A stretch of 64,000 nt of DNA, from the IMG/VR virus record IMGVR_UViG_3300028840_003168; one strand, 5' to 3'. The notes below the pieces were generated by a model, which ran no database searches, had not been told where the DNA came from, and saw nothing but the letters and a program-made list of their open reading frames with translations. The DNA comes from a virus. Below, piece after piece: positions 1-64,000 of the stretch. Numbering within the stretch: the first letter of the stretch is position 1; each line of letters starts with the position of its first letter. The position numbers and the translations under genes were made by a program.

Positions 1-543
1 GATGCCAACAGCACAAGAACGATCACAGTAGGTTCTGTGACTAGCAGTAAAGTCGATTACCTGTATCTCAGAGCAGATGATGTCCAGATAAATGCAGCGA
101 ATGAAATTCTGTTGCAGCAAGATACTAAAATATCTGATGGAAAAAATATTGTTCTGGATACAACTACAGGAACCAAAATAGGAACAGCTACTTCACAGAA
201 ATTAGGGTTCTTTAACGCGACTCCAATAGTTCAGCCTAGTGCTTATACACAAACATATTCAACTGCTGATAAAACACATGCAGCTAGGACTGCGGCTGCG
301 TTGACTGATAGTATAAGTGGAAGTGTAGGAACGACACTTGCTGCTATACCTGATCCGTCAGACTCACCGGCAACGGCAGATGCTTTAAGAGATGATTTGG
401 TTGCCAATGTGTTGCCTAAAATTAGGGATGCACTTTCTTCGATTGCGGATCAGGTAAACAAACTGAGAGATGATGGACTGGATACTTCTCAAGTTGTGAA
501 CGCCTTAATCGATGATATTCAGGCTCTTGGTCTGGCGGGATAG
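1..543 (+). CDS. C-terminal part of a virion fibre-like protein (5' truncated)
   Basis: Frame is open from base 1 to the TAG ending at 543. Contains KIGTATSQKLGFFNATPIVQP and a terminal helical segment typical of phage fibre C-termini. Confidence 0.5.
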   Translation, partial: DANSTRTITVGSVTSSKVDYLYLRADDVQINAANEILLQQDTKISDGKNIVLDTTTGTKIGTATSQKLGFFNATPIVQPSAYTQTYSTADKTHAARTAAALTDSISGSVGTTLAAIPDPSDSPATADALRDDLVANVLPKIRDALSSIADQVNKLRDDGLDTSQVVNALIDDIQALGLAG

Positions 544-546
544 GCG

Positions 547-939
547 ATGACAGACGAAAGGACAGTTTTGACTTGTGATGCCTGTGGAGCGTGTTGTGTT
601 GTTCAAGGCAAAGCGAACCACAAAGTCACTTTGCGTGGTGATGACAAGGGCCGATTGCCTGAAGAGGCTGAAGATTGGGTGATCGATGTTACCGATTATT
701 TGCGGAGCGTAGGGTGCATTATTCGCAAAGAAAAAGTTGAAGGATTGAAGACTAAAGAAAATGCTGAAGGTTTAACTGTTTGTGTGGCTCTGGAGGGTAT
801 AGTCGGCAAGGATGCGAAATGTTCAATCCACGATGTAAAGCCTGTGTCATGTGCAGATTTTGAGTTGGACTTTGACGGATGTAACAAGTTTCGACGGATA
901 GCCAGTCTACCAGAATTGGACTTGGAGGTTCCATGTTAA
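547..939 (+). CDS. YkgJ-family (CxxCxxCC) cysteine-cluster protein
   Basis: CDACGACC near the N-terminus, then CVAL.G.VG...CSIH..KP.SC.DF, the family pattern. Confidence 0.8.
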   Translation: MTDERTVLTCDACGACCVVQGKANHKVTLRGDDKGRLPEEAEDWVIDVTDYLRSVGCIIRKEKVEGLKTKENAEGLTVCVALEGIVGKDAKCSIHDVKPVSCADFELDFDGCNKFRRIASLPELDLEVPC

Positions 940-1424
940 CCGTACTCAAATTCTTACCTGGGTTCCTGTGGGCTTTGCCAGTCTCTTTGTTGACCTGGAT
1001 ATTTTTCTGCATTCCGTATTACCTCAAGGGAGCTTTTGAAAAGGTCACTATGAGGAAGGATCTTTCGATTATCTGGGATGTGGCCAATGATTCCAAGTTC
1101 TACAAGAAGTCCATGACTGGATGGTATGGGTTCGTTCTGGGGTGCAACATCGTTGTGGTGGATGTTCCCTCAAAAGATGATGATTGGTGGGCTGACCACT
1201 TGGACCATGAAACTACACATGTGTATCAGAATTACATTTTCGGTATTTTGTTCTACGTGGTGTACCTGATTCATATGGCGTACCTGCTGGCTTTTTGTAA
1301 GGACAAACACTCCTACCATGACAACTTCCTTGAGAGGTGGGCCAGGAAGTCAGCAGGGCAGCTTGTGGACATTCCCAGGGAGGACTGGATGGATGGTCCG
1401 AACGATAGATTTCCCTGGAATTGA
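933..1424 (+). CDS. Membrane-associated HExxH (zincin-like) protein
   Basis: Two hydrophobic segments; HETTHVYQ and a downstream NFLERWA motif. Confidence 0.55.
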   Translation: MLTVLKFLPGFLWALPVSLLTWIFFCIPYYLKGAFEKVTMRKDLSIIWDVANDSKFYKKSMTGWYGFVLGCNIVVVDVPSKDDDWWADHLDHETTHVYQNYIFGILFYVVYLIHMAYLLAFCKDKHSYHDNFLERWARKSAGQLVDIPREDWMDGPNDRFPWN

Positions 1425-1446
1425 TTTTCTTGGGTATGGCTTGAAC

Positions 1447-1462
1447 CTTTTTTGGTATATTC
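1447..1462 (+). promoter_or_regulatory. Candidate extended -10 promoter (CTTTTTTGGTATATTC)
   Basis: TGn-TATATT in an intergenic gap upstream of an AGGAGG RBS. A 15/16 identical copy lies at 51887-51902. Confidence 0.45.
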
Positions 1463-1483
1463 ACCTCTAAGGAGGTACGAGAA

Positions 1484-1840
1484 ATGACTGATGACAATGT
1501 AAACGAAGGTGCAGTTCCTACTCCTGAGGATCTGCGAAAGCCCAAAGAGGTTGAGGCCCCCAAGAAGCGGGAGCTTGTGGTCGAAGGTATGGAGGATGCC
1601 AGTTTGGCCGAGTTCAAGGCTGAGGCTGAGAAACTTGAAGCAGAGGTTTCGGAGCTTGAGGCAGGTGTTCTCAAGGAGAAGAAAGCCCGAGCCAGACTGA
1701 TTCGCCGCAAGATGTCCATCATGGCCCCTGAATGCGAGTGCAAGACTTTTACCAGGGTGGGCGAGGCTGGTAACGGTCGGGTTCTGAGGTTGGAATGTGA
1801 CGAATGCAAGATTCAGTATGCCGCAAGAGGGGAGCGATAA
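1484..1840 (+). CDS. Hypothetical coiled-coil protein with C-terminal CxC...CxxC zinc ribbon
   Basis: Strong AGGAGG RBS; CEC and CDEC motifs. Confidence 0.6.
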   Translation: MTDDNVNEGAVPTPEDLRKPKEVEAPKKRELVVEGMEDASLAEFKAEAEKLEAEVSELEAGVLKEKKARARLIRRKMSIMAPECECKTFTRVGEAGNGRVLRLECDECKIQYAARGER

Positions 1841-1841
1841 C

Positions 1842-2429
1842 ATGGACAAAATTACTAACAGCAATCTGTCGGAAAAATGGGAAGCTTTGACTCGGATCGG
1901 TGATGCTCGGGTTGGAACTCCGAAGTTCAAGTGGAACATCGCCAAGAACAAATCCATACTGAAAAGCCACAGGGACGACTTGACGGAAGGTCTCAGCCAG
2001 GACCCGAAGTTGTCGGAATATAATAATGAGCGCCTTCAGGTTTATGACAAGTGGGCTATCAAGACAGTGACCGAGGCCAAGAACCCCGATGGTTCAGACG
2101 GCTCGACTACCCAGTATCGGGTACCGTCCGAGAACCTTGAAGCGTTTGAAGCTGATATCGAAAAGTTGAAAGAGCAGTACAAGGACGTTCTTGATGATGA
2201 AAAGAAACGCATCGCAGGTATCCCCGAGCTTCTGAAATCCTGTATCTCGGTTGAGTTCCACAAGATCAGGATGTCCACAGTGCCTATTGAGGATCTCAAT
2301 TCCAATGATGTGGCCACCCTTTGGGAGCTTTGGGAGGATGACCTGGAGGACGTGGCCGATGAGGTTGAGTCCGAGGAAGCTGAAGTGGACCCTCCCGCGA
2401 AAGCCCCTAAAAAGAAACCTAAAAGCTAG
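1842..2429 (+). CDS. Helical phage protein, DUF1617-like (possible fibre chaperone)
   Basis: ATG 1842 follows a GGAG RBS and is preferred over the track start. WNIAKNKSILK...R...WA.K...EN...F...I..L pattern resembles DUF1617. Confidence 0.4.
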   Translation: MDKITNSNLSEKWEALTRIGDARVGTPKFKWNIAKNKSILKSHRDDLTEGLSQDPKLSEYNNERLQVYDKWAIKTVTEAKNPDGSDGSTTQYRVPSENLEAFEADIEKLKEQYKDVLDDEKKRIAGIPELLKSCISVEFHKIRMSTVPIEDLNSNDVATLWELWEDDLEDVADEVESEEAEVDPPAKAPKKKPKS

Positions 2430-2438
2430 GAGTACCTG

Positions 2439-4250
2439 ATGGCGATATCCCCTGAGGAAGCAAAAGCGGCACGGGCGAGGCTCAATGCCTCAAGACCTAA
2501 GATTGTCAGCTCTAATCCGCGGCAACAGCGACGGGACGTAGCAGCTTCTTTGCTTCCTGAGGGGGCCACTCTTAGCGTACCTGCGGGTCCTTCTCGACGT
2601 ATGGGTACCTTTGATCCTGCCTTGATGAGCAATTTCGTTGGTGGCGGTGGCGGTGGCCAGACTTTTCAGCACATGCAAAGGCCCTACCTTCCTGAGATCG
2701 AATCCCCGGATCGGATACAGTACCCGACTGATCGCAGGATGGCGAACTATTATTGGAGGTTGTTTCACAAGTTCGATCCTGTGTTTGGTACCGCCATGGA
2801 CATGTACTCCGAGATGCTGGTTTCGGATTATGATGTGATCGTGGATGAAACCAAAGATAAAGAAATAAACGATACCGTGGACTTGATGTGTGAGAAGACG
2901 CACTTTCAGGAAAGATGCCGCCAGATGGTGGTGCAGTACAATGTAATCGGTGAAGTGATTCCGCACACATTCTTTGATGAGGACTTAGGTATCTGGACGT
3001 ATATCGCCATGCACAACCCGGATTACATCGAAGTACAGGACTCGCCCATTATCGATATGGACCCGATCATCTCTTTTATACCTGATGACGCTCTCATAGA
3101 GCTTTTGTCGGATAGATCACCAGAGTCTATGGAACTCAGACAGTCCCTGCCCAGCGAGTTTGTGGCGAAGGTACTGGCCCGACAGCCTATCCGGTTGCAG
3201 AACTCAAACTGTTCTTTCATTGCCCGGAAGCTGAATCCTTACGATGAGAGAGGCACCTCCCTGGCGTCCAGGTTGTGGAGAATATGGATGGTGGAGGATG
3301 CGGTCTATGCTTCGACGATAGCGACCTACCGGCGCCATGCGGCCCCTATCAAGGTGGCTAAATTGGGGGATGCCTCTACCAACTGGATACCCGAGCCTGA
3401 GGTAGAGGCCGAGCTGCTCTCGATGTTGAGCAGGATGGAAACAGATCCACAGGCGTGGCTTGTTTGGAACTATGGCATCCAGTTCGAGGCTTTTGGTACG
3501 ACTGACAGGGCTGTCTCAATCAAAGGTGAGCATGATGTTATCGAGAAGGTGAAGCTCCTCGGGATGGGTCTTTCCAAGTCGTTCATGACGGGGGAGGTGA
3601 CATACGCTAGTGCAAAGTCAGGTTTGCAGGTCTTTTTACGTAGGCTTTTGTCACTTCGTCAGTACCTCGAAGCTGTGTGGATCTATCCGAAATTCTTCAG
3701 GCCTATTTCCCTGGCGAATGACTGGATAAAGTCCAAGCCCAACGAGGTTGACCATGGTTACCGTGTGAAGAGGACTGCCCAGGAGCTTGAGGAGCAGAAG
3801 CTGATCATCATCCCCAAGCTCAAATGGCACAACAAACTGGACCCCGAGGTAGAGAGCGATGTGCTTCAGGCTTATCTCCAGATGGAAAAGTTCGGGTTCC
3901 AGGTATCGAAAGCTTCTGTCGGCGCCGTGGTGGATTTGGATTGGGAGAACGAACTCCGCAATTCCGCGGAGGAGTTCAAGAAGTCCAAGGAGATTGTGCA
4001 GGAGGTTCTCGGGCCTCAGATGGCCAATCAGTTCTGGATGGAGAAGGCCCCCAAGAAGCCTGGAGGGGCCGCTGGCGGCGGTGCGCCTCCTGGTGGCCCT
4101 GGTGGAGGGCAGAAGCCTCCTGGGGCGGCTGGAGCGCCTCCTGGTGGCCCTAAACCGGATGCAAGCGCACCTCCTGGGTCCGGTGAAGCCGGTGAGCCCG
4201 AGGGCGGCATCGAAAGCCCTGACCAGGGCGGTATGGGTGCTGACCTGTGA
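2439..4250 (+). CDS. Portal protein
   Basis: 603 aa; first large gene of the head module. PYDERGTS motif, GEVTYASA C-terminal motif, and a Gly/Pro-rich tail. Confidence 0.85.
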   Translation: MAISPEEAKAARARLNASRPKIVSSNPRQQRRDVAASLLPEGATLSVPAGPSRRMGTFDPALMSNFVGGGGGGQTFQHMQRPYLPEIESPDRIQYPTDRRMANYYWRLFHKFDPVFGTAMDMYSEMLVSDYDVIVDETKDKEINDTVDLMCEKTHFQERCRQMVVQYNVIGEVIPHTFFDEDLGIWTYIAMHNPDYIEVQDSPIIDMDPIISFIPDDALIELLSDRSPESMELRQSLPSEFVAKVLARQPIRLQNSNCSFIARKLNPYDERGTSLASRLWRIWMVEDAVYASTIATYRRHAAPIKVAKLGDASTNWIPEPEVEAELLSMLSRMETDPQAWLVWNYGIQFEAFGTTDRAVSIKGEHDVIEKVKLLGMGLSKSFMTGEVTYASAKSGLQVFLRRLLSLRQYLEAVWIYPKFFRPISLANDWIKSKPNEVDHGYRVKRTAQELEEQKLIIIPKLKWHNKLDPEVESDVLQAYLQMEKFGFQVSKASVGAVVDLDWENELRNSAEEFKKSKEIVQEVLGPQMANQFWMEKAPKKPGGAAGGGAPPGGPGGGQKPPGAAGAPPGGPKPDASAPPGSGEAGEPEGGIESPDQGGMGADL

Positions 4251-5272
4251 AAGATAATTTCGACGCATTTTTTGTGGGGGATGGTTCCAGGGAACTCATG
4301 CTGGAGCAGACGCTCACCAAAAAGAAGCATTCTCTCGAATCCAAGGTACGCGAGAGACCTCACGCATCGCTTACCGGAGATACGCAGGATGGTGTCAGGT
4401 TTGAGGTAGTTGACGATGTGGAGGATTACATTGTCAGCAGGATAGATATCTCAGGTGAGGATGGGTACCGGGATGCTTTCCTCATGGGTAAGAAAGAGGT
4501 CTATTCGAGATTCAACTTCCTGGCGATCAAGTCGGCGGCTTTCCGTGGACGGGCGGTGAGAGAGGTTGATCTCATTCTGGAGGACAGCGATCTTCACATT
4601 ATCGAGTACCTCAAGGAACATGTTAAAGACTACTATGCCGTAAGGTCAGTGGCCCAGCTCGTGGCTTACGAGAGCATGGGTATCTTCGATGTTATGTTCC
4701 AGGAACAGGATGGCTGCTCACTGTGTCTGGCTATGGGGGGCTCTATTCTGTACACTCGGAACCTGATTCGTGGCTTTACCTCGGGAGGCTTCCTGTCGCA
4801 CCCCTACTGCGATTGCGCGTTTTTTCCGGTTATTCGCAGGAGTTCTTATCAGGGACTGCTCACACCTCATTTGAACCTTGATAGTGTGACTGTGAAGGGA
4901 ACGCTTATTCACAACCTTCCTATCGAGTATAAGTCAGACGAGTTCTATCAGATGTTGGTTGAGCTACCTTTTGATGAGATCAGTTTCGTGGACATGTGCG
5001 AGTACCGTAATTCCATCCTGCTGGTGAAGGATGTGGACAACGTGGTTATACACTACAACGAAGATGAAGAGATTCTGTATATCCACAATGACTACATCGG
5101 TACTGCGGGGCCTTTTCAGTATGTTTCTGAGTACCTGAAGGCGGCAGCTCTCCCGGCGAAAGTATCTGTGTCGAACCTGGAGGGGCTGGAAAGGTACTAT
5201 CTCGATGGGCGGACTGTGGTATTATGGGAAGGTAGTTATTGGGACGCCGGGACCGGCGAACGTGTAAAATAG
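4247..5272 (+). CDS. Head morphogenesis protein (Mu F/SPP1 gp7-like motif)
   Basis: Immediately after the portal; CSLC...HPYCDC motif. Confidence 0.55.
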   Translation: MKDNFDAFFVGDGSRELMLEQTLTKKKHSLESKVRERPHASLTGDTQDGVRFEVVDDVEDYIVSRIDISGEDGYRDAFLMGKKEVYSRFNFLAIKSAAFRGRAVREVDLILEDSDLHIIEYLKEHVKDYYAVRSVAQLVAYESMGIFDVMFQEQDGCSLCLAMGGSILYTRNLIRGFTSGGFLSHPYCDCAFFPVIRRSSYQGLLTPHLNLDSVTVKGTLIHNLPIEYKSDEFYQMLVELPFDEISFVDMCEYRNSILLVKDVDNVVIHYNEDEEILYIHNDYIGTAGPFQYVSEYLKAAALPAKVSVSNLEGLERYYLDGRTVVLWEGSYWDAGTGERVK

Positions 5273-5281
5273 GAGAAGATC

Positions 5282-5398
5282 ATGGGTTTCAAGAAAACAG
5301 GAGACGTAGGCAAGGTGGGTAAGCCGATTCCACTGGAGAAAGTTAACAAGAAGACCGGAAAAGCTCCGAAGAAGGTACCTCGGAAGCAAGGTAAGTAA
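5282..5398 (+). CDS. 38-aa Lys-rich microprotein (not in ORF track)
   Basis: AGGAGA RBS; sequence MGFKKTGDVGKVGKPIPLEKVNKKTGKAPKKVPRKQGK. Fills the gap exactly and its stop overlaps the next ATG (TAATG). Confidence 0.75.
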   Translation: MGFKKTGDVGKVGKPIPLEKVNKKTGKAPKKVPRKQGK

Positions 5399-5715
5399 TG
5401 CGGTTTTTTCATGTGGGTTCATCGAGGGGCTCCGTTGCGCTCATCTATCACAGTTACCTGGACGGTCAATACTATTGCCGAACCAGGAGTGAATCCTTCA
5501 GGAAAGCCTTTGATGCGGTGTGTGGCAGGTTGTTGAGCCGGTTTACCAGAGAGAACCGTAATCTTTATGCTTATTCGTTCGGGCCGGGTGACCAGGGCTG
5601 GGTGGACGCGGTGCTTGCAGAGGTGTGTAATGATGAATGGTCTTACGAGGAATTGGATGCCAGAAAGGTTACCGGTTCCTTTGACGATCTTGTCGAAACT
5701 TACCTTTCGGTCTAG
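5398..5715 (+). CDS. Hypothetical protein
   Basis: Translationally coupled to the upstream microprotein. Confidence 0.6.
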   Translation: MRFFHVGSSRGSVALIYHSYLDGQYYCRTRSESFRKAFDAVCGRLLSRFTRENRNLYAYSFGPGDQGWVDAVLAEVCNDEWSYEELDARKVTGSFDDLVETYLSV

Positions 5716-5762
5716 TTTCTTATTCCGATGTAATTTTACAAATTACCTTTCAACTTAAATCC

Positions 5763-5813
5763 TCCCAAAAAAGTACATTTATAATGTCTCGTTAAGGGAA
5801 GAATAACATCTTC
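5763..5813 (+). promoter_or_regulatory. Putative late promoter 1 with 5' stem-loop
   Basis: TCCC-N13-TATAAT(5780-5785)-N7-TAAGGGA, then hairpin GAAGA-N6-TCTTC. Same architecture at 11.75 kb and 21.65 kb. Confidence 0.65.
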
Positions 5814-5831
5814 GTACCGTAACGAGGTATA

Positions 5832-6729
5832 ATGTCGTTTAGAAAAACAGCCCAGGTGCAATTCCTTGGTGTGCAACATAAAGGTTTATGGTCTAAGTCA
5901 GCTTCGCATTCAAAGTCTTCCTCGTTCTACATGGAAGAGGACGGCTCTATTGATGTTGAAGCTGCTCTTGATACCGTGGCAGACGCCTATCGGATAAGTC
6001 GAGACCCTCGAAATTACCTTTTCATACCTCTCAGAGCAAACAGTGCCGACCGTCCCAACAACAACCTGGATGGCTGGGAACTGAACGAACTCCAAAGGTA
6101 CGATGACATCGTCGGTGTTCCGGTATACCGAACCTATGATCTCAAACCTCATTTCGTGAACCACAATGCGGCAAACCTTACTTTGAGCCGCGGGGTAATT
6201 CTTGACAGCCACCTTAATACTCAGAACCCGGCAGACGATATGGTCAAGCAGGCTGTGTTCGAGGCAACAGGTAAAGAGGTTGACCGGGATATCTTTGTAG
6301 AGCTTCTGGTTGCAATGGACACCACGAAGGACCCGGCTCTGGCCGAGGCCTATCGAAACGGTTCTGTAGACAGCTTTTCGATGGGTTGTGATGTTGTGGC
6401 AACCCAGTGTTCCGCTTGCGACAATGTAGCTACCAATGACTTTCAGCTTTGCAGCTGTGTTCGAGGAAAGCATTCCCGGATTCCCGTGGAGTGTCTTGAT
6501 GGTGAGCGCAGACTGGCCTGGGAGAAGTGCATGGGCACTATTTTTCAGGAGATTTCAGCAGTAGACGACCCGGCTGATGAGACCGCTTTGGTTCAGGAGG
6601 GTATTCTCAAAGTTGCGGGTGCGAATGGTTTGAACAAACAGCAAATTCAGGAAGTAACCGCTTTTGTAGTACGGCATGCCAAGACTATGCCCGAGGCAGT
6701 GGCAGGTATTTTAAACCAAGCTTTACAGG

Positions 6730-6737
<8 letters not shown>
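5832..6737 (+). CDS. Prohead maturation protease
   Basis: Between portal and scaffold. KPHFVNH (His), FSMGC (Ser) and EISAVDDPAD motifs of HK97/herpes-fold phage proteases, with a Cys-rich insertion. Confidence 0.8.
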
Positions 6738-8682
<1,945 letters not shown>

Positions 8683-8711
8683 GTCCAAAAGAGAACTGGA
8701 AGGAGTGGATC

Positions 8712-9476
8712 ATGACTATTGCTGATCCTCAATGGGAGGCTTATCAGAGTGGATTGCCCATCGGCATCGACCTGAAGCGTTCCGACATTGCCAGCAATCT
8801 CGGTACTTACGTGGTAAACAGATCTACCACGTTTCGAGCCGGGATGTTGGTGCAACTCAACAGTTCGCAGGAATTGGTTGTATGCGACGGCACTGCTCCG
8901 ATGGGCTTTGCAAAGTACGATGTGGCAACTTCTCTTTATGAGACGGTTGTGGACGAGTACATCCAGCTGAATGGCGTCGTGGCGACCTCTCTTGCGAACG
9001 CAAACCTTTACGCGGGTTCCGGTATCCGCGTGTCCTCCGCAGCCCAGGGCGGCGGCACCACCTATGCGGTGACCACGGATTATACCGTGAGCGCCGTGAA
9101 CGGTACGGTGACCCGTGTTGGCGGCGGCTCGATTACGGACGGTCAGTATGTGTATGTCACGTACATGTACGAGATTCCCAACTCGAAGATGCAATTCGAG
9201 GGTAAGAATTTCTGGAACGTCAACAACGCCATCGAGTACACCAATGCGCGGATGACGGTCATCACCGGCCAGAGCATCGTGTTCACCTCGCAGTACGACC
9301 CCTCGCGGGTCTACGCGGTGGACTCGGTCGTTGAGGCAGGCGCGGTTGGCGACAACCTCGGCGGTCTCGTAACCCTAACCGGCGTGGGTGCAGGTCCGAA
9401 TATCGGTACCGTACTCCAGGTTCCCAGTGCTGCTGATCCCTTCATGGGTATCCGCATGTACGGGCTGCCGCAATAA
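8712..9476 (+). CDS. Capsid decoration/cement protein with inserted Ig-like domain
   Basis: Directly before the MCP; beta-rich; TDYTV..VNG.VTR...VYVTY insertion. Confidence 0.65.
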   Translation: MTIADPQWEAYQSGLPIGIDLKRSDIASNLGTYVVNRSTTFRAGMLVQLNSSQELVVCDGTAPMGFAKYDVATSLYETVVDEYIQLNGVVATSLANANLYAGSGIRVSSAAQGGGTTYAVTTDYTVSAVNGTVTRVGGGSITDGQYVYVTYMYEIPNSKMQFEGKNFWNVNNAIEYTNARMTVITGQSIVFTSQYDPSRVYAVDSVVEAGAVGDNLGGLVTLTGVGAGPNIGTVLQVPSAADPFMGIRMYGLPQ

Positions 9477-9492
9477 GAAAGGACGGAAGACT

Positions 9493-10794
9493 ATGGGAAA
9501 TCCATACACAAGAGTCAGTCGTAAAAGTCGTCGTCCTGCCGTTCCTTCTCGTTCAGCGCGAAGGACCAGTAAGCCGCGTCGTCGCCCCATTACCGCAGCC
9601 CGTAAGCCGCGTCGTAAGCCTGCCGCAGCTCCCAAAAGGGGCCGTATGGCAGCGCGTCCGAAACGCCGGTTGACCTCCAAGAGGGATGAGGCTGTATTCG
9701 GTCGGGATGGTCAGTTCAATCCGCAACGATACGATTATGGTGGGTATGACCCCAAGCGTATTGCAAATGCGGTTGGCAATCGCAGACGCCCGATGTTCAA
9801 CAGTCAGGGTGAGATCAACGCCGACAACAAGCGCGATGCGCTGGTGCAGATCAAGCATCTGCTCGGTTCGGTTGGTCCCCGGCATCAGGACGCCCTGAGC
9901 CTGTACAATCCCAACTCTCCCCAGGAGAAGATGAGCAAAGAAGCACGTAGGGATATCCTTGCTGCCGCGCTCACCGATCCTTCGGGTGCCGGTTGGCACG
10001 TTGTTGGTCAGGAACTCGCTCTGCCGATCAAGCAGATCCTGGACTATGAAGGGTTCGCCCGGAAATGGTACCAGATCCGCGACCTCGCCCAAGGCGAACT
10101 GTTCCGCGTACCCGTGGATGTTCGTTCGGTGGCCTGGGTTGTCGGTCAGGACGGCCAGGTGCCCGAAGCACGGATCAAATCCAAGTGGATTACGCCGAAA
10201 GAGGATAAGATTGTTTCGTATCCCACCGTGGATATCGAGGACATCTACCACCTCAATTTCGACGTTCTGGACCGCGCCCAGGATACCGCCCGTCAGGAAA
10301 TCGAGCTGGCTGAAGACAAGCTCGGCATCCTGCTGGCTGACGCCGCTTCGACCGCGCAGAACACCGTGACCACCTACTCGACTCTCGGTATCAACGCCCT
10401 TGAGGACGTTCGGTTCCAGGTTGAGAGGCACCGCCTCATGGTTGAGAAGTATTTCATCAACCGTGCGGAGCTTTCCGACATCATCAAGACCATGTCGGCT
10501 GCGGTGGACCCGGTTACCGAGCGTGAGTTGATCCTCGCGGGTCACATCGGCAACATCCTGAATGCCCAGATCCTGACTGCTGCCGGGACTGGCGTTGAGG
10601 AAGTGATTCCTGCCGGTACGTTCTACGCCACTACCGCCTCCGAGTACTACGGCGTGATGGGTATTCGCATGGACTTGTTCAGCGAACCCTTCAACAAGTA
10701 CTCCCACATGGAAACCGTTAAAGGCTGGGCCTTTGCGGAGATCGTGGGTTTCGCTTGCGCGAACTCGAAGGCCGTTGCCAAGGGTGTGAAGTAG
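9493..10794 (+). CDS. Major capsid protein (HK97 fold, Bxz1-like type)
   Basis: ATG 9493 with AAAGGA RBS and strongly biased codons. GQELALPIKQILDYEGFARK...VSYPTVDIEDIY...QEIELAED resembles recalled cluster C mycobacteriophage capsids. Confidence 0.88.
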   Translation: MGNPYTRVSRKSRRPAVPSRSARRTSKPRRRPITAARKPRRKPAAAPKRGRMAARPKRRLTSKRDEAVFGRDGQFNPQRYDYGGYDPKRIANAVGNRRRPMFNSQGEINADNKRDALVQIKHLLGSVGPRHQDALSLYNPNSPQEKMSKEARRDILAAALTDPSGAGWHVVGQELALPIKQILDYEGFARKWYQIRDLAQGELFRVPVDVRSVAWVVGQDGQVPEARIKSKWITPKEDKIVSYPTVDIEDIYHLNFDVLDRAQDTARQEIELAEDKLGILLADAASTAQNTVTTYSTLGINALEDVRFQVERHRLMVEKYFINRAELSDIIKTMSAAVDPVTERELILAGHIGNILNAQILTAAGTGVEEVIPAGTFYATTASEYYGVMGIRMDLFSEPFNKYSHMETVKGWAFAEIVGFACANSKAVAKGVK

Positions 10795-10904
10795 ACGATC
10801 TGGGGGTTTGGTTTTTGTTCCCTGGTGGGTGCGGTAGCCCCCCACTGCCGCACCCGCCGTATTAACCCCGTGCCTACCAGGTGCGGGAGGGTTAGGCGAG
10901 AGCC
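10795..10904 (+). ncRNA. Structured intergenic RNA element (two GC-rich hairpins, possible pseudoknot or switch)
   Basis: 14-bp stem 10824-10837/10845-10858 and 9-bp stem 10867-10875/10879-10887. Loop CCCCCA is complementary to TGGGGG at 10801-10806. Confidence 0.5.
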
Positions 10905-11726
10905 TTGTCGAATGGCCAACACAACAAAGTTTCAGTTCTTGATGTGGACAACCGGCATATTTCCTATACCAACCCGGCAAAGGCCCGGATATTGGTCAGG
11001 GATGGCAGGGCTACCGTCTTCAACGCAAACCCATTCATCATAAAGTTGAATGGAGAGAAAAGGACGGACGAAATGAAAAGATTCAGAAAAGCAATCAAGA
11101 GCTTCACCGATTACTTCAAAGAGGAAAGGGACGTGTATGTTCAGAACCTCTCCAATACCCAGATTTCCCTGGGATTCGGTGTGGCGCCAAACAACTCCTC
11201 GGCCCTTATCCCGGAGACCAGGAAGCCGTACAATCTGTCTCAGTACGTGCCTTTCAAGGATTTGAAGAATTCGGTGGATTTGCGGAAGATGCTGAACCGA
11301 AAACCTGCCACGCTCATTCTTCTGGAAGAGGAAGAGTACAACCAGTTCTATGAGGACCTGGCGGCTAAGAAAGGTACCACCGCGGACGAGGAGATCATCC
11401 AGGCCAATGAGGAGCAGCAGGCCCTGATGAATAGGTCTTCCTATGTGGAGCGCGAGAAGAAGGCTTCAAAGGATGCGGATGAGGCGGTGGAGGAAGAGAT
11501 TAAAGAGGGTCAGGCGCCCGATCAGGAGCTGCCTGAGATGCCTCAACCCCGGATTATTGGTATGTGCGCTGATGACAAGCTGACGGCCACTGACTTCCTT
11601 GAGAGGTTGAGCATGATGGATGATGCCGGTGACCTTTCCGATGCCGATTTCGAGTACCTCCAGAGTAATGCTCCCAAAAAGTCGGTTAAGAACTGGGCGG
11701 TTAAGCAGCTACAGTCTTCAGACTGA
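10905..11726 (+). CDS. Post-capsid protein with N-terminal PLMP/RRXRR-like domain; second in-frame start at 11073
   Basis: VSVLDVDNRHISYTNPAKARILVRDGRATVFNANPFIIKL matches the IscB N-terminal consensus. Internal RBS AAAGGACGGA precedes ATG 11073. Confidence 0.65.
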   Translation: MSNGQHNKVSVLDVDNRHISYTNPAKARILVRDGRATVFNANPFIIKLNGEKRTDEMKRFRKAIKSFTDYFKEERDVYVQNLSNTQISLGFGVAPNNSSALIPETRKPYNLSQYVPFKDLKNSVDLRKMLNRKPATLILLEEEEYNQFYEDLAAKKGTTADEEIIQANEEQQALMNRSSYVEREKKASKDADEAVEEEIKEGQAPDQELPEMPQPRIIGMCADDKLTATDFLERLSMMDDAGDLSDADFEYLQSNAPKKSVKNWAVKQLQSSD

Positions 11727-11745
11727 TTTTTAAGGTACGCTTTAG

Positions 11746-11795
11746 TTTTCCTATACTGGATATTCTATAATATTCGTCTAGGGACAGTTATGTCC
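11746..11795 (+). promoter_or_regulatory. Putative late promoter 2 with 5' stem-loop
   Basis: TTTTCCT-N13-TATAAT(11766-11771)-N7-TAGGGA; hairpin GGACA-GTTA-TGTCC. Confidence 0.65.
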
Positions 11796-11821
11796 GTAGT
11801 TTGATATAATGGAGAGATGAT

Positions 11822-12268
11822 ATGACGACACCACTTTCAAACCCGCAAATAGTGACTTTAGACAAAAAGGGTGGCGCAGTACCCTTAGTCAGGATTTGGG
11901 ACATACCTTACACGATGCCTGTGAAGGACCTATCGATTTTTGTTACGTCCATGGGTAAACCTATGCCTGCCTCAGGGGTGGACTGGGACGTACTTTATGG
12001 AGGTACCTGGTCGGGTGGCCAGCCTTTCGCTTCGGGGTCTACTCTTACGGGTGGTGTCTCTCAGGCAAGCGGAAACCTGGGGGTTACTATCGATGAGATA
12101 GACGAGTACCTATACACGGAAACAAAGATATTTCCGCCCAATGATCGACTGGGCTTGACGCCGCCGTATCGCGGACCCGCGGTATCTGTGGAGCTCGATA
12201 ACCAGGCCGCGGCAGCGGTTACTCTGTTGGTGTTCTTTCTTGGGCGTCAGCTGGGGGATTACACCTAG
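11822..12268 (+). CDS. Putative virion structural protein
   Basis: GGAG RBS; beta-rich; first gene after late promoter 2. Confidence 0.5.
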   Translation: MTTPLSNPQIVTLDKKGGAVPLVRIWDIPYTMPVKDLSIFVTSMGKPMPASGVDWDVLYGGTWSGGQPFASGSTLTGGVSQASGNLGVTIDEIDEYLYTETKIFPPNDRLGLTPPYRGPAVSVELDNQAAAAVTLLVFFLGRQLGDYT

Positions 12269-12280
12269 AAGGAGGAAGCC

Positions 12281-12604
12281 ATGGACGGTTTACTTAATTT
12301 TTGTGTGGAGTACCGAATTGAGATTGCACTGCCCATCGTGGTGGCTGTTCTCATCAAAGCACTGAAGAAGGCATTCAAAACGTTCTTCACCAAGAACCAT
12401 GTCGGGTTCAGGCTGATGTACTTCCTGCCGTTGATTTTAGGTATGCCTCTTGGTTTGTTGTTAACCAAATACCCAGTAGGTGATCGGCTCCTGCTTGGGG
12501 CAGCTCTAGGAGGAATTTCTCACTTCATTTATAAATTCATTACAGTGGGAATTACCAGCAAGACCAAGGCGATCAAGAAGATGGAAGCCAAGCACGGTTC
12601 ATAG
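12281..12604 (+). CDS. Putative holin
   Basis: 107 aa; three hydrophobic segments and a basic C-terminus. Confidence 0.55.
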   Translation: MDGLLNFCVEYRIEIALPIVVAVLIKALKKAFKTFFTKNHVGFRLMYFLPLILGMPLGLLLTKYPVGDRLLLGAALGGISHFIYKFITVGITSKTKAIKKMEAKHGS

Positions 12605-12613
12605 GAGAAACTG

Positions 12614-12934
12614 ATGAAACATTCAGATTTTATTAAGGGTGTGAACAGGAATGTAGCCAAAACTCTTAAAGCACAAGAAGACTTGGAGAACGACCTGACA
12701 GAACTTCAGGAAAAGCTTATGCAAGTAGAGTCTAAGATGAATGCTGTTGAATTTGCTGTACGGCAGCTTAGAAGTTTGGCTCCAGATAGGATATCTGAAG
12801 TTGAAATGGCTAAATCAGGTTGGGCTGACTCTGTGTCTCGATATTCGGATGATGCTTATTATTCTGTTGAGGATTTGCTTAATTTGATTATAGAAATACA
12901 ACAGTTAGAATCTTTTAATCGTGGTGCGTACTAA
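12614..12934 (+). CDS. Leader-bearing acidic coiled-coil protein (putative internal head protein)
   Basis: Basic leader MKHSDFIKGVNRNVAKTLKAQ, then an acidic body. Confidence 0.6.
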   Translation: MKHSDFIKGVNRNVAKTLKAQEDLENDLTELQEKLMQVESKMNAVEFAVRQLRSLAPDRISEVEMAKSGWADSVSRYSDDAYYSVEDLLNLIIEIQQLESFNRGAY

Positions 12935-12937
12935 GTA

Positions 12938-13333
12938 ATGCTGACTTTCTTCAAAAACATCGGTTCCTTTTTCAAGAGAGGGTATCGCTGGTGCAGGAAG
13001 AACACCGCACTGACCTGGACGGTCATTGGTGGTCTTGTCATCGTCATCGTGTACATCGCTATGCGTAAGGGTGCCGATGCCATTGAGGTAGCTGGGATAA
13101 TCAACAGGATTGCCAGACAGAAGATCAAGATAGCCGACATCAAGGACCAGATAAACGACCTGAAGGTGAAGAAGGCGGTTCTGGTGGAGAAGGACTCAGC
13201 AGCTGGTGAAAAGGTTGCGGTCATCGATAAGAAGCTGGAGAAGCTGGACAAGCAGCTCGTGGACTACAAGAATTCTGTGAAGGAAATGAGCGATAACGAC
13301 AAGCTCAAGGAATTTGAAAGCCTGGGCTATTGA
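12938..13333 (+). CDS. Putative inner-membrane spanin-like protein
   Basis: One N-terminal TM helix and a long coiled coil; near the holin. Confidence 0.5.
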   Translation: MLTFFKNIGSFFKRGYRWCRKNTALTWTVIGGLVIVIVYIAMRKGADAIEVAGIINRIARQKIKIADIKDQINDLKVKKAVLVEKDSAAGEKVAVIDKKLEKLDKQLVDYKNSVKEMSDNDKLKEFESLGY

Positions 13334-13346
13334 ATAGGAGAAGACG

Positions 13347-13616
13347 ATGAGACTCAGAGGGTTATCGGATAAAGGTGTTTGCCGGATTTCCAAGAAGGTT
13401 GCGGCAAAAAAAGCGGTCAGTGATGATCAGACCTGGGACAAGATAGACTTTCTCGTAGAAATGTTGGGCAACGAGGAGTTCATTCTGGCCACCTACAAAG
13501 GTATGGGCAGAGAGGAAGCTGACAGCATGATCGATTTCCTGTTCCAGACCTATGACTTGGGTAGGGAGTGGGATATTCATACTGGGGCGGTAGATCCTGA
13601 CGATGAGGACTACTAA
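13347..13616 (+). CDS. Leader-bearing acidic protein (putative internal head protein)
   Basis: Leader MRLRGLSDKGVCRISKKVAAKKA, then an acidic helical body. Confidence 0.6.
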   Translation: MRLRGLSDKGVCRISKKVAAKKAVSDDQTWDKIDFLVEMLGNEEFILATYKGMGREEADSMIDFLFQTYDLGREWDIHTGAVDPDDEDY

Positions 13617-13619
13617 GTC

Positions 13620-14069
13620 GTGAAGTTCCTCATCACCATATTCCTGGTCATATTTCTGCCGTTGGCGGGGGTGGCCGATGAGATCGACCGGGCATCGATA
13701 ACCTACAAACAGACCAAAGGTTATTTCTTCAAGCAGGAGATCGGTGACCGGATGCTCGTTGACCTCAAGGAGCTTCAGTTGGTTCGCGGGAAGGAAGCTC
13801 TGCTCCAGGAGAAGATCGGGTTGCTCAACGAGAGGCTGGAACTCAAGGATTTGAATATCAAGACTTCAGAGGAGATAGCGGAGAAGTGGAAAGACACTCA
13901 CGATGCTGAACATACCCTCCGCATGGATGAACGAAAGTTCTATGAAAAGAAGCTGGCCGAGAAAGATGCCTGGTACAGGAGTCCCGCATTTCTGCTGATG
14001 ACGGGGCTGATTATCGGCGCTGGGTTGAGTATCGGTGTGGCCTTTGGAATAAATGAAGGGAAAGATTGA
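13620..14069 (+). CDS. Secreted coiled-coil protein with C-terminal membrane anchor (spanin-like)
   Basis: Signal peptide without Cys, coiled coil, and WYRSP followed by a hydrophobic C-terminus. Confidence 0.45.
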   Translation: MKFLITIFLVIFLPLAGVADEIDRASITYKQTKGYFFKQEIGDRMLVDLKELQLVRGKEALLQEKIGLLNERLELKDLNIKTSEEIAEKWKDTHDAEHTLRMDERKFYEKKLAEKDAWYRSPAFLLMTGLIIGAGLSIGVAFGINEGKD

Positions 14070-14743
14070 TGAGACTCAAAGGAATTACAAGTAAGGGCAT
14101 GCAGCGGGTCGCTAAGACTGTTAAGGGGCAGGGTTCCTCTCCTGTGGATGATTTGGAGAAGCACGGTACTGTCACCATTCAGTATCTTTATGGGGGTGGA
14201 GAGATTTCCATAAATGAGATCGATGACAGCTTTTTCGTGCACGTTTCCTTCCCAGATGGAAAGTCTGAGGAGTTCGATGCTGATGTGGGTTCTACTAATG
14301 CAGAGGAAGTAGTTGACCGTGCTATGGGGGTCTATGAGGAAGGTCTGGGCGGTGCTTATGCTGAGGAAGGCTATGAGAGGTCTTTCGACTATAAGTGGCA
14401 CGTATACGGTAGTAGTTCTGTCCTGCGAGTTGGTGAACGCTCGGACATTGGTAGACTTCTTAGTCGCGGCATTCATGCTGGGGGCTACGATGCCGCGTAT
14501 GAGGGTGGTGACTGGGAATCGAATCTGGAGAGACGGTACGAAGAGGGGGGAGACTACTACGTAGAAGACGAGACTTTTGAAGCGGGTTATATCCTCGCTT
14601 TTATCCCTGGTAGTACCGACAACTGGATGTGGGACGAGGATTATCTGGATGCTTGGAACGCATATGGGAAAGATGCCCAGGCTCTAGGAATTGCGGTAGA
14701 TGACCCTTGGGAAGCCCAACAGGAAGATGATACGTGGGATTAG
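14069..14743 (+). CDS. Leader-bearing very acidic protein (putative internal head protein)
   Basis: TGATG coupling; leader MRLKGITSKGMQRVAKTVKGQ; D/E/Y/W-rich body. Confidence 0.6.
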   Translation: MRLKGITSKGMQRVAKTVKGQGSSPVDDLEKHGTVTIQYLYGGGEISINEIDDSFFVHVSFPDGKSEEFDADVGSTNAEEVVDRAMGVYEEGLGGAYAEEGYERSFDYKWHVYGSSSVLRVGERSDIGRLLSRGIHAGGYDAAYEGGDWESNLERRYEEGGDYYVEDETFEAGYILAFIPGSTDNWMWDEDYLDAWNAYGKDAQALGIAVDDPWEAQQEDDTWD

Positions 14744-14771
14744 TGTGATAGCAAAGCTAAGGAGATAAAAA

Positions 14772-15155
14772 ATGAGTAGCTTACTCACAATAGTAGGAAC
14801 GCTCACGTTCCCAACAGTAAAAGGTGGACCTGATACCAGTACGGTACTCGGTGCCCCCACAGTAACCCCGTCCTCATCTTCAGGACCACAACTGACCTAC
14901 GAGGAGGGTGGCTCAAGCTCGTACCTCGTTGCGGTTGGTGCGCCTGTGGCCATCCCGTTCGGTACTTTGGCAAGTGCTGACGCGGTGTACGTGGGTTCTG
15001 ACCAGGCGGTGGACATCGTTCTGGATGGCGGGTCCGAGAAGATAAGCCTTGCGGCTGACGGTTTCATCCTGCTTTCCAAGGCAGGTGTTGCGTCGATGAC
15101 CGTTGAGGCCAACGCCGTGGATGCCAATGTGGTGGTGATTCTTCTGGGAGACTAG
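14772..15155 (+). CDS. Small beta-rich virion protein
   Basis: AAGGAG RBS; G/S/T/V/A-rich composition. Confidence 0.5.
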   Translation: MSSLLTIVGTLTFPTVKGGPDTSTVLGAPTVTPSSSSGPQLTYEEGGSSSYLVAVGAPVAIPFGTLASADAVYVGSDQAVDIVLDGGSEKISLAADGFILLSKAGVASMTVEANAVDANVVVILLGD

Positions 15156-15158
15156 GGA

Positions 15159-16070
15159 ATGATAATCAATGCTGAACCAGGATTGGATGTCCCGAGCGTA
15201 GTGGACATGATTGAGGTCATGCGGCTCAACTCGAATCGCGTGGCCGATGTCACCTTACTGGATGAGAATGGAGACCCCCAGGACATTATCGAGGAGACTC
15301 CCGCATCGGGGCTTCCTCGGGGTGAACTTGATCTGGACATCACGGACATCGGCGGGACCTCCATCTACCAGGAGGACTACTACCCGCCTTCAGTAGGGAT
15401 TCCCGCTGACCGCAGGATAGTCCACAACAGCACGGGCAAGTATTCCATCAAGGTGCTGCCCACTGACATTTCCACTAGCGGAACCTACCTATTCAACTGG
15501 CATGCCCGGTATGACTCGGACTCCGAGGACATCTACCGCACCCAGGTCATGCAGGTGGTGTCACCGCGGGTCCTGTCGTTGTTACCGACCTTCAGACTGA
15601 TTATTGATAAGAGTGTGAAGCGTGTAGTCCCAGAATCCATGTGTTTTTTAGGTTACAGCGATTCTCAACTGATCGTCTACCTCATGCAGGGTCTTTCATA
15701 TATCAACAGCAAACCGCCCTACCCTGTGTGGAACTACCTGGAGAACTACCCTATTGAGCAGTACTCGGACGTACTCATCAGGTCGGCGCTGTACATCGGG
15801 ATCACCTCGCAGTCTTTGTTTGCGATAGACACCGATGTTCCTTCATACAATGACCAGGGTCATAGCTTTGTGCTTCAGCACTTTCAGGCGCTGAACACGA
15901 TGTTGAACCAGCTTCGTGCGGAGCTGGACAAGCAGATACCTGATTTGAAGAAAAAGTTTGTGAGGTCCGGGACGGCCATGATCGAGACGCGGCTGGGGTA
16001 CCTCTGGTACAACCTGATAGCCTCGTCGCCTTCAGGGTCCACGTTCAGGAATTACTATTTTAATAGCTAG
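15159..16070 (+). CDS. Head-tail adaptor/neck protein with N-terminal Ig-like domain
   Basis: Position in the module; YSDSQL..YL...LSYIN..PP and SYNDQG.S motifs of myovirus neck proteins. Confidence 0.6.
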   Translation: MIINAEPGLDVPSVVDMIEVMRLNSNRVADVTLLDENGDPQDIIEETPASGLPRGELDLDITDIGGTSIYQEDYYPPSVGIPADRRIVHNSTGKYSIKVLPTDISTSGTYLFNWHARYDSDSEDIYRTQVMQVVSPRVLSLLPTFRLIIDKSVKRVVPESMCFLGYSDSQLIVYLMQGLSYINSKPPYPVWNYLENYPIEQYSDVLIRSALYIGITSQSLFAIDTDVPSYNDQGHSFVLQHFQALNTMLNQLRAELDKQIPDLKKKFVRSGTAMIETRLGYLWYNLIASSPSGSTFRNYYFNS

Positions 16071-16079
16071 GAGAGACCG

Positions 16080-16373
16080 ATGAGACATGAAAAGTTTATG
16101 AAGGATGTGCGGAGAAATGCTGGCAGGGCTGTCAAAGGTCAGGGTGAATCCTGGGGGGATGTTGCCGACCAAAGTGCCGAACTTCAGGAGAAGTTTGAGG
16201 TTGCGTTGGACGATGCTGCTCAGGCGTATGCTCGGTCTTTGCAGGAGTTCTCTAGCAGGGAGGACTTGGATGAGGCTCATGGTTTTGAGGGGTTCCTTGA
16301 AGACTATATGGCGAATCATGATGTAGGGCAGGAGCTGCTGGATTGGATAGGGCAGTATTTGCGAGGTTATTAG
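16080..16373 (+). CDS. Leader-bearing acidic protein (putative internal head protein)
   Basis: Leader MRHEKFMKDVRRNAGRAVKGQ, then an acidic helical body. Confidence 0.6.
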   Translation: MRHEKFMKDVRRNAGRAVKGQGESWGDVADQSAELQEKFEVALDDAAQAYARSLQEFSSREDLDEAHGFEGFLEDYMANHDVGQELLDWIGQYLRGY

Positions 16374-16391
16374 GAGACCTCACTGTAACCC

Positions 16392-16670
16392 ATGCCAACA
16401 GAACGAATAAAAGTGAACCTGTCTGACGCGGCTGACCTGGCCACGCAGAAGTTTTTCAAGCTGCTGGATGTGGCGTCCTGGGACACGTTGAAGAACAAGG
16501 TTCAAAGTCCTCCTGCGGGAGGCCGCGCTTCTCGTAAGCAGAGACTGGCCGAGGCCAGGAACCGGCAGGCTCAACTCTTCGGCGGTGAGCAAGCCGCCCA
16601 GGAGACCCCGGTGGGCGCATCTGACAAGACGATGGATGAGCTTGTCAAAGAGATAGTGGAGGGACTGTGA
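16392..16670 (+). CDS. Hypothetical protein
   Basis: AGGAG RBS; in operon. Confidence 0.55.
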   Translation: MPTERIKVNLSDAADLATQKFFKLLDVASWDTLKNKVQSPPAGGRASRKQRLAEARNRQAQLFGGEQAAQETPVGASDKTMDELVKEIVEGL

Positions 16671-16942
16671 TGAAGGTTCTGAGAGAGTTTAGAAAAACAG
16701 GTCAAGGTGCCTGGGCTATTAATCCAGAACATTTGAAGGATATGGAAGAGTTCTATGCTTCTTCTCTTGTCGCATCTTTACATGCTTTTGAAGAGATTTA
16801 TCAGTTGGCTAAGACTGCGGCTGATCCTGATGAGATGACCGATAAAATGGAGGCCCTGGCGACCAGCATGGAGGGTATGCCCGACATCTTGAACGAAATC
16901 ACCATGCGGATCTGGAACGAGTATCTCAGGAATAACAGGTGA
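16670..16942 (+). CDS. Short-leader acidic protein (putative internal head protein)
   Basis: Leader MKVLREFRKTGQ, then an acidic body; TGATG coupling. Confidence 0.55.
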   Translation: MKVLREFRKTGQGAWAINPEHLKDMEEFYASSLVASLHAFEEIYQLAKTAADPDEMTDKMEALATSMEGMPDILNEITMRIWNEYLRNNR

Positions 16943-16946
16943 AATA

Positions 16947-17972
16947 GTGGACTGGTCTCGCGGAAACGGATGTAATGGACTTGGTACTGGTGCCGTGGGG
17001 TACTGGGGCAGGGACATTTACATGCGTATCCAGGCTGACCAGCAGCATGCCAAGGAACGCGCACTTCTGATGAACCAGATTCAGGCTGGCGGGATGCGGT
17101 TCGACCTGTGGCAGGATGTGGAATCAGGTCAGCAATGTTCCTGCTACAAGGAGATCAATCGATCCGCCGATGACAAGTGCATGGCCTGCCATGGTAGAAG
17201 GTACGTTCCTGGCTACCTCAAGTTCGGATACGAGACACTGTGGATGTCGGCGGTGGACACCGATGTCACTTTCACCAACACCGAGATAACCACCGAGTTC
17301 AAGTCCTCAAAGGTGGTTCTGTCCACAGGTTCCCTGAGTGGAACCGTGGAATCAGGTGACAAGGCCTTCAGCAGGACCGAGATAGGATCTGTTTGGGAGG
17401 CCGATGCCCAGACCTATATCAGGATAGCAGGTCAGTCGGATGTGACCGTGGAGTACTCTCTGGACTCGGGAGGTACCTGGTCGGGCATTTCAAACCTGGC
17501 CACGGCGAACCCAGCCTCAGGGGTGATTCGTTTCAGAGCCACTCTGACGCGCTCTACGGCAGCGATACTCTCTCCCTTGTTCGAGATAGTCAGGGCGAGG
17601 TATGCGACGATTCCTGTGGCGTCTGAGCAGCCTGACGGGACATTCCGCGTGGGGCCATGGGTGTTGCTGATGAAAAGCGTCCCGGTGGAGAAGAAGACGA
17701 AGAATGAACACGGTGACAGGATTAATCAGGATAATACTAAAATGTGGACTGCGGGTCTTTCCATGTTTGACTCTTCAATCGAGGTAGGTTCAACTGGAGA
17801 ACTCATACGAAGCAAGCACACTGTTTTTAAGGCATTGGACGGGGTTCAGGCTGGAACTTTTTATGTCATGTCGGACTGGATGCTCAGTGATCCTTTTGGT
17901 ATGATCATTGTCAGCCAGACGTTTACGGCGCGTATGGCCGATCCTTCCGGGCCGTACTATCTGATATGGTAA
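16947..17972 (+). CDS. Head completion/neck protein with CxC...CxxC motif
   Basis: QCSCY...KCMACHG...GY pattern seen in myovirus head-closure proteins; position in the module. Confidence 0.55.
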   Translation: MDWSRGNGCNGLGTGAVGYWGRDIYMRIQADQQHAKERALLMNQIQAGGMRFDLWQDVESGQQCSCYKEINRSADDKCMACHGRRYVPGYLKFGYETLWMSAVDTDVTFTNTEITTEFKSSKVVLSTGSLSGTVESGDKAFSRTEIGSVWEADAQTYIRIAGQSDVTVEYSLDSGGTWSGISNLATANPASGVIRFRATLTRSTAAILSPLFEIVRARYATIPVASEQPDGTFRVGPWVLLMKSVPVEKKTKNEHGDRINQDNTKMWTAGLSMFDSSIEVGSTGELIRSKHTVFKALDGVQAGTFYVMSDWMLSDPFGMIIVSQTFTARMADPSGPYYLIW

Positions 17973-17976
17973 GATT

Positions 17977-18432
17977 GTGGCTATTTTAAATAAATTTTGT
18001 CCTAAGTGTGAGATGACTAAATCTGTAAAATATTTTTATAAAAATGCTGCGGCTCCTGATGGCTTGGACTCGCGTTGTAAAGAGTGCACCAGTAAGCTTG
18101 ATAAGGAGAGAAAGAGTAAGCTTAATTATCCTAGGAGAAAGGCCAAGTCGGGATCTGCTGTTGAGGCACTTGGTTGTACGGGAGAGGAGTTTCGTGTTTA
18201 TTTAGAGGCTAAGTTTTACCCTCATCCAGAGACTGGAGAGGAGATGACCTGGAATAACTGGTCACAGACAGGTTGGCATATTGATCATATTGTTCCTCTT
18301 TCTTCTGTTGATCTTTCGGATGCAGCGCAGATGCTGAAGGTGTGCCATTATTCAAACACGCAACCTTTATGGATGGTGGAGAATTTAAGAAAAGGTTCTA
18401 AACTTTCCGATGTTGGGGGCGACGATGGTTGA
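17977..18432 (+). CDS. HNH homing-type endonuclease with one zinc-ribbon module
   Basis: CPKC...CKEC; WHIDHIVPLS...HYSNTQPLW..EN.RKG; AT-rich relative to neighbours. Confidence 0.85.
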   Translation: MAILNKFCPKCEMTKSVKYFYKNAAAPDGLDSRCKECTSKLDKERKSKLNYPRRKAKSGSAVEALGCTGEEFRVYLEAKFYPHPETGEEMTWNNWSQTGWHIDHIVPLSSVDLSDAAQMLKVCHYSNTQPLWMVENLRKGSKLSDVGGDDG

Positions 18433-18700
18433 CCTTCAAGACAAAGAAAACCTCACCGTAAAAGACATCATAGAGGACAGTCTTCTGGTGTTTGAGGAGG
18501 TCCTTCCAGAGACGCAGGCCATACAGGACATAATGGCCGAGCATGGGGAGGAAGCGGGTCTTGGTGTAATCTATATGATAGTGGCCTTCTGTGCCCATGA
18601 AAAGTACATGCAGTATAAGGAACAGGTGGCGAGAATACCTTCGGATACCGAAGCTCTGAAACCTTTTCCACATCTTAGGTTTAGAAGCTTGGTTAATTAA
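18425..18700 (+). CDS. Hypothetical protein
   Basis: ATG 18425 after a G-rich RBS; in operon. Confidence 0.55.
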   Translation: MVDLQDKENLTVKDIIEDSLLVFEEVLPETQAIQDIMAEHGEEAGLGVIYMIVAFCAHEKYMQYKEQVARIPSDTEALKPFPHLRFRSLVN

Positions 18701-18722
18701 ACCGATATGGTGAGGTGCTAAA

Positions 18723-19334
18723 ATGAGATTGAATATGAAACGTCTGGCCAGGGTTATCAGGGCCAATGGAGACGATGAAGAGAAATCGGAAAAGCCTTCC
18801 AAGAAGTGCAAACAGGAAGACATGATCAAGTTCCTCAAGGAGAACCCGAACCCCACTGATGAAGAGTTTCACGAGTGGGCTGAGGGCAACGGTTTCGATG
18901 TTCCAAGTGCAGAGGCCAAGATGTACGAACTGGCCACCATGTATGTTCGGATTCTGAGTGAGGGAAGGGCCGATGAGGATGGCATAGACTCGATTGATGT
19001 TGATCCTAAAGAGCTTGAGCTGGGAAAAGAGATCGAATTGGAACACATCGACGACGAGGATGTGTCCGAGGAGATTGCCCTGGACCATCTGGCCGAGATG
19101 CCTGACTACTACACCGAGTTGAAGAAGATGGAGGAGAAGGGTGCTCGTCTGGTTAAGGGTCAGGCTGCTTGGAGTCACGTTCAATATCTTATTGGTCTTA
19201 TTGAAAAGTATATGGATGACAGTGAAATGTTGGATGCTGTTTTGGATATTCTAGGGGTTCAGAGGTCTGAGGAAGTTCTGGAGAAGATTATTCAGACGCA
19301 TCCATCACTTTCGTATGAGCGAGGGGAGGGTTGA
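18723..19334 (+). CDS. Leader-bearing DUF5661-like multi-module protein (putative internal head polyprotein)
   Basis: Leader MRLNMKRLARVIRA; G.EIELEH......EIALDHLAEMPDYYTEL (DUF5661-like); internal ARLVKGQ. Confidence 0.65.
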   Translation: MRLNMKRLARVIRANGDDEEKSEKPSKKCKQEDMIKFLKENPNPTDEEFHEWAEGNGFDVPSAEAKMYELATMYVRILSEGRADEDGIDSIDVDPKELELGKEIELEHIDDEDVSEEIALDHLAEMPDYYTELKKMEEKGARLVKGQAAWSHVQYLIGLIEKYMDDSEMLDAVLDILGVQRSEEVLEKIIQTHPSLSYERGEG

Positions 19335-19530
19335 GGGTTCTTTGCGTTTGACTGATTTGGATTTGTCTGATTTTAAAATGGAAAATGGAAGAGAAATCTT
19401 CGATTCAGACGAGAAGGTAAGATGTTTTGAGAAATATCTTCAAGAGAAAACGGAGAAGATTTTTAAGCAGTATCAAGAAGCTCATATGAAGGCGTTGGTG
19501 CTCTCAAAGTATAGGATTATAGGGGTGTAA
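19315..19530 (+). CDS. Small hypothetical protein
   Basis: Fills the gap; start uncertain; AT-rich. Confidence 0.4.
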   Translation: MSEGRVEGSLRLTDLDLSDFKMENGREIFDSDEKVRCFEKYLQEKTEKIFKQYQEAHMKALVLSKYRIIGV

Positions 19531-19532
19531 GC

Positions 19533-28918: not shown

Positions 28919-31822
28919 ATGCTCGTTGATCTAAGACAGATTGAGGATGTTCAACGAAAGTTTACCGAACTTGGTCAAGCTATTTCCGAGATGACTGACA
29001 GAAGTGACGATCTGTTTCAGGAGACTCTTGGATCTTTTGAAGAGTACAAGGAAGTCGTTCTGACTTTTGTTTCTGGCGGTACTTTGGAGTCCTTGAAAGG
29101 GACAGCGGATGAGGTGGACCGCCAGCAGTTTGGGTTGGCTGGCGTTTATTCTGAGTTGTCTTCCGGCTCGAAGGAAGCATTTCGGGATTTTTCTGAAACC
29201 ATGCAGGAGGGCCAGAAATGGTTCGATGGTGTGGGTGACGTAAGCAAAAAGGTTTCTAAGTCTGCGGCCAAACTTGAAGTATCGAAAGCAGGTAAGCAGG
29301 CCAAGATGGAATCCCGCGGAGAGGTAGCTAAAGGGAAGCCTAAAGAAGCCGGGAAGGACTCTTTGGCGACTCAGGAGATGAAAAGCCTCAAGTCCCAGGT
29401 TGGTGGAATGCTGACCAGGTTGAAGCTTCCGGTACCTGGTAAGATTCTTGCCGGTAGCCTGGTTTGGATGGCCTTCGGGTTTCAGAGGGAGGATCGTCTA
29501 CGCGCTCAGGCTGGGGAGGTCATAAACACAGTCGTTACGATGTACGATGGTGGCGTCAAGAGAATGGTCAACCAGGCCACTGAGTATATTGCTGGGTTAC
29601 AGGAGAAGCTCCAACTTTCATATGGGATTGCTCGAAGTGAGACTCAAGGAGTTCTTAAAGCTTTTGCTGAAGGTGGGTTATCCGCGGAATCCGCTATCGA
29701 CAAAGTAGACAAGTCTCTCGGTATGGTGGGTGAGTCCAATGTGGCGTTCGCTCTTGCTATTGACAAGATGCAGGAGCTGGCTGGGGGTACTTCTGCCCAG
29801 CGAATGGTTTCCTATATGGCGGACTACGGGAAGACGCTTGAGGAGGCGCGGGAGACCACAGGACAGCTTATAGCGGCTGGTAGAGAAAGCGGAATAGGTA
29901 CTATGCAGTTTGTGAAGAATATTGAGACTGCTGCCGGTACGCTGAAACAATTCGGGTTCGATATTGATGAAGTGATAGATCTTTCCAGGAACCTCCAGGG
30001 GATGTTTGAGAAGATGGGTGTTCCGAAACAGTTTGCCGGTCGGCAGGCGGCTCTCGGGTTGATGCAGATGGCATCCAGTATCGCAGGTATGTCAAACGAG
30101 TGGAAGATGATGGTGTCGGAGAAGATGTACTCCAAGGAGGGTCTTAAAGGTATCGAGGCCATCCAGAAGATGGAGGAGGGTTTTGTTAAGATCGCCAAGG
30201 GGCAGAATAAGGACGAGTGGTTCGAGGTTATAAAATCTCTTCGGGAGATAGCCATGACTGCGGCCCAGGGGGATGAGACTCTAGCCAAGCATATTCTCAG
30301 AAAAGGTCTCGGCATTCCGGTAGAAGGTGTGAACGCTATAGTAAAGATCGGGGAGTCCCTTGAGTCCGGTTCGTTCAAGCAGGCTGGAGATCTCTTGAAG
30401 AACCATATGAGCACTCTTCAAAATTCGTTTCTTACCGAACGCCAACGTACCTCAAAATGGCAGCTCCATATGAATGAGTGGATGGACACCGTTGCGAAGC
30501 TCGGTCAGGGGATGCTTTCGGTGACTGTGAATATTTTAGCTACTTTGGTTGCGTTGACTCGGGCGCTTCCTCAGATGCTTATCAACTGGTGGAACGAAGA
30601 TAAGGCTGCAAATTACAGGATTGCCGATACCATCAAAGGCTTCACAGACGGTATGTCTGACAGCATGTCGAACATCGGGCGCGACCTTTTGGACTTGGCC
30701 TCAAAGGGCAAGGAAATGGGGATGGATGTTCTTGGGCCTGCTGCTCGGAATCTTGTAAAAGCTTCCAGTTTTGATCCGATGTCCACCGGTCCTGGGCCGT
30801 CTGCTCGTGGTCTTGGCGGGACGGAGCGAGGTAACATCCAACGTCAGTTTGAGACGCCTACGGGGACTACGCAGGTTCGGGTGGTTACGGTACCTGTACA
30901 GGTTGGCGGTGAGGGTGGAGCCTATGAAGTTCCTGTTGCTGAGATGTACGCTGGCGGTGAGGGTGGCGACGTTCGGCTCTCCGGGGAGACCGAGCAATGG
31001 GTTGGGGGCCAGCTGTCTTTTGTCACTACTGAAGTTGATCAGATGGGTAATATCGGCATCAGTCTTCAGGGTAACTGCCCTTCTTGCGGGTTGATTTACG
31101 GTGATGTTTCGATGACCACGGAAGGTGTTCAGGGAAGTTCAGTGTTCAGTACGCAGGATGAGGAGACTCTGGCCAGAATGTTGCGGAGTGAGATGGGAAC
31201 AGATGCGTTCGTGGGCGCACGAAAGACTGAAGCTGTAGGTATCGCGCATACCGTACTTAACAGAATGAAGTCAGGCCGAAAGAAATACGCAGGGAAGTCT
31301 CTTCATGATGTTGTGACCGGAGGTCATGGTTACGGAGAGCAGGTGGGTAGTTACAGACCTTATGCCACGGCAAGAAAAGCGACACCGGCAACCAGGAAAC
31401 TGGCAAGGGAGATCTTATCTGGCCGTCATGCTGATCCGACAGGCGGGGCGACTCAATTTTATCATTCTACTGGTGGTAAGGGTTATGGCAAGAAGGGTAG
31501 TGCGCCGAGTGAGCGCACGGTTATGCCGAAGTTCACCAGGGAGAGCGCCAACACCTTTAATATAAACAATGCGTCCTTTTGGGGCTCTACCAGAAGCACT
31601 ACTCAGAGGGCTGAGAACGCAGATGCCTGGAGAAAAAAGGAACACGAAAAGTATGCTGCTCGTAGAGGGTTCGATCCAAAAAGCCAGTTAAAAACTTATG
31701 AGCCCGGTGGTGGTTTGGATTTTGGCGTGGCGCAACAGCAGCCGCCACCAATGTTAGCCCGTCCTTCAGAAGGTCCTGAATCAGGACTTGACTGGCTGAC
31801 TGGTGGGGAGGTTACAGGATGA
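28919..31822 (+). CDS. Tape measure protein 2 with C-terminal SleB/Hydrolase_2 cell-wall hydrolase domain
   Basis: Paralogous to TMP1; DEETLARMLRSE...IAHTVLNR...DPTGGATQFYH. Confidence 0.8.
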   Translation: MLVDLRQIEDVQRKFTELGQAISEMTDRSDDLFQETLGSFEEYKEVVLTFVSGGTLESLKGTADEVDRQQFGLAGVYSELSSGSKEAFRDFSETMQEGQKWFDGVGDVSKKVSKSAAKLEVSKAGKQAKMESRGEVAKGKPKEAGKDSLATQEMKSLKSQVGGMLTRLKLPVPGKILAGSLVWMAFGFQREDRLRAQAGEVINTVVTMYDGGVKRMVNQATEYIAGLQEKLQLSYGIARSETQGVLKAFAEGGLSAESAIDKVDKSLGMVGESNVAFALAIDKMQELAGGTSAQRMVSYMADYGKTLEEARETTGQLIAAGRESGIGTMQFVKNIETAAGTLKQFGFDIDEVIDLSRNLQGMFEKMGVPKQFAGRQAALGLMQMASSIAGMSNEWKMMVSEKMYSKEGLKGIEAIQKMEEGFVKIAKGQNKDEWFEVIKSLREIAMTAAQGDETLAKHILRKGLGIPVEGVNAIVKIGESLESGSFKQAGDLLKNHMSTLQNSFLTERQRTSKWQLHMNEWMDTVAKLGQGMLSVTVNILATLVALTRALPQMLINWWNEDKAANYRIADTIKGFTDGMSDSMSNIGRDLLDLASKGKEMGMDVLGPAARNLVKASSFDPMSTGPGPSARGLGGTERGNIQRQFETPTGTTQVRVVTVPVQVGGEGGAYEVPVAEMYAGGEGGDVRLSGETEQWVGGQLSFVTTEVDQMGNIGISLQGNCPSCGLIYGDVSMTTEGVQGSSVFSTQDEETLARMLRSEMGTDAFVGARKTEAVGIAHTVLNRMKSGRKKYAGKSLHDVVTGGHGYGEQVGSYRPYATARKATPATRKLAREILSGRHADPTGGATQFYHSTGGKGYGKKGSAPSERTVMPKFTRESANTFNINNASFWGSTRSTTQRAENADAWRKKEHEKYAARRGFDPKSQLKTYEPGGGLDFGVAQQQPPPMLARPSEGPESGLDWLTGGEVTG

Positions 31823-32610
31823 CAGATGTATCAAGACTTTATAACGCTTCGTCGAGTATACCGGATTACGCGGAGTATTTTGACAGGGCTCTTTCACCTT
31901 TTGAATCCATTGGATTGCGGGTACCGTTCTATCTGACCTCCTCGTTGAGGAAGAGTCAGAAGCAGAAGGGAGTCTCCCTGGCGGTTAATCCTAATAACGT
32001 GTCTTTCAGGTCCACGAAGAGGATCACCAAGAAGGATACCCAGGGCGGTAGTGTTTTTGTTCATTGGACGAATCGTCTGGGTCGGAACAACGACATTCTT
32101 CAGATCGAGTTCACAGGTCAGACCGGAAACCTGAATCTGAGACGCGGTGGTTACAAGAAGGGCAATCCTATAAACGAGTTGGCCGGTAGGATCTACAAGG
32201 GGGTGGATTGGTTGAAGGAGAAACAGGCCGAGGCGGAAGCCGGTGGTTTGGCAGTCGGTATCGAGCAGGCTGGTTCTGCTAAGAAGATGGCCGGTGCGTA
32301 CAAGCTGGCCAATTTTCACAATCTGCATTCGTTGACCAGAGAGCCTGTGAGAGACCCTTTGAGTGGGGCGCCTGTGTACTACTATATTGTGTACAGCTCT
32401 CCTTTGTTCGGGAATACGATGGTGACTTTCATCGGCCACTTTGACCGGCCACTTGAGTTCACGGATTCCGCGGACCCTTCGCCGTTCAATGCTCAGTACT
32501 CTTTCGGGTTCACTGCTCAGAATTCATATCCCAGTTTTGATCTGCTGTATCCGGTTATTCTGGCAAATTTAGGGCGCGAGTTTATGAATGACTTGGAGGA
32601 TGATCGATGA
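31819..32610 (+). CDS. Baseplate tube-initiator-like protein
   Basis: VNPNNVSF...TQGGSVFVHW...IEFTGQTG...FIGHF; position after the TMPs. Confidence 0.6.
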   Translation: MTDVSRLYNASSSIPDYAEYFDRALSPFESIGLRVPFYLTSSLRKSQKQKGVSLAVNPNNVSFRSTKRITKKDTQGGSVFVHWTNRLGRNNDILQIEFTGQTGNLNLRRGGYKKGNPINELAGRIYKGVDWLKEKQAEAEAGGLAVGIEQAGSAKKMAGAYKLANFHNLHSLTREPVRDPLSGAPVYYYIVYSSPLFGNTMVTFIGHFDRPLEFTDSADPSPFNAQYSFGFTAQNSYPSFDLLYPVILANLGREFMNDLEDDR

Positions 32611-35162
32611 CGGAGAGGAGTCCACTCGGTTCCCAGTACCTCGAAGAAGATGTACTTTCTAGTGGTACTATTTACCGGCCAGCTTTCCCGGCATACCGTG
32701 TGTTCATTTACGGCCAGGAAGTGACGGACGATGTTACGGCAGTTCGGGTGAATCAGTCTGGCGGTAGTGCTGAGAGGACCGCAGGTTCGTGTACGATTAC
32801 GATGAACAACCATGATGACCGTTATGTCATCACGCATGAGGATATGTATGAGATTGGTAAGATTGCCAGGGCGTTGAATCCGAATCAGGACGGGGAGCTG
32901 CTTGCCGATGAGTATGATTCTTTGAACGAGTTTCAGTATCTAAATAAGGACATGTTCGCAACACTCGCGTCTGATCCTGCGCTGGGTATTCCGGGCACTG
33001 GAGTTTACTCCGAGGATGAGGAGCTGTTGAAAAGGTTGCGGGACTACAAAGAGGAGCAGCATACCAAGTTTGCTTTTGCTTATGATGCTCAGACTCCATG
33101 GAACGAGATTAAAAAAGCGGTTTTAGCGGACAAGCTTTCTTATGTTAGTAAAGTCAACAAAACCAGAGATGAGAGTGTTCTGAACCAGCAGGAGCAGCGG
33201 GATATCCACGATTACCAGTACCAGGAAGGTGCCTGTATCTTTCACTCGAACGATCCTGTCAGGGTTGCTTTTAGAGATCCTTATGATTCCAGAATTTGGT
33301 ACTGGATGTTTGCCGGGTTTGTGGATAGTTGTACCGAAGACGAGGATGTCAACAGGGATTCAAATATCACTATAACCTGTACCGATGTATCCAAGATGGC
33401 GCGATACGCACTCATACAGCTAAGTACGGGTTTCATGGACCCGAATCTTGCCGATTCGGTTAGGCAGTCCCTTGCCAATGTGGCGTCTACCGGATACGTT
33501 CCGTTTCAATCAATTTTTCAGGGTTTTGATATTTTTGAGGTGCTTGAGACCATATTTTTTGGTTCAGCGTCCACTCGCAAGGCCATTACTGAGACCAATT
33601 TGGCGCAGATTTCCTCGATGAATCTGGAGGATATGCGGAATTATATGATTGAGGTAATGGACAAGACCGAGGCTGAAGTTGATGCAGTGATGGAGACGGA
33701 CTCTTCTTTGAACTTTGAGTTGTTCCCGACTCTTACGGATGCCTCGTACAAGACAGTTACAACTATGATTCAGGAGTTCAAGCAGGCCTCGAAACAAGTT
33801 GTTCTGGATCGGGTTGACCAATTGGGACTCCCTGCGGTTACCAGTCCGCGGAATGTTGCGTTCAAGCGCAAGGATCAGAAGATTGGTCTGCATTATTATT
33901 ATTTCCAGTATGACGATGTTGAGGCTGAATCTCGTGAGAAAATTAGAGGAGAGGGTATTCGTGATCTGAATCAGTGGAATGAGATACTGCATCATCGGGT
34001 AAAGCAAGATGACCTAGACACGATGCTTGCTCTTTATGGGGATATCGCAGAGGACGTGCTTGAACAGATCAAGACGAGCCCTGCGCTTGTGAAAACGGAC
34101 AGCATAATTACCATGATCGGAACGGATATCATGAACTTTCCGGTCGGTGGTGGGCGCGTGTTTTTCCTTACCCCAGCGACATTGAACACTAATTTGGGGG
34201 ATGTATTCGAGCGTGGTTTTGGTGATCTTAGTTCGATGCACAGCCATTTCAAAGATAGGCTGACCTACATCTACGACATGGCAGAGCGCCTGGATTTCAG
34301 GTTTTACGCTACGCCTAGAGGTGACCTTGTGTTTGAGATGCCGTTTTATGATTTCAATCCTCGTGACTTTACTGGGGAGAAGTACGGGATCGCACCACAT
34401 AGCGACGTAGACCAGACAACCCTTCCCGCATACAACGATTTGTTCAACAAAGCGTATGACGGAGCCTACGATGTTGAGGAGGTCAAGAAGTTAACCAGTG
34501 TGGTTTTTGAGACTGCTGTGAAGGACGCGGATCTCATGATCAGAGACTGGGACCAGGAAGCTGAGTTTGATTGGGGGCGTGCTTTCACTATTGAAGAACA
34601 CGAGCAGCTTGGCTTCAGCAACACGTCTACCGACGAGGGGGTCGTGACTGTCTATCGGGCCAAGGGTAATTTCTTCAAGAATTTGCCCAATCCGTTCGAG
34701 CCCAAATTCCAAATTGTAACTGCTCCTGAGCTTATACCTACTTTGGGCGGTCGTCCCTATGATGGAGGGACTGCCGGGTTTTTGGAGGGGGACGCCGCGG
34801 CTGAAGTTTTTGCTGCGGTACAGCTTAATCGGTTGAACGCCGAAGCCAGAAACATAGGTGTCCCTATTGTGGCTAATTTCGGGCTTATGACTAATCGTCC
34901 TCTCTTTTGGAGGGCGAAGAACTACAATGCCAATATAGTGAGTATGCAGCACAGCATTGTGTGGAACTCCAGTCTGGACACGACCGTGAATTTGAACCAA
35001 GTGCGTGGGTGGTCCGGTGAATATGATAGTGATGGCCAGCCGGTGTACAAACATTTTGGCGGTGATCGGGCTTTTAATTTAGCTAATATTTTGAAGACAG
35101 AAAAGGGTGAGGGGCAGAAATACCGAAAAGAACCCGGTAAAGAACAGGCTCCGAAGAGATAA
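32607..35162 (+). CDS. Baseplate hub protein (gp27/gpD-like)
   Basis: FAGFVDS, ITITCTD and FRFYATPRGDLVF motifs; position. Confidence 0.7.
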   Translation: MTERSPLGSQYLEEDVLSSGTIYRPAFPAYRVFIYGQEVTDDVTAVRVNQSGGSAERTAGSCTITMNNHDDRYVITHEDMYEIGKIARALNPNQDGELLADEYDSLNEFQYLNKDMFATLASDPALGIPGTGVYSEDEELLKRLRDYKEEQHTKFAFAYDAQTPWNEIKKAVLADKLSYVSKVNKTRDESVLNQQEQRDIHDYQYQEGACIFHSNDPVRVAFRDPYDSRIWYWMFAGFVDSCTEDEDVNRDSNITITCTDVSKMARYALIQLSTGFMDPNLADSVRQSLANVASTGYVPFQSIFQGFDIFEVLETIFFGSASTRKAITETNLAQISSMNLEDMRNYMIEVMDKTEAEVDAVMETDSSLNFELFPTLTDASYKTVTTMIQEFKQASKQVVLDRVDQLGLPAVTSPRNVAFKRKDQKIGLHYYYFQYDDVEAESREKIRGEGIRDLNQWNEILHHRVKQDDLDTMLALYGDIAEDVLEQIKTSPALVKTDSIITMIGTDIMNFPVGGGRVFFLTPATLNTNLGDVFERGFGDLSSMHSHFKDRLTYIYDMAERLDFRFYATPRGDLVFEMPFYDFNPRDFTGEKYGIAPHSDVDQTTLPAYNDLFNKAYDGAYDVEEVKKLTSVVFETAVKDADLMIRDWDQEAEFDWGRAFTIEEHEQLGFSNTSTDEGVVTVYRAKGNFFKNLPNPFEPKFQIVTAPELIPTLGGRPYDGGTAGFLEGDAAAEVFAAVQLNRLNAEARNIGVPIVANFGLMTNRPLFWRAKNYNANIVSMQHSIVWNSSLDTTVNLNQVRGWSGEYDSDGQPVYKHFGGDRAFNLANILKTEKGEGQKYRKEPGKEQAPKR

Positions 35163-35164
35163 CT

Positions 35165-36460
35165 ATGGGTGGTCGTATTATAAAAGCCAATGCAAACTCC
35201 TTCAACGAAAGGCAGGAGAAGGAGGATGATTTCCTCAACCGCGTCCATCGTGCGGTGGTGACGGATGTTTTTGTTAATGAAGGTACGGCGAATGTTCTTT
35301 TCGAGCGTTTGCCTTACAACAGGAAAGTTACCTGGCCGCTGGTGGGTCTTTCAGTCCCTTCTTCTGCTGTAGGTTCTGATGTTAGCGCCACCCAATCTTC
35401 CTGGGGCCGCTACGTTCCTCAGAAGGGCGATATTATGCTTATCGCTTTCGGGAATGACGGGATCGCCTACGCCATTGGCTATCACGATATTGCTTATGGG
35501 AAGATGGATCAGCTGGACGAGGAGTATGAGTCTCGTGGAGGTATTGGCTGGGGTGATTCTTCCGGGCGCCCTACACTTAAACCCGGTGATTGGGATTTTA
35601 AGTCTTCCAGGAACTCGAAACTATATTTGGGCGCCCTTGCGAAGCTGTCCAGCGGCCCTCACAGCGTTGTTCTGGACAAACCCAATGGAAACATCACGAT
35701 TGCCTCTACCCTCCTTCACGGACGCTACGGGGAGGCCTCAGAGCTGCGGAGAGGTGGTGCTCGACGCAGGAAGCTGGCTTCTGATACCAGCGAGACCGAG
35801 ATTTACAGTGCCCGTGGTCCCACGAGTGTGGCTCAAGAGGTCAATGATTCTGTTAAGTTTGGAACAGGTATTCCAGGTGGAACGGAGATAGCTCGGGAGG
35901 CCCTTGGAGATGTGATTGATGAAGCCTTAGTTATGCCCATGCAGGGAGAAGCCGGTCAGTACGTCAGGAAGCTCCTCCAGCTCAAGGATCTGGCCGGAGC
36001 CTTGGATGTGTACCTAGAGAAGATAGACACGGCTGGGAACGCCGTGACAGAGGCTCAGACGGCAACCTTATTTTCCTGGGACACTCCTTTAGCGGCCTGG
36101 GAGGTGTCGAACCTCAGTACCAAGATTGAGTCCTCCACCTCCTGGGAGGTGTCCGCAGCCACTGTGAGCCTGTCGGCTACCGGTACAATGGACTTGGAAG
36201 CTACCGGGAATCTCTCTCTTTCGTCTGATGTCCAGGCCACACTGGATGCGGTGTTGGTGAAGTTGGGAGAGGCTGCCGCAGAACCTGTGGTGAAGGGTCA
36301 GACTTTTCTAGCTGCTTTACAGGTACTTCTTACTCAGATGTTGCTTGACTGGACTCTTTTGGCAGGCAGCATTGGTATTGGTACCAACTCGATGGCTGCA
36401 ATACCTGTTTTTCTCGGTCAGCTTGAAACTTTCAAGTCGGTGAAGGTGAAAACGGAATGA
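35165..36460 (+). CDS. Baseplate central spike (gp5/gpV-like)
   Basis: N-terminal OB fold (PQKGD..LIAF), beta-repeat region, and AEPVVKG motif. Confidence 0.7.
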   Translation: MGGRIIKANANSFNERQEKEDDFLNRVHRAVVTDVFVNEGTANVLFERLPYNRKVTWPLVGLSVPSSAVGSDVSATQSSWGRYVPQKGDIMLIAFGNDGIAYAIGYHDIAYGKMDQLDEEYESRGGIGWGDSSGRPTLKPGDWDFKSSRNSKLYLGALAKLSSGPHSVVLDKPNGNITIASTLLHGRYGEASELRRGGARRRKLASDTSETEIYSARGPTSVAQEVNDSVKFGTGIPGGTEIAREALGDVIDEALVMPMQGEAGQYVRKLLQLKDLAGALDVYLEKIDTAGNAVTEAQTATLFSWDTPLAAWEVSNLSTKIESSTSWEVSAATVSLSATGTMDLEATGNLSLSSDVQATLDAVLVKLGEAAAEPVVKGQTFLAALQVLLTQMLLDWTLLAGSIGIGTNSMAAIPVFLGQLETFKSVKVKTE

Positions 36461-36510
36461 ACTTTAGAGGACACAGAGAGTGCATGGTATCCTGTGGCAG
36501 GAGGTTTTAG

Positions 36511-37008
36511 GTGGCGACACCGACAAATATTCTGGCGACCTGTACGCTTAGGTGGATTTACGAGCAGGCTTCTGCCGTTCTGAAGCTCTTGAAGGCGTTC
36601 ATCCTGGCTTTTATTGCCTATATCGATTTGCAGATCGCTTTTCTCCGGGCACAGGCTGCTCAATGGGATTTGTTATCTAAGGCAGAGCAGGTTGCTTGGG
36701 AGCAGTTTGAGGAGATTCTGAATACCATCAAGGACGAGATGCAGGCGCTTCCTCAAGGCCCGTTGCCTGAGATTTGTCCAGAGTTTTACAGAGAACTTGT
36801 GGAACCAACCAAAGAGCTTTATGAGGCAACTATTACAGGCCTCACGTATTTTAGAGAAAGCAACAAGGACATGCTGTCCTATATGGATGAGCTGGAGCAG
36901 GCGATTGCTTACTGGGAGGCTACCAAGGCTTTGATGGTGGCTACACTCACTGTAATAGATGACGCCTTGTACGCAGCCTTGATGCGCGAAGCGGAGGATG
37001 TTCCGTAA
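36511..37008 (+). CDS. Helical hypothetical protein in baseplate cluster
   Basis: AGGAGG RBS; coupled to the next gene. Confidence 0.55.
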   Translation: MATPTNILATCTLRWIYEQASAVLKLLKAFILAFIAYIDLQIAFLRAQAAQWDLLSKAEQVAWEQFEEILNTIKDEMQALPQGPLPEICPEFYRELVEPTKELYEATITGLTYFRESNKDMLSYMDELEQAIAYWEATKALMVATLTVIDDALYAALMREAEDVP

Positions 37009-37448
37009 TGGCATGGACCCACAAAATAGAGAACGGGGATCTGGTCAGGAATCGGGCGACGGGACAGTATGCCCGGTTGGAGGGCAAGGCCAAAGTAGAG
37101 CAAGACGTGGTCAACACCATGTCCACAAATGTGCGTAGATCGACCGGTCTGGGAGCCGGTCTTGATGAGGCGGTGGGCGAGGACCAGAAAGACCCGGTTT
37201 CCGCGTATTCGTTTGTTCCACTTTTATTCGATTTCCAGACCCTGGTAAGTAGCGGAATGGAACGGTTGCGGAGGGCTCAAAGGGCCAAACAGTTCAGTCA
37301 GCGGACGGCTACTGAGCTTATTTACGATTTTTCACCTGTTCAGCTTTGGCCTGATTTGGAGGATACTCGGAATGTCAGGTGGAAGATCAATGTGAACACG
37401 GTTGACGGACGGGCCAGCTTCACTAAAAGCGGAACGTTTAGGAGTTAG
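37008..37448 (+). CDS. Baseplate wedge/sheath initiator (gp25-like)
   Basis: 146 aa; NGDL...G..KVEQD pattern; directly before baseplate J. Confidence 0.65.
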   Translation: MAWTHKIENGDLVRNRATGQYARLEGKAKVEQDVVNTMSTNVRRSTGLGAGLDEAVGEDQKDPVSAYSFVPLLFDFQTLVSSGMERLRRAQRAKQFSQRTATELIYDFSPVQLWPDLEDTRNVRWKINVNTVDGRASFTKSGTFRS

Positions 37449-37451
37449 AAA

Positions 37452-38876
37452 ATGGTTATCAGCAAAGTTACTGCGACCGAGTATTCCACTATGATAGCTT
37501 CCGGGGTGAACCTGCGGGACAAGACGCTCGACACAAATATTGCGGCACACAGGGATATTTTTATTGATCCTGTTGCTGAGGTGTTCGAGGCTCAGAATGA
37601 TCGTATTGTCTATCTTAGTAATCTCACGAGTTTGAGGAATGTGGAAAAGGTAGTACCTGATGATCTTGATAGCATCGCTTTTAACGAAGCGATGGTTCGC
37701 TGGGACGGTTCAAGTTCATTGGCGACCGTTACTTTTTCCAGGGTTCAGATCCCAACTTTCGATATCACGGTACCCGCCAATTTCCCTATTGCTACGTTGG
37801 TTGATCCCGCTACAGGAGTGTCGGTCACTTTCAGAACGGTAGAGACACGCACGTTGTTCTTTGCTTCCCCGGATGCTTATTACAACGCGGAGACGCAGAA
37901 GTACGAGCTTAATGTACTTGTCGCTTCGGTATCCAGCGGCACCGAGACTGAAGTGGGTGCGTACACTATTACTAATCCCCTTCGAGCCCTTTCAGGGTTT
38001 GACGAGGTGGCCAATAAAGCTGCCACTACCTCCGGTCGTGGAACCGAGACTAATGTGGAGCTGTCCAAAAGATATCTTCTCCAGGTGGAGGGGAACAACT
38101 TGGGAACCCCGGCTGGTGCAAAGAAATGGGTTCTGGATAATTTCAGCAGTGCCGAAGATGTGTATGTGGTTTATGGAGAAGATGAGAACCTTACCAGAGA
38201 CCAGACGGATGCTGGCGCTGTGGATATGTGGATTCTTGGTGAGTCTCCGGTAGAACTGACATATACTACAACCTATCCTGGGGTTGAGCAGCTAATAGCC
38301 ACTACCAGGCAGCCTTTAATATCGGTTTCACAGGTATCCACTTCAGGCGGTATCATTTTTGTGGAGGGCACCGATTATGAGGTTGTTACAGGAGAGGGCG
38401 AGTACTCTTACAGCGCACGAGGATCAGATGGTATAAAGTTTCTGGCAGGTGGGAGCGCACCCGCGGCTCTCCAGGACCCCGTGTACATAGTCTATTCCTA
38501 CAACTCACTCATTACCACCCTGGACTCTTTTTTCACGCAACCTGAGTTCTACAGTATGGGTATGGACAAGCTGTTTCGTTGGGCGCAGGCGCAGCAGATC
38601 ACCATTGAAGCCAATCTCAAAGTGAGTGCTGGTAACCCGGACACGGTGAAGGCGAATGTCAGAACCGCCATCTTAACGTATATAAACGGGTTGAAGCTGG
38701 GAGAAAATGTTGAGGAGTTCGATATAGATCGAGAGGTAGGAAAAATTATCGGTGTGGACAACTTTGTGTATGTGACACTAGCGTACCTGGGAGGGACCGG
38801 CGTGAACGATTTACCGATAACTCCGAACATGTATGCACGTTTGAACGAGGCTGATATTGTGGTGAATCTGGTGTAA
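37452..38876 (+). CDS. Baseplate J-like protein
   Basis: A...VTFSR, N..ATTSG..TETN.EL..R, GAVDMWI, and YINGLKLGE motifs. Confidence 0.85.
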   Translation: MVISKVTATEYSTMIASGVNLRDKTLDTNIAAHRDIFIDPVAEVFEAQNDRIVYLSNLTSLRNVEKVVPDDLDSIAFNEAMVRWDGSSSLATVTFSRVQIPTFDITVPANFPIATLVDPATGVSVTFRTVETRTLFFASPDAYYNAETQKYELNVLVASVSSGTETEVGAYTITNPLRALSGFDEVANKAATTSGRGTETNVELSKRYLLQVEGNNLGTPAGAKKWVLDNFSSAEDVYVVYGEDENLTRDQTDAGAVDMWILGESPVELTYTTTYPGVEQLIATTRQPLISVSQVSTSGGIIFVEGTDYEVVTGEGEYSYSARGSDGIKFLAGGSAPAALQDPVYIVYSYNSLITTLDSFFTQPEFYSMGMDKLFRWAQAQQITIEANLKVSAGNPDTVKANVRTAILTYINGLKLGENVEEFDIDREVGKIIGVDNFVYVTLAYLGGTGVNDLPITPNMYARLNEADIVVNLV

Positions 38877-38878
38877 TC

Positions 38879-39868
38879 ATGGCTTTATACAGCACCTTTA
38901 AATACGGGTCGGGGGTCTATTATGGGGTGTCCTCGCATCTTGACGCTATAAGCCCGGATACCGGGCCTTCCACTGGCGGGAATGCTTTTATCATTACCGG
39001 GGCCAATTTAGACCCGCAACAATGGGATGACGATTTTTTGGCTGGTAGCCTGGATTTGGCTAAATGGACTGACATTTCTTCAGGCAGTGGTTCTGTGTCT
39101 ACAGGAGCTGATCATCTTCAGATGGATACCGGGGCGACTCCAGGTTCGGTTGCGGGGATTGAGTCGGTGGCGGGGTGGACTGGTATCCAGGCAGAGGTAC
39201 GAGCTTTTATTCCTGCGGTTACGGAATATCCTGATAGTTCGGCAGATGTGTTTGTGTACCAGCTCAGAATTGATGCAAATAATCATACGGTATTAAAGGT
39301 TACTCGTGGGAATGCCGGTGTTCTTACACTGACCTGCGAATCTACTATTGTCAGCACGGTGGTAGACACTTTCAGCACAACCTGGACTCCGGGTCTCTCC
39401 ACTTTCAAGATTCTTCGTTATGGCGCGATTCTGTACTTCATAGCCAATGGAATTGTAATTCATACTTTTCGTGGATTTTCCGTGCTTCCCGTGTTTGTCA
39501 GGTTGTGGGCCGCGAATGATCCTGCGGTAGCCTATACGGCGTCTCCAACGGTGGAGTTATTCAAGTACCGTACTTTTGTGGTGTTCGGTGATCAGCCAGT
39601 TCATGATGTGACTACCGTGTCCGATTATCGGATACGTGGTTTGGTTGTTCCCAGTGTGGACGAGAGGGGTGTTGAGGCCGCTTATGCCGGTCCTGTGGAT
39701 CTTGCTATAGTGGGTGAGGGCGTTTTGAATGTTCCTGATGCTTATGAGTACTATTATTTAGATAGTCTCAGAGTGATAAACAGCACTCAGTCGGATGTGA
39801 AAATGTCTTTTATCAGCGATGACCAGATAAAGACCAAGACAGATATTAAGAAAGGTGTGGGTCTGTAA
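38879..39868 (+). CDS. Baseplate-associated protein with IPT/TIG-like and lectin-like domains
   Basis: YSTFKYG N-terminus; ISPDTGPSTGG..FIITGANL (TIG start). Confidence 0.55.
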   Translation: MALYSTFKYGSGVYYGVSSHLDAISPDTGPSTGGNAFIITGANLDPQQWDDDFLAGSLDLAKWTDISSGSGSVSTGADHLQMDTGATPGSVAGIESVAGWTGIQAEVRAFIPAVTEYPDSSADVFVYQLRIDANNHTVLKVTRGNAGVLTLTCESTIVSTVVDTFSTTWTPGLSTFKILRYGAILYFIANGIVIHTFRGFSVLPVFVRLWAANDPAVAYTASPTVELFKYRTFVVFGDQPVHDVTTVSDYRIRGLVVPSVDERGVEAAYAGPVDLAIVGEGVLNVPDAYEYYYLDSLRVINSTQSDVKMSFISDDQIKTKTDIKKGVGL

Positions 39869-42800
39869 TGGCATTTGAAGACGTATATCGGTACAACGAG
39901 CTGATTGATGGGGTTATCGGCGGTGATTTTTACAAGTCCCTCGGGATGGTCATACCTTACAGATCAGGGAACACTGAAATACGTCTTGAGACGAGTTCTC
40001 CTAATACGGAATTCGGTTTGTACTTGAACGAGGCCTTTTCTGGTACAGTCAGGTCTGATGCTCAGGGTAATGTGGTATTCAGTCGGCATTTCGATTTTGG
40101 TGAGTATGAAATTGCGTTGTTGAACAATGTTACGGGGCGCAGGCTCCCTTCCTGGGTCACTGTTCGGGATTACGCCATCTGGCTGGTTTCCTATGCAGAA
40201 GTCTTTGAATCCATCGATGACAATATTCAGGAAGCTCAGGATGACCTTTCGATAGAGACCTCTACGCTCAACGGTATCGAGGATCATTTTGGAAAGGCCA
40301 TTGAGACCTACAATAATTTGGGTCAGGGCCTGGATGCCTACCGGAACATGATTCACGAGCTGCGTCTGGGTTATCGGAATTTCGGGGCGAGGTTCCGCGG
40401 ACTTGAAACTGCGGTGGCCGCATTCACCCAGGTGCCTCCTTTCGGGTACACGCGGAGGATGTGGGGTCCGAACTGGTGGCTTAACCACTCAATGTCGAAT
40501 AATTTCAGATTTTTGAAACGGTCGCATGCCATCTCATTTGCAGGTGCCGGTATCCCAGGTGTGCAGCTCGTGGAAGCGGAACCTGATGCTGAATCGTGGT
40601 ATTTTTACACGTTGGACTATGATGCGGGTACGAACGAACTGACTTGGAATGTTGCAGGTACGCCTGGGCCAGCGGTTCCCGCAGCTGACGGTGTTTTATT
40701 TATACCTGGGCCTCCATCTCTCATGATAGCTCATATATTGGGTTTTGCTGGACCTTTTGCGATAACTGCAAGTGTAAATGACAGGCTTTACCTGAATGTC
40801 GATGATCTAGGTTCTATTGAGATATCGTTGACAACTGGTGGTGCTGTTCTTCTGGCTACGATAATAACAGACATAAACAACGCTTTGGTTGCTGATCCCC
40901 GTTACGGTGCCGGGTACGCAGCTTTTGCATCATCTTATAATTCCAAACTCTTATTGGAGTCTCCTCTTCCTGCTGCTGGTACGTCTGTAGTGCTTGAGCA
41001 TGGTTCTCGCAACGCGGCTCCAGAGTTGTTTGGAATCAGGCCGAGAGATTTGGTTTATCATCGACCAGTTGCTGATGGTATCTATATAAAAAATATCGAA
41101 GGTGTTCCTGACCTGACTGGGAATGCTGAGATTGAATATGAGTATGACGGTAGTGTAGATCCTGTGACCAGAAGGCTTCGTTTCAGATCGAACGGTGCGG
41201 CATGGAGTGGTTGGCTCTCTATTACAGATCCTGGAGACTACTCTTTGACGGACGGAAATTCTGTCATTTTGACAGTGGGCTGTTTACTTGATTTGATGGA
41301 GGTTCTCTCATCTCCTTGGCCTGCGACCACGGTTTATTCATTTTCGATAGGTTATGGGCGCGTTCATAGGAACGTAGGCTATCAACAAGGACTTCGGGTT
41401 GTTTGTGATGCGGCCAGTCTTCCGAGCATAAATACTTCTGATACTGTTAACATTGTGGACGATGTTACTGCTGGACATCTTCTACACCCAGATGGCTGGT
41501 GGCTCGAAAATCCTGTAGGGGCTTTGGTTACCGCTATTAGTGCTAGTCCGAGTGTAATCACAGACAAGGCCGATCCCTTTGACCATGCTCCAGCTTTTAT
41601 GTGGTTGATTGCAGAATTTGGTACTGAGACTCAATTAGAGATTAGGTCTCATGTTCTGAAACATCCTATGCCGCGTCCAGGCCCCCGCGGTTCCAACTAT
41701 CCACAACGAAGTTCTGGTATGTTTTATGACTATGAAGGTTTTGAAGCTAAACTTTCTGGTTGGTTTTTGAGTAGTTTTGCAGGCGCAGCCACGGTTACTC
41801 CTGGATTTTCTTTTGATGGGGGTTCCACTTGGGTTGACGGTGCTCCTGTTGCAGTACCTGAAGACGCAGGTGCTCAACACTATGAGGAATTTGGGTACGC
41901 TGAGTTTGAGACCGTAATACCTCCTGGTGTTACTGATAATGGTATTCTGGCCAGGTTTGTTTTTGACAAAGCTTCCGGTGGCATGGCTTTCACTGTTGAT
42001 GGGGTGAATGTCGGTGTGAATCTCATTTCGTCTACCTATCTGGGAAATGTCACTACTCCCAGGAGTAGGCACAGACAGAATTTTGGTGAGCTTGTGTGGC
42101 TCTGGGCACCTACTCCGTTGACCTTGACCGAGAAGGAGTATCTGGGGCTGCGGCATAAGAGGCCTTCGCTCAGGACTCCCGTGGCTGGGGTGGAGATTAC
42201 CGTTGTTTCTGGTGACACTCCAGCGGGTGTAGGGCGGCTTGAATATGAGTACAATCGGGTGGGCGATACGCGCAGGTTGCGTTGGATGTCTTATCAAAGC
42301 TCATTCGGTGCCTGGGTATCGATTCTCAGTGATGGTTCGTACACGCTTTTGTCGGCTGATGGGTCCAGTATCACCGTGTACGCTACAAGGGCGCTCTTAC
42401 CGATTCTGACGGGCTCCCCTCCTGCGGTGACTACCTACAGGGATGTGACGATTACGGACCAGACAGTGAACCAGGGGCACGTCAGACGCATTTCAGCGGC
42501 ACAGTCCTCGATAGATGTTCTGGATGTGACTGAATACGATGTCAGCGGAGAGCCTACAAATCTGTACGGGGCCTTGACCGAGGCTGATTTCAGCGCAGCT
42601 GGATTGGTGAATTCAGATATTGAGCCAGCAGATCCGTTCAAAGAGTCTTTCGTGTTTCCTGAGTTTCCTCCACAGGAGGGTGAGATTCTGTCCTTTTCTC
42701 CTTCTGGGCCGAACTGGGTGGCTACGTTGGATTACTATTCGGATGAGGACCAGACCAACACCCTTCTGTACGAGGATGGTTTGTTGGTTCCGAATGACTT

Positions 42801-43473
42801 GTGGTCGTTTTCTGCGGCGAATGAAATCACTTTGACCTCTTTTTCGGCTGGGGCTGAGTACACCGTGGATTACGGGCTTTTGTACCAGGTTACCACCGAC
42901 CTCCTGGACCTGTCCGGGATTACTGTATCTGATTACATTTGGCTGGCCGACTACATGCTGTGGGACCGGATGGACAAGGTGCAGGACGCCTATGAGTCCG
43001 CGATTCCGGTTTATTTCAACCCGAATAACGGGAGAGCTGGTTTGGTAGGAGAATCCGATCAGAATAAGGCCACGTCTTCTCTGGTTATCCAGGACGGGAC
43101 TTCCACGATTATTGTGGCTCAGAGATACTGGAGATTTGTGGACGCGAAGACGATTGAGCTTGATTTGGCGCAGCTTGTTAGAGGTGCTCAGTATTTTCTT
43201 ACCCATAATGAGCTTAGGGTGTACCCGGAGAGCAGGCTTACCTCGGTGTTCGAGCATCGTTCAGGTGCTACTGAACTCGCATGTCTGGCTGCCAGTTGGT
43301 CTACTGTTGAGCGAAACGAGAATGTGAGGAATGATCATGACTTTCATCAGTTGCGGTTGTCTGTTACAGGTATACGAGATTTGAGAGATTTTAGGATTAG
43401 GTCCCTGGTGTTGAAGGGGCTGCATGCCTTTGGGGCAAATGCGTGGGTTCCAGGTTTAACTGGTCCTGCCTGA
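39868..43473 (+). CDS. Large baseplate wedge/fibre-attachment protein with repeated beta domains
   Basis: gpI-like region (DHFG...Q..DAYR...GLETAVAAFT); internal repeats. Confidence 0.6.
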   Translation: MAFEDVYRYNELIDGVIGGDFYKSLGMVIPYRSGNTEIRLETSSPNTEFGLYLNEAFSGTVRSDAQGNVVFSRHFDFGEYEIALLNNVTGRRLPSWVTVRDYAIWLVSYAEVFESIDDNIQEAQDDLSIETSTLNGIEDHFGKAIETYNNLGQGLDAYRNMIHELRLGYRNFGARFRGLETAVAAFTQVPPFGYTRRMWGPNWWLNHSMSNNFRFLKRSHAISFAGAGIPGVQLVEAEPDAESWYFYTLDYDAGTNELTWNVAGTPGPAVPAADGVLFIPGPPSLMIAHILGFAGPFAITASVNDRLYLNVDDLGSIEISLTTGGAVLLATIITDINNALVADPRYGAGYAAFASSYNSKLLLESPLPAAGTSVVLEHGSRNAAPELFGIRPRDLVYHRPVADGIYIKNIEGVPDLTGNAEIEYEYDGSVDPVTRRLRFRSNGAAWSGWLSITDPGDYSLTDGNSVILTVGCLLDLMEVLSSPWPATTVYSFSIGYGRVHRNVGYQQGLRVVCDAASLPSINTSDTVNIVDDVTAGHLLHPDGWWLENPVGALVTAISASPSVITDKADPFDHAPAFMWLIAEFGTETQLEIRSHVLKHPMPRPGPRGSNYPQRSSGMFYDYEGFEAKLSGWFLSSFAGAATVTPGFSFDGGSTWVDGAPVAVPEDAGAQHYEEFGYAEFETVIPPGVTDNGILARFVFDKASGGMAFTVDGVNVGVNLISSTYLGNVTTPRSRHRQNFGELVWLWAPTPLTLTEKEYLGLRHKRPSLRTPVAGVEITVVSGDTPAGVGRLEYEYNRVGDTRRLRWMSYQSSFGAWVSILSDGSYTLLSADGSSITVYATRALLPILTGSPPAVTTYRDVTITDQTVNQGHVRRISAAQSSIDVLDVTEYDVSGEPTNLYGALTEADFSAAGLVNSDIEPADPFKESFVFPEFPPQEGEILSFSPSGPNWVATLDYYSDEDQTNTLLYEDGLLVPNDLWSFSAANEITLTSFSAGAEYTVDYGLLYQVTTDLLDLSGITVSDYIWLADYMLWDRMDKVQDAYESAIPVYFNPNNGRAGLVGESDQNKATSSLVIQDGTSTIIVAQRYWRFVDAKTIELDLAQLVRGAQYFLTHNELRVYPESRLTSVFEHRSGATELACLAASWSTVERNENVRNDHDFHQLRLSVTGIRDLRDFRIRSLVLKGLHAFGANAWVPGLTGPA

Positions 43474-43489
43474 TATGAGGAGTAGCTAG

Positions 43490-44329
43490 GTGGATGAGCA
43501 AAAGAAAAAGTGTAATGTTTGTGAGGCTGTGTTGCTTTTATCTAATTTTTCTAAAGCTCCTACTTGCCGAGATGGCTATCGCGGTGACTGTAAAAAGTGT
43601 GTTGCTGCAAAGTATCGTGTACGCAGAGCGAAGAAAAAAGAGAATTTTAAGAAACCTGATATGACTGGTTCCAAGAGGTGTACGCAGTGTGCTTTAGAAA
43701 AACCAGTAGCAGATTTTTACTTTAAAGTGGAGTCCTCTGATGGTTTTGCTTCCCATTGTAAAGAATGTCAGGCTACTCTTAGTAGGTTGAATAAACAGAG
43801 CAAAGACCGACCGAGACGTGTTGTCGGGTTTAAGCTATGTAGTAAGTGCGGTCTTGAGAAGGCTGTGGAAGATTTCCCTTCTGTCAAGAGTTCTCCTGAT
43901 GGTTTAGGTTGCCAGTGCAAGTGTTGTGGTCTTGATTATCAGTCTGATCGAAGACGCACCCATATCTTTACCAAGCTGTCTCATAGGTTGGATACTCGTG
44001 CGAGAAAACATAAACCTCATATTGTTAAGTGTGGTTCGCCTCTTAAGTTTTTAGGCTGTACTATAAAGGAATTTGCGAAGCACCTAGAATCTTTATTTTT
44101 TGAGCATCCTCGTACTGGGGATTTGATGGTTTGGGATAATTGGGGTCGTCATACGAAAGATGGTCCTAAGACTTGGCAACTCGACCATATAAAACCTTTG
44201 TCTAGTTTTGATCTGACTGATAAGGATCAACTTTCAGAGGCTTATCATTATACGAATATTCGGCCTTTGTGGGGAGAGTACAATTTGTCTAACCCCAAAA
44301 ATATAGTTAGCAAAGAGGTAACACAATGA
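43490..44329 (+). CDS. HNH homing-type endonuclease with three zinc-ribbon modules
   Basis: Three CxxC...CKxC modules; WQLDHIKPLSSFDL...HYTNIRPLW..YN; AT-rich. Confidence 0.85.
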   Translation: MDEQKKKCNVCEAVLLLSNFSKAPTCRDGYRGDCKKCVAAKYRVRRAKKKENFKKPDMTGSKRCTQCALEKPVADFYFKVESSDGFASHCKECQATLSRLNKQSKDRPRRVVGFKLCSKCGLEKAVEDFPSVKSSPDGLGCQCKCCGLDYQSDRRRTHIFTKLSHRLDTRARKHKPHIVKCGSPLKFLGCTIKEFAKHLESLFFEHPRTGDLMVWDNWGRHTKDGPKTWQLDHIKPLSSFDLTDKDQLSEAYHYTNIRPLWGEYNLSNPKNIVSKEVTQ

Positions 44330-47300
44330 CACAAGGAAGCCTGTACCCCGATGGTGTTTTAGTAGATCAGACGGCCCTGAGGCGTACCGAAACTACCAAG
44401 GCCGCAGAGATAAAGAGAAACAGGACGGATTTGTCCTCCAGGGGAATGTTTACGGGAGGGGAAATTACGGTCAACGCCACGGATGGCACTAGAATTGATG
44501 TGGCGCAGCTTTCTGGCTACGCTCCCAGCGGTGAGTATATCGAGACCACTAGCGATTACTACTCCATTGCGCTCGATGACTACACTCTGGCCGCAGTGAA
44601 CTATGTGTGTGCGGTTTATACTGAGGCTAATGTAGGAGATCAGCCTCATGAGTCTGATGGAGAGGTTTATGCCGTTGAAGCCCAGATGGCATGGCGTATC
44701 CGAGTGTTTGAGGAATCAGTATTTGATGCACTACCTGCAAGTGATACTAATCTGGCGAACGATGCCAAGGATCGGTGTCTGCTGATTGGAAAGGTGACTG
44801 CGAACGGGTCTGGGATCGGCCTTACTACCTCGAACATTTTCAGTCCTACGGATTTTGATAACATCCTTTATTCAACGCCACAGGTTCTTTCCACTATTTC
44901 GGGTGTGACTATCACCAAGGTATCCGCTGACACGGCTGTGGGTGACGGTACAGTGACGTTCGATGACACGGGCGCACCGACCTATACCTTAATGTGGACT
45001 CCTGCTGTAGGGGGTGCTGGGGCGGCTGTGCCGTTCACAGCGGACGGGGAGTACAACCTTTTGGATGGGTTGGGGAATTACATCACTGTGGTGGTGGCGG
45101 TCTCTCAGTTGCCCGTAATTGGAGGTTCTACGACCGAGACGGTCACGATTACGAATCTGTACAATCAGGATATTCCGCGGCATAGTGCGGATGACCTTCT
45201 ACACAGGAACAAAATCGGGACGGGGATCGTCACCGAGGTTAATCCGCATGGCATGAGTGTGGATGATCTCGAAGGTGTGAGCGTGGCCACGGCCATTCAG
45301 GAACATCAGGATGTTCAGCATTGTAATGGTATCTGGCGTGAATCATCTTCAAGCATTTTCGGTATGAGTCTGATCATCAATACACCTCCAGGAGGTGATA
45401 CCTTGGTGGTTCAACCACCAGCTACGAGTGATCTCTACTACATAAATGGTAGGAAGCTGAACACAATGGCTCCTACTAACATTTTGTTTACTCCTGCGAA
45501 TTTCACAGCGGGGTTGCTCGGCTCCACGGTTAAGGAGGGTGCCAAACTCTATGAAGTATATGTTGATGATGATTCTGTTTTAAAGGTCAATTTAAGGACG
45601 GATACAAACGCTACGCCAACACCAGCCAGAACCGTATCTGGTGTGTGGGTTATCGACATGTCGGATGACCATCCTGCTGGGGATTATGATCTTAAATGTG
45701 TCGTGACCGCGGGTCCTATTTACACCTTCACTTGGGGCTTGAACGGAGGTACTTCAGGCTTGCCTGTTGTGATTGATAACACGACTCCTCCTGGGGTGGG
45801 CGATGCAGAAGGGCAAGTTATACGCCTTTATGATGCCACTGGTGTGAACTGGATAGATGTGTATGTCAATAAATCGGTGTATGGTCCTAGTGCTGATGCC
45901 AGGTTACCTGTAGGGATAGCCACTTACACGGATACTCTGATCGTTCATGCACATCTGGATTATGACCAGAATATGAAAATCGGGTCGTTAATGTATTGGT
46001 GGGACATCAGTAGAGGCACTCTCGGTTGGTCCATCGATTTTGCCGGTGGAGGGGGAGATAGGCAGACAATAGACCGGAGACCCTGGGGGAACTTGTGTGC
46101 GGTTAACATAGCGGATGAAGCACTACAACATATTGAGTATGATTCTGTTGACGAGCTTCATTACTCTGGGATTCTGTTTGCCAGAGATGAAATGAATGGT
46201 GGCTTTCATACAGATGCCGATTTTACAGGTCTGGATTTTCCAGTGGGTGGCGGTTCTTATTATCTTCGCGGTAAGCGTATGGAGTCCGAAGGCAACAGCG
46301 GTCTTACTGTATATGATGATTCGACTTCTCTGGTTTATGCAGATACTGAGGGTCAGATTGTGTCCATGAATATTGGAGCAGCTACTTCTTTTGGCAACGA
46401 TGTACTTGAAGCTATGAAGTGGGTTTTGGGGTCTTCCTATGAGCGTACTGCATCACCTGACATTCCTTATACCGCAGATGATCTGGACTATGCTGAAAAG
46501 GGGGTTCCTTTATATGTAGTAACTGCGGCCAGCGGAAATATTACGCTATACTTCGATGTTTCTAGGAACGTAAACGGTCCAGTTGACCCGTGGTCGGTAG
46601 GTGGGCGCAGGGACTATACCCCACTATCTATAGCTATATCTGACAAACCTCTAGCTGCTTTTGATTCCTTGAAAGCGGCTTTTCTACACGCCGATGTGAT
46701 GCTTGACGGGGCTAATGGTGTTGGTGGTCTTACTGTTAAGTTGATTGGGGATAGCTATATATTTGATGGTTTTCCGGTTACGCAGTCCTTGGGTATTGAT
46801 GTGGGGGGTATTGGTTCATCTTCCACTGAATACCCAAGGGTTAGTATTTTGGGTACCTCTACTAGTGGTATGTGGATACTGGCTGGAAGAAATCGTGTAT
46901 CTCGTGCCAATTTGGTTCCAACTCTGACAGATGGGGATAACGATTCCATCAGTATGCTCCTATCAGATCATTGTCTCGTGGACAGGGTAGATGCCAGTAC
47001 CACTACTTTAGGCGTTGGTGTGTTGAATTTGCACAGAGTCTTTCAGGTCGATGGGGAATATGTGGAGATTCGTGGTTGTGTTATTGATACATCTGGTGGT
47101 GCTATCAATATCCTGTCTGGCTCTGATAATTGTTACATACACCACAACAAAATCAGCGGCGGCACACAGACTGACGTATCCTACGGGAGGTCTTTAGTTT
47201 ACGCTGATACTGTGGAGATGTTTAAAGTTTCTGACAGCTATTTTGATTGCTCTCATCGTGATACCAATTTGAATCCTACTTATCCAATAAACATATTGAA

Positions 47301-49056
47301 CAGCTCTGGTTGTACTGTAGAAGGAAACACCATTTTTGCACAAAACGGATACGTACCTCCATCTGGAGTTCATGTAGAAATTAGCAGAAAAATGGATATC
47401 AACAACAACCGTATCCTTGGTTACAACACAGTTCCAGATTTAAACCCAACTTCTGTATTACAGGGGAACGATGTTACTGGCGTTTATGTAGAAGAAAGTT
47501 CTGAGATCACCATTAGGAGTAATAAAATAGTTAATGTAGGAGGTGGTATTGTAGTTGCTCCAAGTTCAGTTAATGGGATAATTATTGAAGATAACCTTAT
47601 AGATATGTTCTACTCTGGTGGAATAAGTGTGCTTGCTTCATATGTTGATACTGACAGGTCAGGTGTTGTGTCGAGAGTTAGCATCCTGAATAACAAAATA
47701 ACCAGGGGAAGTATGGTTTCTGGTTCTGTTGGTGGCTTTATGATTGGCATAGCTTTCACATTAGATTTTTTCACATTACCTAGCATATCTCGTGTCGAAG
47801 ATATTCGGATAGAAGGTAACAGTATCAGTTGGTTGGTCAATACAGAACAATCTTACAGTGATACCCGATGTATTTCTGTTAATTTAAGTGGCGGGAGTGC
47901 TGGTGATACGCCTATTATTGCTGGACTGTCCATTTGTGATAATGTCATAGAGAACATAGAGGCTACTGATAAGATATACGGAATTACTGTGCCTCTTAAA
48001 TTTAATCTGTCTTCCGATCCCTCTTCATTTTCCATATGCAGAAACACCATAGATGCCGATCCAACTTCTGTGACTAACGAGTTTTTCGGAGTCTATGCGT
48101 TTTTCGATACTTCAGTTAGCGGTGGCGAATACCTAAATATTGAAGCCGCAGAAATTAATGATAATGGAATTCGTGCAGAAAGTTCTGCCATGGGTGCGGC
48201 CACTGGCATTTTTATGGGTGCGGGGCTTAGTTGCACTCTGTCAGGTAACACGATTAAGCTTAATGATGGTACCAATGGCATAGGTATCAAAAATTATTGT
48301 GATAGATCTTTAATTAGCAATAACCATATTGATGGAAGAGTGGCTGAAGGGATTATTCTGGGTAGTCTTTCTGGTGGTGCGGATTATTCTCCATCTGACC
48401 AAACAGTTCAAGGTAACACAATAAGAGAAGCTGACCATTACGGTATTCGGTGCATTGACGGACCTGCACCTCGTTGGTTAACCATTTCAGATAATGATAT
48501 TCATATTACTTTTAACGTTACAGGTATAGATGGGGATTCTGGCATCTATATAGGGGATAACGCCACAGAGTTTTCAATTCTTGGTAATAGGATTTGGATG
48601 TTGTCGGATACCCCGGCCACTGTTAGTGAATACATTTACGGTATCATGGTTGGTGCAGACCATAGAGGTAGTTGGACCGTAGCCAGCAACGATGTGTTCA
48701 GGGACATACTTACGATAGCCAAGAATGGTGAATACCACGGAATACATATAGATGATACCTCTTGGGGAGGCACTCGCGGAACACTCAACAACAATACTTC
48801 GACTGTTCGTTCGTTATCAACTGGCGCACCAACTACTAATGATTTTGCTCTCTGGCTCGGTAATATGGTTGCTACCAATAATGTAATTGTTAATGGTGTT
48901 GGAAATGTTTGTGCTGCGTATCTTATGAATCTTGCTGGTGCAGAATGGGCACCGTATTACCTTGGTGCTATCTGGAATGTTGTACTAGCACAGACCACTT
49001 CTTATATTAACTTTGCGGATGTTTGTAGTGGTGGTTACACTCCTACTGCATTCTAA
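44326..49056 (+). CDS. Tail fibre/spike with right-handed beta-helix domain
   Basis: 1576 aa; NPHGMSVDDL hinge; C-terminal half full of I.xN.I...GI beta-helix repeats. Confidence 0.8.
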   Translation: MTQGSLYPDGVLVDQTALRRTETTKAAEIKRNRTDLSSRGMFTGGEITVNATDGTRIDVAQLSGYAPSGEYIETTSDYYSIALDDYTLAAVNYVCAVYTEANVGDQPHESDGEVYAVEAQMAWRIRVFEESVFDALPASDTNLANDAKDRCLLIGKVTANGSGIGLTTSNIFSPTDFDNILYSTPQVLSTISGVTITKVSADTAVGDGTVTFDDTGAPTYTLMWTPAVGGAGAAVPFTADGEYNLLDGLGNYITVVVAVSQLPVIGGSTTETVTITNLYNQDIPRHSADDLLHRNKIGTGIVTEVNPHGMSVDDLEGVSVATAIQEHQDVQHCNGIWRESSSSIFGMSLIINTPPGGDTLVVQPPATSDLYYINGRKLNTMAPTNILFTPANFTAGLLGSTVKEGAKLYEVYVDDDSVLKVNLRTDTNATPTPARTVSGVWVIDMSDDHPAGDYDLKCVVTAGPIYTFTWGLNGGTSGLPVVIDNTTPPGVGDAEGQVIRLYDATGVNWIDVYVNKSVYGPSADARLPVGIATYTDTLIVHAHLDYDQNMKIGSLMYWWDISRGTLGWSIDFAGGGGDRQTIDRRPWGNLCAVNIADEALQHIEYDSVDELHYSGILFARDEMNGGFHTDADFTGLDFPVGGGSYYLRGKRMESEGNSGLTVYDDSTSLVYADTEGQIVSMNIGAATSFGNDVLEAMKWVLGSSYERTASPDIPYTADDLDYAEKGVPLYVVTAASGNITLYFDVSRNVNGPVDPWSVGGRRDYTPLSIAISDKPLAAFDSLKAAFLHADVMLDGANGVGGLTVKLIGDSYIFDGFPVTQSLGIDVGGIGSSSTEYPRVSILGTSTSGMWILAGRNRVSRANLVPTLTDGDNDSISMLLSDHCLVDRVDASTTTLGVGVLNLHRVFQVDGEYVEIRGCVIDTSGGAINILSGSDNCYIHHNKISGGTQTDVSYGRSLVYADTVEMFKVSDSYFDCSHRDTNLNPTYPINILNSSGCTVEGNTIFAQNGYVPPSGVHVEISRKMDINNNRILGYNTVPDLNPTSVLQGNDVTGVYVEESSEITIRSNKIVNVGGGIVVAPSSVNGIIIEDNLIDMFYSGGISVLASYVDTDRSGVVSRVSILNNKITRGSMVSGSVGGFMIGIAFTLDFFTLPSISRVEDIRIEGNSISWLVNTEQSYSDTRCISVNLSGGSAGDTPIIAGLSICDNVIENIEATDKIYGITVPLKFNLSSDPSSFSICRNTIDADPTSVTNEFFGVYAFFDTSVSGGEYLNIEAAEINDNGIRAESSAMGAATGIFMGAGLSCTLSGNTIKLNDGTNGIGIKNYCDRSLISNNHIDGRVAEGIILGSLSGGADYSPSDQTVQGNTIREADHYGIRCIDGPAPRWLTISDNDIHITFNVTGIDGDSGIYIGDNATEFSILGNRIWMLSDTPATVSEYIYGIMVGADHRGSWTVASNDVFRDILTIAKNGEYHGIHIDDTSWGGTRGTLNNNTSTVRSLSTGAPTTNDFALWLGNMVATNNVIVNGVGNVCAAYLMNLAGAEWAPYYLGAIWNVVLAQTTSYINFADVCSGGYTPTAF

Positions 49057-49068
49057 TACCTATCGATA

Positions 49069-49097
49069 TTGACAGCCAAATTCTGTCGTGATATTTC
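49069..49097 (+). promoter_or_regulatory. Sigma70-type promoter
   Basis: TTGACA-17-TATTTC with TGn extension; inverted repeat GACAG-N7-CTGTC overlaps the -35. Confidence 0.55.
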
Positions 49098-49119
49098 TGT
49101 ATACAAGGAGGACTTTATC

Positions 49120-49512
49120 ATGCTCAAGGACGAATTGACCGCCGAGCTGAGAAATTTAATGGTGCGTGTGATGTCGAAGCGAAAGAGTGCCTGGACCGTT
49201 GAGGACCTGGTGGTGAGGATGAAGAAAGCCGCGACGAACAAGCCCGAGGTCCGTAAAAACATCACCAGCAATATGTTGGGCAACAACTTGCGGGTGTTGA
49301 AGAAGAGTGGTGTGGTTTCGGATTACAAAGATACTAAAGGTGTTCGGATGTGGACCATCGTTGACCCGACCCATCGAGAGGAGCCTCCTGTGAAGATGGT
49401 TATTTCTTTCCCGAAGAAGACTCATGCCGCACTTTCTCAGACGGCAAACTATCAGGAGACCACCAAGAATCAGGTTGTGGTGGACGCTGTTCAGAAGCAT
49501 ATCGGAACCTGA
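49120..49512 (+). CDS. DNA-binding regulator (winged HTH plus ribbon-helix-helix)
   Basis: ATG 49120 after AGGAGG; C-terminal KMVISFPKKTHAAL...TKNQVVVDAV RHH pattern. Confidence 0.6.
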   Translation: MLKDELTAELRNLMVRVMSKRKSAWTVEDLVVRMKKAATNKPEVRKNITSNMLGNNLRVLKKSGVVSDYKDTKGVRMWTIVDPTHREEPPVKMVISFPKKTHAALSQTANYQETTKNQVVVDAVQKHIGT

Positions 49513-49527
49513 CCTATCCTGGGTATA

Positions 49528-49556
49528 TTGACAGGTTTCTAAAATAGTCTTAAAAT
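49528..49556 (+). promoter_or_regulatory. Sigma70-type promoter
   Basis: TTGACA-17 nt-TAAAAT, near consensus. Confidence 0.8.
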
Positions 49557-49591
49557 TATAGGTGGATGTGCAGGTTTACTGGGAGGTGACT

Positions 49592-50566
49592 ATGCGTATT
49601 TACCTTTTTGTTGGTATGCTCTTGGCAGGGTGTTCTTTAGGCCCTACAGGCGAGGTTTACCTGGAGGACGAACTTGGAGGAGAGGTTCAAGATGGGGATG
49701 GGGCTTCTGACATTTTTGCTCAAGTGTTTGACGCTGAGGATGATTCTGGGACTGGGGATCGTCATGACGGGGGTCGTTCAGGTGGTCGTGACAGTGGTGT
49801 ACTTGAAGACGCGGGAGCAGAGGATGCTGGAACTGACTTCGATGGTGGGAATTCTTCTGGTGACGCTGGCGGCTCTGATGGTGACACTGACATAGATGTT
49901 GATGCAGACGCCGATGTGGATGCCGATTCAGATTCAGACAGTGACACTGACTCGGATGCTGATCCTCCATGCCCGTATAAGTGTGGTTCGGATTGTTCTG
50001 ATTGGGGCGCTGACCCTCTTCCAGGTTACCATTGTGATTTGGGTACTTGTTGTGACACTGGTATACCTTGGGACTGCGATCCTTCGATTATTGGAACCAC
50101 GACTCGGATCTGGCATGAGGAGACCTACCTTTGCTGGGACCGCGACTTTTTCACTGCTACTTTGTCTGAAGCTTTGGCTACGTGTGCTGCGGAAGGTGAA
50201 GGTTGGCGCGTACCGACAATTACTGAGTTAAGGAAGATAGTTGACAACTTCGGTACGTGCGATGACTTGATGTTTTCTCAGGGAGAATGTTTGGTTTCGG
50301 AGCAGTGTACTGCTTATGAATGTTTGGTGGAGGAGGACTGTGACTGCGATGCGTATAATCCTTATGGGTATTGTCGTTATAAGGATTCTTCTCCTCTAAT
50401 CAGTGGACCTGACTGCTACTGGCATGCTGATGGTTCCATGACCCCAGTTACCACCCTATTAACTGATTACATATGGACGTTGGATTTCAGGCACGGCACT
50501 ATCGAACCTGTGAACGCCCTCACCGAGGTCCTTCAGTGGCACTGTGTAAAAGATGGCCCAACCTGA
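49592..50566 (+). CDS. Lipoprotein with Asp-X repeat stalk and DUF1566 (Lcl C-terminal)-like domain
   Basis: GGAGG RBS; lipobox LAGC; (DX)n run; A...C.....GWRVPTITELRKIV...YW...W.LDF..G. Confidence 0.75.
   Translation: MRIYLFVGMLLAGCSLGPTGEVYLEDELGGEVQDGDGASDIFAQVFDAEDDSGTGDRHDGGRSGGRDSGVLEDAGAEDAGTDFDGGNSSGDAGGSDGDTDIDVDADADVDADSDSDSDTDSDADPPCPYKCGSDCSDWGADPLPGYHCDLGTCCDTGIPWDCDPSIIGTTTRIWHEETYLCWDRDFFTATLSEALATCAAEGEGWRVPTITELRKIVDNFGTCDDLMFSQGECLVSEQCTAYECLVEEDCDCDAYNPYGYCRYKDSSPLISGPDCYWHADGSMTPVTTLLTDYIWTLDFRHGTIEPVNALTEVLQWHCVKDGPT
49877..49963 (+). repeat. Degenerate GAY-NNN repeat encoding DGDTDIDVDADADVDADSDSDSDTDSDAD
   Basis: Read directly from the sequence. Confidence 0.85.
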
Positions 50567-50586
50567 AACTTTTTAACCTCCATATA

Positions 50587-50615
50587 TTGACAGGCTCCTG
50601 AAACTATGAAATAAA
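50587..50615 (+). promoter_or_regulatory. Sigma70-type promoter (weak -10)
   Basis: ATATTGACAG as in the two upstream promoters; TGn-AATAAA at 17-nt spacing; inverted repeat CTGAAAC/GTTTCAG. Confidence 0.5.
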
Positions 50616-50623
50616 GGGTTTCA

Positions 50624-51754
50624 GTGAGCGATTTTTTGAAAGGTTTAAAATGTTGGCGATGTGGAGAACTTCTGAGGGAACGAAAGGCCGACTACACAAC
50701 ATCCAAAGTGTTGATGTGTGTCAACAGAAGTTGTCCAAAGCCACCTAAAAAAGGAGAGAGTGACATGGGTGCAAGTTTTGTATGTGAAGGTTGTGGAAAG
50801 GTCTACAAGGAGAAGACATGGCTCGATAAGCATGCGGACAAGTGTCCTGCTTTGAAGCAGCCTGCTGCGGCTCCGAAGACCAAGAAAGCCCCGAAAACCA
50901 AAAAGGCCTCGAAGGCTGAGAAGGCCCCCGCTGCGAAGCCTCCGACCTACAAGGCCCCGGAGTCCAAAGTTGGCCCCACGCCGCCTGCGGCGACCCCGCC
51001 GAAGCTTACCGAGATCCCCATAGGTTCTGAGCTGATGCTCGATGGCGGTGTCTGGTGGCAGGACCCGGCCACGTTTCAGTGGGCGACGGCAACGGCTGTG
51101 GAGACCAAGGTCAAGGTTCAGCGTCGAGAGGTTCAGGACTCCGTGACCTTCCTGATGTGTCAGGCCGAGGGCAGCGAGGTTCTCTGGTCCATCGAGGAGT
51201 ACCGAGTTCTGGATGGCGAGATGCAGATCCTGCGTATTCCGGGTGCGGTGATTCCTACACCTCCGGTCGCGCCTCCTCCGGGTAAGTCGGCTGTGACCGA
51301 GGAGGAAGAGGCCAAGGCTGCGGTGATTGAAGCCTACCGTGAGGCGGCTGAGGAGTTTGTCAGTGCGAAGGAAGCCAAAGCCAAGGCTGAGTCGAAGATG
51401 AAGAAGGTTGACAAGGATAACCGTCCCATTATCGAACAGTTCGCCCGTGATTTCGGTGCGGAGTCGGACACCGGCAAGAAGGACTTTAAGATTGTTGATT
51501 ACGGGTTCTCCAACCATTTGGTTCGGGTTGCTGGGAAGTCTTCTGTCAAGCGCGACGAGAAGTCCATTGTTGAGTGGTGTCTCAAGAACGGCCACACGGA
51601 ATGCCTCACCCAGCGGCTGAACGTCGAGGTCTGGGATGCGCTCAAGAGCGCCGGTATCGTTCCGCAGGAGTTCATTTCCGAGGTTGAGGAGCCGATTGAG
51701 GGCAAGGACAGGTTCAGTCTTTATCTCAAACGCGCTGACGAGGACGACGAGTAG
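50624..51754 (+). CDS. Zinc-finger protein with K/A/P-rich linker and Gam/gp157-like C-terminus; alternative start 50765
   Basis: CWRC..CVNRSC ribbon; FVCEGCGKVYKEKTWLDKHADKC finger; coiled coil. AAGGAG RBS precedes ATG 50765. Confidence 0.55.
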   Translation: MSDFLKGLKCWRCGELLRERKADYTTSKVLMCVNRSCPKPPKKGESDMGASFVCEGCGKVYKEKTWLDKHADKCPALKQPAAAPKTKKAPKTKKASKAEKAPAAKPPTYKAPESKVGPTPPAATPPKLTEIPIGSELMLDGGVWWQDPATFQWATATAVETKVKVQRREVQDSVTFLMCQAEGSEVLWSIEEYRVLDGEMQILRIPGAVIPTPPVAPPPGKSAVTEEEEAKAAVIEAYREAAEEFVSAKEAKAKAESKMKKVDKDNRPIIEQFARDFGAESDTGKKDFKIVDYGFSNHLVRVAGKSSVKRDEKSIVEWCLKNGHTECLTQRLNVEVWDALKSAGIVPQEFISEVEEPIEGKDRFSLYLKRADEDDE

Positions 51755-51886
51755 TTGGTTTTCCTTCCTGACGAGTTCAGGCGTTATCAACGGCGTCAGT
51801 GGCTCATCTCTTTCCTGAAACGTTTCATTATCCCGTTTTTGATACTATTTTACATATTTCTTTGCGTGACTATGCACGAGTAGGAT

Positions 51887-51902
51887 CTTTTTTGGTATCT
51901 TC
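51887..51902 (+). promoter_or_regulatory. Candidate extended -10 promoter giving a leaderless transcript
   Basis: CTTTTTTGGTATCTTC; ATG 51908 starts 7 nt after TATCTT and has no SD. Confidence 0.45.
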
Positions 51903-51907
51903 CGTGT

Positions 51908-53443
51908 ATGGCGATTTTACTCATAGACGGGAATCCTCTCATATGGAGGGCCTACCACACGGTAGGTTTGGACAATGAGGGTGTACTTCGTGGCATAGTC
52001 AGTACCGTATTCAAACTCATAGAACAGTTTGGTAACAGCCCTGCTCTGGTTTTCTGGGATTCAGGTCGTTGTCGGTGGAGGAGTGCCGTGTACCCGGAGT
52101 ACAAAGGTGCAAGGTCTAAACGTCGAGAGGACCAGGATGAGGAGGAGCTTGAGGAGGTATTCAGGCAAACCGATGTTGCCAAGAAGTTTATCGGTGACCT
52201 CGGGGTACGTCAGATACAGGTTCGTGGGGTTGAAGCTGATGACCTGATAGGTTGGTTCTCTTCATATCTGTCCGAATCCTTTCAGTACCATACGATTATC
52301 TGCACTACAGATAAGGACCTTTGGCAGTTGGTATCCGGGCGTCAGGTGTCTGTTTACGATGTTATCAAGAAGGAGCAGGTGGATGGCGACTCGGCTGGAG
52401 CGTCTTTCGGGGTGGCTCCGCATCTGATACCTGCTTTCAAGTCCCTGGTGGGTGACTCCTCGGACAGTATTCAGGGTGTAAAGGGTATAGGCCCCAAAAC
52501 TGCCAGGACTCTTTTGGGCGAGTACGGAGACCTTTCAGGTATTCTGGATAACCAGTCCGAACTCATGAAGTCCAAGCGGACGGCGGCTATTTTTGACAAT
52601 TTAGAGCAGTTGAACCTGGCTTGGCGCCTCGTTACCTTGTCGAGCCACAGGGAGATGCGCTGGTGTCTGAATGACCGGGAATCTGCGGAATTTGTGCAAG
52701 TTTTGAACAAAGAGGTGAAAAGAGAGCCTCTAGGTGCCCAGGTGGCTGCGGAAAGGCTTGGATTTATGCCGCCAGAGCAACCAGGGGCCTCTGTGCTGTC
52801 CTCGGAGGTAATGTCAGGTATGAGCAGCTTCGTACAGAAGGAGAGCGAGGAGGGGCTCGGTACGCTTCCCTCACTGGATGTTCTGATTGGTGAGTGCAAT
52901 CAGTGTGCGCTTCGTGGATGTTGCAGCACCTACGGCCCAACCCTTCCTCAAGGGTATGATGATGTAGAGATCATGATTATCGGGAGGAATCCCGGATATG
53001 ATGAGCTGCTCGAAGGGCGACCTTTTGTGGGTCGTGCTGGAGAACGTTTGGACCGGTTTCTGGATGATGTAGGGCTGACACGGCGCGAGGTCTGGGTGAC
53101 TAACACCTGCAAGTGCTATTCTGAAGGTAACCGGCCACCCTCTTACGGGGAGATCATGGCATGTTCTCGGTACCTGAGAGCTGAGATCAGCATCATCAAG
53201 CCGAAGTTCATCATGACCTTCGGGAACGAGGCCATGTCCATGGTGACGCCTCATGGAAGTAATGTGACGGGTCACTGTGGGACGATATTCGATAATCCTC
53301 ATGGGTTGCTGCTGGACATGGACATCCAGGCAAAGGTTGCCGTGTGCGTCCACCCTTCCGCAGCCCTGCGATCCGCAAAGAGTGAGACTGAGATGAACTA
53401 CTGCGCTGAGAAAGTGCGCGAACTTTTGGAGAGTGTGAAATGA
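51908..53443 (+). CDS. 5'-3' exonuclease (FEN/PolI N-terminal) fused to family 4-like uracil-DNA glycosylase
   Basis: Exonuclease motifs LIDGN, EYKG.R, EADD, DKD, GDSSDSIQGVKGIGPKTA. UDG motifs CNQC, GRNPG, PFVGRAG, TNTCKC, NRPP, HPSAALR. Confidence 0.85.
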   Translation: MAILLIDGNPLIWRAYHTVGLDNEGVLRGIVSTVFKLIEQFGNSPALVFWDSGRCRWRSAVYPEYKGARSKRREDQDEEELEEVFRQTDVAKKFIGDLGVRQIQVRGVEADDLIGWFSSYLSESFQYHTIICTTDKDLWQLVSGRQVSVYDVIKKEQVDGDSAGASFGVAPHLIPAFKSLVGDSSDSIQGVKGIGPKTARTLLGEYGDLSGILDNQSELMKSKRTAAIFDNLEQLNLAWRLVTLSSHREMRWCLNDRESAEFVQVLNKEVKREPLGAQVAAERLGFMPPEQPGASVLSSEVMSGMSSFVQKESEEGLGTLPSLDVLIGECNQCALRGCCSTYGPTLPQGYDDVEIMIIGRNPGYDELLEGRPFVGRAGERLDRFLDDVGLTRREVWVTNTCKCYSEGNRPPSYGEIMACSRYLRAEISIIKPKFIMTFGNEAMSMVTPHGSNVTGHCGTIFDNPHGLLLDMDIQAKVAVCVHPSAALRSAKSETEMNYCAEKVRELLESVK

Positions 53444-53979
53444 CAGACGAAGAAAAGGTAGCGGAACCGGAGAAACCTGCTTCACGGATTTCTATATCCC
53501 CGACGAACACTGAGTTAGAACCTCCTCACAGGTATCACTTACCGGATGAGCGTCCGAGCAGGACTGTAGGGTTCACGATCTACCCTCCGAATGAGGAGGA
53601 CCCGAAAGGTGATCCGCCTCCTCCTGTAAAAGGTACTTTTGTCGTGGGTTTCTATCCAGACAAGACTCCTGGGGAGCTCTTTGTGCGCGTTGAGAAGGAG
53701 GGCTCCGAGGTTCATGGTTGGGCGGATTGCTGGGCCATTGCAGTTTCTTTGCTGCTTCAGTACGGCATTCCCCCCACGAAGATCTATGAGAAGTTCATGT
53801 GGCAGAACTTCAAACCTCAAGGTCTGACCAACAACCAGGCCGCTTTCACCTGCAAGTCGATAATCGATCTCATCATGAAGTGGATGTCGAAGAACCTCCC
53901 GCCCACGGCCAAAGTGGAGTCTCCCGAATCTGCCGAGTACGAGGCTATCATTGAGTCTGTGGTGGGGGGCGACGAGTGA
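53440..53979 (+). CDS. Stand-alone TSCPD-type domain (C-terminal part of class II ribonucleotide reductase)
   Basis: VGFYPD.TPGELFV...KEGS......AIAVSLLLQYGIP....KF....F.P.G.....SIID. Confidence 0.75.
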   Translation: MTDEEKVAEPEKPASRISISPTNTELEPPHRYHLPDERPSRTVGFTIYPPNEEDPKGDPPPPVKGTFVVGFYPDKTPGELFVRVEKEGSEVHGWADCWAIAVSLLLQYGIPPTKIYEKFMWQNFKPQGLTNNQAAFTCKSIIDLIMKWMSKNLPPTAKVESPESAEYEAIIESVVGGDE

Positions 53980-54404
53980 GAATCGTTCTTCAGATCGGAT
54001 ACCTGAAGTCTATGGGGTATCGGAAGTACGGTCAGTCTGTCAGGGCGTTCATAAATGATGAGGAATGTTCCTGGCAGGATGATACCGGAAAATATATTTC
54101 ATCTAAAGTTGACGCCAGCAAAGGTTTGCTCTGGTATCTTTGGTCTGGAGAGGCAGAGCCCGAAGACGTTATCCGGGTGGAGGTGAAGACTTCAGTTGTA
54201 GGTGCCGGTCCCGATGAAAACAGGACATTTGAGGCACTGTATTACGTTGATGCGGGTGCCCCTGTTCGGGAGATTGAGGTAGCTGGAGTTGGTCACAAGA
54301 GGTATCCGCTTCTTAAAGGGAGGTTGCGGAAGATGGGTTCGGTTTCCGAGAGCGATAAGCGGGAATCGGAAATTTCGGAGTTCATGGAGGACGAGAGCTT
54401 CTGA
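53976..54404 (+). CDS. Hypothetical protein
   Basis: Coupled to both neighbours. Confidence 0.55.
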   Translation: MRIVLQIGYLKSMGYRKYGQSVRAFINDEECSWQDDTGKYISSKVDASKGLLWYLWSGEAEPEDVIRVEVKTSVVGAGPDENRTFEALYYVDAGAPVREIEVAGVGHKRYPLLKGRLRKMGSVSESDKRESEISEFMEDESF

Positions 54405-56218
54405 TGCTGGACATCTACATGCGGGACAAAAAGTATTTCGTGACCCTTGATCAGAGTCATGAACATTACGGACGCGCCTACATCATCCTGAAGTCGATGT
54501 TGACTACCAAGGAGCAGCAGGATGGGAGGACTTTTTCTATCGGGTATGAAGATCTCCCGTTTCTGAGGAAGAAGATGATTTCGTTTGGGTTGCTGCCCTA
54601 TTGCACCATTACCGAGGAAGCTCACCAGTTCGGGGAGTGGCTTCAGTCGTGCAGGGACTATGAGGCTGCTTTAAAATCAGGTTCCCACGATGCCCAGACT
54701 CTCAGTCTCCTGGAGGGGAAGCTGAAAAACCCGTTGTACGCGGACCAGGTTACTGCTGTGTCCTATCTGCTTTATAAAGGCAGTGCGGGTCTGTTTGACG
54801 ATATGGGATCGGGCAAGACCCTTATTAGCCTTGCGGTGGCGGCGGCTCTGGGAGACCAGGTTAGGCGCACCCTTGTGATTTGTCCGCACAACGTAATATT
54901 CGGGTTCCTTCGTGAGATAAACAAGCACACCTATTTTAAGGGAATTGCAGTGCCGTCCGGTCGGAAGACTTCAGTGAAGTTCCTTCAAGACGCTATGCAG
55001 GATGACTGGGATTTTCTGCTTGTGCATCCTGAAAACCTGATAGGGATTAAGAAAGACGTTTATGGGTCTTTGACAGAGTTTCTCAGTCAGCAATGGTTCG
55101 ATATGATCATTTCTGACGAGTTTCATATGTACAAGAACCTGAGTGCCAAGCGTACAAAATGTGTTTTGAAGCTAATGAAGGATATTAGAAATCGGGAGGG
55201 TGGCTATCCTCGATGTATTCCGATGACCGGTACGCCGATTTCGGAAACTCCTGTGAATGCCTATACCATCTTGAGGTTGTTGAGTTTCGATCAGATGCCG
55301 CATATTACCCGGTTTGAGAATTATTACTGCGAGAAGCGGACAGTTCAGTTCGGGAAAGGTGGCCCGGTTGCCAAGAAGGTTGTAGGTTTCAAGAATCTGG
55401 ATGAGTTGAAGGCCAGAATAGAGCATGTTTCCATACGTCGAACCAAGGATGACATGAAAGGTTTTCCCGATAAGATAGAGGTCATTCGGGATATAGAGCT
55501 TACAGGACGCCAGAAGGTTTTGTACAAGGCTATTTGCGGGGAAGTGGTTGCCGAGTTGGGGTTATCGACTCGAATAAACCTGATGTCCTTTCTACAAAAC
55601 AGTAATTCTGTGCTGCGTCTCAGGCAGTTGATGAATCACCCTAATCTTTTGAACGAGGAGGGTGAGTCCGCAAAGTACAAGGAAATCGATCTTATCCTGG
55701 ACGAGCTGTTTACCGACCCGGAGGCGAAGGCGGTTATCTGGACCGCGTATAGGCAGTCGGCGCAGAATCTCTATGAGAGGTATAAGAGCCTTTATGGGGC
55801 AGTCAAAATCATTGGCGGTATGAATGAGGCTGTTTTTGAGAGGACGGCTTATGAATTCGAGAACCAGGACGCTCCTCGGGTGGCTGTCTGTACCGCGGAA
55901 AAGGCTGGTACCGGCACAGACTTTCTTGCCAGGGCGAGAACGGCCATCTACACAGATCGGCCACACTCGTATGTTTTGTATAAGCAATCGATGGATCGTA
56001 TTCACCGAAGGGTAACGTCTTCCAACAACCCAAATCAGTTGGATCGCATACGGGCTCAACCGGCGACACTGATTTTCCTGGATGTGGTGAACTCCGTGGA
56101 TGCCCTGGTTCGGGACCAGCTGATGGGCAAGCAGGATGTCGCCCAGGCGATGACCACCGGGAACCAGAAACTTGTAGAGATCGGCAGGGCCGATTTATTG
56201 AAGTATTTTAAGCTATGA
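54404..56218 (+). CDS. SNF2-family helicase/translocase
   Basis: DDMGSGKT, LVICP, DEFH, TGTP, LRLRQ..NHP and QSMDRIHR motifs. Confidence 0.9.
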   Translation: MLDIYMRDKKYFVTLDQSHEHYGRAYIILKSMLTTKEQQDGRTFSIGYEDLPFLRKKMISFGLLPYCTITEEAHQFGEWLQSCRDYEAALKSGSHDAQTLSLLEGKLKNPLYADQVTAVSYLLYKGSAGLFDDMGSGKTLISLAVAAALGDQVRRTLVICPHNVIFGFLREINKHTYFKGIAVPSGRKTSVKFLQDAMQDDWDFLLVHPENLIGIKKDVYGSLTEFLSQQWFDMIISDEFHMYKNLSAKRTKCVLKLMKDIRNREGGYPRCIPMTGTPISETPVNAYTILRLLSFDQMPHITRFENYYCEKRTVQFGKGGPVAKKVVGFKNLDELKARIEHVSIRRTKDDMKGFPDKIEVIRDIELTGRQKVLYKAICGEVVAELGLSTRINLMSFLQNSNSVLRLRQLMNHPNLLNEEGESAKYKEIDLILDELFTDPEAKAVIWTAYRQSAQNLYERYKSLYGAVKIIGGMNEAVFERTAYEFENQDAPRVAVCTAEKAGTGTDFLARARTAIYTDRPHSYVLYKQSMDRIHRRVTSSNNPNQLDRIRAQPATLIFLDVVNSVDALVRDQLMGKQDVAQAMTTGNQKLVEIGRADLLKYFKL

Positions 56219-57336
56219 GAAATCTTTTGTTGATGAATAGGATGTTGGACCGGGATACGGGCATCGTATTGCCCGATGGCCGTGTGTACAAGCCTATCTA
56301 TAATTATGGGTTTTCCAGGGAGTCCATGAAGGGTGTTTTTGAGGTCTGCCACCAGGTATCTTCGCAGATGTGGGGTTATTTTGGTTATAGTGGGCTTATT
56401 TCTCCCTGGCAGGATGATCCTGATCCTCGGGCACAGTTTAATTTTCAACAGAAGACTATTTTGTCCTTGATGAAGTTTCTTGAGGATGAAGACATCGATC
56501 TGTGGTCGTATTGCGTCCTGGTTTGCGCTGTATCGGACTACACGCGGTACGAGAGGCCTGCTCTCCTGTTTGGGCAACGAACCCATCGCAGCTGGATGAA
56601 GAAGCTCAGAAAGCATGCTGGGAGCCGTCAGAGGGTAAAGGATGTTGCTACTTTCATGTTGAGGTTTATTGAACTCCAGGTGGAGCATCGAGGTGTGGCC
56701 CAGGTCAGGATCAAAAACATTCTGGGCACCGAGGTTGGTGGCCGCAAAAAGGCTTTTATTACTTATCACAGGATAGCGGATCGCATAAAGCAGATGGTGG
56801 AGCTGGAACTGGACTGGCTCGACTGGCTTGCGCTGAAGGTGAGGAATTTCCTGGATTTCCGACCGAAGGAGATGCCTCTAATCAAGATGATAGTAAACTT
56901 CAACAACCTGGACCCGGATATGAATGCGCTCAGACGGAAGATGGATGACCGTTGGCGGGAGATACGGGAGTTCCTGAACCTATCTGATTCCTGTGAGTTC
57001 CCGGATGGCTACATCCCGAAGGGGTGGGTGCCCTCAAATGATGATTTCAAGGACTCCAAGAATATTGCCAGGATACGTGGTGATGGTTTTTATTTCTATC
57101 CGAACGGTGAGCAGCGTAGAGGCAAGAGGCACTATGCCTCCAATACCTATTTCGGGATAAGGTGTGACCCAACGAATTTTCACATGTTCCGTAAGGACTG
57201 GCACAAGACTTCGCTGCTCACATCCAGACCGAAGTGGGAGGAGTACAGGGACTACGCTATTTCTCCTGGGAGATGGGACGAGAAAGGTGAACCGGACAAG
57301 CCATGGGGCAGGAAAGTGAAGTGGAGGACACGATGA
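56215..57336 (+). CDS. Basic hypothetical protein (possible replication factor)
   Basis: 373 aa; coupled within the replication cluster; no motif recognised. Confidence 0.5.
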   Translation: MRNLLLMNRMLDRDTGIVLPDGRVYKPIYNYGFSRESMKGVFEVCHQVSSQMWGYFGYSGLISPWQDDPDPRAQFNFQQKTILSLMKFLEDEDIDLWSYCVLVCAVSDYTRYERPALLFGQRTHRSWMKKLRKHAGSRQRVKDVATFMLRFIELQVEHRGVAQVRIKNILGTEVGGRKKAFITYHRIADRIKQMVELELDWLDWLALKVRNFLDFRPKEMPLIKMIVNFNNLDPDMNALRRKMDDRWREIREFLNLSDSCEFPDGYIPKGWVPSNDDFKDSKNIARIRGDGFYFYPNGEQRRGKRHYASNTYFGIRCDPTNFHMFRKDWHKTSLLTSRPKWEEYRDYAISPGRWDEKGEPDKPWGRKVKWRTR

Positions 57337-57740
57337 CAAATGAAGAATATATCAAACTGGTGTTGGAGACGGAGAGCATTGATATTAGTGCCATTCAGGA
57401 GCGTCTTGGCGACCCGCAGGTGGTGAGGCTCGTGCATGCGGCTATGGGGATGGTCACTGAGGCGGGAGAACTTCTGGATATGCTCAAAAAGCATTTGTTC
57501 TATGGCAGGGAGCTGGATCTTGTGAACGTGGAGGAGGAACTTGGGGATTCTTTATGGTATCTCGGTTTAGCGGTGGACGATATGCGGGAGATGGGTTACG
57601 ACACCAGCATTGAACAGATCCAGGAAAAGAATATTGCCAAGTTGAGGAAACGCTATGGGGAGAAGTTTTCTAAGGACGCTGCGCTGACCCGAGACCTGGA
57701 TGCGGAGAGGAAAATTCTCGAAGATGGACCTCAAGACTGA
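57333..57740 (+). CDS. mazG: MazG-like nucleotide pyrophosphohydrolase
   Basis: MGMVTEAGELLD..KK, EEELGD..WY and NIAKLRKRY motifs. Confidence 0.88.
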   Translation: MTNEEYIKLVLETESIDISAIQERLGDPQVVRLVHAAMGMVTEAGELLDMLKKHLFYGRELDLVNVEEELGDSLWYLGLAVDDMREMGYDTSIEQIQEKNIAKLRKRYGEKFSKDAALTRDLDAERKILEDGPQD

Positions 57741-58440
57741 GCTACTGTCGGAGTGTGACCGGTGCGGCCACACCGGGGTGATCGGTACGGAGCTGTGTGA
57801 GTGTTCGTACAGGTTCAGGGCACTCAATCGCATGGTGTATACGGGGTTTAATCTGAAGACCTCGAAGCTCGTTTCGGGTGACTATCATATTCCTGAGATA
57901 GAGTCCGGTGAGGAGTATCTGGATTACTATCTGGACAATCCTGAAGCGGTTGAGAAAAGTGGTCTAGGTCTTTATCTTTATTCCAGGGAGAAGGGCCGTG
58001 GAAAAACCACTCTGGCGCATCGGCTAGTGTTCCAGGTGGCCAGGTATTTTGCCCACACGTCCAGGTACAAGCGAGATCGAAATTATGCGTTTGAGCGTAC
58101 CGACAGGTTTTTGGCCGATAAAGATTCCGGTCTGTGGAAATCTTCTTTCTATGTACTTGATGACCTCGGCGCCGAGGACGGTTCCGCTTCCTGGACGAGG
58201 AAGAAAGCTCTTTCAGCATTTCAAGAGCTTCTGCATTTCAGGAGAGACAATCAGTTACCAACGATAATCACCTCGAACTATGAACCTTCAGATTTGTCAC
58301 GCCTGTATGATGGGGTGCTGGATTCCCTTTTGGAGATATCGCCTGATGGATACCTGGGAGGTGTCATGTTCCGTCAGGTTGAAATAGGCGGCGGGGAAGA
58401 CTTCAGACTGTCTAAAGAGGAGAGCGCATGGCCTCTGTAG
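57724..58440 (+). CDS. DnaC/IstB-like helicase loader ATPase
   Basis: CxxC...CxC; KGRGKT; VLDDLG; TIITSN. Confidence 0.8.
   Translation: MDLKTELLSECDRCGHTGVIGTELCECSYRFRALNRMVYTGFNLKTSKLVSGDYHIPEIESGEEYLDYYLDNPEAVEKSGLGLYLYSREKGRGKTTLAHRLVFQVARYFAHTSRYKRDRNYAFERTDRFLADKDSGLWKSSFYVLDDLGAEDGSASWTRKKALSAFQELLHFRRDNQLPTIITSNYEPSDLSRLYDGVLDSLLEISPDGYLGGVMFRQVEIGGGEDFRLSKEESAWPL

Positions 58441-64000: not shown

Follow-up and report, generated by a model that had tools for sequence, protein, structure and literature searches.

In an uncultured phage that belongs to a large family, the gene directly behind the major capsid gene encodes a conserved post-capsid protein whose N-terminus is extended, in frame, by an IscB/IsrB-type PLMP domain. 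Its leader contains a short hairpin element that resembles the end of an omega-RNA and that recurs before a putative tail-assembly-chaperone gene. The fusion is real and conserved, and it is not described in the papers searched: by title and abstract, we found no report of a nuclease-free PLMP/RRXRR protein in phages or of such an exaptation, and the original OMEGA study (Science 2021) might mention such fusions. We think it probable that domain and element form a domesticated repressor/operator pair, through which the protein would autoregulate its long isoform and control the tail chaperone by binding and repression.

The window, as we call the whole 64-kb stretch of DNA that was analyzed, is part of a complete phage record of 157,936 bp (~158 kb) with terminal repeats, and it contains portal, protease, major capsid, sheath, two tube and tape-measure-like genes. 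The closest annotated relative is the uncultured virus Rctr197k, with 57% capsid identity; cultured relatives, among them Erwinia jumbo phages and cluster C mycobacteriophages, share a capsid identity of ~25%. The major capsid gene (9493..10794, + strand; PHROG 2522) is followed by an ORF of 273 aa (10905..11726, +) with TTG as its start. The predicted long isoform encoded there, delimited by the ORF, profile matches and a structure model (AlphaFold, mean pLDDT 81), comprises from N- to C-terminus the PLMP domain, a linker predicted to be disordered, an alpha/beta domain without known function, an acidic helix and a C-terminal helical domain. Fold searches with the middle domain matched no solved fold (best Z, 4.7; otherwise unnamed viral Atlas clusters alone), and those with the C-terminal domain returned generic helical matches and nothing else. 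A predicted short isoform of 217 aa, beginning at a second start (11073..11726, +), is equivalent to the PLMP-free form of the post-capsid protein: PHROG 17686 matched its residues 16-214 in a profile search, and structural homologues from this PHROG, 203-246 aa long, occur in PaBG, Motura and other cultured jumbo phages. In several relatives, added genes separate the capsid and post-capsid genes (L019 1294-2971, L296, L260 4150-4750); in L019 the PLMP is retained and the leader element is absent. Small acidic ORFs at window positions 13347, 14066, 19533 and 20080 share a similar basic leader (MRLxGL..).

Residues 7-54 of the long isoform (10923..11066, +) are a true IscB/IsrB PLMP (RRXRR) domain, as the original prediction had proposed. 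The Pfam search suggested alongside it was run, and RRXRR (PF14239) matched residues 9-62 at 33.9 bits (E 3.7e-8; cut-off, 25) in an alignment that covers model positions 1-54 of 174 and then stops. With the first 56 aa as query, phmmer found TbaIscB (9K30, E 1.6e-7) and DtIsrB (8DMB, E 2.8e-4), and residues 7-54 of the AlphaFold model superimposed on the PLMP of four IscB/IsrB structures, sharing their beta-sheet plus helix fold, with Z scores of 6.5-8.1 and rmsd values of 2.2-3.3 A over 46-48 aligned residues. Foldseek also returned IF3-N for this region, more weakly. The original prediction had named small HNH proteins as a possible alternative origin; the closest relatives found for the PLMP region are IscB proteins, and the best plasmid matches to the N-terminus of the 273-aa protein are for the most part annotated as IscB. 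The literal PLMP motif of IscB is absent, being HISY here and FLSY in the family consensus. The prediction that no nuclease domain follows also stood: we found no RuvC with a bridge helix in the 273-aa protein and no HNH Pfam match in it or its fusion homologues, the part after RRXRR being taken up by PHROG 17686. The 158-kb genome contains no second PF14239 match and, at E<=1, no HEARO RNA (RF02033). This is not an OMEGA nuclease system. One further protein (P0269, 219 aa) has a phage-type PLMP (FLSY) without a core-domain profile match, possibly reflecting another fusion partner.

The in-frame fusion of PLMP to the post-capsid protein is present in ~130 homologues. When orthologues beside related capsid genes were checked for retention of the domain, as the original prediction had advised, PLMP was in frame in nearly all viral loci found, almost always right behind the capsid gene. 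As annotated, 126 of 180 core-domain homologues carry it, scattered across the entire tree. Three entries annotated as PLMP-less (P0003, P0140, P0128) had an in-frame PLMP upstream once their DNA was inspected, which indicates that many "short" entries owe their length to the start that a gene caller picked; G006, G034, G035, G036, G039 and others truly lack the domain. The extension is optional only insofar as there are two starts or as some lineages have lost the domain; most relatives have it in frame. The domain is under purifying selection, with dN/dS values of 0.04-0.3 among unsaturated pairs, 7 synonymous changes and 1 non-synonymous change relative to the closest relative, and a frame that stays intact over capsid identities as low as ~55%. 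It is present once per genome, at the post-capsid gene, in 13 of the 14 genomes searched; the several copies and variable sites of a mobile IS element are not seen. One subclade has a tandem double PLMP before the core domain (L052 2698-4005, L053 2389-4002, L250; P0072, P0087).

Within the long reading frame lies an internal ribosome-binding site with the second start, ATG 11073 (11059..11075, +). The decamer AAAGGACGGA stands at 11059-11068 before this ATG and at 9478-9487 before the capsid ATG at 9493, which bears out the predicted identity of the two sites. An ATG or GTG with a Shine-Dalgarno (SD)-like sequence is found in the linker of most of the 35 loci examined. Because this internal start and its SD are conserved and the linker is predicted to be disordered, both isoforms are likely made. 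In the subclade that unites the window with L001, L010, L011, L012 and L013, the long isoform always starts with TTG, which sits at, or a few bases past, a small hairpin; in other subclades the start is ATG or GTG.

Between the capsid stop and the TTG, the 110-nt intergenic leader contains three hairpins. Hairpin A (10824..10858, +), just 3' of the capsid stop, is conserved in position and not in sequence; it precedes a U-run in several relatives, in the manner of a terminator-like or 3'-protecting stem, and stands outside the AC..AG element. Copy 1 of that element (10863..10889, +), recognized by covariation and a descriptor match, consists of TAAC, a 9-bp stem at 10867-10887 and AG. On its 3' side, GGGAGG (10885-10890) is likely the SD of the long isoform. 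The third hairpin (10894..10905, +) is a 4-bp, SL8/TH2-like GNRA hairpin between SD and start, whose last base is the T of TTG. Hairpins two and three covary, with double changes in 8 of 9 pairs (0/500 shuffles) and far lower values in slid controls; the alignment behind these figures was fitted to the structure, having been realigned through the covariance model since MAFFT misregistered the variable hairpin. A covariance model built from 12 leaders recovered held-out leaders, including that of the window (E 1e-6), and an Rfam scan of the leader gave no match. Of 33 phage leaders, 23 have the element within 90 nt, and 28 have it when a longer span is searched; PLMP-positive loci without an own-leader copy are L019, L040, L041, L052, L053 and L259. 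In one subclade (L003 5810-5958, L042-L045), ~150 nt of conserved, structured RNA make up the leader, in which the element is followed by four hairpins and then the ATG; this RNA may be a switch or a small RNA.

The element has a counterpart in IscB loci, where the HEARO match stops just 5' of a hairpin made up of AC, a C..G stem and AG, with the 3' side forming the SD. A descriptor of this arrangement, AC-[C..G stem]-AG, matched 59 of 69 IscB leaders, at the omega-RNA end where published structures place PLMP; shuffled means were 0.4-0.6, and the descriptor matched 1 of 72 sequences inside IscB and 20-24 of 1564 other gene starts (~1.5%). The IscB leader set is mostly cyanobacterial, and the descriptor is short and was written after part of the data had been seen. 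Specificity of the AC and AG flanks was seen in each of the three leader sets (IscB, own and chaperone) and not in background. The phage-leader covariance model R1, which is dominated by phage sequence, gave no match at the leaders of 62 IscB loci, and the structure descriptor, with its shuffled and internal controls, replaced it for this comparison. Copy 1 thus likely corresponds to the omega-RNA terminal hairpin (SL7/TH1), a homology that we regard as likely rather than proven because the model missed the IscB leaders and the descriptor followed the data. The solved structure of DtIsrB shows PLMP bound to SL7/SL8, the two 3' hairpins in tandem, where it stabilizes the first at its base and also contacts the SD; its authors suggested that IsrB autoregulates through PLMP (PMC9581776). 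In OgeuIscB, recognition of the terminal hairpins is mainly independent of sequence, and in IscB/IsrB the PLMP packs on RuvC and TI (PMC9640706). Given this packing and the sequence-independent contacts, an isolated PLMP may bind weakly or need the domains fused to it.

The sole other match of the own-leader model in the genome, a weak one (E 0.25), lies at 25263-25311, adjoining ORF 25304; unprompted, the model also matched the orthologous leader in G002, G003 and G005. Copy 2 (25265..25287, +), supported by the model match and by inspection of orthologues, comprises TCAC, a 6-bp stem at 25269-25285 and AG. Inspection places a 4-bp GAAA hairpin over the SD (25292..25303, +), directly 5' of ATG 25304, and an extra short copy (AC, CCC-GCAA-GGG, AG; 25239..25254, +) just 5' of copy 2, the latter in this genome alone among those scanned whole. 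Also by inspection, the element occurs at this site, with compensatory changes, in G001, G004, G007, G008, G010 and many fragments. In total, 16-18 of 22-23 such leaders have it, versus ~1.5% of other gene starts, as do 3 of 4 further PLMP-positive genomes, and in whole-genome scans of eight phages these two leaders were the only widely conserved sites. The 3' side of the element is itself the SD in G007, G008 and G010, ~8 nt before the ATG; the window's subclade has a separate SD downstream of the hairpin. In L052 and L053, the own leaders lack the standard element and the chaperone leaders have a long-stem variant with the end CGA.

The gene behind copy 2 (25304..25876, +; 190 aa) is a putative tail assembly chaperone and the candidate target. 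It lies after the sheath and two tube genes and before the tape-measure-like genes; it has no PHROG match, and its Atlas leads, Phage_TAC_5 (18% of cluster) and Phage_TAC_1 (45%), are weak (0.90-0.91). Two successive ORFs (window 25304-26526) stand after the tube genes and ahead of the tape-measure-like genes, an arrangement like that of chaperone G/T pairs. We considered the portal gene as a third target in G002 and G005 and rejected it; the two matches differ in place, and orthologues are without them. A third copy stands before orthologous genes of 106-129 aa at G007:C1:48466 (+) and G008:C1:154593 (-); their products are 34% identical, beta-rich by eye and possibly Sm-like, and no homologue was found in the other six genomes scanned. 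The original prediction had raised control of capsid-operon expression, which finds no support: the own-leader element lies 3' of the capsid gene, and in this genome we found no copy where the capsid, scaffold and protease genes start.

Element and domain occur together. Among loci outside those used to define the element, 8 had both (one duplicate removed), 2 had PLMP without the element, 8 had neither and 0 had the element without PLMP (Fisher p 0.001, uncorrected for relatedness). In one of the two exceptions, L286, an element with G-U pairs can be seen by eye. None was found at the chaperone site of six PLMP-less phages (G006, G034, G039, G035, G036 and PaBG), which are mostly fragment records and in two of which, G035 and G036, the post-tube gene was unmatched by the chaperone profile; no PLMP-less phage checked has the element at either site. 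PLMP-positive phages without a chaperone-site copy are Rctr197k, G021, G037 and possibly G032.

These observations suggest the following model. An IscB/IsrB-type element would once have sat just 5' of the start of the old post-capsid gene and shrunk to PLMP and the two 3' hairpins of its omega-RNA; PLMP would then have fused in frame, with the original start persisting as ATG 11073. The two-start layout fits such a history. Through its PLMP, the long isoform would bind the AC-[stem]-AG hairpin at its base, both in the leader of its own mRNA and in that of the tail-chaperone mRNA; as the hairpin overlaps or abuts the SD, 30S loading would most likely be blocked. The outcome would be negative feedback on the long isoform and a tail-chaperone level set late in infection, with the short isoform made independently of the feedback and chaperone output tied to a head-operon protein. 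Tailed phages are known to keep the dosage of this chaperone under tight control. As expected of a repressor/operator pair, a conserved structured site is found at the ribosome-binding region of both the own and the target gene. The original pairing of a domesticated RNA-binding module with the upstream RNA is strengthened by in-frame selection, the covarying hairpin and the omega-RNA-end signature, from which we infer binding. Binding of both mRNAs by the long isoform is the simplest account, since a hairpin acting in cis needs no partner and a relic would not be copied to a second leader.

Other readings deserve weighing. It is conceivable, if unlikely, that the same sites are bound without repression, the protein instead activating translation, stabilizing the mRNA or tethering mRNAs to the assembling head or tail via its C-terminal domains. 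Positive loops on a protein's own synthesis are less usual, and we favor repression because the element's 3' side is the SD in G007, G008 and G010, where a protein that stabilized the hairpin would hide the SD and block initiation. A weak TTG with a hairpin between SD and start could nevertheless need a helper, PLMP resembles IF3-N (Foldseek; PMC9581776), and the fused partner, encoded directly behind the capsid gene, could be an assembly factor. We find it quite improbable that the hairpins stand alone, masking the SD or binding a host factor, with PLMP kept for a protein-level role and the omega-RNA likeness due to convergence on a short anti-SD hairpin. The element is indeed short, pairing of GGAG with a C-rich arm is a generic means of damping translation, the phage-built model gives IscB leaders no score, and a few PLMP-positive genomes do without the element. 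Yet the unpaired 5' AC, needless for SD masking, is fixed in three leader sets and not in background, the chaperone-site hairpin in the window's subclade has a separate SD downstream of it, and at neither site does a PLMP-less phage have the element.

The history of the domain could also differ from the one that we propose. The original prediction had allowed for a relic; in its neutral form, an IscB insertion would be untranslated or tolerated and the gene would truly begin at 11073. Gene callers frequently pick this second start, and the first is a TTG here, but purifying selection with a frame intact to ~55% capsid identity, a covarying leader RNA and a second conserved site 14 kb away largely refute the idea, which we consider extremely improbable; nor would the element of a relic vanish together with PLMP. 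In a reversed direction, the autoregulatory pair of phage-type PLMP and hairpin would have come first, to be taken up later by the RuvC ancestor of IsrB/IscB; this reading agrees with the repressor mechanism and differs in origin alone, and we hold it to be doubtful. A 45-column tree, which is unrooted, short and limited to IscB near the phage profile, joins its IscB PLMPs in a single supported group (99/90), around which the more diverse fusion PLMPs branch without resolution, and PLMP has been described as a domain gained by a RuvC ancestor and related to IF3-N (PMC9581776). Set against this, PLMP-free forms of the gene occur in more distant phages, and IscB is far more widespread.

Returning to the repressor/operator pair, we lean slightly toward a broader view in which PLMP and AC-[stem]-AG are a self-contained, portable operator pair (~45 aa and 25 nt) that serves this clade as a small translational regulon, linking a head-operon protein to tail-chaperone synthesis, with target sites gained and lost by lineage. 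If the model is true, part of an OMEGA system has been domesticated without nuclease or guide, and an RNA-end-binding domain and its site have been reused for mRNA control in phage assembly. It would provide natural evidence for IscB/IsrB autoregulation through PLMP and, for a large clade of uncultured phages, a point at which the dosage of the tail chaperone is controlled. With domain and site found here apart from any nuclease, and the site present in a second leader as well, the proposal that IscB/IsrB expression is regulated by PLMP covering an SD hairpin (PMC9581776) can be tested directly. The system also bears on the origin of PLMP in the Cas9 lineage and possibly offers a very small orthogonal RNA-protein tag.

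Compared with known systems, the module is closest to the IscB/IsrB OMEGA elements (IS200/IS605; 8DMB, OgeuIscB 7XHT, 9K30; HEARO RF02033), with which it shares a homologous N-terminal PLMP and an AC/AG-flanked hairpin with SD, often with a second hairpin, directly 5' of the start. It differs in that the phage protein is without RuvC, bridge helix, HNH, guide and omega-RNA core, and in being single-copy and fixed in a morphogenesis operon, with a second site in another gene's leader. The PHROG 17686 proteins of PaBG- and Motura-like jumbo phages are homologous or structurally similar to the C-terminal part; they are 203-246 aa long, near the size of the short isoform, and PaBG is without the element before its post-tube gene. 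TldR, a domesticated TnpB repressor also found in phages, is likewise an OMEGA-family component turned gene regulator. However, TldR retains a guide RNA along with an inactive RuvC and acts on DNA to repress transcription, whereas here the RNA-end-binding domain alone is kept and the target would be mRNA. Among phage translational repressors are T4 gp32, gp43 and RegA and the MS2 coat protein, the last with an operator hairpin. Like these, the phage protein would bind structured leader RNA that covers the ribosome-binding site, both for its own gene and for another, and in one possible drawing of the element a bulged A lies beside the basal C-G pair, which may make it similar to the MS2 operator. 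The proteins are unrelated, and in the present case both domain and operator appear to derive from an RNA-guided transposon system.
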